From Spirochaetaceae bacterium (GTDB lineage Bacteria > Spirochaetota > Spirochaetia > DSM-2461), in NCBI GenBank assembly GCA_050031985.1, contig JBNAIG010000018.1, positions 28,781 to 92,780 on the forward strand: DNA of 64,000 bases, in the 5' to 3' direction. Below are positions 1-64,000 of this stretch, in pieces. The notes under the pieces are model-generated. The model saw nothing but the letters and a program-made list of their open reading frames with translations. It was not told the origin of the DNA and made no database searches. Made by a program: the position numbers and the translations under genes. Positions within the stretch are counted from its first letter, which is position 1, and each line of letters opens with the position of its first letter.

Positions 1-1066
1 CCATGGTGACATCAATTTTATTGGGGTTGTAAAACTCATCGTTGAAAGTGATGACATTGTTGTGGATGTTGTTGTAATCTCCCCATTCGGGCCATTTATC
101 ATTTACTTCAAAGGCGTTTTCAAAGTACTCATTGCCATTTTGATCACCCCAGTTGTAGGCGCATTCGGCATAATTACCCTTAAAGTCGATAAAGCTCAGA
201 CCTCCGTTAAGGATGTCGGTCATTCCGGCGGCATCAAAGGTGTTTCCTATAATGTAGGCATAGGAGGAGCCCTCTTTTAAGTCGATGTGCTCGGCCGTAA
301 CGTTAGGCCCAATGGTGTTATTCAGAATCTGAACATAGTCGCACTCCTTAAGATAGGAGCCGCCGTTTTCGGGCCACTTTTTATAGTCCGAACCTACGTA
401 TACACCTTCTCCGTATTTAATGTTCTTATGGCCCGTATCGTGGACGAAGGAGTTTTTGATAATGGTGTAGCTGCTGCCGTCTCTCACATGAATGGCTTCC
501 TGGCCAATATCGTAGACTTCCACATTGTTAATAAGAGAGTAGTTGGAGTTATCCAGAATGATTCCCTGGTTTCCTGTCTTAAAGGTGATGTTTTCTACGG
601 CCACATAGTCTCCCGTTATATAGAGGACGTAGTCGCTCATGTTGCTGCTTCCCTGGAGAACCACCTCTTTATTCGATTCGTTTACGACCCAGATGGGATT
701 ATCCTTGGTACCGCTGGCGCTAATGTAGAAGTAGGCCTTTGAGCTGCCGCACTGGCTATTACTGCCCGTGTAGCTTCCCGGTTTAATGACAATCTTATCT
801 CCTGCCTTGGCATTTTTGAAGGCCGAATGGATCTCTTCGGTCGTTGTACAGCTTATGGTATTCAGTACACTGCCCGGAAGGTCCAGAGTCATTTCCGAAC
901 CGGTTGCTACGTAGCTTTCTGCATAACCGGTAGTCCGGTCGATTCCGCCGTTTGTGGCGATTTCTGCTGTTATAGATGAATCCTGCGAAGGATTTGCCGA
1001 TGATTCCGTTGTGGTGCAGCCCATTAGGGCTATCATTGTTAATAGGGGAAATATTATTCGTTTCAT
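1..1066 (-). CDS. Secreted lipoprotein with right-handed parallel beta-helix repeats (pectate-lyase-like), 5'-partial at the window edge (the gene continues beyond position 1)
   Basis: Reverse strand translates from ATG at 1066: MKRIIFPLLTMIALMGCTT... (lipobox-like signal peptide). Downstream repeated segments such as VVLQGSSNMSDYVLYITGDYVAVENITF / GIILDNSNYSLINNVEVYD / IHVRDGSSYTIIKNSFVHD are typical of beta-helix repeats. Not in the ORF track because no stop lies in the window. Confidence 0.5.
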   Translation of the reverse strand, partial: MKRIIFPLLTMIALMGCTTTESSANPSQDSSITAEIATNGGIDRTTGYAESYVATGSEMTLDLPGSVLNTISCTTTEEIHSAFKNAKAGDKIVIKPGSYTGSNSQCGSSKAYFYISASGTKDNPIWVVNESNKEVVLQGSSNMSDYVLYITGDYVAVENITFKTGNQGIILDNSNYSLINNVEVYDIGQEAIHVRDGSSYTIIKNSFVHDTGHKNIKYGEGVYVGSDYKKWPENGGSYLKECDYVQILNNTIGPNVTAEHIDLKEGSSYAYIIGNTFDAAGMTDILNGGLSFIDFKGNYAECAYNWGDQNGNEYFENAFEVNDKWPEWGDYNNIHNNVITFNDEFYNPNKIDVTM

Positions 1067-1086
1067 ATGCCTATCTTACTATATAT

Positions 1087-2445
1087 TTATATTTCGTTCA
1101 CGTAGTTCCGCACAAAAATGAAGTATAAAACTACAGCAATAAGAGCCGTTATGACATTTGAGAAAAACATAGTATACCAAACTCCGTATTCCCCAAGGGA
1201 GGTAAAGACATAGGAGCAGAGAAGCAGGCCGGGTATACGGAGGCCCCAAAGGCGGATCACATTGATGCTCATACTCATTCTCGTTCTTTGGAAGCCGTTG
1301 AATATCCCCGAAAGAGAGGTGAAGAGGCCCCAGGGAATCAGGGTCCATCCTACAAGGCGAACGTAGTGGATCGTATGGGTGATGATGACCTGGTCTCCCT
1401 TGGCCAGAAAGGTTCCCAGGGGACGAATGATAAACTGGATGCACACCGCTCCGACAGTTCCCACGGAAAGGGTGAAAATAACTCCTCTTCGGATTGTCTC
1501 CTTAATCCGGCTTCCCGATTTTTGCCCCCAATTCTGGGCTATCAGGGGCACGAAGGCCTGGCTTATTCCCGTGGTTGGTGAAAAGAAGAGGGAGTTAACC
1601 TGATTCCCTATGGCAAAGGCCGCCACAACCTGGTAACCGTAGGAGACGATAAAGGTATTAATGAGAAGAAAGCCGAATTGTACGCTGGCCTGTGAAAAGG
1701 AGAGGGGAAGCCCGACTGTGAGAAGTTCTTTCCAGGTCTTGAAGTCAGTTTTGGAAGAGAAGAAGTTCCACTTCAAGTCAAAGCCATGCTTTTCCGTTTG
1801 GTAGCGGAAGTAGATATAAAGGGCCTGCCCCGCCTGGGTAATAAGTGTGGCATAGGCCAGGCCTTCTATTCCCTTATTAAAGACGAAGAGAAAGAGGGCG
1901 TTTAGAGCCGTATTACCCAGAACACCCATAAGAGCGATTTTGGTGGTGATGGCCATTTTCCCCTGAGCTTTGTAGTAAGCCATATAGAGTTGGACGAAAA
2001 TGGCAAAGGGAATACTGTAGAAGCGGATTTGAGTGTAGACAGCCGATTCCCGGAGCATGTCCCCTTCGAGGCCCAGAATAGCCAGGATATTTTCGGAGAT
2101 AAAGAGGCCCAGGATACAAATCAGGGTTGTGATAGCAAGGGTCAGGGAGCGGAGCTGGGTGGCATAATGGGAGGCCTTTTTTTCGTTGTTTTCTCCCAGT
2201 AGTTTGGCAATGATGCTTACTCCTCCGTTGGAAAGTCCCAACCCCAGGGCCTGGAAAATGATAAAAAGGGGAGCCACAAAGGCCACTGAGGCGACCTGGA
2301 CACCGCCCAGGCGGGAGGCGAAGAGCATATCCACAAAGCTGTAGGAAGTTCTGAGAAGACCGGCGAGCATAACCGGAAGGGAAAGTCTCACCAAGAGCTT
2401 GTTGATAGGGTCGTTTAAAAGGTCCGGATTCATCTTTTCTTTCAT
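1087..2445 (-). CDS. MATE family multidrug/oligosaccharidyl-lipid efflux transporter
   Basis: ORF 1087..2655. The likely true start is MKEKMNPDLL at 2445 (or MNPDLL at 2433), giving a 12-TM protein of about 450 aa. The N-terminal LLRTSYSFVDMLFASRLG and overall hydrophobicity are MATE-like. A divergent AraC gene sits upstream. Confidence 0.8.
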   Translation of the reverse strand: MKEKMNPDLLNDPINKLLVRLSLPVMLAGLLRTSYSFVDMLFASRLGGVQVASVAFVAPLFIIFQALGLGLSNGGVSIIAKLLGENNEKKASHYATQLRSLTLAITTLICILGLFISENILAILGLEGDMLRESAVYTQIRFYSIPFAIFVQLYMAYYKAQGKMAITTKIALMGVLGNTALNALFLFVFNKGIEGLAYATLITQAGQALYIYFRYQTEKHGFDLKWNFFSSKTDFKTWKELLTVGLPLSFSQASVQFGFLLINTFIVSYGYQVVAAFAIGNQVNSLFFSPTTGISQAFVPLIAQNWGQKSGSRIKETIRRGVIFTLSVGTVGAVCIQFIIRPLGTFLAKGDQVIITHTIHYVRLVGWTLIPWGLFTSLSGIFNGFQRTRMSMSINVIRLWGLRIPGLLLCSYVFTSLGEYGVWYTMFFSNVITALIAVVLYFIFVRNYVNEI

Positions 2446-2520
2446 AGTAGGTAATATAATGCTTTTTTTACCCCCGATAAATGGCCTAATAGTGGGAGAA
2501 TATTGTAGAATAGTATTATA

Positions 2521-3549
2521 ATGGAAATAAAACGGAAAAGATCCATAGAACATTATCTCTCTGATCCCACCTTTTCCCGGTATTATTTTAGAAAACCTGT
2601 CTTCCGGTATTTTAATCCGGTCCTTGATGTGAGTTGGGAGAATCGGGATTATCATTTTTCCGTTGAGAGGCTTACTGTTCGCCGTTTTTCCGTGACCGAA
2701 GAGGAGACTTTCACCGATAAAAGGGTCTTTTACAACCGCTCCTACCGCTTGGTGTTATTTTTAAGTGGTTCTACCTATGCCTATGGGGAAAAGGAGACTA
2801 TCCTCTGTAACGAGACGACCCTGTTTCTTATGGGACCGGGTCAGCAAATCAGTTTTATGCCCAAGGGCCCGTCGGAATACTCTATTCTGGAATTCTATTT
2901 TGATTTGATTGATGATGAAAATAAGCCTCTGAATCTCCCCCTTGTTGATTATCTTTCTCTGTTGAGCGGGATGGAATTTGAGGCGGAGAAGGAGGTCTAC
3001 GGGATTAGCAAAACCCAGAATGAGGAGTTACACTTGCGTTTTAACGGGCTCTTCCCTCTTCTTCGGGCTATTGAATCTCCCGACGGGCTTATTGGGGATT
3101 CCCGTGAGAGACGGGCGGAGATGGGGGCGCGCGGTTTTCAACTGAATCGGCAGATTCTGGACATTTTTTCCTACCTCATTGATCATGCCCTGCAAAGAAA
3201 GCACCCCGTGCGGGAAAAAAGTGACCGTTTGGAACGGGTCATTCAGGTTATGACAGAGAATTATGCCCGGCCCTATACTATTTCCGATCTGGCGGAAATA
3301 GCCTGTCTTTCCAAACACTATTTTCAGAATCTCTTTAAGAAAAAGTATGCCATGACTCCGGGAGACTATTTGAACAGGATAAGGATACAGCAGGCTATGG
3401 TTCTACTGGAGAAAACCTCCCTTTCCTGTAAAGAGATTGCCCGGACTGTGGGCTATGCCGACGGGGCCTATTTTAGCAAGGTCTTTAAGAAGTATGCCGG
3501 AAGAGCCCCAGTGGAATACAGGACGTTTAGGGAAAACTTCCCTCTATAA
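2521..3549 (+). CDS. AraC family transcriptional regulator (cupin-like N-terminus with C-terminal double HTH)
   Basis: C-terminal ISDLAEIACLSKHYFQNLFKKKYAMTPGDYLNRIRIQQAMVLL...TVGYADGAYFSKVFKKYAGRAPVEYR is the AraC/XylS HTH signature. It is divergent from the MATE gene. Confidence 0.8.
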   Translation: MEIKRKRSIEHYLSDPTFSRYYFRKPVFRYFNPVLDVSWENRDYHFSVERLTVRRFSVTEEETFTDKRVFYNRSYRLVLFLSGSTYAYGEKETILCNETTLFLMGPGQQISFMPKGPSEYSILEFYFDLIDDENKPLNLPLVDYLSLLSGMEFEAEKEVYGISKTQNEELHLRFNGLFPLLRAIESPDGLIGDSRERRAEMGARGFQLNRQILDIFSYLIDHALQRKHPVREKSDRLERVIQVMTENYARPYTISDLAEIACLSKHYFQNLFKKKYAMTPGDYLNRIRIQQAMVLLEKTSLSCKEIARTVGYADGAYFSKVFKKYAGRAPVEYRTFRENFPL

Positions 3550-3613
3550 AGGGGCGAGGCGGATTAGACCGGGGAGCCCTCGGCAGACAGAGGGCTCCCG
3601 GTTAAGGGGGAAT

Positions 3614-4087
3614 TTATTTAAGCAGGTCCACGTTGATTTTGTAGAGAACCTTGGTAATTTCCGACTGGCCGTCCCGTTCGCAGCCCGGTCTGTGCAGGTC
3701 GGTGGGGAAGAAAATGCAGTAGTCCCCTTCATTCATATTAATAAAGGTTTCTCCCTTAAGGTCCTTATAGAAGATGACATCCTTTTCTTCCAGTTTGTCT
3801 TCCATTACGCTGTGGCTGCCGTCGGCCATAACGATACCCATTCTTTCCTTTCCTTTGAAGAGAAACTGGATGTCCAGGTATTTGGCGTGGGTTTCGGGCT
3901 TGGCGTCTTCCACCTGCTTGGTGGTCATGTGCTTAACATTGATAAACTGGTCGCTTCCTTCAACGGGGTAGTATTTACCATTCTCGTACTGACTAAAGTC
4001 GGTGCTCTTGAGAAACTCCAGAGCGTCCTTGAGTACCTGGGGGTAGAAGGCCGCAGCGAAATCGTGATTAATTGATGAGTAGATCAT
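3614..4087 (-). CDS. YhcH/YjgK/YiaL (EbgC/TabA-like, DUF386) family protein
   Basis: 157-aa protein, MIYSSINHDFAAAFYPQVLKDALEFL...GDYCIFFPTDLHRPG. The size and the C-terminal cupin-like motif are consistent with the DUF386 sugar-related family. Confidence 0.55.
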   Translation of the reverse strand: MIYSSINHDFAAAFYPQVLKDALEFLKSTDFSQYENGKYYPVEGSDQFINVKHMTTKQVEDAKPETHAKYLDIQFLFKGKERMGIVMADGSHSVMEDKLEEKDVIFYKDLKGETFINMNEGDYCIFFPTDLHRPGCERDGQSEITKVLYKINVDLLK

Positions 4088-4107
4088 ATTTATCCTCTTT
4101 GACTATT

Positions 4108-4126
4108 TTTGAAACGTTGTTTCAAA
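4108..4126. promoter_or_regulatory. 8-bp inverted repeat TTTGAAAC-GTT-GTTTCAAA, candidate operator upstream of the YhcH-like gene
   Basis: Perfect palindrome 21 nt upstream of the start of gene 3614..4087, in the 210-bp intergenic region shared with gene 4299. Confidence 0.35.
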
Positions 4127-4298
4127 TATAACGGAATGGTTAAAAAGAATCTATCCCGCCAAGGTATTTGTCGTAGAATTCGGGGGGACTGCGGAGTGGT
4201 TTAAGTGCTATGCTTTTGGCCCGGGAAAATGATGTATTATTAAAGTTTAGCTTTACAATTCTTCTTCGGGAACTATATTTGAAGTAAGGAGAAGAAAA

Positions 4299-4766
4299 AT
4301 GAAAAGAATTTTTACTCTTGTTTTATTGGCTTCAACCCTGTTCCTCTGGGCCCAGGAAGGGGAGTACGGTACGGCTCCCGGTAAGGGGAAGATCCTGATC
4401 GCCTTTGAGAAAACCCGTTTTAAATCCGCCCTGGTAGAAGGTCTGGTTGAGAAACTGGAAGGAGAAGGGTATTACCTGAACGTGGTAAACCATCAGAAAG
4501 ATGGATTGGAGGGAGTGAATCCCGCCGATTATGACGGGGTTTTTATTACCAACAGTGGTGTGACCGCCAAGGTAAGGCCGGTGGTCTCCGAATGGCTCGC
4601 CGAAAAAGGGCAGCCCGCCCATGTTCTGGTTCACACCACTCAACGGAATGACTGGACTCCCGCCGTGGAGGTGGACAGTATAACTTCCGCTTCTTTTAAA
4701 AAGCAGGATGACATAGACCGGCTGGTCGAAGAGTATGCCGCTTTGATCAAGGGACAGCTTCCTTGA
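4299..4766 (+). CDS. Small secreted protein of unknown function (signal peptide)
   Basis: MKRIFTLVLLASTLFLWAQ signal peptide. A good RBS (aaggagaag) lies 7 nt upstream. The stop overlaps the start of the downstream ferric-reductase-like gene. Confidence 0.5.
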   Translation: MKRIFTLVLLASTLFLWAQEGEYGTAPGKGKILIAFEKTRFKSALVEGLVEKLEGEGYYLNVVNHQKDGLEGVNPADYDGVFITNSGVTAKVRPVVSEWLAEKGQPAHVLVHTTQRNDWTPAVEVDSITSASFKKQDDIDRLVEEYAALIKGQLP

Positions 4767-6034
4767 GGCGTTTTGCCCTCCTCGCCGGGGGAATTCTTTT
4801 TCCCCTGGTACCCCTTCTTTTCTACTTCTACGGGAATTTCTATGATCTGACCGAGCCCTATTCTCTCTCCATGATATTCGGGCTTATTTCCTATGTTTAT
4901 TTCCATGAAGTACTCTTTATTGCCGGCCGGATCTCCTTTCTGGACAGGATCTTTGGGCAGGACCGGGTAATGGTGTACCATCGGTATCTGGTGGCGGCAG
5001 CTCTCGTCACCGCCTTCCTTCACAGGCAGATCAAAATGAGCGTATTTAGTTATTCCAGTGGGCAAATCCTGCTGGGAAGCCTGGCTTTTCTTGTTTTTGG
5101 AACTCTCTCTCTGGCCTCCCTCTTTATGGTTATTCCCAGTAGGCTGGGATTCCTTAAGAAAATCAGTCCCGATTATAATCTGATTAAAGGGCTCCATAAT
5201 CTTTTAGTCCTCGGACTATTCCTTATGTCTCTCCATGTCTTTTTTGCCTCCTCTACCTGGGAAACATCGTCCAGACTGATTCTTGCGATCCTCATTCCCC
5301 TTGTCTCTTTGGGAGCCTGGATAAATCTTAAGTTTGTCCGTCCCCTAAAAGGCTGGCAGAGAGGTCTTGTGGTAGGGGAAAACCGTGGGTTAAATGATTC
5401 CATACGGCAAATAGGCTTTAAGGGAAATCTTCCCTCATTCCGGGCGGGGCAGTTCGGTTTTTTTCGCTTTGTTGACCCGTCCCTGTCCCGGGAAGAGCAT
5501 CCCTTTAGCTTCTCCTCCGCTCCGGAAGAGGTGGGGGGCAGCATTACAGTCAAAGCTCTGGGCAATTATACCCGGTCCCTGGCTGATTTAAAGCCCGGTA
5601 CTCCGGTCGTGCTGGACGGTCCCTACGGCCGGTTCACTTTGGAACCCGATTCGGACAAGCCCTTGATAATGATAGCCGGGGGAATCGGCATAACTCCTTT
5701 TTATTCCCAGTTGAAGAGCGGCGAGTTAAGGAATGATCGGGAAGTACTGCTCATTTGGGCTGTGAAAAGACGGGAAGATTTGGTTTACGATGAAGAATTA
5801 ATCGGCCTTGCCCAAAAGAAGAATCTCACCTACCTCCCCCTCATCCGTCATGAAGAAGGGAAGGAAGTCCCTACAATTACGGCAGAATTCATCAAGAGTC
5901 ATCTGAATCAGCCCCCCCTTAATTATACGGCTTATTTTTGCGGTTCCCCGGTCATGTTCAAATCCTTAAAAAGGGAATGGAAAAAATTGGGGATATTACC
6001 GAGGGACGTCCATTACGAGAAATTTTCTCTTTAA
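4763..6034 (+). CDS. Ferric reductase-like transmembrane domain fused to FAD- and NAD(P)-binding oxidoreductase domains (bacterial NOX/FRE-like)
   Basis: N-terminal multi-TM region with conserved His residues. C-terminal RAGQFGFFRF...HPFSFSS (FAD-binding RxYS-like) and IAGGIGITPF (NAD-binding GGxGxxP) motifs. TTG start overlapping the upstream stop (TTGA). Confidence 0.7.
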   Translation: MRRFALLAGGILFPLVPLLFYFYGNFYDLTEPYSLSMIFGLISYVYFHEVLFIAGRISFLDRIFGQDRVMVYHRYLVAAALVTAFLHRQIKMSVFSYSSGQILLGSLAFLVFGTLSLASLFMVIPSRLGFLKKISPDYNLIKGLHNLLVLGLFLMSLHVFFASSTWETSSRLILAILIPLVSLGAWINLKFVRPLKGWQRGLVVGENRGLNDSIRQIGFKGNLPSFRAGQFGFFRFVDPSLSREEHPFSFSSAPEEVGGSITVKALGNYTRSLADLKPGTPVVLDGPYGRFTLEPDSDKPLIMIAGGIGITPFYSQLKSGELRNDREVLLIWAVKRREDLVYDEELIGLAQKKNLTYLPLIRHEEGKEVPTITAEFIKSHLNQPPLNYTAYFCGSPVMFKSLKREWKKLGILPRDVHYEKFSL

Positions 6035-6109
6035 TCATTATTATGGGAAAAGGGAAGCAATCTTCCCTATAATGTCTTAAAGTTAAAAATATCCCTAACG
6101 GAGTTCTCC

Positions 6110-7186
6110 ATGTTTTATAGTCTGATTATTCTATTTTTATCTCTTTTTTTGATAGTTTTTATTGTCCTGTACAGAAAGGAGTCTCGTCAAAAGAAGGAAT
6201 TAGAGATGCTCCTGGCGGAGCTTCAGGAAAAATCCTCCGAGGAACAGGAGCGTGTGGAATACGGGAATGACACAAAACTGATATACGAAAAAGCCATTGG
6301 TGCCAAGAACGGTTTTAATGAAATCCTTGATGGCGCAGCGGAGGTAGGTAAAATGACCGCCGAGAAAATGGCGGTGGTTGAAGAAGCGGCCGAGTCTGCG
6401 TCACATATTGTGGCGAGTGTGGAGCGTATCACCAGTGAAATGAGCCGTTATTCCGAGTCCTTTCAAAAATCCATTCCCCAATTACAGAGTTTTATTGAAA
6501 ACACTTCGGCCCTGAGGAATCAGTCTGAAGAGATGAGGAGCTGTTCTCTTTCCCTGCAGGATAAACTGACTCAAGGGGACCGGACCATAGATCAGACTGT
6601 GGAGTCTATTGATAAAATAGAGGAATCGGCCAAGGCCATTGAAGCGAGCCTGGGGGAAATCTCTTCCATAGCGGATCAAACGAATATTCTTGCCATGAAT
6701 GCCGCTATCCAGGCGGCCCATGCGGGAGAATCGGGGAAGGGGTTTGCCGTAGTGGCCGGAGAGGTAAGGAAACTGGCTTCCGATACGGGCGCCATGGTTA
6801 CGGCTATTACCGCTCTGATAAAGGACATTTCCGAACGGATTTCCACGGGCAAGGAGCTTTCGGAAAAGACCGAACGGATTTTTAGGGATATTTTACAGGG
6901 AATCGGAGAGTCTCACGAAATGATTGGAGCCATAGATAAGGATTTAGCCGGTCAGATGGTCCTGGCGGAGCGAATGATTCCCGAAGTTCAGGGATTCTCC
7001 CACAAAATGCATGAGCTGAATGAAATGGCTCTGGAAGAGAGTGGCAAATCGGATAGAATTGAGCAGGATATGGCAAAAATAGCCCAGACTTCCGAATCTA
7101 TCCATTTGGCGGAACAGGAGCTGATTCGGAAGGATTACGAAGTACTGGCCCTTATTGATGAATTGATTCATGAGGCCGAGGAGTAA
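6110..7186 (+). CDS. Methyl-accepting chemotaxis protein (single N-terminal TM, MCP signalling domain)
   Basis: Highly conserved MCP hairpin motif [39 protein letters not shown]. Confidence 0.85.
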
Positions 7187-7226
7187 CCATAGGTAAAAGG
7201 CAATTGACTTTCTCAAAGTAAACTAT

Positions 7227-8213
7227 ATGATGTTCTCAGGAGTACTAGCCATGAAATCAACCCTGTTCGGTATTGTCATATGTGTTGCTTTGGGGATCGT
7301 GTCCCGTTTTCTCGCCTCATTTCTCCCTTTGGGGCAGGTCATGACAGCCATTCTTCTGGGGATTGTTTTAGGGAACCTGATAACCCTTAATAAAGAGCAG
7401 AATAAGGGAGTTACCTTTTGTGAGAAAAAGCTCCTGCCCCTGGCTATCGCCCTCATGGGGTTCAATCTGGACTATAAGGTGGTGACCCAAATGGGGATTC
7501 CTATGGTAGTTATTATTATTCTCACAATTCTTATTACCATCGCCTCCGCCCTGGCTCTGGGGAAACTCTTTAGGATTGATCGGGAAATGAGCCTTTTTTG
7601 CGGAGTGGGAAACGCCTTTTGCGGCAGCTCTGCCATTGCGGCCGTTCAAAGCGTAACCGACGGGGACGAGGAGAAGGCGGGGGTATCTATTGCTCTGGTT
7701 AACCTTTTGGGGACTGTGGGGATGTTTGCCCTGCCCGCAGCGTTTCGTTTTCTGATTCAAGTCAGTGATTTTCAGGCCGGGGCTTTTATCGGGGCGGCTC
7801 TTCAGGCGGTAGGGCAAGTAACTGCGGCAGGATTCTCACTGAATGATAATATAGGAGAGGTTGCGGTAATTGTTAAAATGTGTCGTATTCTCATGCTCAC
7901 CCCCTTACTGCTTTTCCTGAACTTTTGGAAAGGAAACGGGGGAAAGCTGAGTGTTCCTCCCTACATCCTCTTTTTTATTCTCTTTTCTGTGGTGGCATCC
8001 TTCCGGTTCATCCCCCCGGGGCTTAAGGAGGGACTTCATTTTGCAGAAAAGGCTTTTCTTACGGTGGCCATGGCGGCGGTGGGAATGAAAACCTCCCTTA
8101 AAAATCTTTCCCGGGAGGGAGGGGATGCTTTATTAACCGGACTGGGCAGCTGGATGTGCCAGCTCTTCTTTCTCTCTTTTGCTTTTTTGTTTCTTGGGAA
8201 AGTGCTGTTTTAA
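7227..8213 (+). CDS. YeiH/UPF0324 family putative sulfate exporter (PSE) membrane protein
   Basis: 328-aa polytopic membrane protein. MKSTLFGIVICVALGIVSRFLASFLPLGQVMTAILLGIVLGNL N-terminus and GxG-rich helices are typical of the YeiH family. Confidence 0.7.
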   Translation: MMFSGVLAMKSTLFGIVICVALGIVSRFLASFLPLGQVMTAILLGIVLGNLITLNKEQNKGVTFCEKKLLPLAIALMGFNLDYKVVTQMGIPMVVIIILTILITIASALALGKLFRIDREMSLFCGVGNAFCGSSAIAAVQSVTDGDEEKAGVSIALVNLLGTVGMFALPAAFRFLIQVSDFQAGAFIGAALQAVGQVTAAGFSLNDNIGEVAVIVKMCRILMLTPLLLFLNFWKGNGGKLSVPPYILFFILFSVVASFRFIPPGLKEGLHFAEKAFLTVAMAAVGMKTSLKNLSREGGDALLTGLGSWMCQLFFLSFAFLFLGKVLF

Positions 8214-10000
8214 TGTAATGTTGATATGAGATTTCTCCCATCGTGCTTACTTTTGTAAAGGGCCATATCTGCTAATTTTAGTAGGTCACTCTGTTTTTGG
8301 TTCCTATCGGGTACCATCGTAGCAATTCCGATGCTAAGGGTTAGATTGGACGCGGCAGATGAATATTCATGGGGGATTTCAAGGTCTTCTATGGCTTGGG
8401 TGATGCGTTTTCCCACTTCAAGGGCTCCTTCCGAATCGGTATCGGGAAGTATGATTGTAAATTCTTCCCCTCCGTAACGGGCGACAAAATCATGGGGGCG
8501 TGAGACTGACTTCTGAAGGGCTTCGGCCACATCCCTTAAACAGTCGTCTCCAGCTTGATGTCCATAAGAATCATTATACTGTTTAAAATAGTCAATATCG
8601 CACATTAGGAGGGATATTTGATGCCTGCTGCGGGTGTGGTGCTTCCAGTGGTCCGATAGGTTGGCATCAAAGAAGCGGCGGTTATATAGTCCTGTCAGTC
8701 CATCGGTTTTACTTATCTCTTCCAATTCACGGTTGGCTTTTATAAGAGCTTCCGTTCTTTCTTCTACCTTTGTCTCCAGTTGGGTTGAATATTTTCGTTC
8801 CGCTTCCATCTTTTCGTTTTTTATTGTGTTGATACGGTCCGAGAGGGCTAGGGACAGGAGAAAAACTTCTAGAGTTGAGCCGATATGAGGTATGAATTCA
8901 AGCAGGGGGATATTGCCCAGGATACCCAGATTTCGGAAATTGAAAAGCACAGCGCTCAGGAGGAAAATCGTCCAGGCAAGGGTGTAGTAACGGGCGATCT
9001 TTAGTTTTTTTATCCAGGCATTGATGCCGGCTGATAAAAGAAAGACCGGCCCCAAGGTTGCGGAGAAGTACCAAACCGAATACATACCTGCCACATAGCC
9101 CGATGTGATGCTTAATATCAGTCCCAGGGCGCTTCCTGCAACGAGAAGAAGAATCAGTTTATCAATTATGGGAAGGCAGTTTTTCTTCGTATTTAGAAAG
9201 CTTCGGCAAAAAAGGCCGCCGAAGAGAAAGGTCAAGTTATAGAAAATAGGCTGTTCCAGGTTGGCCATAAGGGGAGAGTTAGGCCACAGGTACATGGTAT
9301 CCAGCCGGTTTGCTCCCATTAGGGCGAGGACAAATGAGGTAAGGTAAAGAACGTAAAAAAGATAATTCCGGTCCCTGAGAAAAATAAAAAGGAAGAAATT
9401 ATATAGAGCCATAGCTCCCATTATTCCAAAGTAAAGTCCCAGGAACCACTGCTCCCTGTTAATTTTTTCTGCGAGGGCGATCGGAGTTAAGAGATTCAGG
9501 GATATAAGTAAGTTTCCGGTGCTTTCGAAACGCATGTAGACGGTTGTTTCCGAGTGGGGTGGCAGTGACAACTCTCTGACAAAATTATGATATTTCATGC
9601 TGTTGTTCTGAAGAGGATAGTAGTCTCCGCCCGTTCCCTCAGCAACTATATTTTCGGAGCGATAGACATAGTATTGGATATGGTCGATGTGGCCATAGTC
9701 ATTTTCCAGAATCATCGTCTGCTCTTTATTGTGTGGATTCCCGATGGTGAAGGCTGTCCAGTAAGCTCCAGCTACACGGCCAAAGCTGGGTTTCTTTTCA
9801 TTAGACGGAGTTAGATCGCCTTGTTTATCGAGGGTAATAATATCGGCAATATCCAGAGTGCCTACTTCGTCGGACAGATAGCGGAGATGAAAACCGGGGA
9901 AATAGGTTGTCCCAATGTTATCAAGGATAATGGCGGAATCAGCATAGAGGAAAGCGGATGCGAAAAAGAGAAAGACAATTAACCTTTGCAATTTATTCAT
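8210..10000 (-). CDS. Diguanylate cyclase with periplasmic 7TMR-DISMED2 and 7TM (7TMR-DISM) sensor modules
   Basis: Signal peptide, about 170-aa periplasmic domain, 7 TM helices, then GGDEF domain: GLTGLYNRRFFD...LLMCDIDYFKQYNDSYGHQAGDDCL...RYGGEEFTIILPDT. Confidence 0.85.
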   Translation of the reverse strand: MNKLQRLIVFLFFASAFLYADSAIILDNIGTTYFPGFHLRYLSDEVGTLDIADIITLDKQGDLTPSNEKKPSFGRVAGAYWTAFTIGNPHNKEQTMILENDYGHIDHIQYYVYRSENIVAEGTGGDYYPLQNNSMKYHNFVRELSLPPHSETTVYMRFESTGNLLISLNLLTPIALAEKINREQWFLGLYFGIMGAMALYNFFLFIFLRDRNYLFYVLYLTSFVLALMGANRLDTMYLWPNSPLMANLEQPIFYNLTFLFGGLFCRSFLNTKKNCLPIIDKLILLLVAGSALGLILSITSGYVAGMYSVWYFSATLGPVFLLSAGINAWIKKLKIARYYTLAWTIFLLSAVLFNFRNLGILGNIPLLEFIPHIGSTLEVFLLSLALSDRINTIKNEKMEAERKYSTQLETKVEERTEALIKANRELEEISKTDGLTGLYNRRFFDANLSDHWKHHTRSRHQISLLMCDIDYFKQYNDSYGHQAGDDCLRDVAEALQKSVSRPHDFVARYGGEEFTIILPDTDSEGALEVGKRITQAIEDLEIPHEYSSAASNLTLSIGIATMVPDRNQKQSDLLKLADMALYKSKHDGRNLISTLH

Positions 10001-10127
10001 TTCAAACCTTACTTGCAGAATAGATTGTATTATTTTCTATTAATCTTAAGGGCTGGAAACAGAATTTACAATGGTTAATTACCATTTCCCCCTCCCCGGG
10101 TTGGGGAGAGGAATCTGGAAGGGAGTG

Positions 10128-11630
10128 TTACATCAGTTTGTTTCTAATCTCCGCACTTACGTAGTCCAGAATGGCTACGGTTACGGCAATGAACCAGACC
10201 GCAATACCGGCGCTCCGATAGTCGAGAAGCCGGATGTACTGTACCAGCAAGAACCCGATACCACCGCCTCCAACCATACCGATTACCGTAGACATACGCA
10301 CATTGATGTCCCAGCGGTAGATGGAAAAGGAGATGAAGGGCGATATCATCTGAGGGATGACCGCAAACATGATGGTCTGAAGCCGACTGGCCCCGGTGGC
10401 CTGAATCGCTTCGATCGGCCCCTGGTCAATGCCTTCAATCGCTTCGGAGTAGAGCTTACCCAGAGCAGCGATAGTATGAAGGGTGAGGGCAACGATACCC
10501 GCAAAGGGGCCCAACCCTACCCAGACAACCGCAATGAGTGCCCAAATAAGGGGTTCGATACTTCGCACGATATTCAGGATAGTTCGGGTCAGGTAGTAGA
10601 AAAACATGGTGACCTTTGAACCGGCCATAATATTACGGGCCGCAAGGAAGCTAATGGGTATGGAGAAGATAATACCGAATACGGTAGCCATCATTCCCAT
10701 AAAGATGGTCTCCACCATTCTGTCTATCGTCTGAAGGAGAGCCTCACTGGCTTTTAAGGGACCAACCGGTGTAATCTGGCGGGCCTCCAGGGTGTGATAG
10801 AAAGGGCCTTTCGCGCTGGGGGGAGTCAGCTGGTAGGGCATGGTCATCTCAAACTCAAAGCTTCCCTGACTGTCGGTGGTCAGAATAAGGTACTGGCCGT
10901 TTTCCCGGGGGCGGAATTCGTTTCCAATGGGGTCTTCCCACCAAATCTCCGTTTCCCTATTGGGCTCAAAACCACTTCCGCTTACCTTTATCCGGGTTCC
11001 GGGAACCATTTGGTTGTTTTTGTCGCGCTGGGAAAGTTCGCCAAAGTTCGGCTCACTCATGATATACGGCTGCCCTTCTGCTACAGTTTCCCTTACGGGA
11101 GCCTCGCCCTCACCGGCCAGAATCATGGCCTTGGCATCAAGAACTTCCGTGTCCCGTTCGAAGGCCGCATCCCAGGGCCACATGATACGGGAGAGGGGAG
11201 GAAGGGCTTCGGGTGCCTGTTTTACCATCTTTACCAGATCGATTTCGGAAATCTGCCATCCCTGGATAAAAAAGCCTATGAGGATTAGGGCAAATATTCC
11301 TGTGGAGGGTTTCTTTTTATCTTTGGCGCAGCGGTAGGCATCATAGATCCCCAGAAGCCAGAGAGCCAAAAGAATAAGAGAGGCCATAACCATAAAGGCC
11401 GGTCTTCGCTCAAAGGCGCGTACCAGAGCGGGCCAACCAACGCCTGCGCGGCGGCCCAAATCGGCGGCCAGGCTGTGGAGAATGGCTGTCATGGTTATAA
11501 AGGAGAGGAGAATGAGAAAACCCCGGCGGATTTGACGGGCCAGAGCCTGTCCCAGGCCGGGAACGACGAGGGAGGCCGCAGCGGCAAGAACCGAAGGAAC
11601 CTTAACGTTTATTTCTTTGTCCTGGCTCAT
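10128..11630 (-). CDS. phnE: Phosphonate ABC transporter permease PhnE with about 230-aa N-terminal extension
   Basis: The C-terminal about 270 aa carry the PhnE permease signature (EAIEGIDQGPIEAIQATGASRLQTIMFAVIPQ). The N-terminal half adds TM helices plus an about 150-aa soluble domain. Overlaps phnC by 4 nt. Confidence 0.8.
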   Translation of the reverse strand: MSQDKEINVKVPSVLAAAASLVVPGLGQALARQIRRGFLILLSFITMTAILHSLAADLGRRAGVGWPALVRAFERRPAFMVMASLILLALWLLGIYDAYRCAKDKKKPSTGIFALILIGFFIQGWQISEIDLVKMVKQAPEALPPLSRIMWPWDAAFERDTEVLDAKAMILAGEGEAPVRETVAEGQPYIMSEPNFGELSQRDKNNQMVPGTRIKVSGSGFEPNRETEIWWEDPIGNEFRPRENGQYLILTTDSQGSFEFEMTMPYQLTPPSAKGPFYHTLEARQITPVGPLKASEALLQTIDRMVETIFMGMMATVFGIIFSIPISFLAARNIMAGSKVTMFFYYLTRTILNIVRSIEPLIWALIAVVWVGLGPFAGIVALTLHTIAALGKLYSEAIEGIDQGPIEAIQATGASRLQTIMFAVIPQMISPFISFSIYRWDINVRMSTVIGMVGGGGIGFLLVQYIRLLDYRSAGIAVWFIAVTVAILDYVSAEIRNKLM

Positions 11631-12418
11631 GCCTTACCCCCTGTAATGGACGGACCGGCACTTACCCGCTCCGCCTCTTCTCCGTAAATTTCTTTAAATT
11701 CTTCATCGGTCATATTGCGAATGTCTTCGCCCGTACCCCGGTAAACCACCTTACCGTCTCGCAGGCCGATAACACGGGTGGCGTAGCGCTGTACCAGGTC
11801 CAGGTAATGGAGGCTGCAGATAACGGTAATACCGTCTTCTTTATTCAGTTTTTCCAGGTCTCCCAGGATGGTGTGGGCCAGAACCGGATCCAGACTGGCT
11901 ACCGGTTCGTCGGCCAGAATAATATCGGGCTCCTGCATGAGGGTACGGGCAATCCCGACTCGCTGCTGCTGCCCTCCGGAGAGTTCGCTGGCCCGTTTCT
12001 GGGCCTGTTCGGTCAAGCCGACTCTGTCCAGGGCAGCTATAGCCTTATCCCTGTCTTCTTTAGAAAAGCGATATGTCATTCCCTTCCAGTTATCCATATA
12101 GCCCAGACGGCCGGAAAGGACGTTATTCATTACGGAAAGCCGCTTTACCAGGTTAAAATGCTGGAAGACCATGCCGATTTTTCGGCGGATGGGGCGGAGC
12201 TCTTTGGGGCTCAAAGCGGCGATATCGGTCCCGTTCCAGAGGATTTCTCCTCCCGTGGGATCGAGCAGTCGATTGGTACAGCGGAGTAGAGTGGATTTTC
12301 CCGATCCGGATAGACCGATGATTACCAGGAATTCTCCCTCTTCCACGTCAAAACTGACACCCTTCAAAGCCTGGGTGCCGTCATCGTAGGTTTTTGTCAG
12401 ATTCTTGAATTGGAGCAA
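11627..12418 (-). CDS. phnC: Phosphonate ABC transporter ATP-binding protein PhnC
   Basis: Walker A GLSGSGKST, ABC signature [15 protein letters not shown], Walker B ILADEP. Sits between phnD and phnE. Confidence 0.85.
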   Translation of the reverse strand: MLQFKNLTKTYDDGTQALKGVSFDVEEGEFLVIIGLSGSGKSTLLRCTNRLLDPTGGEILWNGTDIAALSPKELRPIRRKIGMVFQHFNLVKRLSVMNNVLSGRLGYMDNWKGMTYRFSKEDRDKAIAALDRVGLTEQAQKRASELSGGQQQRVGIARTLMQEPDIILADEPVASLDPVLAHTILGDLEKLNKEDGITVICSLHYLDLVQRYATRVIGLRDGKVVYRGTGEDIRNMTDEEFKEIYGEEAERVSAGPSITGGKA

Positions 12419-12500
12419 ATGAATGCCTCCTTACTTTTTTTATAAACGGAAAAACCCCTTCCCGGTAAATTCCGGAAAGGGGTTCGGTATTAAGCTATAA

Positions 12501-13403
12501 TTATTCGCCCATCAGGCTGGCGGCGTCAACACCGGCGGCCTGGAGAACCTGACGGAAAGGATCGTAAAAATCGTCCTGATGTCTTTCAAGTTCTTCCCAG
12601 GAGTAAGCCTTGTTAAGAGCTTCAACGCCCTCTTCATCGGCAGCGATTTCAAGAATAGCGTTGATGAGCTTTTCTCTTACATCTTCGGGAACGCTGGGGT
12701 GGAACTGCACACCGTCGTTGGGAATGGGAGCGGATACTTCAATTACCACAACCTTGTCCATTACGTCGGGATAGTCTTCCTGAATTCTGGTACGGGCGTC
12801 TACATAAGTAGCACCGGCATCAACATCACCGTTGTATACGGCGGTAACAACACCGGAGTGACCGCCGGCATCGATGATTTCGGTAAGGTCAGAAGCGGGG
12901 TCGATTCCGTTGGCTCTCATGGTAAGGGAGGGGATAATCCAACCGGAGGTAGAGAGGGGGTCGGGACGACCAAAGGTTTTACCGGCCAGGTCGGCGAGAG
13001 AGGTAATTCCCGTATCGGCCCCGGCAATGATCTGACCGTCGTAGAAGGGACGGCCGTAGCGTACGCTAATCAGTTCCGCTTCGGCAACACCGCGGTCGGC
13101 GGCAACTACGTAGGCAAAGGTAGCCAGAGACGCCATGTGGGCGCTGGGGGGATTACTGGAGAGAGCTTCAATAACTCCCGCATATTCGGTAGCGACACTG
13201 GCTTCAACAACCAGGCCGGTTCTTTCATAAATCATGTCGGCAACAATTTCACCACCGGCTGCAATGTCCTGGGTGTCGTTGGAAGGAACGAAGGACCAGA
13301 TAATGGGGTTGTCTTCGGTTCCCAATTCAGCTTCCTGCGATCCTTCTGCAAAAAGAGCAGCGGAAAGCGTAAAAGCAATCAGCAAAAATAATAGTTTCTT
13401 CAC
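12501..13403 (-). CDS. phnD: Phosphate/phosphite/phosphonate ABC transporter substrate-binding protein PhnD
   Basis: The ORF track gives 12501..13430 (GTG start). The more likely start is GTG at 13403 (MKKLLFLLIAFTLSAALFA signal peptide), preceded by AGGAGG. Periplasmic binding protein fold motifs are present. Confidence 0.8.
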   Translation of the reverse strand: MKKLLFLLIAFTLSAALFAEGSQEAELGTEDNPIIWSFVPSNDTQDIAAGGEIVADMIYERTGLVVEASVATEYAGVIEALSSNPPSAHMASLATFAYVVAADRGVAEAELISVRYGRPFYDGQIIAGADTGITSLADLAGKTFGRPDPLSTSGWIIPSLTMRANGIDPASDLTEIIDAGGHSGVVTAVYNGDVDAGATYVDARTRIQEDYPDVMDKVVVIEVSAPIPNDGVQFHPSVPEDVREKLINAILEIAADEEGVEALNKAYSWEELERHQDDFYDPFRQVLQAAGVDAASLMGE

Positions 13404-13520
13404 GGCAAATGCCTCCTTATTGTGTCCCACAATTATGAATGATTTGTTAGAACAGGAAAAGTAATTATTGCCTTTTAAATCGTTTTTTTACTAAAAAAAA
13501 GGAAAAAATACCCCTTTTAA

Positions 13521-14423
13521 CTAGGGTTTACCTTTGGATGAGTTATCCGATTCCGTTAATTCTATGTCCGGGTAGAGTTCACTTATGCAGTCAGGGCAGA
13601 GCCCATGGGAGAATTGAAGGTCCGAATAGCGGCTCATATAGGTTTCTACCTGGTTCCAGTACCCCTTGTCATCACGGATTCTTTTACAGTGGGAGCAGAT
13701 GGGAAGTATTCCCTGAAGTGTTTTTACCTCATCTAGAGCCTCCTGCATTTTAGTCATGTGAAGGAAATTTTGTCTTCTGACAGATGTGATGTTTTTGTGG
13801 AGGGCAAGAAAGATTATATAGTAGACAATCCCCGGGAGAAAGTAGGAGAAGGGGAGGTGGTTATACAGGTATAATTTCATATATGTGGCCAGAAGAAGGA
13901 GCAGAACGTAGGAGGAGAGAATCAGGTAATGCTTTTGCGAAAGCCAGAGGAAGGTTGATATTGACATAAGGGAAAAAATGTACAAAGCCAATTCTTGGCC
14001 GTAATGGAGGTCCAAATAGGAGAGAGCCATTGACTCGGTATAAAGGATAAGGAGGAAAAGAAAGATATGCCTATTATTTACGGTATTTCTCGCTCCTTTT
14101 ATCCTAAAAAAAATATAGAACAACAGGTTTGTAATGGTTAGGAGAAAAAAAATAAGGATGTAATAGGGGGTAAATTGATCGGCTATGCCGGTTTTGGGCG
14201 AGAAAATATTCTGAAGAATGAAGGCGGGAGATATGGCAGCAAAGAGCACGTTAACAATACGGCAGGTTTTTGTGTTGAACCGGATTCTTTCTTCTTTAAG
14301 AAGGTCTTTATCTTCCGGGTTTAATTGTTTGACTGCATCTTTTGAAAGTGAGAAGCCCATAAAATGATTATAGTTTCTTTGTAAGTAAATGGCCAATATT
14401 TTTTTCTTTCCAATTCCTCCCAT
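13521..14423 (-). CDS. Polytopic membrane protein with a short cytoplasmic coiled coil and a C-terminal 4-Cys (CxxC...CPxC) module; putative sensor or signalling protein
   Basis: About 7 hydrophobic helices, then LQGILPICSHCKRIRDDKGYWNQVETYMSRYSDLQFSHGLCPDCISELYP. The same module is found at the C-terminus of CDS 41374..42795. Last gene of the Tat/flavoprotein operon. Confidence 0.5.
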   Translation of the reverse strand: MGGIGKKKILAIYLQRNYNHFMGFSLSKDAVKQLNPEDKDLLKEERIRFNTKTCRIVNVLFAAISPAFILQNIFSPKTGIADQFTPYYILIFFLLTITNLLFYIFFRIKGARNTVNNRHIFLFLLILYTESMALSYLDLHYGQELALYIFSLMSISTFLWLSQKHYLILSSYVLLLLLATYMKLYLYNHLPFSYFLPGIVYYIIFLALHKNITSVRRQNFLHMTKMQEALDEVKTLQGILPICSHCKRIRDDKGYWNQVETYMSRYSDLQFSHGLCPDCISELYPDIELTESDNSSKGKP

Positions 14424-14466
14424 AGGGGTGAACCGGAAAGAGGTAGGGGCAATTTGTTAGTTTTCT

Positions 14467-15150
14467 TTACTTCTTCTTAAAGGCCCAGGAGAACTTCAAC
14501 GTTCCCTTAACAGGACAAGCGGCAATGCACTCCATACAGTTAATGCATTGGGCATTTCTTACTGCCGGGCGAGTGGAAATCTCTATCTGGGAGGGGCATT
14601 TTATGTCACACTTTTTACAGGAGACGCATTTTTCTTCATCCCGGGTGATGGTGAAAAGCCGGGCCAGACTGAAAACCCCGTAACGGGCTCCTTCGGGGCA
14701 GAAATAACGGCAGAAGGGTCTGTCTATGAAAAGGGAAAGGCCCAGGAAGGTACCAAGAAGAATCCAGGCCGTTTTGCTTATGTAGCTCATATTCTGGTCT
14801 ACGATTCCCATGAAAGAGGCAAAGGGGCTTTGGATCAAAAGAACCAGAGCCAGTCCCAGGAAGGATAGGCCAAAAAGAATATAGCGTAAGAGATTTACCC
14901 ATTTGGCCACTTTGGCAGGGAGCCGGAGCCGGGGGAGGCGAAGGAGACGGCCCAGTTTTCCCAGCCACTCCTGGGCAAAGCCGAAGGGGCAGAGCCATCC
15001 GCAAAACCAGGCTCCTCCCAGTAGAGTGGCACTGAGTAGAATAATCATATAGGCCAGGTTTTTGCTCATATAACCTTTGACGAGCAATACTGCGTAGGCG
15101 ATGGGCGTGAGGGCCCGGACTATCCGATACCATGTGAGTTTTTTTAACAT
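14467..15150 (-). CDS. NapH/MauN-like membrane-bound 4Fe-4S ferredoxin-type protein
   Basis: TM helices with CGWLCPFG and FCRYFCPEG motifs, plus two ferredoxin motifs CVSCKKCDIKCP and CINCMECIAACP. Confidence 0.75.
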   Translation of the reverse strand: MLKKLTWYRIVRALTPIAYAVLLVKGYMSKNLAYMIILLSATLLGGAWFCGWLCPFGFAQEWLGKLGRLLRLPRLRLPAKVAKWVNLLRYILFGLSFLGLALVLLIQSPFASFMGIVDQNMSYISKTAWILLGTFLGLSLFIDRPFCRYFCPEGARYGVFSLARLFTITRDEEKCVSCKKCDIKCPSQIEISTRPAVRNAQCINCMECIAACPVKGTLKFSWAFKKK

Positions 15151-15163
15151 TTTGTGCTCCTGT

Positions 15164-15337
15164 TTAGGCTTTTGTCTCTTCGTCGGCCTGGGCTTTCATA
15201 TCCCGGGCTTCTTTCATTCCCTGGTCGAATTCCTGACGGGCCTTACCTATATTTCGAGCAAATTTGGGGAGAGCCGAGGCTCCAAAGAGGAGAACTACTA
15301 CTCCGCTGATTACCAATACTTCTGTTGTTCCTATCAT
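15164..15337 (-). CDS. tatA: Twin-arginine translocase TatA/E family protein (second paralog, 57 aa)
   Basis: Not in the ORF track (under 60 aa). Translation MIGTTEVLVISGVVVLLFGASALPKFARNIGKARQEFDQGMKEARDMKAQADEETKA has the single TM followed by the FG..LP..R.GKA..EF amphipathic helix signature of TatA. Confidence 0.6.
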   Translation of the reverse strand: MIGTTEVLVISGVVVLLFGASALPKFARNIGKARQEFDQGMKEARDMKAQADEETKA

Positions 15338-15553
15338 CTATTTCTCCTTGTCTTCTTTCTCATCCAGTTCGGTGAGATATTTTACTTCATTTTCAAATTG
15401 ACCGTAAGTCTTTCTTACTCCGTTAATTTCCCGCATAATCGTGGCGTAGACTTTTCCCAGTTTCCTGACGATTCGGGGCATCTCCTTGGGGTTTATCAAA
15501 ACCAGGGCGACTATGACAATGACGATGATTTCCGAGGTTCCCAGTCCGAACAT
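15338..15553 (-). CDS. tatA: Twin-arginine translocase TatA/E family protein
   Basis: MFGLGTSEIIVIVIVALVLINPKEMPRIVRKLGKVYATIMREINGV is a TatA-like N-terminal TM plus amphipathic helix. Overlaps the 3' end of tatC. Confidence 0.7.
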   Translation of the reverse strand: MFGLGTSEIIVIVIVALVLINPKEMPRIVRKLGKVYATIMREINGVRKTYGQFENEVKYLTELDEKEDKEK

Positions 15554-16296
15554 TTGTCTTCTCCAAAGCGGAATATTTTCGCAATAATCAGGGTGAGATA
15601 GTAAAGCACTGTCATGGGCAGGGCCAGACCGATTTGGGTTATGAAATCGGGTGGGGTAAGTAGGGCGGCCACAAGGAAAAACAGCACTATCACATATCGT
15701 CCGAATTTAAAGAGGGCTTTCCTCTTGAGTATATTCATCATAAGAAGGATTTCCAGAACGATGGGCAGCTGGAAAACCAAAAGGGTAAGCAGAATGAACT
15801 GGAGAATATAAAAAATATTCCCGCTAAAGTTTAAAAGCATACCCGTGTTATGGGGAATGAACCCCTGTCCCGTTAAAAATACCACCGAAACGGGAATAAT
15901 GGTGCTGTAGCTATAGAAGAAGCTGCCCAGTACCAGAAGTAGACTGCAAAGCAGGGTAATCAGGAGAATCTGTTTTTCCTTCTTTACCAGCCCGGGAAGT
16001 ACAAAGGAGAGGGTGTTAAAAAGGTGAATGGGGCTGGAGATAATCAGCCCGGCCAGGGCGGAAATCTTGAGCCTTACCAAAAAACCCTCTGCCAGAGTTG
16101 TAATATAGAGGATCTCTCCGTTCTCCGAGGCTGTAAGCCCCTGGAGGGGGACGGAGAGAAACTCTATAATTCTCTCGTAGAAGGGGAGGGCCAGGAAAAA
16201 TCCCAGCCCCAGGGCTACCGCCGATATAATCAGGCAGCGGCGCAACTCCTTCAAATGGGAGAAAATGGGCATGTTCGCTTCGGCGGAACTCATCAT
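15511..16296 (-). CDS. tatC: Twin-arginine translocase subunit TatC
   Basis: 261 aa with 6 TM helices. N-terminal PIFSHLKELRRCLIISAVALGLGFFLALPF matches the TatC N-terminal consensus (hL.ELR.RL). Start abuts the stop of the upstream flavoprotein gene. Confidence 0.85.
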   Translation of the reverse strand: MMSSAEANMPIFSHLKELRRCLIISAVALGLGFFLALPFYERIIEFLSVPLQGLTASENGEILYITTLAEGFLVRLKISALAGLIISSPIHLFNTLSFVLPGLVKKEKQILLITLLCSLLLVLGSFFYSYSTIIPVSVVFLTGQGFIPHNTGMLLNFSGNIFYILQFILLTLLVFQLPIVLEILLMMNILKRKALFKFGRYVIVLFFLVAALLTPPDFITQIGLALPMTVLYYLTLIIAKIFRFGEDKCSDWEPRKSSSLS

Positions 16297-18081
16297 TTAA
16301 ACGGGCCAGCTCCCAAAGGGCTGCTTCTCAAACTGCATTTCCCCGTTCTCGTCCCGGTAAATATTGAGCCAGGCTTCCCAATTGTCGTAGTCTACTTCCG
16401 GGTAGTCCAGACGGTAGTGGGAACAGCGGCTTTCGGTCCGTGTCAGGGAGGCTTTGAGTTTCATCTCCGCATTTACGATCATATGGGCCGTTTCGTGGGC
16501 CAGTCTAAGTTCGTGAAGGTTCGCCGCCTTAAGCATGGGAGTGTGATGGTCCCGCAGCTCTTCCACATAGGCCAAAGCTGCTTTTAAGAGGCTCTCTTTT
16601 TTGATGTAGAGAACAAAGTTGGGAATGATCACGCTCTGGAGTGTCTGGGTTACCCAGGCGGGGCTGTAGCCCGAATCCTGATTGAGGGGGGCCAGTATCT
16701 CCTCTTTTATCTCTTTTATCCGACCGTTGCTGATGTTCTTTTGTGAGACCTTTTTACAGTAGGCTGCCGCCGCTTCCGAGGCTATGGCCCCCTGTACGGC
16801 TGAACCGGTGAGGGAAGAGCCTACCTGGGTATAAATGGTTCCCGCCATATAGGAACCCAGGGCATCTCCCGCAGCATAAAGGCCGGGAATGGTGGATTCG
16901 CAGTTTTCATTAATCGGTACAATCCCTTCGGACTTGTGAATCGCCAGTCCCGCAGAGGCTCCGCCGGAGGAGTTGGCGTTCATGCCGGGCCCGCCCCCTT
17001 CTCCGCCGTCTTTTCCTCCCGGGGGAGGTCCCTGTCTGTTATCATCGCCTCCGGGGGGAGGTCCTTGTCTATTATCGTCACCGCCGGGAGGAGGTCCCAT
17101 GGGACCGTCATCGCCGCCTTTCATGGCGGGCATACCAAAGCCTTCCGGTACATAGGGTCCCCCTTCGGCCATTTCTCCGCCGGGCCCCATCTGTACGGGA
17201 GGTCCGTTCACATAGGCGGTGTAGTTCATATCCACACCCAGGTCGTGATGGATTTCCATACCCGTGGTGGAGGGCTTCATGGCAAACATGCCGTGCCAGC
17301 CGTTGTAGCAGTCGGCGGGATTTTCCATAGAGCCCGAATGGCCGTCGTTCCACTCTTTTCCCGTAATTTTGGCGCCGATTTTATAGGCCATAACAGAACC
17401 GTCATGGGTTAGGTCGCAGATGGGGAATCCGTTGGGCTTGAAGCCCCCCGCTCCGGTACAGAGAACAACAGATTTTGCCTTGAAAATATGAATCTTCTCG
17501 TCGTCATAGCTAAATCCGGCAGCACCTGCGATTCTTCCGTCCTCTTTTATAAGGTGAGTTATCATAACCCGCTCTACCACGGGAATATCTCTTTCGTATA
17601 TGGGTGTGGCGAAGGAGTCGTAGCAGAGGGCCGAGTCAAAGAACCCCCACTCTCTCAGTTCGTCCACCCGGGCTTTGGAGTTTTCCACCATCTGTTTGGT
17701 AAAGACTCTGTTATTGGTATTGATTGCCGAGGCGGCGATCTGGTCCAGGTATTCATCCAGGTCCATTCGGGCCGATTTGGGGTCGTAACTGAACATTCCC
17801 TTGGCAAAAGGAGTTTGTCCGGAAGTCCCCAGGCGGCCTTTCACCACCATGGTGACCTTGGCTCCCGCATCGTGGCCCTTCACTGCTGCGAAAAGTCCCG
17901 CCATGCCTCCGCCGATTACCAGGATATCAGTCTCCTGTTCTTTAACCTTCATGTTGGCCGGGTCGATCTCCCGCTCGTTTTTAGGCAGGTCGAACTTTAC
18001 ACCTGAAGCGGCCAATGCCGCCGCACCAATGACTCCGCCGGAGAGTCCCAGAAATTGACGGCGTGATATATTTGTTCCCAT
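16297..18081 (-). CDS. Tat-signal FAD-dependent oxidoreductase (fumarate reductase/succinate dehydrogenase flavoprotein-like, FAD_binding_2) with an internal Pro/Gly-rich tandem-repeat insertion
   Basis: Twin-arginine signal MGTNISRRQFLGLSGGVIGAAALAASG. Dinucleotide-binding fold DILVIGGGMAGLFAAVKG. C-terminal region resembles the flavoprotein-subunit C-terminus. Insertion PMGPPPGGDDNRQGPPPGGDDNRQGPPPGG. Confidence 0.8.
   Translation of the reverse strand: MGTNISRRQFLGLSGGVIGAAALAASGVKFDLPKNEREIDPANMKVKEQETDILVIGGGMAGLFAAVKGHDAGAKVTMVVKGRLGTSGQTPFAKGMFSYDPKSARMDLDEYLDQIAASAINTNNRVFTKQMVENSKARVDELREWGFFDSALCYDSFATPIYERDIPVVERVMITHLIKEDGRIAGAAGFSYDDEKIHIFKAKSVVLCTGAGGFKPNGFPICDLTHDGSVMAYKIGAKITGKEWNDGHSGSMENPADCYNGWHGMFAMKPSTTGMEIHHDLGVDMNYTAYVNGPPVQMGPGGEMAEGGPYVPEGFGMPAMKGGDDGPMGPPPGGDDNRQGPPPGGDDNRQGPPPGGKDGGEGGGPGMNANSSGGASAGLAIHKSEGIVPINENCESTIPGLYAAGDALGSYMAGTIYTQVGSSLTGSAVQGAIASEAAAAYCKKVSQKNISNGRIKEIKEEILAPLNQDSGYSPAWVTQTLQSVIIPNFVLYIKKESLLKAALAYVEELRDHHTPMLKAANLHELRLAHETAHMIVNAEMKLKASLTRTESRCSHYRLDYPEVDYDNWEAWLNIYRDENGEMQFEKQPFGSWPV
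17021..17118. repeat. Imperfect 33-nt tandem repeat (about 3 copies) inside the flavoprotein gene
   Basis: gggggaggtccctgtctgttatcatcgcctcc / ggggggaggtccttgtctattatcgtcaccgcc / gggaggaggtcccatgggaccgtcatcgccgcc. Encodes (GPPPGGDDNRQ)n. Confidence 0.7.
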
Positions 18082-18093
18082 TCTAATCTCCTC

Positions 18094-18306
18094 CTAGCCC
18101 CAGGATACCACTACGGGTATCGATTTATCCGGTGAAATGGTAATAGCGTCCACCGGGCAGTAGAGCCGGCAGAGGTGACAGATTTGACAGTCCTCGGGGT
18201 AGGCGATGTAGGCCTTACCGTTAGGCTTGAGTTGTATCACATCGGTGGGGCAGGTTAGTTTACAGGTCCCGCAGCCAATGCAGCCGTAAATACTTTTAAT
18301 AGCCAT
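18094..18306 (-). CDS. 2x[4Fe-4S] ferredoxin (70 aa)
   Basis: CIGCGTCKLTCP and CQICHLCRLYCP cluster motifs. No signal peptide. First gene of the operon, 12 nt upstream of the Tat-flavoprotein gene. Confidence 0.8.
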   Translation of the reverse strand: MAIKSIYGCIGCGTCKLTCPTDVIQLKPNGKAYIAYPEDCQICHLCRLYCPVDAITISPDKSIPVVVSWG

Positions 18307-18458
18307 AGAAGCTCCTTCTTATACCACAAGTATAGTTGAAAGAGGGGATATGTGAACAAGCAGAAGTGAATATTATGTCAACTTAAGGTTGTCCATTCCG
18401 TCTTTCCTCCGTCAGGATGCCCCCATTATGCCTATTCGGAAAATCTATTCGTCTTAAT

Positions 18459-19568
18459 TTATAAAGTTGAACGAATTTCCCGGGAAATTTGGGAGGGGGT
18501 TTTGTTAAATTCTTTTTTGACCGCCCCATTAAATGTTGCCTTTGAGTTAAACCCGCATTCATGGGCTATGGCAAGAAAGGTAAAATCGGGGAAACGGTTT
18601 TCCTTTAGGCACGCTTTGAATTCCCGTGCCCTGTATCCATTGATGAAATGAAAGAAATTTTCTCCTGTTTCGTTGTTTATCAGTCGGGAGAGATCATTTC
18701 TTCCTATACCCGTTTCATCGGAGAGCTTCTGCAGGGAGAGGTTATTGTCCAAATAGATGCGGCTGTTGTTCATAAAACGGTCGAGCTCGTTGAATTTTCC
18801 GCCGCCGGAGCTTTTTACTTTTTTCAAGTCCGAAGGGGTGGGGGCTTTTGTCATCAGAAGCTCCGGTTTTTGCCTTTCCTGAAACTGGGCCAAAAGAGTA
18901 AAAAGGAAAAGAAAAATCAATACGGCCAGGGCGTGTAGTATATCAATAAATTCCGGGTCACCCAGGAATCTCTGCACCCGGGGAGGGCGGGAAGGGGCCA
19001 GATGGAAGAAAATCGTTACCGTCAGAGCCACCGTTACAGTGATTAGCATGAGAGCTGCTGCCATATAGCTCAGCCATCTGATCTCTTTGAATGTATCTCT
19101 GTAGGAAAGCTGGTTCTTTAACCTTTGGCCGTAACGGGAGAGGGAGATAAAAATCAACGTACTATAGCTCAAAAGAGAAAGCAGATTTGTCTGCCCGTAA
19201 ATCTTGGGAAGCCCCGGGAGCTGTATTTGTCTGCCGATGGTGAATTGAAACAGTATCCACCAGATGAGAAAGGGAAGGAGGTGGAGCCCGTCTTTTATCT
19301 GCCCCTTCCGTCCCATACAGGCTCGGGCATATAAGTAAAGAGTTGGCCCCAGCAGTAACACCCAGTGCCTTGTGGGAAGTTTTTCCAGGAACAGGCTTTG
19401 TTCTTCACCTACATGATTTTGAATGAGAGAAGGGATTTGGGAGAGGGCCAGGATGATTATTATGGCCATAAGATACTTCCGTGACAGGGTTTTCCGATTC
19501 ATAGAAAGGACCTGGAGTAAGGAATAAAGCGATAGGGTGACAATTGAGGTGACAAGGGCGCCGTGCAT
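18459..19568 (-). CDS. Membrane-anchored AraC family transcriptional regulator (multi-TM N-terminal domain with C-terminal HTH)
   Basis: About 6 TM helices in the N-terminal 230 aa. C-terminal LQKLSDETGIGRNDLSRLINNETGENFFHFINGYRAREFKACL...LAIAHECGFNSKATFNGAVKKEFNKTPSQ is an AraC HTH. Confidence 0.75.
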   Translation of the reverse strand: MHGALVTSIVTLSLYSLLQVLSMNRKTLSRKYLMAIIIILALSQIPSLIQNHVGEEQSLFLEKLPTRHWVLLLGPTLYLYARACMGRKGQIKDGLHLLPFLIWWILFQFTIGRQIQLPGLPKIYGQTNLLSLLSYSTLIFISLSRYGQRLKNQLSYRDTFKEIRWLSYMAAALMLITVTVALTVTIFFHLAPSRPPRVQRFLGDPEFIDILHALAVLIFLFLFTLLAQFQERQKPELLMTKAPTPSDLKKVKSSGGGKFNELDRFMNNSRIYLDNNLSLQKLSDETGIGRNDLSRLINNETGENFFHFINGYRAREFKACLKENRFPDFTFLAIAHECGFNSKATFNGAVKKEFNKTPSQISREIRSTL

Positions 19569-19576
19569 ATAGGTCT

Positions 19577-20956
19577 CTATCCCATGACCTTCTTAAGAAT
19601 CTTAAGCTGATTGGGGTAGCGGTGATATCTAAAAGGTGTATCTATGAGGGCTGATTTCTTTAAGAGAGCCCTTTCGTGGGAGAAGGTCTGAAAGCTTTTC
19701 TTCCCGTGATAACTGCCCATTCCGCTCTGTCCTATGCCTCCGAAGGGGAGATTGGCGTTGGCCAGGTGGACCACCACATCGTTGATACAGCCGCCCCCAA
19801 AGGAGAGGTTTGACAGAAGCTCTGTCTGGAAGCTCTTGCTTTCGCTAAAGAGATAAAGCGCCAGAGGGGTGGGATGGCGGTGAACAATTTCTTCCGCCTC
19901 TTCCCGCGTCTTATAGGTCATAATCGGGAGAAGGGGGCCAAAAATCTCCCCGGCCATGATGGGCTCGTCTCCTTGAACAGGGTAGAGGAGGGTGGGGGAT
20001 ATCTTTTGCTCTTCCACCTGTCTCTCACCACCGGCGTAAATCTTTGATTGGGAAAGAAGCTCCGATAGGCGGTCAAAGTGGCGCTGGTTTATGATCTTGG
20101 GATAGTCTGCGTAATGTTCGGCTTTTTCCGTGTAGAACAGGGCCATATTTCTTTTAAGGGCTTCCAGTAGTTCTTCCACAATGCTTTCGTGGGCCACCAC
20201 ATAGTCCGGGGCCACGCAGGTTTGTCCCGCATTGAGAAATTTTCCCCAGGCAATCCGCCGGGCCGCCGTCTCTATACGGGCTGTTTCATCCACTATGCAG
20301 GGGCTTTTTCCTCCCAGCTCCAGACACACCGGGGTTAAGTGGGCGGCGGCCTTTTCCATGATAATTTTTCCCACTCCCGTGCTGCCCGTAAAGAAGATAA
20401 AGTCAAACTTCTCTTCCAAAAGGGTCCGGCTCACCTCTACATCACCGTCAAAAAGGGCTACCAACTCCGGGGGAAAGCAGCTTTCCACAATCTCCTTCAT
20501 AACCTGTGTTGTGGCCGGTGAGTCTTCGGAAGGTTTGATGATAACCGTATTTCCCGCAGCGACGGCACCCACAAGGGGGGCAAAGGTGAGCTGGAAGGGA
20601 TAGTTCCAGGGGGAGATGAGGAGAACCCCGCCGTAGGGGTGGTATTCTATGCGGCTGGCCGAAGGGAAGTGGGCCAGAGGCGTTTTTACCCTTTTTGTCC
20701 GGGACAGCTTATAGGTGTTTTTAATAAAATAACGGATTTCTTCCCGAACCAGAGAGATTTCCGTCATATAGGCCTCTCCGTCGGACTTGCCCAAATCGGC
20801 CTGGAGAGCCTTCATTATATCCTTTTCTCTGAGACTGATTTCCCGAAGAAACCCCTTGAGGTACATAACCCGGGTTTTCAAATTTCGTGTATGGCCCTCT
20901 TTAAAAAAGGTTCGCTGGTCTTCTATTACTTGCATGATTTTTGCTGGGTCTGTCAT
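19577..20956 (-). CDS. NAD(P)-dependent aldehyde dehydrogenase family protein
   Basis: ALDH motifs: FTGSTGVGKII, catalytic ELGGKSP, and LNAGQTCVAPDY with the catalytic Cys. 459 aa. Confidence 0.85.
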   Translation of the reverse strand: MTDPAKIMQVIEDQRTFFKEGHTRNLKTRVMYLKGFLREISLREKDIMKALQADLGKSDGEAYMTEISLVREEIRYFIKNTYKLSRTKRVKTPLAHFPSASRIEYHPYGGVLLISPWNYPFQLTFAPLVGAVAAGNTVIIKPSEDSPATTQVMKEIVESCFPPELVALFDGDVEVSRTLLEEKFDFIFFTGSTGVGKIIMEKAAAHLTPVCLELGGKSPCIVDETARIETAARRIAWGKFLNAGQTCVAPDYVVAHESIVEELLEALKRNMALFYTEKAEHYADYPKIINQRHFDRLSELLSQSKIYAGGERQVEEQKISPTLLYPVQGDEPIMAGEIFGPLLPIMTYKTREEAEEIVHRHPTPLALYLFSESKSFQTELLSNLSFGGGCINDVVVHLANANLPFGGIGQSGMGSYHGKKSFQTFSHERALLKKSALIDTPFRYHRYPNQLKILKKVMG

Positions 20957-20967
20957 TTTTTCCTCTC

Positions 20968-21504
20968 TTACTGGAGCCAGGCTTCCAGGCTTTCCTCTGT
21001 TATGCCGTATTGGGCGGCCAATGCGCCCAGGGCTTTTTGATCTTCTTCGCTTAAGGTGAATTCTCCCGTGATGGCAAAGTCCTCCATGGCCCGGTCTATA
21101 ATCTCCTTCCCCTCCTCAAAGTCCCGGGGGGCTATTTCTAACTCCTCCCGAATCTCCTCAAAGGTACTCTCGGGCAGGGAAGTGTAAATATGGTGGGCCT
21201 GTTGGACCAACTCTTCCTGTGACGTTCCTGCCAGGGTCGCTTTTCGCAGTTCTTTTACCTCTGCGGAGACACCGGATTTCTGGACAATATTGTAGACATT
21301 GACTGCCTTTTCCAGAGTTTCCTTCTTCTCTTCGGAGTAACCGATCCTTGTAGCGGCATAGGAAACAGCTGCTTGGGGAACAGGGGCTTTGCCGTTAAAT
21401 AGGGCCACAACGTAGATGACCGCAGCCACAATCAAGGCCAGGATGGTAAGTAACACTATTTTGATAATCTTTCCTGCGAGGGAGGATTTGTTATTCTCTG
21501 ACAT
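20968..21504 (-). CDS. Hypothetical N-terminally anchored protein
   Basis: Single N-terminal TM (IIKIVLLTILALIVAAVIYVVALF) followed by an acidic helical soluble domain. No recognisable motif. Confidence 0.4.
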   Translation of the reverse strand: MSENNKSSLAGKIIKIVLLTILALIVAAVIYVVALFNGKAPVPQAAVSYAATRIGYSEEKKETLEKAVNVYNIVQKSGVSAEVKELRKATLAGTSQEELVQQAHHIYTSLPESTFEEIREELEIAPRDFEEGKEIIDRAMEDFAITGEFTLSEEDQKALGALAAQYGITEESLEAWLQ

Positions 21505-21806
21505 AGGGGTGTACTCCTTTCCTGAATCTTACTGTCTTTCCCGGTAGGTGGCAATGAAAATCGTCCAAAAGGTGGTTCCCTTTGACAGGGAGGATCGGAG
21601 TTCACCTTTTGCGTGGGTTAAAATGACACTAGTGTGTCAAAATACCTTTTCAGAAGGCTGATTATCTTGTTGTGTAGCTTAATGACTCACTTGGGTCAAA
21701 AAATCAGACTTTAATTGCCTTTGTAGGATGTGGGAAAATTAATAAAGAAATGGAAAAATTTTTAAATCCTTTTAATATAGGTAGATAAGGGTTTCTAATG
21801 TCAACT

Positions 21807-21822
21807 TGGCACAGCTTATGCA
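21807..21822 (+). promoter_or_regulatory. Sigma-54-like promoter upstream of hsp20
   Basis: TGGCAC-AGCTTA-TGCA, with GG and GC at canonical spacing. The -12 element is aTGCA (one mismatch). About 125 nt upstream of ATG 21946. Confidence 0.55.
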
Positions 21823-21945
21823 TTATAAGTCGGTGTAAGAGGCGCTTGTAAAAGAGCCGCCTGGGAAGGGTTCCTTTCCCAAGGCTTTTCTGCAAGCCCC
21901 TCAAAAAATTAAATGATCGTGCCAAAGGGCACCATGGAGGATGAT

Positions 21946-22380
21946 ATGAACTATATGGTAACAAGAAACAGAGTAAACGACGTGGACAGACTTTTCGATT
22001 CTTTCTTTAACTGGAATGAAGCACCCAAGACTGCCGCATCCCGCGTACCCGCTGTGGATATCACCGAATCGGAAAAGGGTTATGAAATCGTAGCTGAACT
22101 TCCCGGATTTTCCGAAGAGGAACTGGATCTTCAGGTTAAGGATAATCTCCTTACCATAACCGCCGAAAAAATGGAAAAGGCAGAAAAGAAAGACGAAGCC
22201 GATGAGGTACGCTACCTTAAGAGGGAAAGATCGGTAAAATCTTTTAAGAGGAGCTTTTACCTTCCCAAGGACGCTACCAATGAAAGTATCGAAGCGGTAT
22301 TCAAGAATGGGCTCTTGAGCCTGTCCATCGCCAAGAAAGAGGAGGCCAAGCCTATGGCAATTAAGGTGAAAACCAAATAA
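21946..22380 (+). CDS. Hsp20/alpha-crystallin family small heat-shock protein
   Basis: ACD-domain motifs (VDITESEKGYEIVAELPGFSEEELDLQVKDNLLTI...SFKRSFYLPKDA...KNGLLSLSI). Start chosen at ATG 21946 with GGAGG 7 nt upstream (track ORF begins at 21913). A sigma-54-like promoter lies upstream and a strong terminator downstream. Confidence 0.85.
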   Translation: MNYMVTRNRVNDVDRLFDSFFNWNEAPKTAASRVPAVDITESEKGYEIVAELPGFSEEELDLQVKDNLLTITAEKMEKAEKKDEADEVRYLKRERSVKSFKRSFYLPKDATNESIEAVFKNGLLSLSIAKKEEAKPMAIKVKTK

Positions 22381-22422
22381 TCCTACGGCTGGTACGAAAG
22401 GAACTATAAACAATGATGCAGA

Positions 22423-22453
22423 CCGGAGCCCCGAGGGACTCCGGTTTTTTTAT
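22423..22453 (+). terminator. Rho-independent terminator after hsp20
   Basis: CCGGAGCCCCGAGGGACTCCGG hairpin (6+3 bp stem) followed by TTTTTTTAT. Confidence 0.8.
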
Positions 22454-22460
22454 GGCCTGA

Positions 22461-23744
22461 TTATTTCGTGGCGGCTTTTAGGGCCTGGTCAAAGTCGGCA
22501 ATAATGTCTTCCGCCTTTTCCAGTCCCACCGATACGCGGACCAGATCGGGCAGTACGCCGCAGGCTTTTTGCTGTTCGTCGTTCAGCTGGCGGTGGGTCA
22601 TGCTGGCCGGATGAAGCACGCAGGTGCGGATATCGGCCACGTGAACCTGAATGGTGGCCAGTTCCAGGGCGTCCATCATGGCTTCGCTTGCCGCCCGGCC
22701 TCCCTTGACACCAAAGGTCAGTACGCCGCTGCAGCCACGCAGGTATTTTTTGGCATTTTTATAGTCTTCGTCCCCTTCCAGGCCGGGATACTTTACCCAG
22801 GCTACCCGGTCGTCAGCCTCGAGCCATTTGGCCACTTTGAGGGCGTTCTCCGCGTGTCGGTCCATCCGCACATGGAGGGTTTCCAGGCCCAGGTTGCAGA
22901 GCCAGGCATTTTGCGGGGCCATGTAGGCTCCAAAGTCACGGGTCAGTTGAACACGGGCTTTCACAATGTAAGCCGCCTCGCCAAAGGTTTCCGTGTAAGA
23001 AAGGCCGTGGTAGGAGGGGTCGGGCTCGCTCAGTTCGGGGTATTTTCCATTGGCCCAGTTAAAGTTACCCCCGTCTACAATCACACCGCCCACGCTGGTG
23101 GCATGGCCGTCGATGTATTTGGTGGCCGAATGAATAACAATATTTGCCCCGTGCTGAATGGGGTTGCAAAAGTAGGGGGTGGGGAAGGTGTTGTCCACAA
23201 TAAGGGGAACGTCCATCTCTTTGGCTATGGCGGAGAATTTATCCAGGTCCAGAACCTCTGTCCCCGGGTTGGTCAAAACTTCTCCAAAAAGGGCCCGCGT
23301 TTCGGGGCGGAAGGCCGCTTTTATCTCTTCGGCAGAAGCGTTCTGGTCAACGAAGGTAAAGTCGATTCCCAGTTTTCGCAGGGTGTGTTCGAAGAGGTTG
23401 AAGGTTCCTCCGTAGAGCTTGGTGGAGGCCACAACGTGCTGTCCCGTTCCGGCAATGTTCATAATGGCGAAGGCCGAAGCGGTCTGACCGGCAGAGGTGG
23501 CCAGGGCGCCCACTCCCCCTTCGAGGGAGGCCATTTTCTTTTCGAAGGCATCCACCGTGGGGTTGGAGATGCGTGAATACATGTGACCTTCCACCTTGAG
23601 GTCAAAGAGGTCCGCCACAGCCTGGGCCGTATCGTAGGCGTAGGTCGTGCTCTGTACTATCGGCAGTACCCGGGGTTCTCCGTTTTTCGGTTCGTATCCC
23701 GCCTGGATGGTTCGCGTTTCAAATCCCCAATCCTTCTTATCCAT
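22461..23744 (-). CDS. metY: O-acetylhomoserine aminocarboxypropyltransferase/sulfhydrylase (PLP-dependent, Cys/Met metabolism family)
   Basis: ETRTIQAGYEP...PIVQSTTYAYD...YSRISNPTVDAFEKKMASLEGG. PLP-lysine region IVIHSATKYIDGHATSVGG. Likely start is MDKKDWGF at 23744 (track ORF extends to 23816). Confidence 0.85.
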   Translation of the reverse strand: MDKKDWGFETRTIQAGYEPKNGEPRVLPIVQSTTYAYDTAQAVADLFDLKVEGHMYSRISNPTVDAFEKKMASLEGGVGALATSAGQTASAFAIMNIAGTGQHVVASTKLYGGTFNLFEHTLRKLGIDFTFVDQNASAEEIKAAFRPETRALFGEVLTNPGTEVLDLDKFSAIAKEMDVPLIVDNTFPTPYFCNPIQHGANIVIHSATKYIDGHATSVGGVIVDGGNFNWANGKYPELSEPDPSYHGLSYTETFGEAAYIVKARVQLTRDFGAYMAPQNAWLCNLGLETLHVRMDRHAENALKVAKWLEADDRVAWVKYPGLEGDEDYKNAKKYLRGCSGVLTFGVKGGRAASEAMMDALELATIQVHVADIRTCVLHPASMTHRQLNDEQQKACGVLPDLVRVSVGLEKAEDIIADFDQALKAATK

Positions 23745-23895
23745 ATTCACAGCTCTCCTTCTCCGGTAATGTACCGGATAAATCCAGATGATAGGTAAAA
23801 TAGGACGAGTCGTCAAGCGTGGTCGGATAGCTTATTTTTCATCTTTTTTATTAAGGAATTGCGATTTTACACACTGTGTACTAAGATAGGGGGAG

Positions 23896-25023
23896 ATGGT
23901 AGAACGTTTCCTTGCAGCCGATTTATGTCTTTTCCTCTTTTTTGTCCTATCCATGATAACCCTTCTTCTCTGGCAAAAAAAGGGAACCTGCTCCTATAAG
24001 GAAAGACTATTTATGGGGCTTTGCCTGAGCACTATGGCTATGCTGATTTTGGATGTGATTTTTCGTTTTACCGACGGCGGGCCCAGTAGACCCCTTATTT
24101 ATCTTGTCACCTGGCTCTATTTTTTGGTTGAGCCCATTCCCATGACACTTTGGCTCTGTTATCTGGATTATTATCTTTACAATTCCCGGGAGAGGCTGAG
24201 AAAGCGCCTCTATTACAGCCCCTTTTTTCTCATTATCCTTGTCTTCCTTGTGGTGAGTTTTTTCAATGGGGCTGTTTTTTCTATAGACGGGGAAAACTTT
24301 TATAGGCGGGGGCCGTTTGTTCCTCTTATCGTCAGCTTTAATATTATAATTCTCCTTGGCACAATTATTATTGCCCTTAGGAGAAAGCGAGACGTGGGGC
24401 AGAGAGTTTTTCAGGCCCTTGTCCTGTTCAGTCTTATTCCTCTTTTGGGGAACCTTTTGCAGTTTTTCTTTGACGGAACCATTCTTATTTGGCCCACCGT
24501 TGCGGTAGCAGTTACTTATGCTTTTCTCTTCCTCGAATTTCAGAGAGAGCAGAAGGATTACCTCACAGGCTTACTGAACAGGCAGCAGATTGACGATATT
24601 ATCCATAACCGAATCTCCCAGCTGGAAAGGAGAGGGGGATTTACCCTGGTAATGGTAGATATGGATGACTTTAAGCTGATTAATGACGAATATGGTCATA
24701 AGGAAGGGGATCGGGCCCTTGTTTTGATTTCCGAACTTATCTATTCCTCGGTACGCGCAGTGGACCGGGTGGCCCGTTTTGGGGGAGATGAGTTCGTTAT
24801 TCTTCTGGAAGAGGAGGATCAAGGGGAAGTGGAAAAGGTTCTGAGCCGTCTTAAGGAGCTCGTCGATTCGGAAAAGAGGAACAGGTCTTACCCCTATAAA
24901 CTGGATTTGAGTTGCGGCTATAAAATAATTCTTCCCGGAGAAACGCGCGGCTACTATGACCTGGTCCATGAGGCGGACCAGGAGATGTATCGTATTAAGA
25001 GAGCAAAGAAGTCGGTCTCTTAA
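23896..25023 (+). CDS. Membrane-bound diguanylate cyclase (GGDEF domain)
   Basis: About 6 TM helices, then LTGLLNRQQID...VMVDMDDFKLINDEYGHKEGDRAL...RFGGDEFVILL. Confidence 0.8.
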   Translation: MVERFLAADLCLFLFFVLSMITLLLWQKKGTCSYKERLFMGLCLSTMAMLILDVIFRFTDGGPSRPLIYLVTWLYFLVEPIPMTLWLCYLDYYLYNSRERLRKRLYYSPFFLIILVFLVVSFFNGAVFSIDGENFYRRGPFVPLIVSFNIIILLGTIIIALRRKRDVGQRVFQALVLFSLIPLLGNLLQFFFDGTILIWPTVAVAVTYAFLFLEFQREQKDYLTGLLNRQQIDDIIHNRISQLERRGGFTLVMVDMDDFKLINDEYGHKEGDRALVLISELIYSSVRAVDRVARFGGDEFVILLEEEDQGEVEKVLSRLKELVDSEKRNRSYPYKLDLSCGYKIILPGETRGYYDLVHEADQEMYRIKRAKKSVS

Positions 25024-26129
25024 TATTTGTACTTCATTCCCCCCATGAGGGAGAAATTTTCCCCGTGGAAGGTGTCGTTATCCCCCCCCAGAGCTGCCGA
25101 GGCGAAGCCTTGAAAGCTGAATCCCTGATAGACATTCCAGTCCGCTCCTATGGTTAGCTGCCCCGATTGGTCCACCGGCGACAGAACGGCCATGACCGGG
25201 ACGGACATTTTTCCCCATTCAAAGACCAGTTCCGGGTAGAGGTAGAGGCCGTAGGAATCGGCTTCGGCCTGTTCTTCCCACTCCCCCCAGGGATAAAGTA
25301 AAGCTTCCAGCCGGGCGGAGAGGGTTCCGCTGTATCCCAGACCAAACTGACGAAAAAGCCCGGCCGATATATTGACCGTTTCCCGGGTGTTCTCTTCCCA
25401 GTCCCCATTCTCAAAGGGCACAGCCAGGGAGGCAGAACCGTACCAGTCCACTTCGCCGTAGCCGTGGAGGCTCAGGTAGGGGCGGTGGCCGGTGACATCG
25501 CCGTCGGTTTTTTCCTGGCCCTTACAGAGGTAACCCAGTTCCAGATCCCCCCCGCCCAGGGAGCTGACGTAACGGCCGCCGGCGCTGGTCTGGGTTATGG
25601 TCGTTTCCTCTGCGCTGTCCGTATCGGTGGGATCTATTTCCGATGTGGCGGGCATGACTATGGCTTCCAGGTAGTTCCGGCCCATGCTGTAGCGGACCAG
25701 GGTAAGGAGGGCTGTGTCGTCCCGGGCTTCGTCGGCGGTCAAATCCACCGAGGGGTCCAGGCTGCCGTAGAGAACGTCCCCCGCGTTAAACACCTGGCCG
25801 TCTCCCCAGCCAATGCGGGTTTTCCCCATGGTGATCCGAAGGGAGGGAAATTGGACTTTGAGGGAGGCCTTGTCCAGATTTACCAGAGTCAGGTTGTCCA
25901 TGGGGATGAAATTCAGGGAGAGCTCCCCCCGAACGTCTCTGCTCCCGGTGGATTGAACGGACAGGTCTGCCGAGCCGCTTCCGCCGTAGCTCCACTCTTC
26001 TGTGGTATCTTCGTCTGTGTAATTATGGCTAAGAGCTTGGAGAATCTCCAGTTCCGCCGTTACTTGAGTTTCCGCCCCCAGGGGGAGAAGAGTTATTAAT
26101 GACAATAATAGGCCTATGTTTTTTTTCAT
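25020..26129 (-). CDS. Putative outer-membrane beta-barrel protein (hypothetical)
   Basis: Signal peptide MKKNIGLLLSLITLLPLGA (start at 26129; the track ORF begins further upstream in the GC-rich region). Alternating amphipathic beta-strand pattern, C-terminal ...GGMKYKY aromatic terminus. Confidence 0.45.
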   Translation of the reverse strand: MKKNIGLLLSLITLLPLGAETQVTAELEILQALSHNYTDEDTTEEWSYGGSGSADLSVQSTGSRDVRGELSLNFIPMDNLTLVNLDKASLKVQFPSLRITMGKTRIGWGDGQVFNAGDVLYGSLDPSVDLTADEARDDTALLTLVRYSMGRNYLEAIVMPATSEIDPTDTDSAEETTITQTSAGGRYVSSLGGGDLELGYLCKGQEKTDGDVTGHRPYLSLHGYGEVDWYGSASLAVPFENGDWEENTRETVNISAGLFRQFGLGYSGTLSARLEALLYPWGEWEEQAEADSYGLYLYPELVFEWGKMSVPVMAVLSPVDQSGQLTIGADWNVYQGFSFQGFASAALGGDNDTFHGENFSLMGGMKYKY

Positions 26130-26273
26130 CCTTTCCTCTGTTTTGCTGCGATGCGCCAGGGGGCGGCAGGGCGGCGCAGCCGGTCCTTCTGAAGGAAGGA
26201 CGGGAGCGAAGCGCACCCCGAAAGCACCCGGTCCCCCGCGAGGGGGAGGCGCCCCAAAAATACCGATTCGCTC
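26130..26273. other. GC-rich (about 70% GC) structured intergenic element between an FtsX permease gene and an OM beta-barrel gene
   Basis: Multiple hairpins (CCCCCGCGAGGGGG, TGCGCC...GGCGCA, TCCTTCtgaagGAAGGA) in a genome that is otherwise about 50% GC. No flanking T-run typical of a simple terminator. Confidence 0.4.
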
Positions 26274-27521
26274 CTAGGCGGCGCGGATCTCGTCGGTAAT
26301 GGGTTTCTTGATGATTTTGCGGACCGAGAGCCAGGTGACGCTCAGGCAAATGGCTATTCCTGCAATCAGGCCGTAGAGGTAGCTCGGGCCGTTCCAAACG
26401 CCGTGTATGAGGCCGGTAAAACGGTAGCCCATGTTAAAGTCCCGCATCATCCAGGAAAAATCCCAGCCATAGCGGACCAGGGGGATGTTGCCTAGAACGG
26501 CCAGAACCAGCCCCACAAAGGAACCCATAAGTCCAATCAGGATGGCCTCAAAGAGAAAAAGGCGGCGAACGGCGCTCTCCTTCATGCCCAAAGAGCGCAT
26601 CATCCCGATCTCCGGCTGACGCTCCATTACGGACATGAGCATGGTGTTGGCCAGCCCCACCGAGGCGATGATAAAAACGAGGAAGAGGATCACTCCGCTG
26701 CTGTAGCTGTCTCCTGCGGCCATCGCCAGATAATCGGCGGACCAGTCCCGCCACCCGTGGTATTCCAGGCCGTATTTGTCGGCCAGGGCTAGAAGGGCTT
26801 GTTCCGCCCGTATCTGTTCCCGGCGGCTCAGGGGCAGATCCACAAGCACCATGGTAGAAGCTCCTTCCATAGCCAGATAGTAGTCCGCCGTGTCCAGGGG
26901 AATAAAGAGGTAGGAACGGTTGATTTGGGCGTTCGGGGAGTTTACCAGGCCCACAATTTCCAGGTCCATCGCCTCCCGGGAGCCCCAGCGGTCAATCATC
27001 TGCAGGGTCAGTTCATCGCCTGGCTGGAGGCCCATATCCTGGGCGAGCCATTCCCCTATGGCAGCCTCTTCCAGCCCGGCTTGGGGGAAGCGTCCTTCTT
27101 TTAGGGTTTCCCGAATCCGGTTGACCCGGGTGTCTTCTTCCGGCTCCAGGGCGGTGACTATGACGGGAAAGCTGCCTCCCACTCCGGACCGGGTCACGGC
27201 GGTGGCGTCCCATTCGTTGCGCTTCACAGCCGGGATGCCCTTATCGGCCAGTTCCCTAATCAGCAGGTCCGGATCTTCAATTACCTCTTCCAGAGGCCGA
27301 TCCTTCCAATCCTCCCAGTATTCGGGGGTGACCAAACGGCCCTGGGACATCTCATAGTAGATCAAAGCCAGCTCCGACTCGCTCCGGGCCCCGATCAGCA
27401 GGGAATCGAGAAGGATGAAGCCTGCAATGCCCACAGCCAGAACGGCCATGGTAATGAGGGTGCGCCTTTTGTAGCGGAACAGGTTTTTGCCCGCCAGGCG
27501 TATAAGATAAAGGTGTTTCAT
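26274..27521 (-). CDS. ABC transporter permease, FtsX/MacB/LolC-E family (4 TM with large periplasmic loop)
   Basis: N-terminal LIRLAGKNLFRYKRRTLITMAVLAVGIAGFILL, a large periplasmic domain, and C-terminal FtsX-like 3-TM bundle. Start overlaps the stop of the LolA-like gene. Confidence 0.8.
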   Translation of the reverse strand: MKHLYLIRLAGKNLFRYKRRTLITMAVLAVGIAGFILLDSLLIGARSESELALIYYEMSQGRLVTPEYWEDWKDRPLEEVIEDPDLLIRELADKGIPAVKRNEWDATAVTRSGVGGSFPVIVTALEPEEDTRVNRIRETLKEGRFPQAGLEEAAIGEWLAQDMGLQPGDELTLQMIDRWGSREAMDLEIVGLVNSPNAQINRSYLFIPLDTADYYLAMEGASTMVLVDLPLSRREQIRAEQALLALADKYGLEYHGWRDWSADYLAMAAGDSYSSGVILFLVFIIASVGLANTMLMSVMERQPEIGMMRSLGMKESAVRRLFLFEAILIGLMGSFVGLVLAVLGNIPLVRYGWDFSWMMRDFNMGYRFTGLIHGVWNGPSYLYGLIAGIAICLSVTWLSVRKIIKKPITDEIRAA

Positions 27522-28252
27522 TAGAACAACGCCTCCTCCGTAAAGAGCCGATCCTCCAGTTCTATGTCTATTTTAATGTCATGGAGTTTCAGTTCCGTGT
27601 GGGAATCCCCCTTAATCACATCCCGGAGAATCATGTGGGAAATAACGAACTTGTCATCTACTTCCAGGTAGTCGAGCACCTCTATCGTTTTGAGGTGGAC
27701 ATCCCGTTTGGAGTAGTATTCTCCGTAGACCAGAACGTAGGACTCCTTGTTAATCCAGAGAATCTGCTTGTAGTAGGGGGCTGTCCTCTGCTTGGCGCTC
27801 AATTCCACCACATAGCACTCCTGGCCCTTTTTAAGTTCCGTCCCTTCCAGGGAGGTATAATATTTATCCAGAGTGTCATTCCCTTCGCTCACATCCTCGT
27901 AGGACACGTCGCCAAAAAGGGAATCTTTTAGGGCCGAACCGCTTAGACGAATGGTCTCTTCCGCATCCGGGTCGTAAAGGTACATGGTATCGTCCACGCG
28001 GAGCACCTTTTGGCCCGCTTCTTCCACGTTTGTGAATTCCAGAAGGAATTCCTTATCCCCCCGGCTCCAACTGTCGAAGGTGCTGGTAATATCACCAAAG
28101 CGGTCGTGGGAGATCATGGTTCCCGATGACGTTTGGGTGTCGAAGGACTGGAGGTCGTCGGCCTTTTCGATGATCTCGTCCCCTGTTATGGCGTAGAGGG
28201 AATTCAGGCTGAGGCATAAGGCGATTAAGGCTGACTTGGCTAGAAATTTCAT
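27521..28252 (-). CDS. Outer-membrane lipoprotein-sorting (LolA-like) periplasmic protein
   Basis: Signal peptide MKFLAKSALIALCLSLNSLYA. About 220-aa soluble domain with LolA-like beta-sandwich sequence pattern (COG2834-like). Embedded between FtsX permease genes. Confidence 0.6.
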   Translation of the reverse strand: MKFLAKSALIALCLSLNSLYAITGDEIIEKADDLQSFDTQTSSGTMISHDRFGDITSTFDSWSRGDKEFLLEFTNVEEAGQKVLRVDDTMYLYDPDAEETIRLSGSALKDSLFGDVSYEDVSEGNDTLDKYYTSLEGTELKKGQECYVVELSAKQRTAPYYKQILWINKESYVLVYGEYYSKRDVHLKTIEVLDYLEVDDKFVISHMILRDVIKGDSHTELKLHDIKIDIELEDRLFTEEALF

Positions 28253-28268
28253 GGTTGACTCCTTTTGT

Positions 28269-29516
28269 TTATATAGCCCTGAGGGCGTCCACCGGCTCGA
28301 TTTTCGCCGCCCGGCGGGAAGGGATGAAGGTTGAGAGGGAGGCTACGGCCACGGAGTAGACGAATACCAGGGCCGTGTTGCGCAGACTCAATCCCAAATA
28401 GAGATAGTTGGACATGCTGAATCCTTCTATGCCGTCCATCATATCTCCCATGGGGATGCCCGAAGTGCCTATTGAGAGAATAATCACTATCCCGATGACC
28501 ATACCGATCAGAGCCCCCAGGGCGCTGATGAAAAAGGCCTCCAGGAAGAAGAGCCGGGTTAGCTCTTTGCCCCGCATACCCATGGCTCCCATGGTACCGA
28601 TTTCCCCCATCCGCTCATAGATGACCATAATCGTCGTATTGATAATGACCGAACTTCCCAGGACAAAGAAGAACAGGGCGAACACGTTGTACACGTTCTT
28701 CCCCAGGTTCATCATACCCCAGATCAGGTTGGTTTCCAGCCAGGACTGAATAATTAGTTCCGGGAAGGCCGGTCCCTGTTCGCTGCGGAGAAGGGCGGCG
28801 GCCTCATCGGCGGTCATCACATCCTCATCTACCATAAGGAGAATTTCCGAAAGGGCGTCGTTCATAAGGAGCAGTCGCTGGGCCGTGTCCAGGGGAATAA
28901 GCACATGGGTGCCGTTGAGAGCTCCCACCGGGTAGGCCAGGAGTCCCACCACTTCCACGGTAAAATGTTTTTGCTGCCGGTTAGCCTTCATGGTAAGAAT
29001 GGTGATTTTGTCCGGTGTTGAATCGGTCAGGTCCAGCCCCATTCGCTCGGCCAGCTTAACCCCAATGACAGCTTCCCGCGATCCGGGGGTGGGGAATCGG
29101 CCCTGAATCAGGCTGTCCTCCAGCTCTTGGAACTCCTTCTCCTGTTCAAAGTCGACTCCCTTGCCCAGAACATTGTACTCCCGGTCTTCCCGGTAGATGC
29201 GTCCGGGGAAATTGATTCGTTCGGAGATTTTCGTTACCCAGGGATAGGAGGCGAAGGTTTCCGCCGTGGCGGTGGCGTTTTGTACCACCAAGTGGGAGGG
29301 GTTGAGCCGTTCGTATTTGTCAAACTCGGCGTTGCGAATACGAATCATTCCCGTATTGTAGCGCTGCTCGTTTCGGGCCATATCGTCGAGCATTCCGTCC
29401 ATCATACCGAACAGGAGGACAATGCTCATGGTGGCCACGGCGATGGCCGAGCCGGAAAGAATGCTTCTCCGCCGGTTTCGCAAAATGTTTCTGTAAGCTA
29501 TTTTCGCTAGTTTCAT
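28269..29516 (-). CDS. ABC transporter permease, FtsX/MacB/LolC-E family
   Basis: Likely start is MKLAKIAYRNILRNRRRSIL at 29516 (track ORF extends to 29651). Same architecture as the neighbouring FtsX permeases. Confidence 0.8.
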   Translation of the reverse strand: MKLAKIAYRNILRNRRRSILSGSAIAVATMSIVLLFGMMDGMLDDMARNEQRYNTGMIRIRNAEFDKYERLNPSHLVVQNATATAETFASYPWVTKISERINFPGRIYREDREYNVLGKGVDFEQEKEFQELEDSLIQGRFPTPGSREAVIGVKLAERMGLDLTDSTPDKITILTMKANRQQKHFTVEVVGLLAYPVGALNGTHVLIPLDTAQRLLLMNDALSEILLMVDEDVMTADEAAALLRSEQGPAFPELIIQSWLETNLIWGMMNLGKNVYNVFALFFFVLGSSVIINTTIMVIYERMGEIGTMGAMGMRGKELTRLFFLEAFFISALGALIGMVIGIVIILSIGTSGIPMGDMMDGIEGFSMSNYLYLGLSLRNTALVFVYSVAVASLSTFIPSRRAAKIEPVDALRAI

Positions 29517-29527
29517 AGCCTCGCTCC

Positions 29528-30784
29528 TTATGTGTACCTTAAACAATCGGTGATTTTCATACCTGTTAACTTCCGGGTAACCAAAAGGGAAATCGTTCCG
29601 CAAATCGCTACGCCGGCTACCAGGGAGATCAGGTAATCTCGGAGTATCCATACTCCGTACATCATCCCCGAAACGCGGTAACCAATTTTCATATCCTTAA
29701 GCAGGTTGCCGTAGTTTATCCCGATTTTTACCAGGATAAGATTGGCCCCGGCTCCCCAAATAATCCCTACGATTCCCCCTAGCAGGCCGATTCCCACCGC
29801 CTCAATCAGGAAGGTTTTGCGCAAATCCCCGTCGGTCATTCCCAGGGCCCGGAGCATACCCAGTTCCCGGGTTCGTTCGAACAAACTCATCAGCACCGTG
29901 TTGGAGATGCCGATGGCGGCGATGAGCACCACCAGGGAGAGAATGGCGTAGGCCGAGTTTTGCTTCCCCGCGGCGATGGCCATAAAGTCGGCGGCCCACT
30001 CTTCCCAGGAGTGAAATTCCGCCCCCGTGCCGGCGAGCAGATGGTGCAGTTTTTCTACCGATCCCCGGGGCGGTTGGGGGTTGGGGCCAAGGCTGACTAC
30101 GGCCTGGGTGTAGAGCCCGTCCATTTCCAGGTAGTCATCGGCCACGGTCAGGTCTATGAAAACTACACCGGTGTTCACATAGGGGTCGGGGCAGTCCAGA
30201 ATACCGGCCACTTCCAGTTCCAACAGTTCTTCGCTGCCGAATCGTGTTTTTACCCGTAAAGAGACAGGATAGCCTACTTGGGCTCCCATATCTTCCGCCA
30301 GCCACCGGCCCAGAAGCACCCCCTCTTCGTCGGGAGTCAGGAAATGCCCTTCCGAAACAACCCGATTCAGGTCGTAAACGTCACCGTCTCTCTCCGGATC
30401 GAGGGCCACCACTTCCACCGCCAAGTATCCCGACTCTTCCCAGGGCGCCCCCCGGAATATCAGTTCGCCTGTCAGTTCTATACGGGGTGTCCAGCTTACT
30501 CCCTCATCGGTCAGTTTTTGGCCCAGTTCGGGGGGGAGAGTTTCCTTAAGGGGGCGTGACTCCCGGTCTTCCCAGTAGGCCGGTGTTACAATCCGCCCCG
30601 AACCGCTTTCATAGCGCATAATATTGATGATGGAGTCCTCGCTGACCCCCATGAGGAGGGAGTCCATGAGGATGAACATCATAAGTCCCATAGCCACAGC
30701 GAAAGCGGTAATTATGGTCCGTCTTTTGTAACGGAGAAGGTTTCTGAAACCCAGTTTTACCAGCTTCATTTTCGGCCTCCCCAA
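29528..30784 (-). CDS. ABC transporter permease, FtsX/MacB/LolC-E family
   Basis: MKLVKLGFRNLLRYKRRTIITAFAVAMGLMMFIL..., large periplasmic loop, C-terminal FtsX domain. Confidence 0.8.
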   Translation of the reverse strand: MGRPKMKLVKLGFRNLLRYKRRTIITAFAVAMGLMMFILMDSLLMGVSEDSIINIMRYESGSGRIVTPAYWEDRESRPLKETLPPELGQKLTDEGVSWTPRIELTGELIFRGAPWEESGYLAVEVVALDPERDGDVYDLNRVVSEGHFLTPDEEGVLLGRWLAEDMGAQVGYPVSLRVKTRFGSEELLELEVAGILDCPDPYVNTGVVFIDLTVADDYLEMDGLYTQAVVSLGPNPQPPRGSVEKLHHLLAGTGAEFHSWEEWAADFMAIAAGKQNSAYAILSLVVLIAAIGISNTVLMSLFERTRELGMLRALGMTDGDLRKTFLIEAVGIGLLGGIVGIIWGAGANLILVKIGINYGNLLKDMKIGYRVSGMMYGVWILRDYLISLVAGVAICGTISLLVTRKLTGMKITDCLRYT

Positions 30785-30792
30785 TAGTCCCG

Positions 30793-31470
30793 CTAGCGGG
30801 TCTCGTCGCTTTGGATCAGCCCGTCATGAAGGAGGACAAGCCGTTTGGCATAATCCATCACCATCTTATCGTGGGTCGAGAAGATAAAGGTGGTGCCGTG
30901 CTTTTCATTCATCTCCCGCATTAGCTTGAGTATGTCTTCACCCGTGTGGGAGTCCAGGTTGGCCGTGGGTTCGTCGGCCAGGATAATCTTGGGGTTCTTG
31001 ACCAGAGCCCGGGCTATGGCCACTCGCTGCTGCTGTCCGCCGGAGAGCTTGTTGGGACGGCGGTTTTCCATCCCCTCCAAACCGACTTCCTTGAGGATAG
31101 CCATGGTGCGTTCCTTTATCTCTTTGTCATCCAGATCAAGGAGATTCAGGGCGAAGGCCACATTTTCATAGGCGGTGAGGACCGGAATCAGGTTGTAGCT
31201 CTGAAAGATGAATCCCAGAGTTTCCCGGCGGAAAAGGGCCTTTTCGTCCTTGTTCAGCTCAAAGACCGGCTTCTCATCAATCAGGATTCTTCCGCTGTCC
31301 AGGCTGTCAATGCAGCCAATCAGGTTCAGAAGAGTTGTCTTCCCCGAGCCGGAGGGGCCCGCTATGGAGATAAATTCCCCGTCGGAAATGGTCAGATCCA
31401 CACCGCGCAGGGCTTCTACTTCCACATCTCCCGTTACATAGGTTTTTTTCACTTGCTCGATGGTAATCAC
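30793..31470 (-). CDS. ABC transporter ATP-binding protein (LolD/MacB-ATPase-like)
   Basis: Walker [11 protein letters not shown]-loop, ABC signature [15 protein letters not shown], Walker B ILADEPT, H-loop STHD. 225 aa. Confidence 0.9.
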
Positions 31471-32534
31471 TGCTTTTTCTCCTTGCTCAAGGCCGCCGCG
31501 CCGAGGGGCACGCCCAGGTTCATCTGGTCCATGGCGGAGGAGGGCATCATCATAAGGGTGCCTTCCTTGGTTTTTAAGCCTTCATAAACCATGTTCATCG
31601 AACGCAGTTTAAGGGCCGTTTCGTTGTTCTTATATTTTTCCGAGGCGGCGTCAAAGTTCTCCGCCACGGCGATTTCCGCTTCACTCAAGATAATCCGGGA
31701 CTGCTTTTCCCGTTCCGCCTGGGCTTTTTTACTCATCGCATCTTCCAGGGCTTGGGGGATAATCACATCGGTGAATTCCACAGAGAGAATCGTAATACCC
31801 CAGGGGTTGGTTTTATGATCCAGGGCTTGCTGAATTTCCCGTCCCATCTCTTCTCTTTCGGAAAGGAGAGAGGCCAAGTCGTGCCGTCCTATGGCATCGC
31901 GCAGGGCCGTTTGGGCGGAAAGGGCCACCGCTTCCTCGTAGTTTTCCACTTCCAGAACGGCTTTTTTGGCATCCCATATCATCCAGAAGCAGAGGGCGTC
32001 CACATGAACGGGAACCGTGTCCAGGGTCAGGCTTTTTTCCGCCGTAAAATCGGTGGCCCGGATGCGGGTGTCCACATGGGCGGTCACTTTCTCCGCCAGG
32101 GGAATGATGAAGAAGAGGCCCGGTCCTTTGATTCTATGGAAACGGCCGAAGCGGAGTATAACTACCTTGTCCCAGTGATAAACCAGCTGGGTGGCGCAGG
32201 AGACATAGAGGCCGATTCCTCCAAAGCTGAGAAGGGTAATATAGTCCAGGCCGAATTCCTTGATTCCCAAGAGACCGGCAAAAAGGAATTCCATAAGAAT
32301 CGTCACACCCCAAAAGGAGAACACTGTCATTATTGCTCCGGCAATAAAGAAGTAGATAGACAGTTCCATCACCCGCTCAATATCTACGGGGAAGAAAATC
32401 AGCTGGACCAGGGCACCTATTCCCACAAACAGTCCCAAAACGAGCCAGGAAAAGGCGTTAAAGCTGTAATCGGGTCGGGGAAGCTTTAATTTGCTGTTCT
32501 TAATCCTTTCGCTTTTTTGTTTTAAGAGGTTCAT
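31467..32534 (-). CDS. SPFH/band-7 (stomatin/slipin-like) membrane protein
   Basis: N-terminal TM helices followed by the SPFH domain (KVVILRFGRFHRIKGPGLFFIIPLAEKV...DTVPVHVDALCFW...) and a C-terminal coiled coil. Overlaps the ATPase gene by 4 nt. Confidence 0.8.
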   Translation of the reverse strand: MNLLKQKSERIKNSKLKLPRPDYSFNAFSWLVLGLFVGIGALVQLIFFPVDIERVMELSIYFFIAGAIMTVFSFWGVTILMEFLFAGLLGIKEFGLDYITLLSFGGIGLYVSCATQLVYHWDKVVILRFGRFHRIKGPGLFFIIPLAEKVTAHVDTRIRATDFTAEKSLTLDTVPVHVDALCFWMIWDAKKAVLEVENYEEAVALSAQTALRDAIGRHDLASLLSEREEMGREIQQALDHKTNPWGITILSVEFTDVIIPQALEDAMSKKAQAEREKQSRIILSEAEIAVAENFDAASEKYKNNETALKLRSMNMVYEGLKTKEGTLMMMPSSAMDQMNLGVPLGAAALSKEKKQ

Positions 32535-32925
32535 TTTCTCTCATCTCCTGTAGATAGTTTATGACTTGATCCATATCAATGCCATAGGAATTCGCTTTTA
32601 CTATAAAATCCCGTGTCAGGGAGGCCAGGATCCTTTCTCGTTCCACGGCAGACAGTTCTATTTCCTTCTCTGAAATAAAGGTTCCCGTTCCCTGTTGGGT
32701 GTTTACCACTCCGCGGATTTCCAGTTCCCGATAGGCCCGTGAGATGGTATTCGGATTGATTTTAAGGTCCACCGCCAGACTGCGGACGGTGGGAAGCTGT
32801 TCTCCCGTAACCAGGCGCCCGTCGGCAATAGCCATTTCTACCTGAAGAATTACTTGCTTGTAGTAGGGAACACCGCTTTTGGGGTCGAGAGAGAAGGATA
32901 GGCTTTCAATTTCCTTTGCCGCCAT
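32500..32925 (-). CDS. GntR family transcriptional regulator (short, YtrA-like)
   Basis: winged-HTH GEQLPTVRSLAVDLKINPNTISRAYRELEIRGVVNTQQGTGTFIS. 141 aa. First gene of the SPFH/ABC/FtsX operon. Confidence 0.8.
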   Translation of the reverse strand: MAAKEIESLSFSLDPKSGVPYYKQVILQVEMAIADGRLVTGEQLPTVRSLAVDLKINPNTISRAYRELEIRGVVNTQQGTGTFISEKEIELSAVERERILASLTRDFIVKANSYGIDMDQVINYLQEMRENEPLKTKKRKD

Positions 32926-33018
32926 CGTTTTAATTTCCTATTTATATATTGTACTAATATTATAGTACAATATAAGTCTAGTCCGACTTTAGGGAATTGT
33001 CAAGGGAATGTTGCGGTA

Positions 33019-33672
33019 TTACTCGGACTTTTGGTGAATCAAATCCTGTACGCCAAAAGAAGAGACAGGAACTGTTTTTACCGAAGGAAAATCGTTCCGG
33101 CAGCTAAAAAGAAGATGGAGGCATTCATTAACAAGATTTTCGCCGCAATGATCCCTTTGGAAAATTATACTGGGATTGGTACAATTCATATGCCCCTCTG
33201 TTACGGTGGAGAGTGTGTCGGTAAAGCTCATATAGGACTTTTCCGCTTCCCGAATACTAAGACACTGCATAAGCATATAGGTTCTTTTGTTGCTCTGGAT
33301 TTGCGGGTAGTTGCGATTCAGTTTGTCTATGTCAAAGGGGATTCTCTTTGTGCTTTCGGACATGACCTGTTCTATCCACCAACTGAGCTCATCCAGATAG
33401 GGGGAATCCCTTCTATGGTGCAAATATTTTACGGCAAAAAGATTAGCCATGTGGTCTTCATAAGCTCCTCCCGGAGCGGTGTCATTGAGATTGAAATAGT
33501 CTCTCAATAGTTGACCGAAGGCATGAGCCACACCGAACTTAGGAAAATAAAAACGAGAGAACGCTCCGGCACAGGATTCGGACATTTTCATTCCTCGGGC
33601 GAATTTCTTTTTGTCCGTGGGAGAAATGTGATTCCAGGCACTGTATTCTATTGTGTATTGATTCATTGTCAT
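33019..33672 (-). CDS. Hypothetical protein
   Basis: 217-aa soluble ORF with good coding periodicity and several His/Cys residues. No recognisable motif. Sits 93 nt upstream of the GntR gene on the same strand. Confidence 0.4.
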   Translation of the reverse strand: MTMNQYTIEYSAWNHISPTDKKKFARGMKMSESCAGAFSRFYFPKFGVAHAFGQLLRDYFNLNDTAPGGAYEDHMANLFAVKYLHHRRDSPYLDELSWWIEQVMSESTKRIPFDIDKLNRNYPQIQSNKRTYMLMQCLSIREAEKSYMSFTDTLSTVTEGHMNCTNPSIIFQRDHCGENLVNECLHLLFSCRNDFPSVKTVPVSSFGVQDLIHQKSE

Positions 33673-33693
33673 TTTTTTAAATTTTCACTCCAA

Positions 33694-35295
33694 TTATTTT
33701 AACTTCTCCCCGAATACCTTTACGAATTCATTCAGTGCGTTGGATTTTTCCTGCAGTTCCAGGGAGGATTCGCGAATCAATTTTGTTCCCTGTCGGATCT
33801 CACCCATGCTGGAGCCCAGATTCTGGACGAAATTTCCCAATTTATCGATATTTTCTCGGGTTCCCGTTTCCTGCTGACGCACGGAATCCACGCTTTCGCT
33901 TACCCGGGAGGTAAGGGAGTTCATCGCTGTGGTGGCTCTGAGTATCTCGTCATTCCCGGCGGCCAGTTCCTTGACGCTGTTGCTAATTTCTTCCATGGCA
34001 TCTCCCACCTGGCGCACTTCCGTACTGATGCCGGAAAAGGTAGTTCCCGAGTTTTCCACATTGTTTCCGGCCGCCTCTATGGAGCTGACCAGCTGGGCTA
34101 TCGTTTCGCTTACCTGTTTCGCATTGACCGCGCTTGATTCGGCCAGCTTGCGTACTTCATCGGCCACGACCGCGAACCCCCGGCCCGCTTCCCCCGCATG
34201 GGCTGCCTCGATGGCGGCGTTCATGGCCAGGAGATTGGTCTGGCTTGCCACGGCGGAAATGATGGTGATCATCTGTTTGACGCTATCCAGATGGTCCAGA
34301 ACCTCTTTGAAGGAAAGGGTAGTCCGATTAATCACTCCCGCTCCTTCTTCGGCGCTTTGCACCAGTTGTTTGACAGAGGTCATTTTATTGTCTATGACCT
34401 GAGAGACATTGGCTATGGACGCAACCATTTCCTCCAGGGCGGCACTGGTCTGGGTTATATTGTTTGACTGATCCACAGCAACATTCTCCAATGTGTCCAT
34501 GTGGTGGGAAATCTGATTTAGCGAGTTCCGGGAGGATTCATACTGTCCCTCCAGATGGCTCACCTTGTCCACTATTCCCTTGATGTTTTCTTCGATTTCC
34601 ACAATGGCCGAGGCGGATTCTACGGCCTGGTCTTCCATCCCTTGTGCTTCCATGAGGCCCGATTGGGCTTCCAGAGCCAGAGTACGCATCCGTTTGCCGT
34701 TTATTACCGACTCTTCCAGCTTACTCATGGCGTCGGCAATCAGTTTGTCTATGGTTCTTCTAAGGAGGAGGGAGAACAGGATAAGGAGGACATACATTAT
34801 AAGGGGCGTTACCAGCTGATCCGCCAGAGTTCCGGTTAATTCGGTGAATTGTCCCGTGAGGGAAATGATGAGGATGTTGGCAAATGAGAGAGTTACCGTT
34901 ATGGAAAGAGCATAGGTGAGCCGCCGAAACTGATTCAGGAAGAAGAGGGCGGAGAGGATAATCAGGGTTGAAACAAGAAGATTCTGTCCCAGGACATACT
35001 CCCCGGAATATCCGTCGATAATATCGGAGACTCCTACGAGAAGGGCCAGGGTAAAAACAAAGAGGGTGGAGGATAATTCGTAATTCCCTTTGCGCAGAAT
35101 GATGAGGCTTACAAGGATAAGGCCCAAAATCAAGGTATTGGTAAAGAAATCCACCCAAGTGAATCCTCCCGCATACTGGAGGACAGAAAGAATCAGCATG
35201 AGCCCCACTCCGGCAAGGAGGAAGGCTTGAAGCACCGGGGCTTTAAGTTGTGTTTCATAGTTACTTTTGGCAAACGATTTTTTGATAAGGTTCAT
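33694..35295 (-). CDS. Methyl-accepting chemotaxis protein (multi-TM N-terminal sensor)
   Basis: MCP signalling hairpin [37 protein letters not shown]. About 5 N-terminal TM helices. Confidence 0.85.
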
Positions 35296-35405
35296 ATTAG
35301 CTCCTGAGAATAATTTTAAGTCTTACCCCGGGTAAAAGCAAATAAAAAGCCCCGGCCGTTGGAGGACGGCCGGGGCAGGTTTGGGGAAGTGAAAAAATCT
35401 ATTGT

Positions 35406-36350
35406 TTAGTTGGGTGTCGTCTCATACTCAATAATAAAAGCGTAGTTCTGTCCGGGGGATCTGGTAAGACCGTAGGCTCCAACAGCTTCCATATAGTCTC
35501 CCCAGGTGGGAACGGGAAGGTTCATTTCACCGTAACCCATGATAGGCTGGCTTTCGCCGGAGTTGTTGGGCTGGGTATTGTCACGGGGGTCCTTGTCGGT
35601 TACGCCGTCATCCAGGTTTACCGCCCAGTTGGTCCAGTCCCATTCGTTACCGGAGAGCCAGAGCCAACCGCCGGCCGGTTCGGCTGAACCTTCAGGCTGG
35701 TAACCGCCCAGGAAGGGCCCGATGCTGATGCCGTAGTGGTCGCCGCCTTCTTCAAAGTGCCAGAAGTACTTGTCATCGTTAACTAATTCAAAAACAAAGG
35801 CGTTTTCTTCTTCCGTTTCGGGACAGGCCAGGTAACCGCCGGCATCCTCGGCCAGGTAAGCCGCCTGGTACCAGTTCAGGTTACCGCTTTTTACGTAGAT
35901 AACTTCGTAGTAGTGGGTGTCTCCGGCAGCGTTTGTGAAAGTTTCAACGGGAAGTCTTTCTATATCCACATCGGCGGGAAGCTCTTTCCAGGAAAAGGTG
36001 GGGTAGGTGGTAGGAACTTCGATACCGTTCAGGTTAAGGATGTACTGGTCTACTTCTACGTTTTCTTCACCCATGGGAGTCAGCTTGCTAAATACTTCTG
36101 TCAATTTGGCTTCTTCTATGCCGAGTTTGGCTGCGGCGTCTGCCATGTTGGCTGGACCGGCTTTGGGATCGCCCAGGGCTGCTTTCAGTTCGTCACCTGT
36201 AATGCCCAGTTCTGCAGCGGCATCATCAATAGTAAAAGGTGTCTGGGGTGCTGTTTCAACTGTTGTTTCCGTTTCATTGTTTCCCTTGGCAAAAAGGGTT
36301 CCTCCCGCAAGAAGGGCGAAAGTCATAAGAATAAGAAGTGTTTTCTTCAT
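35406..36350 (-). CDS. Secreted protein with C-type-lectin-like domain
   Basis: Signal peptide MKKTLLILMTFALLAGGTLFA (start at 36350; the track ORF begins at 36389). C-terminal part has a CTLD-like pattern (WYQAAYLAEDAGGYLACPETEEENAFV...GGWLWLSGNEWDWTNW). Confidence 0.45.
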   Translation of the reverse strand: MKKTLLILMTFALLAGGTLFAKGNNETETTVETAPQTPFTIDDAAAELGITGDELKAALGDPKAGPANMADAAAKLGIEEAKLTEVFSKLTPMGEENVEVDQYILNLNGIEVPTTYPTFSWKELPADVDIERLPVETFTNAAGDTHYYEVIYVKSGNLNWYQAAYLAEDAGGYLACPETEEENAFVFELVNDDKYFWHFEEGGDHYGISIGPFLGGYQPEGSAEPAGGWLWLSGNEWDWTNWAVNLDDGVTDKDPRDNTQPNNSGESQPIMGYGEMNLPVPTWGDYMEAVGAYGLTRSPGQNYAFIIEYETTPN

Positions 36351-36496
36351 GGTAATTCTCCTAAAATATTCGGGGCGGCGACTTTTCATTGCCGTTGCGC
36401 CCTGTTTGGGTTGAAATTGTTGAAGGAAATGTACTTTTTTTTATTATTTTTGCCTTCTCCGCCGACCGGGAAGAAAAAAAATGTTAAAATAGGGCC

Positions 36497-37726
36497 ATGT
36501 GGGAAACGTTTTTTTTCGTCTTTTTGATTATGGGGGCCGGTTGGACTATTTCCGGTGTGGGAAATTTAGTTCTAAAAAACCGGGAAAGAGAAAAGGGAAA
36601 ATCCGCTGCCCTTTTTGTCTTGGTGGTCTTCTTTCTTAATATTCTGGACAATCTTATCCGTCCCGGTGTCTTTAGCCGGGAGTTTGCAGAGGCGATTTAC
36701 CACTTTAGCCGGCCCAGTTATCTATTAGTCGGCCCGGCCTTTTTGTTTTATGTACGGGCTCTTTTGAGGGAAAAGGGGGCTTTTAAATTTTCTACGGCCT
36801 TTCATTTTATCCCTTTTACCTTAGGGTTAATTCATTTTCTTCGTTTTCCTTCTACCTTACATCCTGAGATAAAATTCGCCTCCGATAACATCAATGCAGG
36901 TCCTGCTCTCAACATGGACTCTCCTCCTGTAGCACCGCTTACCGGCTTTGATTTTCATTGGGATTTCTGGAAGAATATCTCCCTCATAGCCTATACGGTC
37001 GTTGTCCTTTTTCTCATCTATCGGCATAGAAAAAGAGTTCCCGACCTCTTCTCGTCCCTGGATAAATACACAACCCTCTCCTGGTTCCAGTATTTACTCT
37101 TCTTTTACAGTGGGATTTATATTATAAATATGGTTCTCCACACCCTTTTACCGGATAGTTCTCCGATTCATCAGGCTTCCATGGCATTGGTCCGTGTCCT
37201 TCCTCCTGTGGGTTTTGTTTTTTTCTTCTCTCTTTTTTCCGGCATACAACAAGTACGGGTCCCTCTTCCGGAAGCGTCCCCTGTATCGACGGGATGCCCA
37301 AAGGAAAGCCTCCCCGTAACAGAAGAAAAAAAAGAGAAGAAATACGAGAAATCGGGAATGGGGATTGAAGAGGTCCGCGAACTTTTTCAGCAGTTAAAGG
37401 GCTACCTGGAAGAGGAAAAATCCTACCTTGATCCCGAACTCACCCTGGAGGAGTTGGCGAACCTTATGGGAGAAACCCGCCACCGCCTTTCGGAAGTTAT
37501 CAACCGGGAGTCGGGGGACAAGTTTTACCGTTTTATTAATCATTATCGCCTGGAAGAGTTTAAAAGCGCCATCGAAGAAAACCGTTTTCCCGATTACACT
37601 ATCCTGGCGGTTGCCTTTGAGTGTGGGTTTCGTTCCCAGTCAGCCTTCTATAACCTTTTTAAGAAGGAAGAGGGGATGACCCCCCGGGCCTACGTCCTCC
37701 GGGTAAGTGAAAAAGAAGCAGGTTAG
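36497..37726 (+). CDS. Membrane-anchored AraC family transcriptional regulator
   Basis: Multi-TM N-terminal half. C-terminal LTLEELANLMGETRHRLSEVINRESGDKFYRFINHYRLEEFKSAIEENRFPDYTILAVAFECGFRSQSAFYNLFKKEEGMTPRAY is an AraC HTH. Same architecture as the paralog at 18459..19568. Confidence 0.75.
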   Translation: MWETFFFVFLIMGAGWTISGVGNLVLKNREREKGKSAALFVLVVFFLNILDNLIRPGVFSREFAEAIYHFSRPSYLLVGPAFLFYVRALLREKGAFKFSTAFHFIPFTLGLIHFLRFPSTLHPEIKFASDNINAGPALNMDSPPVAPLTGFDFHWDFWKNISLIAYTVVVLFLIYRHRKRVPDLFSSLDKYTTLSWFQYLLFFYSGIYIINMVLHTLLPDSSPIHQASMALVRVLPPVGFVFFFSLFSGIQQVRVPLPEASPVSTGCPKESLPVTEEKKEKKYEKSGMGIEEVRELFQQLKGYLEEEKSYLDPELTLEELANLMGETRHRLSEVINRESGDKFYRFINHYRLEEFKSAIEENRFPDYTILAVAFECGFRSQSAFYNLFKKEEGMTPRAYVLRVSEKEAG

Positions 37727-37729
37727 AAA

Positions 37730-39205
37730 TTAAATCCCCAGTTTCTTCATACGGCTCTGTAGGGTCGTCGGCTTCATGTCCAACAGCTCGGCTGCCCCGT
37801 TTTTTCCGTAAATCTTTCCCTTCGTTCGTTCAAGAGCGGCTTTGATATGTCCCGCCATAGCCTCATCCAAGCTAGGGAAGGCTCCCTCCTTTTCCGGCGG
37901 GGCTAACTGTGGGAGGGACTTGTTCGGGTTTCCCCCCTCCAGGGAGAGATGCTTCCTTCCTATAGAACCGCCGCCGGCTATCAATGCCGCTCGACGGATC
38001 ACATTCTGCAACTCCCGTACATTACCCGGCCAATCGTGGTTTAAGAGGGACTGCACTCCGTCGGAGGAGAGATTGACTCCGGGATACTTTCCGCTTGTTC
38101 GTATTTGATCCAGGAAATGCTCCGCCAAAAGGATAATGTCCTCCCCCCGTTCGCGCAGGGGGGGCAGGCCAATGGGAAAGACCCCCAGGCGGTAGTAGAG
38201 GTCTTCCCTAAAGCTTCCTTTTTCTACAGCCTCTTTGAGGTTCACGTGGCTCGCTGCAATGACCCGTACATCGGTACGGAGGGTTTTCTCGCCGCCCACC
38301 CGTTCAAAGCTGCCCTCCTGAAGGGTGCGGAGAAGTTTGGGCTGCACCTCCGGAGGCAGGTCTCCAATCTCATCCAGAAAAAGTGTCCCCCCGTGGGCCA
38401 GTTCAAAGCGTCCTTTTCTCTGGGTTACCGCCGAAGTAAAGGCTCCCTTCTCATGACCGAAGAGTTCGCTTTCCGCCAGTCCCGCAGAAAGGGCGGAGCA
38501 ATTTAGGGCAATAAAAGGCCGGTCTCGACGGGTGCTGAGCCGGTGGATTAGCTGGGCGGCTTGTTCCTTTCCCGTTCCCGTTTCTCCCTGTATGAGGACG
38601 GGCAGGTCTGAGGCGGCCACTGTTCGAATTAGCTCCAGAACAATATTCCAGGCGGGGGATTCTCCAATCACGGAACGAAACTCCTCGGCTCGTTCCGTGA
38701 GCAGACGGTTTCTCTCCTCCAGGAGGCTTTTTTGCTGACTCAGAAGGTAACTCGAGGCATCGCTTTGGGAAAGGATGATTTCTATCATGCGGGAGATGGT
38801 GCCCACAAAACGGATGATTTGGGGGGAAAACATATGACACTGCCTGTGATCCAGAGTGAGAAGACCGATGGGAGCCCCTTCGCTGTGGAGAGGGGAAATA
38901 AGGCAGGAGTGGCCGTTGGGCATATCCAGAATCTCTTCGTAAGTGTCTTCGTGGTCGTCTTCTTCGGGGAAAAGGTAGGGTTCGGGGTAGTTGAGTTTTT
39001 CCGCCATATCCCGGCGAAGGCCCAGGTTTATGGAATAATCCTTCATCTTTTCATTTTTTAGGGGGCCCATGGCTTTTTGTACGGTAAGGGTGGAGTTGTC
39101 CGTTTTTTTGAGGATAACCGCCAGTTCGTAGTCGACGATGTCATTCAGGGCCGTCAAAATCAGTTCAAGAACACTGTCAATGTTGATGGGGACGGGAGTA
39201 TTCAT
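37730..39205 (-). CDS. Sigma-54-dependent transcriptional activator (GAF sensor, AAA+ sigma-54 interaction domain, Fis-type HTH)
   Basis: [15 protein letters not shown] (Walker A), GAFTSA (GAFTGA-like motif), [10 protein letters not shown], and a C-terminal HTH. The N-terminal about 170 aa are GAF-like. Confidence 0.85.
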
Positions 39206-39227
39206 AGGGTGCCTCCATAGAGTGCTA

Positions 39228-39258
39228 ACGATATACCGTTATATGACGATATATCGTT
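39228..39258. promoter_or_regulatory. Inverted repeat AACGATATA-N13-TATATCGTT, candidate activator (UAS) site
   Basis: Perfect 9-bp arms, about 110-140 bp upstream of the sigma-54 -24 element and 23 nt upstream of the activator gene start. Confidence 0.5.
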
Positions 39259-39312
39259 GATAATCTACCGGTATTTCGGTTACTGGTCAAGGGGAAGAAG
39301 ATGGGCGATATA

Positions 39313-39358
39313 TTGAAAACTATATAACTCCATGTATAGAAGAGATATATAGTTTTCA
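39313..39358. promoter_or_regulatory. Inverted repeat TGAAAACTATATA-N20-TATATAGTTTTCA next to the sigma-54 promoter
   Basis: Perfect 13-bp arms ending 10 nt upstream of TGGCAC. Possible repressor, IHF or second activator site. Confidence 0.45.
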
Positions 39359-39367
39359 GTATAAAAC

Positions 39368-39383
39368 TGGCACACCCTTTGCA
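39368..39383 (+). promoter_or_regulatory. Sigma-54 (-24/-12) promoter upstream of the peroxiredoxin gene
   Basis: TGGCAC-ACCCT-TTGCA is an exact match to the TGGCAC-N5-TTGCW consensus. It lies 38 nt upstream of ATG 39421, divergent from the sigma-54 activator gene. Confidence 0.8.
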
Positions 39384-39420
39384 ATATAGAAAGCATAAAA
39401 CAGTAAAGGAGATTTTTACA

Positions 39421-40068
39421 ATGGAAGATAACAAGATTAACATGCCCCTCTTGGGAGATGATTTCCCCGAAATGACCGTTAACACCACCCACGGTGTCAT
39501 GAATATACCGGGAGACCTTAAAGGCAGCTGGTTCGTGCTGTTTAGTCATCCCGCTGACTTTACCCCCGTTTGTACCACCGAGTTCGTAGGCTTCCAGAAT
39601 AAGGTTGCCGAGTTTGACGAAATGGGTGTTAAGCTAATCGGTATGTCCGTAGATCAGGTCTTCAGCCACATTAAATGGGCCGAATGGATCAAGCAAAAAC
39701 TGAATGTGGAAATCACCTATCCTATCGTGGCCGCCAACGATTCGGTAGCCAATAAGCTGGGAATGCTTCATCCGGGCAAGGGAACCAATACGGTTCGTGC
39801 TGTTTTTGTTGTCGACCCCCAGGGAAAGGTAAGACTGGTTCTTTACTATCCCCAGGAAATCGGCCGAAACATGGACGAAGTTGTTCGTGCTGTTAAGGCT
39901 ATGCAGGTATCCGACGCCAATGGTGTGGCCATGCCCGCCAACTGGCCCGAAAATGACCTGATTGGTAATAGAGTCATCATTCCCCCCGCATCCACAATGG
40001 AAGACGCGGCTAAGAGGCTTGATGAGTACGAAGGTTACGATTGGTGGTTCTGCCATAAAGAACTTTAA
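39421..40068 (+). CDS. Peroxiredoxin (1-Cys Prx/Prx6-like)
   Basis: [18 protein letters not shown] peroxidatic Cys motif. Start chosen at ATG 39421 with AAGGAG upstream (the track ORF begins at 39379, inside the promoter). Preceded by a sigma-54 promoter. Confidence 0.85.
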
Positions 40069-40080
40069 TATATAAGCTAT

Positions 40081-40122
40081 CGGCCCAGTCTGCTTTACTA
40101 GAGACTGGGCCGGTGTTATATT
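40081..40122 (+). terminator. Hairpin terminator/attenuator between the peroxiredoxin gene and pepT
   Basis: Perfect 11-bp stem CGGCCCAGTCT...AGACTGGGCCG with a 10-nt loop, followed by the U-rich GUGUUAUAUUG. Confidence 0.6.
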
Positions 40123-40129
40123 GAAAACC

Positions 40130-41371
40130 ATGGAACTACATAACCACATCCTAGACCGATTCATCCGTTACGCCGCTATCAGCACCCAGTCTGACCGGGA
40201 GCTGGCCGAAACCCAAAAGCCTTCCACCGATTCCCAATGGGATCTTCTTCGTCTTCTTAAAGAGGAAATGACCGAAATGGGGCTTTCCCGTATTGAATTG
40301 ACCGATCAAGGTTTCCTTTTTGGACGGCTCGATCCTTCCGAAGGTTGTGAAAAGTCTCCGTCTGTTGGTTTCATGGCCCATGTGGATACAGCCTCCGATG
40401 CCCCCGGAACGGGCGTTGTTCCCCGCATACACGAAAATTACGACGGCAGCGACATCGTTCTAAAAGGTGATACTGTCATCTCCCCTTCCGAATATCCCGC
40501 CCTTCTCTCTTATAAGGGCGATACTATTATTACTTCCTCGGGAGACACTCTCCTGGGAGCGGATGATAAGGCGGGTATCGCAGAAATCCTTACTATGGCC
40601 GACTATTACCTCAAGAATCCCCGGGTAAAACACGGCCCCCTGGAATTTATCTTTACCCCCGACGAAGAAACGGGCTGCGGTATGGATGGTTTTCCTTTGG
40701 ATAAACTGGAATCCTCCCTTTGTTACACCGTAGACGGAGGGGAAGAGGGAGAAGTTGAAGAGGAGTGTTACTACGCCTACTCGGCCGAGGTTCACTGTAC
40801 CGGTGCCGCTATTCATCCCGGTTACGGAAGGGGAAAACTGGTAAATGCCGCAGCCATGGCCGCTTTCTTTGGTTCTCTCTTACCCCGGAGCGAAAGCCCT
40901 GAAGCCACCGATGGGCGCTACGGTAATTACTGGATTCACGCCCTTTCGGGAGAGACCGAATCGGCCCGCCTCCAAATCATGATTCGCGACTTTGACCGGG
41001 AAGGTATGGACCGTCGCCTGGCTGCTTTGGATGCCTTTGCTAGAGCGACGGAAGCGGCTTTTCCCGGCGGGAAAGTAGGGGTGGATAAGAAAAAACAGTA
41101 TGAAAATATGGGAGAAGGTATCGCAAAGGAACCTCGCCTCATGTCTTACCTCATGGACTCTTTAAAAGAAGAAGATGTCCTTCCCATACATAAACCTATT
41201 CGAGGAGGAACTGACGGCTCCCGTTTGACCGAGATGGGAATCCCCACTCCCAATATTTACGGGGGCGGCCATAATTTTCACAGCCGAAAAGAGTGGATTC
41301 CCCTTTCCGCCATGGAGAGTTGCTGTCGGGTTCTTATTCGCCTGGCCCGTAAATGGGGAGAACCGGCCTAG
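40130..41371 (+). CDS. pepT: Peptidase T (tripeptide aminopeptidase, M20B)
   Basis: MELHNHILDRFIRYAAISTQSD N-terminus typical of PepT. Metal-ligand motifs HVDT, GADDKAG, DEETG. The track ORF begins at TTG 40121. Confidence 0.85.
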   Translation: MELHNHILDRFIRYAAISTQSDRELAETQKPSTDSQWDLLRLLKEEMTEMGLSRIELTDQGFLFGRLDPSEGCEKSPSVGFMAHVDTASDAPGTGVVPRIHENYDGSDIVLKGDTVISPSEYPALLSYKGDTIITSSGDTLLGADDKAGIAEILTMADYYLKNPRVKHGPLEFIFTPDEETGCGMDGFPLDKLESSLCYTVDGGEEGEVEEECYYAYSAEVHCTGAAIHPGYGRGKLVNAAAMAAFFGSLLPRSESPEATDGRYGNYWIHALSGETESARLQIMIRDFDREGMDRRLAALDAFARATEAAFPGGKVGVDKKKQYENMGEGIAKEPRLMSYLMDSLKEEDVLPIHKPIRGGTDGSRLTEMGIPTPNIYGGGHNFHSRKEWIPLSAMESCCRVLIRLARKWGEPA

Positions 41372-41373
41372 TC

Positions 41374-42795
41374 TTATTTCTTCTTTATGACTTCCGAGGC
41401 CTCGGGGTAGTATTTTTCGAGGCAGTCCGGGCAGAGGCTATGGCTAAATACGGCGTCCGTATTATCACTTAGGTACTGTTCCACTTTATCCCAGTATCCT
41501 TTGTCATTACGGATGCTTTTGCAGTGGGAACAGATGGGGATGATGCCCTTGAGGGTGTGGATTTGATTCAGGGCATCTTGAAGTTCCCTGTTCTGTTTCT
41601 CAATCAGGCTGATCTTTTCCCTCAGAGCCAGAGTTTTCTCATTAACTTTTAGTTCCAGTTTTCTATTTGTATCGGCTAGAATGCGTCTGGCCCTTTTTTG
41701 TCTATGGTAACGTAAATGGAGTATGAAGAGGGATAGGACAATAAAGATACCTCCCGTAAGGAAAAGGACGGGGTGGTTTTCTATTACTCCGGGAGGTTCA
41801 TTAAAAATTATCGCCCCAGGGGGAAGATCTTGCTGTGTAAGTCCGAATCTCTCCAGTTCATTGTAGTCAAAAAGGAGTTCCCGGGGACATTCGTTAATAA
41901 CCGGAAGGGACGCGACCTGTTCTCCTTCCAGTATTCTCCGAGCCAACATTCCCGCCGTCCGTCCCTGAGTACGGCCGGTAGTCAGAACACCTCCTACTAT
42001 TCCGTTTCCAAAATAGAAATCCCACGAACCGTAAATAGGGACTTCCGAGTTTTGTCTAATCATCCCTATTCCGTCCAGATAGGAAATAAAATCACCCTCC
42101 CTGTCCCTGTTAAAGGTCAATAGGTAAATAAGATCCTCTTTGCCCAGGCCGGAGAGGAAGCGGGGGACCTCATTCAGCTTAAAATCCTGGTAAAATTGGA
42201 AGGTGAAGCGGTCCGAATAGCTATTGAGAAGAGGGAGTAATTCGGCTTTGATGCGGTTTCCCGTATAGCTTTTGTCCAGGATGATTATAACCCGGTTTCT
42301 CTTCGGGTGAAGTTGAGCCATCAGATCCAGATTTGCTTGATAATCAATATACTCCACCACGCCGGTGTAGTTTTCCTTTCCCTTCAAGAGCTCCGGAGAG
42401 TAGTTGTTTATGCCGCAGAAAACCACCGGGATATTCGGATAAAGGGAATCTCCGTACTCCGTAAGAAAGCGGAGGGCGTTGTTGTCTGAGCAGATAATCA
42501 GGTCATAGTGGATATTGGTTAATTGTTTTTTACTCGCTTCAAAGAGGAGAAGTCTTTCAAAGTATTCTTCCCCGGAATTTCGCTTTGTATCGAGGTATTC
42601 AAAGTGGATTTCTACGGAATCGCTTTTTAGGGATTCCTTTATTCCCTGGCTAATACTGTCGGTCCAGTATAATCCCTGATGGTAGGAGTGAATGACCAGA
42701 ACGTTCTTTATTTTATTGGTTCCGTCCACACTTTGGCCGTAGCCCATAAGAGAGGTAAGTAGCAGAAGGATAAAGATAAATAAGTAACGCTTCAT
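41374..42795 (-). CDS. Putative sensor: periplasmic ABC-substrate-binding-like domain, one TM, a coiled coil, then a C-terminal 4-Cys (CxxC...CPxC) module
   Basis: Signal peptide MKRYLFIFILLLLTSLMG. About 330-aa periplasmic domain resembling ABC-type substrate-binding sensor domains. TM FLTGGIFIVLSLFILHL. Coiled coil, then IIPICSHCKSIRNDKGYWDKVEQYLSDNTDAVFSHSLCPDCLEKYYP. Confidence 0.5.
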   Translation of the reverse strand: MKRYLFIFILLLLTSLMGYGQSVDGTNKIKNVLVIHSYHQGLYWTDSISQGIKESLKSDSVEIHFEYLDTKRNSGEEYFERLLLFEASKKQLTNIHYDLIICSDNNALRFLTEYGDSLYPNIPVVFCGINNYSPELLKGKENYTGVVEYIDYQANLDLMAQLHPKRNRVIIILDKSYTGNRIKAELLPLLNSYSDRFTFQFYQDFKLNEVPRFLSGLGKEDLIYLLTFNRDREGDFISYLDGIGMIRQNSEVPIYGSWDFYFGNGIVGGVLTTGRTQGRTAGMLARRILEGEQVASLPVINECPRELLFDYNELERFGLTQQDLPPGAIIFNEPPGVIENHPVLFLTGGIFIVLSLFILHLRYHRQKRARRILADTNRKLELKVNEKTLALREKISLIEKQNRELQDALNQIHTLKGIIPICSHCKSIRNDKGYWDKVEQYLSDNTDAVFSHSLCPDCLEKYYPEASEVIKKK

Positions 42796-42837
42796 AGGGT
42801 AATATTAGGCTTCCTTGAGGATTGGGTCAAACGGAAA

Positions 42838-43650
42838 TTAGCAGCTGAGAAGCATTTTCCGGATGGTATCGTGGGGAGACATGGCTTTACGGCCCCTTTC
42901 TTCCAGCTGCTGCCGTAATAATCGGACTAGTTGGGCATTGGTAAAAACTTCAGGACCACCCAGAAGGGGAGAGTGTTCAAAGCCCACCCGGAGAAAATCG
43001 GCCCCCAATTCGGCAGCGCTTAGATAGGAGGTGAAATCGCGGGCTCCCGCAAAGAGAGCTCCCCAGTTACTTTCTTGGGGCAGTTGGCTCACCAGGTAAG
43101 AAAGGAGTTCCCGGGAGAAAACCATGCCCCAGGGGATGTTGAATTTAAAGGTAAAGTTGAAGGGGGGAATCAGGTGGCCCTCATCTATTAAGTAACGGGC
43201 GAAGGCCAGATGGCCCGTATCATAAATTTCCAGCGTGGGTTTTACTCCGTACTGTTCCATTCTATCCAGGTAGAGGAGAATCTGCTCCGTTGTCTGGGTG
43301 TAAACACCTTCTCGCCCGTTAAAGGAGCCCATGCTCAGGGAGGAAAAAACTGTTCCTTCCAGGGTGGCCGGCAATATTCTTTCTTCCGGAGCAAGGCCCG
43401 GCGCCCTATTGGTGCCTGCTTCGATAATCAGATCCGTTCTATCGTAGATTCCCCGGAATGTTTCCTCAAGTCCGCCCATCTTTCGGGGTGACATATCCCG
43501 GCTTTCTCCGGGATGGAGATGGATGATGGAGGCCCCTTCTTCGGTACAGTGTACCGCTTCCTCTATAATTTTTTCGGGGGCGAATCGGGGATTTTTCTCT
43601 TCTCCTTTCCAGGGAACAGAGGGCGCGACGGAAAGTATAATGTCATCCAT
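42838..43650 (-). CDS. BKACE family (3-keto-5-aminohexanoate cleavage enzyme-like, DUF849) protein
   Basis: TIM-barrel family motifs: IILSVAP...TEEGASIIHLHPGES...LIIEAGTN...TLEIYDTGHL. Confidence 0.7.
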   Translation of the reverse strand: MDDIILSVAPSVPWKGEEKNPRFAPEKIIEEAVHCTEEGASIIHLHPGESRDMSPRKMGGLEETFRGIYDRTDLIIEAGTNRAPGLAPEERILPATLEGTVFSSLSMGSFNGREGVYTQTTEQILLYLDRMEQYGVKPTLEIYDTGHLAFARYLIDEGHLIPPFNFTFKFNIPWGMVFSRELLSYLVSQLPQESNWGALFAGARDFTSYLSAAELGADFLRVGFEHSPLLGGPEVFTNAQLVRLLRQQLEERGRKAMSPHDTIRKMLLSC

Positions 43651-43702
43651 GTCATAGAATATAGCGCAGGAAAAAAGGAAAAACTGATCGGCCCGTTCTT
43701 TT

Positions 43703-44455
43703 TTACCAGAGCCTCATGAGTCGTTTCCACTCTTCGCTTCCCCTAAGGGAGTAGAAGGCTTCGTCCTTCTCCATAACCGTTTTTTTTACCGCACCCCAGC
43801 GCCTTTTGGCTATGAGCATGAGGATGGTCATCGATTCATCGGGGTAACCCATGGCCGCCAAAAGAGAGGCGTAAGGGAAGGCTCCCGTTCGGGGAGAGAG
43901 AGCGTAGGCCCGGGAAAAGTATCGGAAAACCCGTTCTATTTTCTCTTCGCTTATCCACCAGGCGTAGCCCAAGTCAATATATGCCAGGGCCATGGCGCTT
44001 TTATTGCGGAGTTTCTCCTCCTTGCCCTTCTCCTTGTAAAGAGTTTCCAGGGCATGAATGAAGAGGCCGATGTGTTTAAGCCGACTTTTGGACAGGGCCT
44101 TGTCCAGCTCGTCCAGGGCGTCGTTGCTGCCCATGGTCCGGGCAATGGTAAAGACCGATTCCCCGTCATCGTCTCTGATGTGGAGCATGGCATGGTTTCT
44201 AAGGAGTCGGGGGATTACCCGGTGGCTGTCATAGTAGACGGCATGCATCAGGGGGGTCCAGCTCTCATGGTCCCGTTTGTTTACGAGAGCTCCCCGTTCC
44301 AGGGCAGTTTTAACCAGAAGATCCGAATCGGTACGGCAGCCCAGAAGCATAAGAGACTGGGGGGACATCTCCTTTTCCCGGACCGAGAGCTCTTCCTCCT
44401 CGGAAAGGGTACGGGTGAGTTGGGGATTTTTTAACAAACTTTCCACTGCCGTCAT
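43703..44455 (-). CDS. Ankyrin-repeat-containing protein
   Basis: ANK repeats (LVNKRDHESWTPLMHAVYYDSHRVIPRLLRNHAMLHIRDDDGES) followed by an unrelated C-terminal helical domain. Confidence 0.55.
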   Translation of the reverse strand: MTAVESLLKNPQLTRTLSEEEELSVREKEMSPQSLMLLGCRTDSDLLVKTALERGALVNKRDHESWTPLMHAVYYDSHRVIPRLLRNHAMLHIRDDDGESVFTIARTMGSNDALDELDKALSKSRLKHIGLFIHALETLYKEKGKEEKLRNKSAMALAYIDLGYAWWISEEKIERVFRYFSRAYALSPRTGAFPYASLLAAMGYPDESMTILMLIAKRRWGAVKKTVMEKDEAFYSLRGSEEWKRLMRLW

Positions 44456-44562
44456 AGGGAGAAACTATAGCAGAAATCGCCGGGGCCGTAAAGAAAGGCT
44501 TAGGCTTAGCTGTGAAATTTCCCGGGCTTGAATTGCTTGCAGGGAACAGGCTAGGATAAGCT

Positions 44563-45411
44563 ATGCCCTCAATCTCCCTCATCATCCCCGTTTACAACCG
44601 TCCTTTACTTCTTCTTGAGGCCTTGAAATCAGTCTTGTCCCAAACCCGTCTGCCAGAAGAGATCATAGTCGTTGATGACGGTTCCGGCGATGAAACTGTT
44701 GGAGCTGCCCGGGATTTTCTGGAGAAAGCAGAGGCTGATTTGAACTGGAAGCTTTTTGAGCTTGATCACTGCGGGATGGCCGGGGCTGTACGGAATTACG
44801 GGGTGGCCGCGTCCAGGGGAGAGTGGATTGCTTTTCTCGATTCGGACGATTTGTGGGAGCCGGAGAAGCTGGCCCGTCAGGAGGCGTATATTCTGGACCA
44901 CCCCCGGATCCGTTTGATTCATACCCGGGAGAAATGGCTTCGCGGCGAAAAAACGGTGAGTCAGAAAAAACAGAAGCACCGGCGGGAGGGGGACATTTTC
45001 CCCGATGCTCTGAATAAGTGCATCATCGGACCGTCCACAGTGATGGTTCGGCGGGATCTATGGGACGAGACAGGCGGGTTCCGGGAGGATCTGGAGATTG
45101 CCGAGGATTATGAACTTTGGTTACGTATGACTGCCTTAGAGCCTGTGGGCTACCTGGATACACCGCTCATAACAAAGCGGGCCGGCGGCTGGGATCAGCT
45201 ATCGGAAAAATACGGGCAGATTGAGAAGTTTCGTTTGGAAGGGCTGGCGGGCCTGGTGGAATCGAAGTGGTTCGGGGATAAAAAAATAGCCCCGGCCCGA
45301 ATTGAACTGGCCGAGGCTGAGTTCCGCCGCAAATGCCTCATCTACGCCCTGGGCTGTGAAAAGCGGGGGCGCCTGGAAGAAGGGGCATTCTGGCGGAAAC
45401 GGGGAGAGTAG
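44563..45411 (+). CDS. Glycosyltransferase family 2
   Basis: ISLIIPVYNRPLLLLEALKSVLSQT...EIIVVDDGSGD...FLDSDD (DxD) motifs. Confidence 0.8.
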   Translation: MPSISLIIPVYNRPLLLLEALKSVLSQTRLPEEIIVVDDGSGDETVGAARDFLEKAEADLNWKLFELDHCGMAGAVRNYGVAASRGEWIAFLDSDDLWEPEKLARQEAYILDHPRIRLIHTREKWLRGEKTVSQKKQKHRREGDIFPDALNKCIIGPSTVMVRRDLWDETGGFREDLEIAEDYELWLRMTALEPVGYLDTPLITKRAGGWDQLSEKYGQIEKFRLEGLAGLVESKWFGDKKIAPARIELAEAEFRRKCLIYALGCEKRGRLEEGAFWRKRGE

Positions 45412-45427
45412 TTCTCCTGTCTTTCGT

Positions 45428-46441
45428 TTATTCCTTGTCGTAAAGGTAATCGAAATAGTCCATGTCGGTGGTCAAGGTTTTCTTTAAACCGGGCATGGTG
45501 TTTTTATAGGACTCCATGGCTTTCCAGAAGTTGTAGAAGTCCTCGTCCTGGCCGTAGGCTTCGGCGTAGATGGCGGCCGCCTTGGCGTCGGCTTCACCTT
45601 TTATAGCTTCAGATTTATCGTAAGCCTCGGATAGGATAGTGTCTTTTTTCTTGCTTAAGAGTCCAAGCCACTCTTCCTTTTGTCCTTCCCCGGCTGATCT
45701 ATTAAACTGGGCCTTTTGTGCCCTCTCCTGAATCATCCGTTCATAAACGGAAGGGGTGAGTTCATCGGAATATTTGATCTGTCTTATTACAATATCAATG
45801 AGTTCGATACCGTACTTTGGTGTATTCCCTTTTGCTAGGGAAAGCATATCTTCAGAGAGTTTTAGTCTACCCTGAGTTATTTCTTTGACTTCATCTTCTC
45901 CGGCAGCAGCCTGAGCTAATGTGGGCGAGGAATCAGCTCCCTCAGCTTGTCTCTGAGCTTCTGCTTCCGCTTCTGCTTCTGCCTCAGCTTTGGCTTTAAG
46001 TTGTTGAGATTCAATAATCTGGTTAGTGTTTCTTACGGACTCTTCAAGAGGATACTGGGCAATAACCGTCTTTACCGCAGACTCAATGATGTCGTCCAGT
46101 TTGGCGTGAGCCTGGTTTTCCGTCTTAACCGCTTCGTAAAAAAGTGTCGGATTCGTAATGCGCCACCGGGCTGTGGTGTCTACCCAGATATATTGCTGGT
46201 CGCTGTTGGGTATTTTTTTGGCATCCCCGTCCCAGGAGAGAGTCTTTTTGGGATAGTATTGGACATTGTCAATACCGGGCATTTTAATCTTAAAGCCTGC
46301 TTCCGTTTCGGTTCGAATCAGTTTCCCGAATCGGATAACCACGGCTTGTTGCCCTTCCTGCACGATAAAGAAGGGCCGGAGAATCATAACGAGTACGAAA
46401 ATTACCGCAATTATCACGGCGGTTCTCACTAATTTGTTCAT
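45428..46441 (-). CDS. hflC: FtsH protease modulator HflC (SPFH family) with internal (EA)n repeat
   Basis: N-terminal TM, SPFH domain (QQAVVIRFGKLIRT...), a KAKAEAEAEAEAEAQ repeat, and a conserved C-terminus. Immediately follows hflK. Confidence 0.8.
   Translation of the reverse strand: MNKLVRTAVIIAVIFVLVMILRPFFIVQEGQQAVVIRFGKLIRTETEAGFKIKMPGIDNVQYYPKKTLSWDGDAKKIPNSDQQYIWVDTTARWRITNPTLFYEAVKTENQAHAKLDDIIESAVKTVIAQYPLEESVRNTNQIIESQQLKAKAEAEAEAEAEAQRQAEGADSSPTLAQAAAGEDEVKEITQGRLKLSEDMLSLAKGNTPKYGIELIDIVIRQIKYSDELTPSVYERMIQERAQKAQFNRSAGEGQKEEWLGLLSKKKDTILSEAYDKSEAIKGEADAKAAAIYAEAYGQDEDFYNFWKAMESYKNTMPGLKKTLTTDMDYFDYLYDKE
45957..45990. repeat. GCTTCT-type hexanucleotide microsatellite inside hflC, encoding (EA)n
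   Basis: gcttctgcttccgcttctgcttctgcctcagctt encodes AEAEAEAEAEA on the coding strand. Confidence 0.6.
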
Positions 46442-47424
46442 TGGATACCTCCGGAAGTTATATTTTTGAGAGGAAGAAAGTTGTCCAGGTTTCTGTCTAT
46501 GATTTCCAAGTCTCCCTCGGAGGTAAGAATCTCTTCCATGGTTTCCCAGTAGAGTCGGTCTTCCATAATTTCCGGATTACGACGGTATTCTTCATAAACC
46601 GCCTTAAAGCGGGCCACATCCCCGTTAGCTCGGTTCTCACGGGCTACGGCATAACCTTCCGCTTCCTGTATCATTCTGTTTGCTTCTCCTACCGCTTTTG
46701 GAACTTCCGCGTTGTACCGTTCCTTACCTTCGTTTATGAGCTTGTTCATATCCTGAACAGATTTATTCAATTCTTCAAAGGCAGCCTGTACGGCTCCTTC
46801 GGGAGGAACGACATCCTGGAGCTTCACAGCTTCGATTTCTACGCCCATCCGATAGCCTTCCAGGGTTTTTTCAATCAGTTCTTCCGCATTGACCTCAATT
46901 TTCGTTCTATCCTCAGACATAACATCAAAAATACTACTGTCCCCCACCAGCATATTGATGGTGGACTGGGACACGTCGCGGATCGTTTTTTCCCGGTCGG
47001 CGGAACGGAAGTTGAAGAGCCAGGCCTGGGGGTCGCTGATCTTGTACTGGATAATCCAGGACACATTGGCGATATTCAAATCTCCCGTGAGCATAAGCGA
47101 CTCTTTGGAGTAGTCACCCCTGGAGTAAATCGTGGTAACTCCCGGTTCTGTGGTACGGAATCCGAACTGGAGTGTATGATTCACCGTGACCGGTACCTTG
47201 TACACCCGGTCGATTCCCAGGGGCGCCTTGAATTGAAGCCCCGGCTCGGTCGTTTTGTAGTAACGTCCCAGGCGAAGAACGACGGCCTCTTCTGTCTGAT
47301 CCACCATGTAAAAGCCGGTTAGGAGAGACATCACCACAACCAACCCCACGAGGATGGCCGTAATTTGTCCCTTATTGAGCGATCCCTTAACCGGTTTGAA
47401 GGGATTTTCACGCTGATTTGACAT
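46438..47424 (-). CDS. hflK: FtsH protease modulator HflK (SPFH family)
   Basis: N-terminal TM, SPFH domain (EEAVVLRLGRYYKTTEPGLQFKAPLGIDRVYKV), and a C-terminal coiled coil. Overlaps hflC by 4 nt. Confidence 0.85.
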   Translation of the reverse strand: MSNQRENPFKPVKGSLNKGQITAILVGLVVVMSLLTGFYMVDQTEEAVVLRLGRYYKTTEPGLQFKAPLGIDRVYKVPVTVNHTLQFGFRTTEPGVTTIYSRGDYSKESLMLTGDLNIANVSWIIQYKISDPQAWLFNFRSADREKTIRDVSQSTINMLVGDSSIFDVMSEDRTKIEVNAEELIEKTLEGYRMGVEIEAVKLQDVVPPEGAVQAAFEELNKSVQDMNKLINEGKERYNAEVPKAVGEANRMIQEAEGYAVARENRANGDVARFKAVYEEYRRNPEIMEDRLYWETMEEILTSEGDLEIIDRNLDNFLPLKNITSGGIQ

Positions 47425-47559
47425 CAGTGCCTCCTTTTGTCTCGAGCCTTAGCTCTTATAAAAGAACATAACAAATTCCCGGGCCAAATGAAAGGATAAT
47501 AATCTAAACCCTTCGTTTATCTCCTTTCCCTTGAGGACAAATAAGTATAAAATAGGCTT

Positions 47560-48144
47560 ATGGCGCGAATGAACAAGACACTGGCGATGAATCGGCTGGA
47601 CGGGGATGAATCTCTTTACCGCAAAATGCTGGACTATTTTCACCGGGATTACCGGAACTATCCGGAGCGAATCCAATCGCTGATAGCCTCACGGGACAAT
47701 GAAGCGTACGTTTTAACCCACAGCCTTAAGAATATCGCCGCCTCCCTGGGCGCAGAAGACCTTTCGGAAAAGGCCTTGAATCTGGAAAAACTCCTTAAGG
47801 AGGGGATTTTTGAGGGGACCGATTCTCTTTTGGAGGTACTCCTTGAAGAATTCGAACCGGTCAAGGCCCTCCTGGATGAGGAGGAGGGTGTCGTCAAGAC
47901 CGAAGAAAAGTCTGGGGGAACGGGCTGGACCGATTTGACCCAAATGATTGATGGGCTGATTGATGCCATGGGAAGCTTCTCTCCCGACAAGGCGGAAGAA
48001 GCTCTGGAAAAGGCATCTCTTTCCTACTCTCTTATACCCGAGTCCTGTAGTGATGAGTTTGAAGATATTCTGGCCCTTGCCCGGGACTATCGTTTTTTTG
48101 ATGCGGAAGAGAAGCTTATGGACTTAAAGAAGAGGCTCAAGTAA
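47560..48144 (+). CDS. Stand-alone Hpt (histidine phosphotransfer) domain protein
   Basis: YVLTHSLKNIAASLGAEDL matches the Hpt HxxKG....GA motif. 194 aa. The stop overlaps the start of the downstream LuxR-type gene (TAATG). Confidence 0.6.
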   Translation: MARMNKTLAMNRLDGDESLYRKMLDYFHRDYRNYPERIQSLIASRDNEAYVLTHSLKNIAASLGAEDLSEKALNLEKLLKEGIFEGTDSLLEVLLEEFEPVKALLDEEEGVVKTEEKSGGTGWTDLTQMIDGLIDAMGSFSPDKAEEALEKASLSYSLIPESCSDEFEDILALARDYRFFDAEEKLMDLKKRLK

Positions 48145-49064
48145 TGAACGAGCTCACCGGGGGAATCAGCCCCGACATACTGACCCACTTTTCCCTTCTC
48201 ATCTATTCTCTTTCATTTGCCATGTGTTTTGCCGCTCTGGCTCTTTGTATTGCCTGTTGGATCAAAGAAAAGGAGACCTGGCAGTACAAGACGATTCTTT
48301 TTATTATCTACTTTACCTTTCTTTTCTTTCTCGATGCCATCTATTTTTACTACACCCATATAATGTCCTACTCCGAGGGGGGATGGTATTTTGGGCTTTT
48401 CCTTATTATTCGAGATTTGGGTTATGCCCTGCTACTTTATTATATGGGGGCGACACTTAACTATATTCGCCGAAAGAAGTGGAGCCACTTCCAGTTATCC
48501 CTGGTTATTTTAGGGGGAATCTTCTACTTTGCCGGTTCTGTTGTGGACCGTTATACCGGTTCTCCTCTTTACCTTTCGGCAGCCATGTCTCTTCTTCTTT
48601 TTGGGGTACAGGCCTATCTACTGGCCAACAGTGCCCGGGATATAAAGCATGTTTCGGAGGTGCGTTTGCGTATCTCCCTCATCATAGTTTTTCTTGTTCC
48701 CCTGATTTTCCTGCCTCTTATCCTGATTTTCCGGTCCCTCATGCCGGAGAGACAGGCTTTGAACTTTATTGTTCTGAGTCAGTTTTACTTTTGGCTCTCC
48801 CTGGGGGCGGTCATCTATTTTCTCCAGCCTTTGGCCCTTCATCGGAGCGGAGGGGGGTTGAATTTGTCCCGGGAGAACAGGGATAAGTTCGGACTGACCG
48901 AACGGGAGGCCCAGATTATCAGGGGAATCGACCGGGGACTTTCCTACAAGGAAATCGCCGGGGAACTGGATATCTCTCCCAATACGGTGAGTAACCATAT
49001 AACCCGTATCTACCGAAAAACGGGAATCCGTTCCAAGGTGGAACTACTCAAAAAACTGCAATAA
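48144..49064 (+). CDS. Membrane-embedded LuxR family transcriptional regulator (about 8 TM with C-terminal LuxR HTH, no receiver domain)
   Basis: C-terminal LTEREAQIIRGIDRGLSYKEIAGELDISPNTVSNHITRIYRKTGIRSKVELL is a LuxR/FixJ-type HTH. The N-terminal 240 aa are polytopic. Confidence 0.7.
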   Translation: MNELTGGISPDILTHFSLLIYSLSFAMCFAALALCIACWIKEKETWQYKTILFIIYFTFLFFLDAIYFYYTHIMSYSEGGWYFGLFLIIRDLGYALLLYYMGATLNYIRRKKWSHFQLSLVILGGIFYFAGSVVDRYTGSPLYLSAAMSLLLFGVQAYLLANSARDIKHVSEVRLRISLIIVFLVPLIFLPLILIFRSLMPERQALNFIVLSQFYFWLSLGAVIYFLQPLALHRSGGGLNLSRENRDKFGLTEREAQIIRGIDRGLSYKEIAGELDISPNTVSNHITRIYRKTGIRSKVELLKKLQ

Positions 49065-49077
49065 AAGGAATTAACCC

Positions 49078-49686
49078 ATGGCTGGAAAAGGAAGGGCGAG
49101 GCCCGATCATTATACGCAAAAAGCCAAGAAAGAGGGCTATCCCGCCCGTTCTGTCTATAAACTGGAAGAGATCGACCAGAAAAACCGCTTGCTTAAACCG
49201 GGAATGCGCGTTCTCGATGTGGGGGCTTCTCCCGGCAGCTGGTCTCTCTATGTTATCCGTAAACTAAAAGGGCAGGGCCATCTGGCGGGAGTGGATTTAA
49301 AGCCTCTTAATCTGCCCAAAAAGTATCCCAACTTCTTCTTCTACCAGGGTGATATCTTCACGGAGGAGGCGGGCAACTTTCTGCGGGAAAAAGGTCCTTA
49401 CGACTTGCTTCTAAGTGATGCCGCTCCCAATACGAGCGGTAACCGTCTGGTAGATACGAGACGCTCCTACGACCTGGTGGAACTGGTTATTAATCTGGCC
49501 GATGAGCAGGTTGGTAAGGGGGGAGCCATGGTGGTAAAGGTTTTCCAGGGAGGCGACGAGGAAGAGCTCTTTGCTAAAATGGGGGAAATCTTTAACAAAG
49601 TAAAGCGTTTTAAGCCCAAGGCGGTTCGCTCCGAATCCTTTGAGATCTACTTTATCGGTTTGGACAAGAGGGAAGGATCAAGCTGA
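49078..49686 (+). CDS. rlmE: 23S rRNA (uridine-2'-O)-methyltransferase RlmE/FtsJ
   Basis: RSVYKLEEIDQKNRLLKPGMRVLDVGASPGSWS (SAM-binding) and ...DLLLSDAAPNTSG motifs. Confidence 0.85.
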   Translation: MAGKGRARPDHYTQKAKKEGYPARSVYKLEEIDQKNRLLKPGMRVLDVGASPGSWSLYVIRKLKGQGHLAGVDLKPLNLPKKYPNFFFYQGDIFTEEAGNFLREKGPYDLLLSDAAPNTSGNRLVDTRRSYDLVELVINLADEQVGKGGAMVVKVFQGGDEEELFAKMGEIFNKVKRFKPKAVRSESFEIYFIGLDKREGSS

Positions 49687-51869
49687 TTCATTATCAGTAG
49701 ATTCCCGTCAAAAGCCCCGGCCATGATTCGCTCATCGTATTCGTAAATGGGGGTGGTAATCTCATAACCCAACTCAATTCTCTTAACACTTTCTCCCGTT
49801 TGGGAAGAGTAGACAGTCATGGTTTCATCGCCGGTCATGGCATAGATAAATGAGCCGTGAAGCAGGGGATAGGTCTGGATTTTAGCCGCCAGGGAGGGGA
49901 GAGCCTTGCCGGTATTTCTGTCCAGGACGAAAAGGGTGTCTCCCCCATAGTAGTAAAGCCGGTCTTCGCTCAGTTGCACATTATGAATAAAGTTCCGTTT
50001 CTCCTCATGGGGATTACTCACCCATTCCAAAGACATGGAGGAGGGGGAAAAGGCGGCTACCTGACCTTCCGAATCACAAAGATAGCCCCGTCCTTCATCA
50101 AAAACAATCGATTGCCCCATGGGGGATTCAAGTCCGCTTTCCAGAGAACGGAGGATTTTCCCGGTAGAGGAAATTTCATATATTTGACCGTCTGTTGCTG
50201 CGGTGTAAATATTTCCTTCGTAAAGGGCAGGTGTCATGAGAGAGCCCCCGGGGATAAAGACTTCCCTGATTTTTTTTCCGTCCCCCGTAAGAAAGCGGAG
50301 GGAATCCTTGGTGGGATAGAGCACCTGGTAATCCATGGGAACCGTTTTTTGCCCGTTCAGATGGTTTTCCCGGTCGTTCATACGGGTTGTTGTGAGAATT
50401 ACTCCCGTCATGCGGTTCATAACGACCAAACTTCTTTTGCCGGAAAAATAGATATAGTTGTCCGTTATGACCGGGGCGGAGTAGTTGTTGGGATAGTTGT
50501 AGGTGCGGTTGTTGAACTTCAACCAGGCCGAAGGTTCGTGGAGATACCAGATACGTCCCGTCCAGTCGGCAATGTAGATATCTTCCCCTTCCGCTGTAAT
50601 TCCCGTAATTTCCTGATAGGCCCCGCGCAGAACTTTTTCAATGGTCTTTTTTAGTTCAAGCTGAATCGTATCGGGCCAGTCCTGCTCAATATCCAGGTAG
50701 AGGTAGAGCTCGTTGTACCCTTCCAGAGTAAAGTTGACTTCCAGGGGTTCATCGGGCTTCACATCAAGGACAATGTTGCCTTTCCCGCCGTAAATCCCGT
50801 TAATGGTGATTTCACTCTGGGGGGGCGTTACTTCTATGGCAATGGTCCGGGAGGTGAGTCGGGGCAGCTTAAAGTAGTGTTTATCTGTAAAATCCCCCGA
50901 ACTGTTTACCCCGACCGATTCTGTTATTTGGCTGTAACCGGGCTTGCTTATTTCCACGTCCACCAGTTGGGCCATATCAAGAATCAGGTCCACCCGTTCC
51001 CGGGTTTGGTTATAATCGGTGCTAATGAGGGTCCCTTCGTCGGAAAGGAGTGACAAGCGGTAGCGTGGGACATCTTTCTCTTTTCTAAAATGGTCGAATC
51101 CCTTCTGTACGTCATTGTAGTTGTCCCGGTTGTATTCGGAGATGGTAAGTTCGATGGTAAGAATATCCCGCACCAAATCTTCCAGATCTATCCGGTCCGG
51201 TTCCAGTCCCTGATAATCCAGAATCAGCTGTTCGTAACGTTTGTTATGGATGCGGAGTGTTTCGTCATCGATATACCAGGTTTCACCGGGAAAGAGAGGC
51301 CGCTCTTCTTCCTCGAGGGATTCAGCCCACAGTCGGTCTTCATCCTTAATAATCTCGGCCAGTTTGTCCCGGTCATCAATACCGGGGAGCATTCTCAGTT
51401 CCCCGTCCCGGTTGTACACTTCCACCCTCTCGTCTGTCATGCGGAGGGAAAAGAAGCCCTCCCGTGAGTAAAGAGTCATATGGGGGAGCTGGATTTCCAG
51501 GTTCACTCCCGGGTTTTCCACCGCTAGTTCTCCCCGATTAAGCATTATCGTCGTGAGATCGTCTTTTCCGGAGTAAAGCAGGCTTGCCTCCGTATTGCTT
51601 CCCAGGCGCATGAGAATATTTTCCTCCGTTCCCAGGTAAAGCTCTCCTTCGTCAATTCGTATTTCTCCACCCTCTTTAATAATTGTTCCGGCGATCAGGT
51701 TTTCCCAGTTGCGGTTTTTACGTGTACGGCTTCGTACGGAACCGCTTACACTGCAGCTAAGGAATTCTCCCTTTCCCGCTTCGCCCACCAGGTTCGCAGC
51801 CTTTCCCCCACAGGATGAGAAGAGGATAAGGGTAAAAAGAAAAAGAACCGTAAAACGACGAATAATCAC
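49647..51869 (-). CDS. Large lipoprotein with C-terminal PQQ-like beta-propeller repeats (hypothetical)
   Basis: Lipobox LILFSSCGG. C-terminal repeated YxGxxDGxxY-type beta-propeller blades (IYTAATDGQIYEIS, LYYYGGDTLFVLD, IYAMTGDETMTVY). 740 aa. Confidence 0.5.
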   Translation of the reverse strand: MIIRRFTVLFLFTLILFSSCGGKAANLVGEAGKGEFLSCSVSGSVRSRTRKNRNWENLIAGTIIKEGGEIRIDEGELYLGTEENILMRLGSNTEASLLYSGKDDLTTIMLNRGELAVENPGVNLEIQLPHMTLYSREGFFSLRMTDERVEVYNRDGELRMLPGIDDRDKLAEIIKDEDRLWAESLEEEERPLFPGETWYIDDETLRIHNKRYEQLILDYQGLEPDRIDLEDLVRDILTIELTISEYNRDNYNDVQKGFDHFRKEKDVPRYRLSLLSDEGTLISTDYNQTRERVDLILDMAQLVDVEISKPGYSQITESVGVNSSGDFTDKHYFKLPRLTSRTIAIEVTPPQSEITINGIYGGKGNIVLDVKPDEPLEVNFTLEGYNELYLYLDIEQDWPDTIQLELKKTIEKVLRGAYQEITGITAEGEDIYIADWTGRIWYLHEPSAWLKFNNRTYNYPNNYSAPVITDNYIYFSGKRSLVVMNRMTGVILTTTRMNDRENHLNGQKTVPMDYQVLYPTKDSLRFLTGDGKKIREVFIPGGSLMTPALYEGNIYTAATDGQIYEISSTGKILRSLESGLESPMGQSIVFDEGRGYLCDSEGQVAAFSPSSMSLEWVSNPHEEKRNFIHNVQLSEDRLYYYGGDTLFVLDRNTGKALPSLAAKIQTYPLLHGSFIYAMTGDETMTVYSSQTGESVKRIELGYEITTPIYEYDERIMAGAFDGNLLIMNQLDPSLLSKPIK

Positions 51870-51881
51870 TCGGCCTCCTGT

Positions 51882-53111
51882 TTACAGAAATTCTTTGGAG
51901 GGCACTTCATCGAGCAGGTCCATATTGTAGGCCGTAATTCGAGAAAGCAGGGCAATGCTAACCGTGTCCAGAAGGGCGGAGAAGCCGATGAGAACGGGAA
52001 GCATGGGGAGAAGTAGAATGTAACCTTTGTCCAGTCCCCGTCCGTAGGATCCGCAGAGTAGGGAAAGAAGGGCGTATATTCCCAGCCGGGGGGCATGGGA
52101 GAGGGCAAAGGAGTAGATGAAGGAGAAGAAGAACACCCAGAGAATCTGGTAGGGAGTCAAGTCCAGCGAAGTGTAGGAGCGAATGATGAGGAGCATAGAT
52201 GCCCCGCCTACCAGGGCCGTTCCGGAACGGGCAAAGAGGGTTAGAAGGGGGGTGGTTATACCGCCCACTTCCCGGGATATTCCCTCATTTTCTTTAAGAT
52301 GGGCCGTAAGAATTCCATAGTTAAAAAAGATATCGCCGCTCATAAGACCCGTAAGGAGGGGCGTCATAATGGAATAGACATGGTTAAGAGGATTACCCCG
52401 TCCTCCCACGAAGTAAAGTGTTATGGGGTAGAAGATAAAAAGCACCAGGGCCGAAGATATGGTGAGGATAATGATATGCTGACTATAGAAGGAGAAATCG
52501 CTCATTCCCTTGAGGGAGCGGATTGTCACAAAGCTGATAAAGAAGATAAGGAAGGCCTGAAGTTTTATTATGTACCAGTTGAGTCGATAGAAAATCCGGG
52601 AAAGGGAATCAAAAAGATTAAAAGTGGGCCCGGTTTGCTCCTTGTCAAAATGAAAAAAGATTCCCAGAAGAAGAGCTAGAACACAAAGGGGAAGAAGGAG
52701 GGAGGCATCTCCCGTAAAAACCTGAAAAAGGTTGGGGGAGACAATTCTATTTACCGTTTCGGAGAAGCCCGGATTGCTGTAATCCAGGTCTTCCTGAATG
52801 GTAATGGGGATTCGGTCTGAGGGGAGAACCAGAGCCACTGCCATTCCTACGGCCAGCATAACCGCTGTGGTAATCAGCATAGCCAAAATAGCCCGAATGA
52901 AGAGGGTGCGGAACTTGCCCAGTCGTTTAAGCTGGCATACGGCAATGGGAAGGGAGAAGAAAACAAGGGGGAAGAGGACGTAGCGGCCCACATTAATGGA
53001 AAGCCCACCCAGGAAAGTGAGCGCCTCTTCCAATGCTTCTATGGGAGGAAGGAAAAATCCCGTTCCGATTCCCAGGGCGACGGCTATTAAGTATTTCATC
53101 CACAGTTTCAT
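51882..53111 (-). CDS. Polytopic membrane transporter, possibly dicarboxylate/amino-acid:cation symporter family
   Basis: 409 aa, about 10 TM. N-terminus MKLWMKYLIAVALGIGTGFFLP resembles DAACS/SstT-type N-termini. The assignment is weak. Confidence 0.4.
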   Translation of the reverse strand: MKLWMKYLIAVALGIGTGFFLPPIEALEEALTFLGGLSINVGRYVLFPLVFFSLPIAVCQLKRLGKFRTLFIRAILAMLITTAVMLAVGMAVALVLPSDRIPITIQEDLDYSNPGFSETVNRIVSPNLFQVFTGDASLLLPLCVLALLLGIFFHFDKEQTGPTFNLFDSLSRIFYRLNWYIIKLQAFLIFFISFVTIRSLKGMSDFSFYSQHIIILTISSALVLFIFYPITLYFVGGRGNPLNHVYSIMTPLLTGLMSGDIFFNYGILTAHLKENEGISREVGGITTPLLTLFARSGTALVGGASMLLIIRSYTSLDLTPYQILWVFFFSFIYSFALSHAPRLGIYALLSLLCGSYGRGLDKGYILLLPMLPVLIGFSALLDTVSIALLSRITAYNMDLLDEVPSKEFL

Positions 53112-53136
53112 ATATTACCCCTTCCGGTTTGACCAA

Positions 53137-53799
53137 TCAGTTTCGTTTTTCCAAAGGCAGCGGCAAAAAAAGGTTCCTCTTTTCGCTTATTTTGAGCCAC
53201 TCCCCCCGGGCCTTTTCCGGAAGGTCTGAGGCATATTCCAGGATCGATTCGGCGCAGCTTTCCGCATTGGCGGTGGAGGAAATAAATCCTGCCGTTTGGA
53301 GTCTCTCCAACCGCTCACGCATAATGCCGTCGGCCAGTTCCCGGAAAAATTCTCCCATGCCCCTGTCCATTCCGCTTTCACTTTTGGAGTGATGGGGGCG
53401 GATAAAAAAGAGGGAGGAAGAGTTCTTTTTCTTTAAGGTATTAATGAGCTGATTGGTGAGGTAGAGGAAGCCTTTAATCTCCCGGTCTACCGTATCGTCC
53501 AGGTCTGCCAGGGAGAGGTCTGTAAAGGGGGCCGTTTCCCTGTTGCTGTTGTCTATTATGTACGCCCTGTCCGGGATGCCCCACAATCTGACGGTTTCCT
53601 GAATAACCGTTTTGGCAGAAAAAAGGGACGACCTATTCCAGGGGACAACAAGCAGGTTCTCCCGGGATGATTCTCCCGAACCGGACTCTTTGCTGCTGTT
53701 TACAGGAGCGGCCACGCGGTTCCCCCGGGCCAACTCTTTCTCTACTATTTTTCTGCCGAGCAGGGTTTCACTCCCTGCAATCAACACCACCTCGCTCAT
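53137..53799 (-). CDS. Hypothetical protein with degenerate Rossmann-like N-terminus
   Basis: VVLIAGSETLLGRKIVEKELARGNRVAAP resembles an NAD(P)-binding GxxGxxG-type turn, but the rest is Ser-rich and low-complexity. Confidence 0.35.
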   Translation of the reverse strand: MSEVVLIAGSETLLGRKIVEKELARGNRVAAPVNSSKESGSGESSRENLLVVPWNRSSLFSAKTVIQETVRLWGIPDRAYIIDNSNRETAPFTDLSLADLDDTVDREIKGFLYLTNQLINTLKKKNSSSLFFIRPHHSKSESGMDRGMGEFFRELADGIMRERLERLQTAGFISSTANAESCAESILEYASDLPEKARGEWLKISEKRNLFLPLPLEKRN

Positions 53800-53873
53800 G
53801 GGTTAGAGCATAGCACAGGAAGGGAGAAATAAACAGCCCCTTGGCCGCATCTGGCACAGGGGGAGAGGGGGTA

Positions 53874-54275
53874 CTACTTTCGGCAGTCCCCACAGATTCC
53901 CCAGACGTAAACATGGCTTGATTCTCTCCGGAAGCCTTCCGGAAGAGTTCCCATATCTGCACTACTTAAGGGAAAGTCAAAAACCTTACCGCAGCGGCGG
54001 CATTTGCAGTGACCATGGTCGCTTGTATCTCCGTCAAAACGAACCTCATCCCCGTCGATTGTAAGGGCCAGGGCAAGTTGTTTTTCCGAGAATAGCTTTA
54101 AGGTATTGTAGAGGGTCGTTTTGGAAAGACTGGGCATTTCCGGGTGTAGGCTGGAGTAGATCATCTCCACGGTCGGGTGGTTTTTATGAGAACTGAGATA
54201 CTGATAAACAGCTAATCTTTGTTGAGTAGCGCGAATCCCTTTCTCTTCAAGAATCTTTTTTGTTTCCACCATCAT
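53874..54275 (-). CDS. Fur family transcriptional regulator (PerR-like)
   Basis: RATQQRLAVYQYL...HPTVEMIY winged helix, and a HGHCKCRRCGKV...CGDC metal-binding Cys/His cluster. Adjacent to the rubrerythrin gene. Confidence 0.8.
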   Translation of the reverse strand: MMVETKKILEEKGIRATQQRLAVYQYLSSHKNHPTVEMIYSSLHPEMPSLSKTTLYNTLKLFSEKQLALALTIDGDEVRFDGDTSDHGHCKCRRCGKVFDFPLSSADMGTLPEGFRRESSHVYVWGICGDCRK

Positions 54276-54321
54276 AATTGCCGGGGGAATCGAATAGGAT
54301 TCCCCCGATCCTCCTTATATA

Positions 54322-54867
54322 TTAGGCAAAGTATCGCTTAAGGAGTCCCAGAAAGGCAGAACCGTGGCGGGCTTCATCCTTACACATCTCATGTACTGTA
54401 TCATGAATGGCATCGTAACCCAACTCCTTGGCTCTTTTAGCAATGTGAAGTTTTCCTTCCGTAGCGCCCCTTTCGGCTTCTACTCGAAGTTCCAGGTTCT
54501 TCTTGGTATCGGCATGGACCACTTCTCCCAGCAGCTCGGCAAATTTGGCAGCATGCTCTGCTTCCTCAAAGGCTATTCTTTTGTATGCTTCGGCTACTTC
54601 GGGGTATCCTTCTCTGTCGGCCTGTCTACTCATGGCAAGGTACATTCCTACTTCGGTACATTCGCCCATGAAATTTTCTCTAAGTCCCTGTACGACTTCT
54701 TTGTCCAGTCCCTGAGCTACTCCTATTTTGTGAGCGTCAGCCCAGACAATACCGTCGATTCCCTGAGACTTATCGAATTTCTCTTTAGGAGCGTTACACT
54801 GAGGACACTTCTCCGGAGCTTCGGGACCTTCATAGACATAACCGCAAACAGAACAAACCCATTTCAT
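54322..54867 (-). CDS. Reverse rubrerythrin (N-terminal rubredoxin-like domain with ferritin-like diiron domain)
   Basis: [31 protein letters not shown] (CxxC...CxxC rubredoxin) followed by a four-helix-bundle diiron region (E..H pairs). Start at 54867 with AAGGAG upstream (the track ORF extends to 54966). Confidence 0.85.
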
Positions 54868-54908
54868 AATTGTTTTCTCCTTAAAATTGAATACTTGATT
54901 TGTATAAA

Positions 54909-54923
54909 TTGTAATGATTACAA
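54909..54923. promoter_or_regulatory. PerR/Fur-box-like 7-1-7 palindrome upstream of the rubrerythrin gene
   Basis: TTGTAAT-G-ATTACAA is a perfect inverted repeat of the 7-1-7 Fur/PerR box architecture (compare TTATAATnATTATAA). It lies 42 nt upstream of the rubrerythrin start, within an AT-rich promoter region. Confidence 0.55.
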
Positions 54924-55013
54924 AGTTATAACGATTGCAAATAATAGTCAATAGTCTAAAAAACATGAAAATATAATGAAAAAATGATATTTGTCTTGCT
55001 ATAATGGGGGGGT

Positions 55014-56429
55014 ATGAAAAAATCTTTACTTATTTTTTTTGTTTCTCTTTGTTGCGTTCTTTTTCTGGTGGGTGAGGATGTTCTTTTTAATCCTGAAAAA
55101 ATCCTTTTATTGAAAGAAGATAGGTCAGATTTTTTCGGTCCTGGAGAATCGGTCAGTCTCGAAAATACCGGTTTTTCGGAAGTGACCCTTCATATCCTCT
55201 CTTCACGGCCCGAGCTCAAAGTCAGCCGGCCTCAGATCACATTGGCTCCCGGGGAGACGTCTTCTTTTGATGTGAGTTACGATGGCGAAATTCCTCCCGA
55301 AGGAGAAAGAATCTTTTCTTTAGTACTACTGGCGAAAGGAGGCACGGCTCCCAGCCGTTATATGATTTACTCTCCCCGTGACTATTCCGTAGCCCGGGAA
55401 TCTAAGGAAGATGAGGATATTAGTCTCGTCTATTACTACTCCCCTAATTGCAAGGATTGCCGGGATTTTCTGGATAGGGAGATCCCCCGTTTAGAGGAAA
55501 AAGTCGGCCTTTCTCTGGGGCTTGAAGGGGTTAATATCTATGAGGAAGAGGGGATGGAACGCCTGAAATCCCGCTTAGTCGAAGAGGGTGTACAAAGTGA
55601 TGTCTTGCCCGTTTTGGATACGGGAGAGGTGCTTCTCATCGGAGATGAGATGATCCGGCAATCTCTCGAAGATGTTTTGACCGGTAAATATGTTGAGGCT
55701 GATTCTGCCCCGGGATCTGAAGGGCGGGCACCTCTCTGGATACTGGTGGCCGGTGCGGGGCTTCTGGACGGGATTAATCCCTGTGCCTTTAGTACGCTTA
55801 TCTTCCTTCTCGCCTACCTGGGGTTACGAAAGCGGGACCGCCGGGAAATCCTTTTTGTGGGGATATTCTTTAGTCTGACCGTATTCCTTACTTATACCGC
55901 CGTGGGAGCGGGGGCCTTCCTCTTTCTCCGTCAGTCCATGAGTTATGTGTGGATTGGGCCGATTTTGCGTTGGGGCGGTGCGGGCGTTTTAACGGTTCTG
56001 GGTGCCCTGAGTTTGCGAGACTGGTACAGGGTAAGAACAGGCCGGGCCAGGGAGATGACTTTGCAGCTTTCGGATAAGGTAAAAAAGGCCGTTCATAAGT
56101 CTGTCCGGGAAGGTGTTCGTTCGACCGTTCCCCTTATGGGAGCCTGTGTGATGGGGTTTATGGTTACCGTTTATGAGTTGGGCTGTACGGGGCAGATCTA
56201 CCTTCCCACCCTCTACTTGATGATTCGCCAGGGAGAGGGGAGGGGGCTTCTTCTACTCATCCTTTACAATCTGGCCTTTATCGTACCGTTGGTTCTTGTG
56301 TTTTTTCTGGCCTATCGAGGGATGACTTCGGAGAAATTAAGTCGATGGTTTCAGGACCGATTGGGGTTGGTTAAGATTGTCACGGCCCTCTTTTTCTGGA
56401 TAGCCGCTCTTCTAATTATTTTCCTCTAA
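55014..56429 (+). CDS. Thiol:disulfide transporter CcdA/DsbD-like membrane domain fused to a periplasmic thioredoxin-like (CxxC) domain
   Basis: Signal peptide. Periplasmic domain with [12 protein letters not shown] domain with [17 protein letters not shown] and a second Cys helix (LGCTGQIY), which is the CcdA/DsbD beta-domain signature. Confidence 0.7.
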
Positions 56430-56787
56430 CTTCGGCTACCCGTGTTTTCAGGGCCTCTTCAATATCGTCATAGCCTACATAATACTCCTCTCCTATGAAA
56501 AGGAGAGGAAGGGCATAGGAGATATCCGGGAGATTTCGCTCTTCCATCATGGTCATGAGAAGTTCGGTCGATTCCGAATCGGCATAGGCCATATTCCAGC
56601 CCCTCCCTTCATACTCTCCCGAAGCGCTTAATACAATCACCAATCCGTTCAGGCTTTCCGCCCGGTCGTAGCTTTCACAGCCGGGGCAGGTCTCCATAAA
56701 GAAAAATCCCATGGGTTGGGCCGGAGCTTTCTCGCAGGCTGTAATGGTGAGGATAAGCAGGAGGATGGGAAGAAGCTTTCTTGTCAC
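56416..56787 (-). CDS. Small lipoprotein with CPGC redox-like motif
   Basis: MTRKLLPILLLILTITAC lipobox, then ETCPGCESY (CxxC). 123 aa. Convergent with, and overlapping by 14 nt, the CcdA-like gene. Confidence 0.45.
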   Translation of the reverse strand: MTRKLLPILLLILTITACEKAPAQPMGFFFMETCPGCESYDRAESLNGLVIVLSASGEYEGRGWNMAYADSESTELLMTMMEERNLPDISYALPLLFIGEEYYVGYDDIEEALKTRVAEVRGK

Positions 56788-57086
56788 GACAATTTCCTTT
56801 TCTGGATGAGGAAGAGAAGAAATCCTATGCTCATAAAGAGCAGGGGCAGAATAGTCAAAGTCACAGGAAGAAGGGGAAAATTGCCCGTGTAGCCCCAGTC
56901 GGGGTTGAGAACTTCCAGTTCAAAGAGAATGGAGTAGATTAGTTCCAGGTAGCGGACGAGGGTGCCCACAATGATGAAGAGCCAGGCGGCCTGCCTTGTT
57001 TTGGCCCAGGCCAGAATAGCCAGAAAGGCCAGGAGGAAGCCAAAAAAGAGCTTGAGCGAAATAAAAATCAGCGTTCCCGTTGCCAT
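56784..57086 (-). CDS. Small membrane protein (3 TM), hypothetical
   Basis: 100 aa, three hydrophobic helices. Translationally coupled to the CPGC lipoprotein gene (4-nt overlap). Confidence 0.4.
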   Translation of the reverse strand: MATGTLIFISLKLFFGFLLAFLAILAWAKTRQAAWLFIIVGTLVRYLELIYSILFELEVLNPDWGYTGNFPLLPVTLTILPLLFMSIGFLLFLIQKRKLS

Positions 57087-57097
57087 AAATCTTCTCC

Positions 57098-57823
57098 TTA
57101 TTTTGAACTGAATAGCTTATCCAGAGCTTTAAGCTCGTAGGCCGAAAGCTCCACCGGTAGATAGAGGGGTAGTTCCGGGCGGGCGGGAATGAGAACTTTC
57201 TGTTCCAGAGCCGCCTGTACGATCTCTTGGTAGTCTCCCTTTCCTATATAGCTCAGGCAAGGGCCCTTTCTTTCCCAATCTTTGTATTTGTCGAAGCTTT
57301 CCCACAGGGAAAAGTCCTTACGCTCCTTAAAGAGAGTAAAGTCGTGGAAGTTACGAATAATTCCTTCCAGAAGTACTGGCGAGATGGTATCTCCCGGGGG
57401 AAGTTCTTCCGTAGAGAGAATTATGACCGTCTGATCCAGACCGGGAAGCATAGGTTTAACAATAAGCCGGTCTTCCCGGGGAATAAAGGGGATCCACAGG
57501 GAGAAAGTGTCGTAAGACGTTCCCAAAGCCGCCCGGGCCCGCTCTTCATTGGCAAAAATCGCTATAAAGGGGTGTTTGGGAAAGAGTTTTCCCAGTTGTT
57601 TCTCCAGGCGGGCCGAATAGATAGAGGGATAGGCCGCCCAGATTCCCTTTTCCAGACTATTCTTTAGAGGAAGCATAGTTTTCCCCGGTTTGTGTCCCAT
57701 TAGGGCCCGTCCTCCGTCAAGGTAGAGGTCCAGGTAGCGGTTTCCCTTGTAATCGTATAGATGATAGTCCCGGCAGCGCTTTATAGGCGGCAGGCCGGAG
57801 GGTAGGTTATTGCCATTCGTCAT
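57098..57823 (-). CDS. Hypothetical protein with similarity pattern to the N-terminal part of class-III aminotransferases (truncated, no PLP-lysine region)
   Basis: HLYDYKGNRYLDLYLDGGRALMGH resembles the class III (e.g. GSA aminomutase) motif DxDGNxYIDY..SWGPxILGH. The protein is only 241 aa. Confidence 0.35.
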   Translation of the reverse strand: MTNGNNLPSGLPPIKRCRDYHLYDYKGNRYLDLYLDGGRALMGHKPGKTMLPLKNSLEKGIWAAYPSIYSARLEKQLGKLFPKHPFIAIFANEERARAALGTSYDTFSLWIPFIPREDRLIVKPMLPGLDQTVIILSTEELPPGDTISPVLLEGIIRNFHDFTLFKERKDFSLWESFDKYKDWERKGPCLSYIGKGDYQEIVQAALEQKVLIPARPELPLYLPVELSAYELKALDKLFSSK

Positions 57824-60005
57824 GGGCCAGTTTCTCCAGTTTGTGGGAGCAGAATTCCGGCATCAGTACGGCGGTCTTGCCCGACTCGAACTGTACATTA
57901 ATTACCAGATGTCCCCCGTTTTGTATTACATTAAATACCACGCCGTTTCCGTAATCGTCATGGTAAACCCGGGTTCCTACGGAATAGCCGCCCAGGACTT
58001 TGCCTCCCCCTTGGGGAATGTCCAGTTTTCCCGCTTCTGGGTAGGACACATCCTGGCTTTCGTTCCAGGGATCCTGTTCTTTAGAAGAAGAGGATCCTCC
58101 GAAATCATCGTAAGGGGCGGATTCGCTAATATGTTCGGCGGGGAGTTCGTTCAGGAAGCGGGAGGGCCAGCTCTCTTCCAGCCGTCCGTATCGGGGGCGG
58201 AAGCGGCAGCTTGTCATGTAGAGCTCCTTCATCGCCCGGGTAACGGCTACATAAAAGAGACGCCGCTCTTCCTCCGTATCCTCTTCGTTCTCATAAATAT
58301 CGCCGCCCCCCCGGGGAAAGAGTCCTTCCTCCATGCCGGTGATGATCACCCGTTCAAATTCGAGCCCCTTCGTGTTGTGCATGGTTATGAGAGTGACACC
58401 CTGTACATGTTCCGTCTCGTCGTGGGAGGGAGGATTGAGGCCCTGTTCTTCCATAAAGCGGACCAGTTCCTCCGTGGTGCCTCGATATTCGGAGGCGCTG
58501 TTAATAAGTTCGTGAATATTGTCTTCCCGGGTGGTCCCTTCCGCCCTGTCCCGGCCGCGGTAGTGTTCCATAAGGGAAAAGCGGTCCAGAAACTGGCGGA
58601 TATAATAGGCCAGGGAGTCCTTTTCGTCGTCCCAGAGGGGGCGGGCGTAGGCGGCGGTGAATTCTTCCAGACTCTTCTTTGCCTTGCCCCGCTGATGGGG
58701 AAGGGAGAGCTTTATTGCTTCCAGAACATCGTCCGTATCATCCAGAAAAGGATCTATTTTGGAAATAGCCCCGGCCCCAACCCCGCGGGTCGGTTTGTTG
58801 ATGATGCGCCGCATGGCCACTTCATCGGCATTGTTAAGAAGGAGACTCAGATAGGCCAGGCAGTCCTTAACCTCTTCCCGTTCATAGAAACTGAGGTTTC
58901 CCACAAGGCGGTAGGGGATATTGTTTTTTCTAAAGCAGTCTTCAAAGCTCTTTGACTGGGCGTTGGTACGGTAGAGAATGGCCGTTTCTTCGTAGCGTTT
59001 ATCCTTAAGCAGGTCTGTTACGTAGGCCGTCTCTTCCCGCTGGTCGGAAAAATAGAGGACCCGGGGTTTCTCTCCGTCTCCCTTTTGGGTCCAGAGCGTC
59101 TTGCCCAGCCGTCCCTGATTGTTGTTTACCACAGCCGAAGCGGCGGCCAGAATATGGCCGGTGGAACGATAGTTCTCCTCAAGGCGAATCACTTTTGTAT
59201 CGGGGAAGCGCTTTTCAAAGCTGAGGATGTTCTCTACCCGGGCTCCCCTAAAGCGGTAAATAGACTGGTCGTCGTCGCCCACCACGCAGAGCCGGTTCTC
59301 CGGTCCTACCAACTGCTCCAGGAGCATATCCTGGGCCCGGTTGGTATCCTGATATTCGTCTACCAGGATAGCCCGGAAACGCTGCCGTATCCGCTTCCGA
59401 ACTTCATCATGTTCTTTGAGAAGGCGTACGGGCAGGGATATGAGGTCGCCAAAGTCGGCATTGCCCACCCGGCGGAGTTTTTCTTCGTATTTGGCGTAGT
59501 ATTCGGGAAATCGGGGATCGTTGGAGACCTCCTTGAGATTGTCCGAAGGGCTCAGGCATTCGTCCTTGGCCTTTGAAATGAGGGAGGCATATACCTTGAG
59601 TTCATTACGGGGCTGGTCGGGATAAATGGTGCGGAGAAGCTCTACGGCGTCCTTGTCGTCATAGATCACAAAACTCGGCTTGAGGCCCATCAGCTCCGCA
59701 TTCAGCCTAAGCAGCCAGGCCCCAAAGGAGTGGAAGGTTTTAATCATGACCCGGGAAGAACCGGGGGCCATTTTCTCCACCCTCTCCTTCATCTCCGCTG
59801 CGGCTTTATTGGTAAAGGTCACCGCCAGAATAGAGGCGGGGTGAATCTGCTCGGCACCGATGAGGTAGGCAATGCGGGTGGTGATAACCCGGGTTTTGCC
59901 CGAACCGGCCCCGGCCAGAATTAACAGGGGGTCTTTCCCGTGGAGGACCGACTCCTTTTGCGGTTCATTTAGAAGATCCAGCTGTTTACTAAGGAGAGGA
60001 TGCAT
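57807..60005 (-). CDS. pcrA: ATP-dependent DNA helicase, UvrD/PcrA/Rep family
   Basis: LLSKQLDLLNEPQKESVLHGKDPLLILAGAGSGKTRVITTRIAYL (motifs Q and I), DEYQDTN (motif II), and C-terminal motifs V and VI. 732 aa. Confidence 0.85.
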   Translation of the reverse strand: MHPLLSKQLDLLNEPQKESVLHGKDPLLILAGAGSGKTRVITTRIAYLIGAEQIHPASILAVTFTNKAAAEMKERVEKMAPGSSRVMIKTFHSFGAWLLRLNAELMGLKPSFVIYDDKDAVELLRTIYPDQPRNELKVYASLISKAKDECLSPSDNLKEVSNDPRFPEYYAKYEEKLRRVGNADFGDLISLPVRLLKEHDEVRKRIRQRFRAILVDEYQDTNRAQDMLLEQLVGPENRLCVVGDDDQSIYRFRGARVENILSFEKRFPDTKVIRLEENYRSTGHILAAASAVVNNNQGRLGKTLWTQKGDGEKPRVLYFSDQREETAYVTDLLKDKRYEETAILYRTNAQSKSFEDCFRKNNIPYRLVGNLSFYEREEVKDCLAYLSLLLNNADEVAMRRIINKPTRGVGAGAISKIDPFLDDTDDVLEAIKLSLPHQRGKAKKSLEEFTAAYARPLWDDEKDSLAYYIRQFLDRFSLMEHYRGRDRAEGTTREDNIHELINSASEYRGTTEELVRFMEEQGLNPPSHDETEHVQGVTLITMHNTKGLEFERVIITGMEEGLFPRGGGDIYENEEDTEEERRLFYVAVTRAMKELYMTSCRFRPRYGRLEESWPSRFLNELPAEHISESAPYDDFGGSSSSKEQDPWNESQDVSYPEAGKLDIPQGGGKVLGGYSVGTRVYHDDYGNGVVFNVIQNGGHLVINVQFESGKTAVLMPEFCSHKLEKLAHDEWQ

Positions 60006-61369
60006 TAGGCTTCCCCTTCTTCCAGCGCAACTGCCTCCAGGTCAAAGCCGTTGGCCTTGATAATGCGGGCCCGAATGTGGTCGCCCGTTTTTAAATTTTC
60101 CCCGTGGAGAACGGTAAGCCCGTCAATTTCCGGGGCCTGGCCTACGGAGCGGCTCAGAAAGAGGTCTTCCTCGGGGATTTCTTCTTCCACAAGGAGGGTC
60201 ACTTCCTGTTCTATCCAGCGGGAGAGACGTTTTTCCGAGAGGGGAACCTGCTTCTCCTCCAGAATATTTTTGCGCTTTTCCCCTTTCGCTCTGGTGCGTC
60301 GGGCGGAGAAGGTGTGGCTCTCTTTGTAGGCGGGGGTGTCCTCTTCGGGAGAGAAGGAGAATACGCCCAGCCAGTCCAGTTCGGCCTTTTCCTGAAAATC
60401 AAGAAGTTCATTAAAGGCTGATTTGTCTTCGCCGGGGAAGCCGGTCATAAAGGTGGACCGAATCGTGCAATGGGGGAGTTCGGCCCTGATTTTTTCTATC
60501 AGTTCCAGGTAGATCTTACTGTTTCCTCTTCGTCCCATTCCGCGTAGAACCTTCTCCGAGGCGTGCTGGAAGGGGATGTCAAAGTAGGGAATGATCCGGG
60601 GATCTTCCTTCATAAGAGGGAGAATCTCAAATGGGAAGTGGTCCGGGTGAATATAGAGAAGGCGAATCCAGAAGTCTCCCTCCAGTTTGCTTATCTCTTT
60701 TAGAAGAACAGCCAGGTTGTCACCCCACTCTTCACCCCAATTGGCCAAGTCCTGGGTCACCAGATTGAATTCAAAAATCCCCTTGGATAGGAGGTCTTTA
60801 AGTTCATTGATGATCTCTTCGGAAGGCCGGCTGACTACAGGTCCCCGAATAAGGGGGATGGCACAGAAGCGGCAGTTGTTATTGCAGCCTTCGGCGATTT
60901 TAACATAGGCCGAGCCCTTGAATGAGAAGAGGTCCTTTCGCAAAGGAAAGCTGCTGTTACCCACCGGCTTCAGGAGTCGGTCTCCGGGAATATTTTCCAA
61001 AAAGTCCGGCACCTGTTCGGGGATCTTGTTTCCAAATACGGCGGTGAGTTCGGGGATCTGGTCGCGCAGCTCTTTGCCATAGCGCTGGGCCATACAGCCG
61101 GCGGCGATCACCTTTTTGCCGGGGTACTGTTGCAGGGTTCCCATTATGGTTTCCACCGCCTCTTTTTTGGCGCTTTCTATAAACCCGCAAGTGTTAATTA
61201 TAATAAAGGAGGCCTTTTCCGGCTCGTGGCGATAAAATTTCCATCCACGATCCAGAAGGGCGGATACCATAATCTCCGCGTCAACCTGGTTCTTGGAACA
61301 GCCCAGGTTTTCTATGTAAAAACTTCTAGTAGACGTGGAGAAGGAGGAGTTCGTATTGTCCTGACTCAT
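60005..61369 (-). CDS. rimO: Radical-SAM methylthiotransferase, MiaB/RimO family (RimO-like with C-terminal TRAM domain)
   Basis: MTTase N-terminal domain Cys (LGCSKNQVD...NTCGF), radical SAM CNNNCRFC, and a C-terminal TRAM-like region. The track ORF starts at 61417; start is uncertain because of the overlap with the upstream gene. Confidence 0.8.
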   Translation of the reverse strand: MSQDNTNSSFSTSTRSFYIENLGCSKNQVDAEIMVSALLDRGWKFYRHEPEKASFIIINTCGFIESAKKEAVETIMGTLQQYPGKKVIAAGCMAQRYGKELRDQIPELTAVFGNKIPEQVPDFLENIPGDRLLKPVGNSSFPLRKDLFSFKGSAYVKIAEGCNNNCRFCAIPLIRGPVVSRPSEEIINELKDLLSKGIFEFNLVTQDLANWGEEWGDNLAVLLKEISKLEGDFWIRLLYIHPDHFPFEILPLMKEDPRIIPYFDIPFQHASEKVLRGMGRRGNSKIYLELIEKIRAELPHCTIRSTFMTGFPGEDKSAFNELLDFQEKAELDWLGVFSFSPEEDTPAYKESHTFSARRTRAKGEKRKNILEEKQVPLSEKRLSRWIEQEVTLLVEEEIPEEDLFLSRSVGQAPEIDGLTVLHGENLKTGDHIRARIIKANGFDLEAVALEEGEA

Positions 61370-62438
61370 TTTTTGCCCATTGTATTTTTTTGGTCGCCAC
61401 TTCGCCCGCATCACCAAAGTCCAGTTCGACCCCGTTGATTTTGCCGTATACGGCGCCGGCGTTGGAAAGCCATAGTTCGATGCGGCTGTTTACTTCCACC
61501 CGGAGAGTATCCCCGTCTTTGTAGTATTTCTCTACCGCTTCGTCGTAGTCGGTTTTGTATCGGAGAAGACAGTAGCCGCGGAATTTAATATCCAGTGTGT
61601 ATCGTTCCCCGCCATTGGTTGAATAGATGAGAACCGGTTCCACCGTGCGGGACTGGACTCCCGAAGGAGCGCTGGTCTCAATTTCCGCCGTATCCAGGAG
61701 ATTGTCCGACTCTTCCCGATTCATTTCGCCCTGATTCAGCTTCTGGATGACAAGGATACCCCCGCCCTGGCTAAATCCGTAATCTTTGAGAGAAATACGG
61801 TAGTCCGGCGAATCCTGGAAGAGGGAGAAGAATTCCTCCTGTCCCAGGCTCAGGAAATAGCCCTGATGGTCGGGCGTTTCGTTGTTCTTCAGAGAGAGGC
61901 CGTTGCCCCGGTCGTTAATATTGAAAAGTACGCTCTTTTCTCCTTCTGTGAAAAGGATACTGTCCCCTTGGAGGAAGTGAAACTCCGAGATCTCTTCCAC
62001 AACGGGAAACTCCACGGCGGCGCGAACACTTTCTTCTACCCGGCTGGGTTTCTTCTTTTCCTTTTCGGGACGTTCTTCACCAAAGGGGAAAAGAAGGATG
62101 AAAGCCAGTGTCACAGCAATAACAGCCCCTCCTATAATCAGTATAAGGGGAGATACCTTAACTTTTTTCTTACCCACCAGAGCTTCAATGGGAGAGGGCT
62201 CTTCCTTGAGCTTGTGGTTCTTGTAGAGGGAAATTGTCTTTTCCGGGTCTAGTCCCAGGTAGTCCGCATAGGTGCGGAGGAAACCTATGAGATAGGCTTC
62301 GGCGGGGAAGTTTTCAAAACGCTCTCCCTCCAGATCTTCTATGTAGGACCGGGATATATTCGTTTCATGGACCACCTGATCCATGGTATATCCCCTCTCT
62401 TCTCTTGTTGTTCTTAACAGTTCACCCAATGCTTGCAT
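61326..62438 (-). CDS. rodZ: RodZ-like cytoskeleton protein (N-terminal HTH, single TM, C-terminal DUF4115-like domain)
   Basis: LGELLRTTREERGYTMDQVVHETNISRSYIEDLE (XRE-type HTH), TM LILIIGGAVIAVTLAFILLF, and a C-terminal beta-rich domain. Confidence 0.65.
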   Translation of the reverse strand: MQALGELLRTTREERGYTMDQVVHETNISRSYIEDLEGERFENFPAEAYLIGFLRTYADYLGLDPEKTISLYKNHKLKEEPSPIEALVGKKKVKVSPLILIIGGAVIAVTLAFILLFPFGEERPEKEKKKPSRVEESVRAAVEFPVVEEISEFHFLQGDSILFTEGEKSVLFNINDRGNGLSLKNNETPDHQGYFLSLGQEEFFSLFQDSPDYRISLKDYGFSQGGGILVIQKLNQGEMNREESDNLLDTAEIETSAPSGVQSRTVEPVLIYSTNGGERYTLDIKFRGYCLLRYKTDYDEAVEKYYKDGDTLRVEVNSRIELWLSNAGAVYGKINGVELDFGDAGEVATKKIQWAKNESGQYELLLLHVY

Positions 62439-62440
62439 AA

Positions 62441-63127
62441 TTACTCTTCCGGCTCAAATAGAAAGTTTTGTATATCGTTGCCCACAGGGGGCGATTCATA
62501 GTAAAAACGGGTGTTCGGAATATCCTCGTTTACCAGAAGGTTGAGGAAGTCGAACTGAATGATTTCGTACTTGGTAGAGGTGGCGGTAATCCGGCGGATA
62601 AGCTGATTTTCTCCTACGGCAATTTCCAGTTCTCTAAAGCCTTCCGAGGAGGAGAGCCATTCGAGGCGGAGTTTTACCACCATTTCTTCCGAACCCTCTT
62701 CCAACGCTTCCAGTCCGGGACCGGTTTTATAGCCGATCCGGTAGTTATCCTTTAAAAGGTGGAGCCCCTGGGAACCGGCCATGCTGGCGATAGTGGAGCT
62801 GGAGTGGCGCGCCAGAGTCTGGGTAAAGGTTACACTATGCTCGGGAAGGTGGAGAAGAAGAGTTTCCCCGTCCGTATTCAGTACAATGCCCTCGCTGTCT
62901 TCGTCGGTAAAATCCAGCCGAAGAAGGTTGGGGCTTTTGTAGAAAATATTGGCGGTCTGTACCACATCGCCACGGGTTATAATTATCTCTCCCTGGTAGT
63001 CTTTAACGGTTCCGTAATTCTCGGACAAACGGTCAAAATAGTTTTCCGCCGTCTCCTGAGCGGACAGAATGACCCCTGTAAATAGCAACAGGAAGAGCAA
63101 AAAGCACGATTTATTCAAAGTGAACAC
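62441..63127 (-). CDS. lolA: Outer-membrane lipoprotein carrier protein LolA family
   Basis: Signal peptide. The YQGEIIITRGDVVQTANIFYKSPNLLRLDFTDEDS pattern parallels the LolA motif around VKRPNLFNW. 228 aa. Confidence 0.6.
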   Translation of the reverse strand: MFTLNKSCFLLFLLLFTGVILSAQETAENYFDRLSENYGTVKDYQGEIIITRGDVVQTANIFYKSPNLLRLDFTDEDSEGIVLNTDGETLLLHLPEHSVTFTQTLARHSSSTIASMAGSQGLHLLKDNYRIGYKTGPGLEALEEGSEEMVVKLRLEWLSSSEGFRELEIAVGENQLIRRITATSTKYEIIQFDFLNLLVNEDIPNTRFYYESPPVGNDIQNFLFEPEE

Positions 63128-63309
63128 CTCTTTTATATTACCCTATATTACTCCATATTTTATCCCTATCTGTCAAGGACATATAAAAGGAGGGAAAGGG
63201 GGGCGTTTCCCGGGAGAAAAAGAAAGGAGATCCGGTGAATCTTGTGTGATTTTAATCTTATCCCTTGAAATCCTCTTCCCCATGAACGAGAATTCAAGCA
63301 GGTATTGTT

Positions 63310-64000
63310 ATGGAAAGGTATTTGCAGGATTTAAAAATCAAATGGCAGACATCCCTTGACTTACTAGCCGAGGAAGTAGGAGCCCCCTATGGTGTCTTCC
63401 TTCGAGCCCTTTCCGACGGTTGGGAGCTTTTTGCGGCAAATTCCGAAAGCCCCGCCAGCTTCCCTTCCGGGGGACAATGCCGGGGCGAACTAAGCGAACG
63501 GGATTTGAATGAACTCATTGGGAACGGAACCTATTGCCGGACCATAGATCCCTCTCTAATAAATAAAAAAATCCTTCCCTATATCGAAGAAACCGGAGTG
63601 AGTCACTATTGCGGTTTCTCCGTTGTCCATGAAGAGGAACTCTTTGGCCTGCTTTTCCTGGTGGGTAATTCTCCCTTTAAATGGAATCAGAAGAGCGAGT
63701 TGTTTTTACGCCGTTTCAAAACCCTTCTGGAAGAGGACCTGCAGGCTCTCTCCGACAAGGCCCGCTATTGCGATGAATTAACCCGTTCCCGCCTGGCGTC
63801 CCAGGCGACGGGATACGAAGCGGACAAGAGTTCCCGGGACCCGCTTGCCGCTATTCTGGATTTTGCCGGACGGGAGGAAATCCATCGGGCGACAACCCCC
63901 GTACTTCCCTTAATGGACGATATTCACCGTTCACATGAGCCCTATATGCCCACGGGAGTCAAATTGGTTACCCGTATCCGCTGCCCCTATGATTACTCCC
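63310..64000 (+). CDS. Hypothetical protein, 3'-partial at the window edge (possible GAF/PAS-like small-molecule sensor fold)
   Basis: Open frame from ATG 63310 to the window end (MERYLQDLKIKWQTSLDLLAEEVGAPYGVFL...). No recognisable catalytic motif. Confidence 0.35.
   Translation, partial: MERYLQDLKIKWQTSLDLLAEEVGAPYGVFLRALSDGWELFAANSESPASFPSGGQCRGELSERDLNELIGNGTYCRTIDPSLINKKILPYIEETGVSHYCGFSVVHEEELFGLLFLVGNSPFKWNQKSELFLRRFKTLLEEDLQALSDKARYCDELTRSRLASQATGYEADKSSRDPLAAILDFAGREEIHRATTPVLPLMDDIHRSHEPYMPTGVKLVTRIRCPYDYS

Follow-up and report, generated by a model that had tools for sequence, protein, structure and literature searches.

A gene for a peroxiredoxin (prx) in a Spirochaetaceae genome lies back to back with a gene for a sigma-54 activator that carries a GAF sensor domain. 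This arrangement raises the question of whether peroxide defence is controlled here by sigma-54 and such an activator, and which signal the activator would report. We analyzed the locus within a stretch of 64,000 nucleotides (64 kb), referred to below as the window. The prx gene (39421-40068, forward strand) encodes 215 amino acids with the Pfam domains PF00578 and PF10417 (1-cysPrx_C). Its product scored 353.5 bits against the NCBIfam equivalog PRK13189, for which the cut-off is 211. The peroxidatic Cys lies in the motif FTPVCTTE and a C-terminal Cys in WWFCHKEL, and both motifs are visible in the alignment to the structure 3w6g. The nearest solved structures are archaeal peroxiredoxins from Pyrococcus, Thermococcus and Aeropyrum (3w6g, 6itz and 2e2g). 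By its sequence, the product is assigned to the archaeal-type peroxiredoxins of the Prx6 subfamily. A ribosome binding site (AAGGAG, 39407-39412) precedes the ATG at 39421. Following the prx stop codon is a GC-rich hairpin (40079-40114, forward strand; RNA fold of -29 kcal/mol, z = -6.5). We consider it a probable terminator, in which case prx would be monocistronic. The T-tract of this hairpin is weak. The M20 peptidase gene downstream of prx has a sigma-70-like site of its own (40094-40122).

The sequence-only reading had placed a sigma-54 promoter of the form TGGCAC-N5-TTGCA before the peroxiredoxin gene, and we recovered it. The site is TGGCACACCCTTTGCA (TGGCAC-ACCCT-TTGCA) at 39368-39383 on the forward strand, and it ends 37 nt before the prx ATG. 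Nowhere else in the 64 kb does TGGCACN5TTGCW match exactly. The -24 GG (39369-39370) and -12 GC (39381-39382) have canonical spacing, and with an upstream enhancer and a putative cognate activator the site has the features of a sigma-54 promoter. Transcription of prx is predicted to start near 39394.

An inverted repeat with 9-bp arms had also been described upstream of this promoter. The arms exist (AACGATATA at 39227-39235 and TATATCGTT at 39250-39258), starting one base from where they had been placed. They do not form a palindromic site of their own; rather, they belong to two of three tandem boxes of the form ACCG-N6-CGGT. Box 1 (AACGATATACCGTT, 39227-39240) matches at 6 of 8 positions, and its position and spacing are kept in relatives. 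Box 2 (GACGATATATCGTT, 39245-39258) is 18 bp from box 1 and holds a perfect 12-bp palindrome, ACGATATATCGT. Box 3 (ACCGGTATTTCGGT, 39267-39280), overlooked in the first reading, is the best match (8/8); it lies 22 bp from box 2, and about 95 bp separate its centre from the -24 GG downstream. The three boxes match the published enhancer motif of PexR from Myxococcus xanthus, CACCG-n6-CGGTG, which is likewise present in three copies (Bastida-Martinez et al., Nucleic Acids Res 2025, PMC12754779). Another 8/8 box occurs at 48547, inside a 306-aa ORF. Given this position and the lack of an adjoining sigma-54 site, we rejected it as a regulatory site and took it as a chance match.

The activator gene (37730-39205, reverse strand) is divergent from prx and encodes a putative PexR-like sigma-54 enhancer-binding protein of 491 amino acids. 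Pfam matches in this ORF agree with the GAF-AAA+-HTH order first proposed for it: GAF (PF01590/PF13185), Sigma54_activat (PF00158, 231 bits), AAA_lid_14 and HTH_8 (PF02954). The protein is 100% identical to one from an NCBI “Spirochaetales bacterium” MAG. The GAF sensor domain and a signalling helix span residues 1-170 (38696-39205, reverse strand), with H85, D87, H99, C101 and D119 as candidate metal ligands, together with H120 and C123. Residues 179-345 (38171-38671, reverse strand) form the sigma-54 interaction and AAA+ ATPase domain (PF00158), with the Walker A motif GETGTGKE and a GAFTSA loop, which is the commonest loop variant among the activator homologues (57 of 120). The C-terminal Fis-type HTH (PF02954) covers residues 453-489 (37739-37849, reverse strand). 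An AF2 model (pLDDT 86) is consistent with this domain order, and its AAA+ domain matches those of FleQ and NtrC1 with an rmsd of about 2.2 A. Sequence and fold searches of the PDB returned no solved relative of the GAF domain and matched the AAA+ domain alone.

A sigma-70-like promoter for the activator gene, TTGACC-17-TAGATT, was identified by consensus match only at 39262-39290 on the reverse strand, with box 3 in its spacer. The promoter-proximal box is bracketed in the same way by a sigma-70-like activator promoter in three related loci (L005, L023 and L031). Such bracketing occurs in 15 of 72 loci in the activator direction vs. 3 in the opposite (prx) orientation. Because box 3 sits inside the activator's own putative promoter, autorepression is likely.

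We compared the locus with 80 related loci from other species; in 70 of these, a sigma-54 promoter faces away from the activator gene. The family promoter consensus, yTGGCACG...TTGCW, extends to positions outside the selection criteria. Boxes matching at 7 or more of 8 positions numbered 118 in the 69 scored loci, compared with 1.45 in shuffled sequences and 3 in coding DNA, and gave the consensus (C)ACCG-AWATWT-CGGT(G). Three boxes are present in 41 of the 70 loci, with modal spacings of 16-18 and 22-23 bp, and the proximal box lies a median of 93 bp from the -24 element. The window thus has the modal family architecture, with its three boxes spaced by 18 and 22 bp. In a screen confined to peroxide- and iron-defence classes, the gene or operon directly behind the promoter belonged to these classes in 68 of the 70 loci (Prx, Dps, catalase, KatG, rubrerythrin and ferritin-like proteins). 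Prx targets account for 57 of the 70 loci, in addition to catalase and KatG. Dps or ferritin-like targets stand alone in about eight loci and occur in operons elsewhere. Divergent activator-target pairs were found in Spirochaetota, Desulfuromonadales, SAR324, Ignavibacteria, KSB1, Calditrichota and Rhodothermaceae. Cultured carriers include Malonomonas rubra DSM 5091, Desulfuromusa kysingii DSM 7343 and the spirochaete Rectinema subterraneum. No boxes, promoter or Prx adjoin the activator orthologues of Treponema putidum and certain other Treponema loci (L027, L035, L044 and L045).

The December 2025 description of PexR (MXAN_1565, UniProt Q1DC06), from an obligately aerobic myxobacterium, presented it as the first H2O2-sensing sigma-54 activator and hinted at homologues in four further phyla (PMC12754779). 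For M. xanthus PexR only, H2O2 is known to release the metal in vitro and to induce the system in vivo (PMC12754779). Two PexR-clade proteins, P0202 and P0133, recognized by a 7/7 match to the published residue-number fingerprint, stood in for the M. xanthus sequence in our comparisons. The activator shares 40% identity with P0202 over the full length (E 9e-115). The P0202 locus has AhpC, three CACCG-N6-CGGTG boxes and TGGCAC-N5-CTGCT. Like PexR, the activator is a GAF/AAA+/HTH group III enhancer-binding protein divergent from a peroxiredoxin gene; its three tandem dyads share the PexR sequence and precede a sigma-54 promoter, and in other loci the regulon also takes in catalase and Dps. The recognition HTH is nearly the same in P0202, but not in NorR.

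The two systems also differ. The activator's identity to the PexR-clade proteins (40% overall and 22-29% in the GAF domain) is under the range within which the PexR authors called homologues, 47-48% overall and at least 51% for the GAF domain within Myxococcota (PMC12754779). The loop reads GAFTSA here vs. GAFTGA in PexR. PexR has AhpC-AhpD as its target, whereas here an archaeal-type Prx takes this place and AhpD is lacking. Measured from the centre of the last box to the -24 GG, the enhancer is about 95 bp from the promoter here and about 40 bp in the PexR-clade locus L086. Unlike at ahpC, a forward-strand consensus scan found no box-overlapped sigma-70 promoter on the target side, so the repressor half of PexR is not evident at prx. 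The hosts, Spirochaetota and other largely anaerobic phyla, are outside the list in the PexR paper. Judged from sequence comparison, the locus is a divergent member of the PexR kind in phyla absent from that paper. Control of prx by sigma-54 and a GAF activator, as the sequence-only reading proposed, is strongly backed by the PexR precedent and by the same arrangement, promoter and boxes in about 70 species, but with PexR published this logic is no longer unprecedented.

The candidate metal pocket is strongly conserved within the activator's own clade. Across 35 relatives, D87, H99, C101, D119 and C123 never vary, and conservation of H85 and H120 is 90% or higher; the ligand motif H-x-D-T-Y...H-S-C...D-H..C occurs in 104 of 120 homologues. 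H99, C101 and D119 align, with identical spacing, with H120, C122 and D140 of P0133 and P0202, and C123 corresponds to C144 of PexR; the H-x-C...D core and later Cys are thus shared. The first His ligand appears to be displaced. With the fingerprint-identified PexR-clade proteins as reference, the position of PexR H102 is occupied by D84/E81 and not by His. The conserved H85 follows four residues later, two residues before the invariant Asp instead of six, in a loop that is 3-4 residues shorter. In addition, the conserved H120 of the activator clade stands where the PexR clade has Arg. At 22-29% identity to P0202/P0133 and 20% to NorR, the GAF domain is about as far from the PexR clade as from NorR, so signal specificity cannot safely be transferred.

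In combination, these results lead us to consider the locus quite probably a PexR-type peroxide-defence switch. The observed basis of this model is the anatomy of the locus, the conserved candidate ligands, and a promoter, boxes, spacing and target class that are shared by about 70 species; metal binding, the peroxide signal, GAF inhibition and the ATP-driven step are modelled on PexR and NorR. The activator, produced from its own sigma-70-like promoter and probably limiting its own synthesis through box 3, would occupy boxes 1-3 (about -160 to -120), probably as dimers. At rest, the GAF domain would hold Zn2+ or Fe2+, presumably via H99, C101, D119 and the His of the preceding acidic loop (H85), and would block the AAA+ ATPase. 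Peroxide attack on the metal centre would cause loss of the metal and relieve the block. The AAA+ ring could then reach RNA polymerase-sigma-54 at TGGCAC-N5-TTGCA through looping of the AT-rich intervening DNA, and ATP hydrolysis would open the promoter, giving a monocistronic prx mRNA from near 39394. A redox signal, NO and a small molecule had all been named as candidate signals. We favour peroxide, acting through a Zn/Fe centre, over NO, given the conserved regulon of Prx, Dps, catalase, KatG and rubrerythrin, the kind of classes to which the target screen was confined.

We considered whether the sigma-54 motif could be fortuitous, with prx transcribed from an ordinary sigma-70 promoter without the neighbouring activator. 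One 16-nt match alone is weak evidence, and the 64-kb window contains no detected RpoN-box ORF and no detected further activators. This explanation is nevertheless very improbable. By an estimate from the count of specified bases, only about 0.06 exact matches are expected per 64 kb, yet 70 species have the motif in the corresponding position, and the agreement extends to bases that played no part in the selection. A consensus scan of the forward strand found no sigma-70-like site upstream of prx. Moreover, hsp20 in the window is preceded by another sigma-54-type promoter, which has upstream repeats of its own; this indirectly supports the presence of rpoN in the genome. If the switch is instead real but responds to NO through a NorR-like activator, several similarities would be accounted for. 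NorR, the NO sensor of norVW, has the same domain order, divergent genes and three enhancer sites. The NCBIfam NorR model NF003451 aligns with the activator over nearly its full length (370.8 bits), and E. coli NorR (b2709) shares 36% overall identity with it. The GAF metal pocket likewise has an aligned Asp, His-x-Cys and Asp: NorR D96, H111, C113 and D131 correspond to the invariant D87, H99, C101 and D119. Peroxiredoxins also reduce peroxynitrite. The iron ligands of NorR, as reportedly assigned by Tucker et al. in 2008, are R75, D96, D99, C113 and D131, and the types of these residues were checked on the E. coli protein. In the activator, however, R75 aligns with D66 and D99 with the variable E90, so the NorR ligand set is incomplete. 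The score is also below the 476-bit equivalog cut-off, neither the HTH nor the enhancer sequence is that of NorR, and the boxes follow the PexR motif. NorR targets norVW and hmp, whereas all targets classified, from 68 of 70 loci, belong to peroxide or iron defence, the only classes screened, and include no known NO-detoxification gene. Thus, although the PexR paper allows that PexR itself might also sense NO (PMC12754779), we regard a NorR-like NO sensor as unlikely.

The GAF domain could alternatively report Fe or Zn availability rather than peroxide, with the metal-free form active under limitation. PexR ligand mutants that lose metal are constitutively active, as is a GAF deletion (PMC12754779), and Dps and ferritin-like targets are frequent in the family. 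Most targets are peroxide scavengers, which would make little sense under metal limitation, and H2O2 itself strips the metal from PexR, so we see only a slight chance that metal availability is the signal. More scope exists for a second input to prx at another inverted repeat, at 39309-39363. Its perfect 13-bp arms (39314-39326 and 39346-39358, separated by 19 nt) had already been noticed in the sequence-only reading; at 91% complementarity they reach 22 nt. Arms of this length were reached in 0 of 2000 shuffles, and as single-stranded DNA the repeat folds strongly (-12.2 kcal/mol, z = -7.6). None of the 69 other loci has it, and this includes L005, the closest relative, whose activator is 73% identical. 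The palindrome is therefore not due to chance, but it is specific to one genome among 70 loci and is not a member of the enhancer. We rejected its arms as degenerate PexR boxes (4/8 matches by eye). Architectural proteins act between enhancer and promoter at sigma-54 promoters, and the palindrome is centred near -59, between the two. It might be the operator of a second regulator, or a bending or cruciform element that replaces an IHF site, and either would add a second input to prx. We hold this to be possible but doubtful: the repeat is missing even from L005, no further copy of the 13-bp arm was found within the 64-kb window, the palindrome is unlike the PerR-type box described below, and we identified no candidate binding protein.

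The PexR-type switch that we favour may operate beside a second oxidative-stress circuit. A PerR-rubrerythrin pair had been noted 15 kb from prx, and we confirmed a Fur-family gene (53874-54275, reverse strand) paired with a rubredoxin-rubrerythrin gene (54322-54867, reverse strand). A sequence scan located a perfect 7-1-7 box of PerR type, TTGTAATGATTACAA, at 54909-54923, and none at the prx promoter. Both the window and the reported co-occurrence of PexR and PerR-rubrerythrin (PMC12754779) would fit a PerR-rubrerythrin circuit acting in parallel. The prx switch would resemble textbook PerR and OxyR control in that scavengers are induced by peroxide via a metal or thiol sensor. It would differ in using sigma-54 and an ATPase, unlike derepression by PerR or sigma-70 activation by OxyR.

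Tentatively, the activator may be more than an isolated PexR orthologue and represent a separate and widespread metal-GAF branch of largely anaerobic lineages, which kept the DNA specificity and regulon of PexR but rebuilt the pocket (His-x-Asp...His-x-Cys...Asp-His). The PexR type would then be a third broad class of peroxide regulator beside OxyR and PerR. The trigger in this branch may differ (O2, organic peroxides or Fe2+ status), and the palindrome may add a second input in this genome. The finding reveals no new principle, as the regulatory logic was already known from PexR. The module, defined by its motif, three-box architecture and peroxide-defence targets, extends the PexR type to spirochaetes and other anaerobe-rich phyla and allows sequence-defined prediction of peroxide regulons in uncultured anaerobes. 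Its diverged sensor pockets provide a natural series for the residues that set the specificity of PexR for H2O2 vs. that of NorR for NO.

Two divergent genes, for a 491-aa activator (37730-39205, - strand) and a 215-aa peroxiredoxin (prx, 39421-40068, + strand), flank the intergenic region 39206-39420. As the sequence-only reading had proposed, the activator is of the GAF-AAA+-HTH kind, with Pfam GAF, sigma-54 interaction AAA+ (231 bits), lid and Fis-type HTH domains; it is 100% identical to an annotated protein of an NCBI "Spirochaetales bacterium" MAG. The peroxiredoxin passes the NCBIfam PRK13189 equivalog cut-off (353 vs 211 bits). Its nearest solved relatives are archaeal-type peroxiredoxins from Pyrococcus, Thermococcus and Aeropyrum, with which it shares the FTPVCTTE peroxidatic Cys and a C-terminal WWFC motif. 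The sigma-54 promoter predicted before prx was confirmed as TGGCACACCCTTTGCA at 39368-39383 (+ strand), the sole exact TGGCAC-N5-TTGCW match in the window. It ends 37 nt before the prx ATG, and an AAGGAG ribosome-binding site lies between the two. Given a strong hairpin 3' of the prx stop codon (-29 kcal/mol, z = -6.5) and a separate sigma-70-like site for the following M20 peptidase gene, prx looks monocistronic. On the other side, a membrane-anchored AraC-family regulator gene (36497-37726) is convergent with the activator gene, their stop codons 3 nt apart. It is not kept in the closest relative (L005), where a GntR gene is found instead.

Two inverted repeats had been noted between the genes, and both exist. 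However, the first is better read as a pair of neighbouring 14-bp dyads, AACGATATACCGTT (box 1, 39227-39240) and GACGATATATCGTT (box 2, 39245-39258), and a third dyad, ACCGGTATTTCGGT (box 3, 39267-39280), the best of the three, had been overlooked. The centre-to-centre spacings are 18 and 22 bp, and box 3 lies ~95 bp upstream of the -24 GG.

This arrangement resembles one published for Myxococcus xanthus (Bastida-Martinez et al., Nucleic Acids Res 2025, PMC12754779), in which PexR (MXAN_1565), an activator with GAF, AAA+ and HTH domains whose gene is divergent from ahpC, occupies three CACCG-n6-CGGTG dyads in tandem. With H2O2 as the signal, PexR switches on ahpC and katB from their sigma-54 promoters. 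Zn2+ or Fe2+ is held in its GAF domain by H102, H120, C122 and D140, the metal is released by H2O2, and both ligand mutants and a GAF deletion are constitutively active; a sigma-A promoter of ahpC is additionally repressed by resting PexR (PMC12754779). Unlike at M. xanthus ahpC, a consensus scan found no box-overlapped sigma-70 promoter on the prx side, so prx may depend entirely on sigma-54, as katB does. Box 3 falls instead within the spacer of a consensus match to a sigma-70-like promoter of the activator gene (TTGACC-17-TAGATT, 39290 to 39262, - strand), which suggests autorepression. Such an overlap, again by consensus match, occurs in 15 of 72 loci.

Homologues of the activator number in the thousands. 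Three contexts examined manually, those in Malonomonas rubra, in a further Spirochaetales MAG and in a metagenome contig with a 73% identical activator, all share ACCG-N6-CGGT dyads, a TGGCAY-N5-TTGYW site and, on the divergent side, a peroxiredoxin gene (or Dps with peroxiredoxin). Scanning one genome per species with the GAF-domain alignment as query yielded 80 loci, from Spirochaetota (Oceanispirochaeta, Treponema, Rectinema and Gracilinema) and from Desulfuromonadales, Desulfosarcina, SAR324, Ignavibacteria, KSB1, Calditrichota and Rhodothermaceae. In 70 of the 80, the divergent strand has a sigma-54-type site at a distance of 150-290 bp from the activator start codon, and the consensus of these sites (yTGGCACG...TTGCW) extends to positions unused in selection. 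Between activator start and promoter, the 69 loci scored contain 118 dyads (at least 7 of 8 positions), compared with 1.45 in shuffled sequence and 3 in equal-length coding DNA. The symmetrised dyad consensus is (C)ACCG-AWATWT-CGGT(G). Three dyads occur in 41/70 loci, the spacing has two modes (16-18 and 22-23 bp), and the proximal box is a median of 93 bp from the promoter; the window fits this modal architecture exactly. Three boxes are kept alongside a weakened -12 element in a SAR324 locus (L018, TGGCATACCCAGTGAA) and in L005 (TGGCATAGCTCTTGTA), showing natural variation in predicted promoter strength across the family.

In 68 of 70 loci, peroxide or iron defence is encoded by the gene or operon that directly follows the promoter. 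The target is the window-type peroxiredoxin in 27, a second Prx6-like type in 15 (alone), 8 (in an operon with catalase) and 2 (with a ferritin-like gene), Dps in 6, an AhpC-like peroxiredoxin in 3, and KatG with a ferritin-like gene in 2 (KSB1). Five further arrangements were each seen once: a catalase, a rubrerythrin or a ferritin-like gene by itself, and the window-type peroxiredoxin paired with Dps or with a ferritin-like gene. Regulon content varies with lineage, yet enhancer and promoter are constant. Activator orthologues (~53% identical) also occur in Treponema putidum ATCC 700334 and Treponema MAGs (L027, L035, L044 and L045). Beside these, peroxiredoxin, sigma-54 site and ACCG-N6-CGGT boxes are all absent, and the genes they control must be located at other sites in the genome. 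Based on the motif, architecture and targets shared with the published system, the enhancer motif, three-site architecture, divergent arrangement and regulon of the window's family are those of PexR.

The GAF domain served as query for an exhaustive HMMER search, which returned 180 cluster representatives. Two of these (P0133 and P0202) have H102, D108, D111, H120, C122, D140 and C144 all at the published PexR positions. The P0202 gene adjoins a divergent AhpC gene, at a locus with CACCGATATACCAGTG, AACCGCTATTTCGGTG and CACCGAAATAGCGGTG, then TGGCACCAATTCTGCT. P0202 is probably a PexR-clade protein, recognised by this seven-residue fingerprint and its locus. The window protein is 40% identical to it over the full length (E 9e-115), and its HTH is nearly the same as that of P0202 (GRIYGAGGAAAILGVPPSTLQSKMKKLGI). 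GAF identity to the PexR clade is only 22-29%, comparable to the 20% with NorR, the E. coli NO sensor. Within the window's clade, no variation is seen at D87, T88, H99, S100, C101, D119 or C123, conservation is at least 90% at H85 and H120, and the motif H-x-D-T-Y...HSC...DH..C is found in 104 of 120 homologues. H99, C101, D119 and C123 correspond to PexR H120, C122, D140 and C144. The remaining PexR ligand, H102, is without an exact counterpart in the clade, which has H85 instead, within a loop that is 3-4 residues shorter. The GAFTSA loop was ruled out as a defect, being the clade's commonest variant. Very large proteins, P0136, P0146 and P0155 among them, were also matched, with up to 10 tandem stretches resembling the GAF domain (10 in the 3346-aa P0136).

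The best-supported model is that the PexR mechanism applies to the window locus. The metal-bound GAF domain would inhibit the activator's ATPase, peroxide would strip the metal, and the activator at boxes 1-3 would then remodel RNA polymerase-sigma-54 at 39368-39383, with prx transcription starting near 39394. The parts and their conservation are documented here; metal binding, the nature of the signal and the use of ATP we infer by analogy. The sequence-only reading had listed a redox signal, NO or a small molecule for the GAF domain; of these, the conserved regulon favours peroxide, acting through a Zn/Fe centre, over NO. A NorR-like NO sensor would be consistent with the alignment of NorR D96, H111, C113 and D131 to window D87, H99, C101 and D119, but is disfavoured. 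The activator scores below the NorR cut-off, differs from NorR in HTH and enhancer, and lacks R75 and D99, which are counted among the NorR ligands and neither of which is conserved in the clade. Moreover, the classified targets (68/70 loci) are all peroxide or iron defence genes, the only classes screened. A sensor of metal limitation alone is an unlikely reading, poorly matched to the target genes.

The second palindrome has perfect 13-bp arms (39314-39326 and 39346-39358; 22 nt at 91%). It is far beyond chance (0 of 2000 shuffles reached 13 bp) and, folded as single-stranded DNA, has z = -7.6. It is unique among the 70 loci, absent even from the 73% identical relative, has no further copy within the window and is unlike the PerR-type box at 54909-54923. 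The conserved module does not include it. At ~ -59, it occupies the region used by DNA-bending proteins at many sigma-54 promoters, and it may serve an architectural role or be the operator of another factor.

The separate PerR-rubrerythrin pair reported earlier is also present, as an apparent operon of Fur-family (PerR-like) and rubredoxin-rubrerythrin genes (53874-54867, - strand). Upstream are a perfect 7-1-7 box, TTGTAATGATTACAA (54909-54923), and beside it a degenerate second copy, TTATAACGATTGCAA (54926-54940). We did not find rpoN in the window. A second sigma-54-type promoter, TGGCACAGCTTATGCA (21807-21822, + strand), precedes a gene for an Hsp20 small heat-shock protein (21913-22380) by ~90 nt, which suggests that the organism uses sigma-54. 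Two repeats 59 bp apart upstream of it, AATGACACTAGTGTGTCAAAA (21622) and AATGACTCACTTGGGTCAAAA (21681), differ from the prx boxes and resemble an enhancer for some other activator; the window encodes no matching one. In Malonomonas rubra (L002/L006, 7601-10751), two Hsp20 genes and dnaK lie directly beyond the activator gene. In combination with the hsp20 promoter, this is a hint that sigma-54 may be more widely connected with stress genes in these lineages.

The earlier proposal that RpoN and a GAF activator control prx was essentially right, given the PexR-like motif, sites and targets, but regulation of this kind had already been published in December 2025. Beyond Myxococcota, PexR homologues (48-92% identity) were listed only from Acidobacteriota, Nitrospirota, Planctomycetota and Pseudomonadota, with no mention of spirochaetes (PMC12754779). 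The window locus is a divergent member of the PexR kind, in phyla not previously listed; its sensor pocket is rebuilt, and it carries one lineage-specific palindrome outside the shared architecture.
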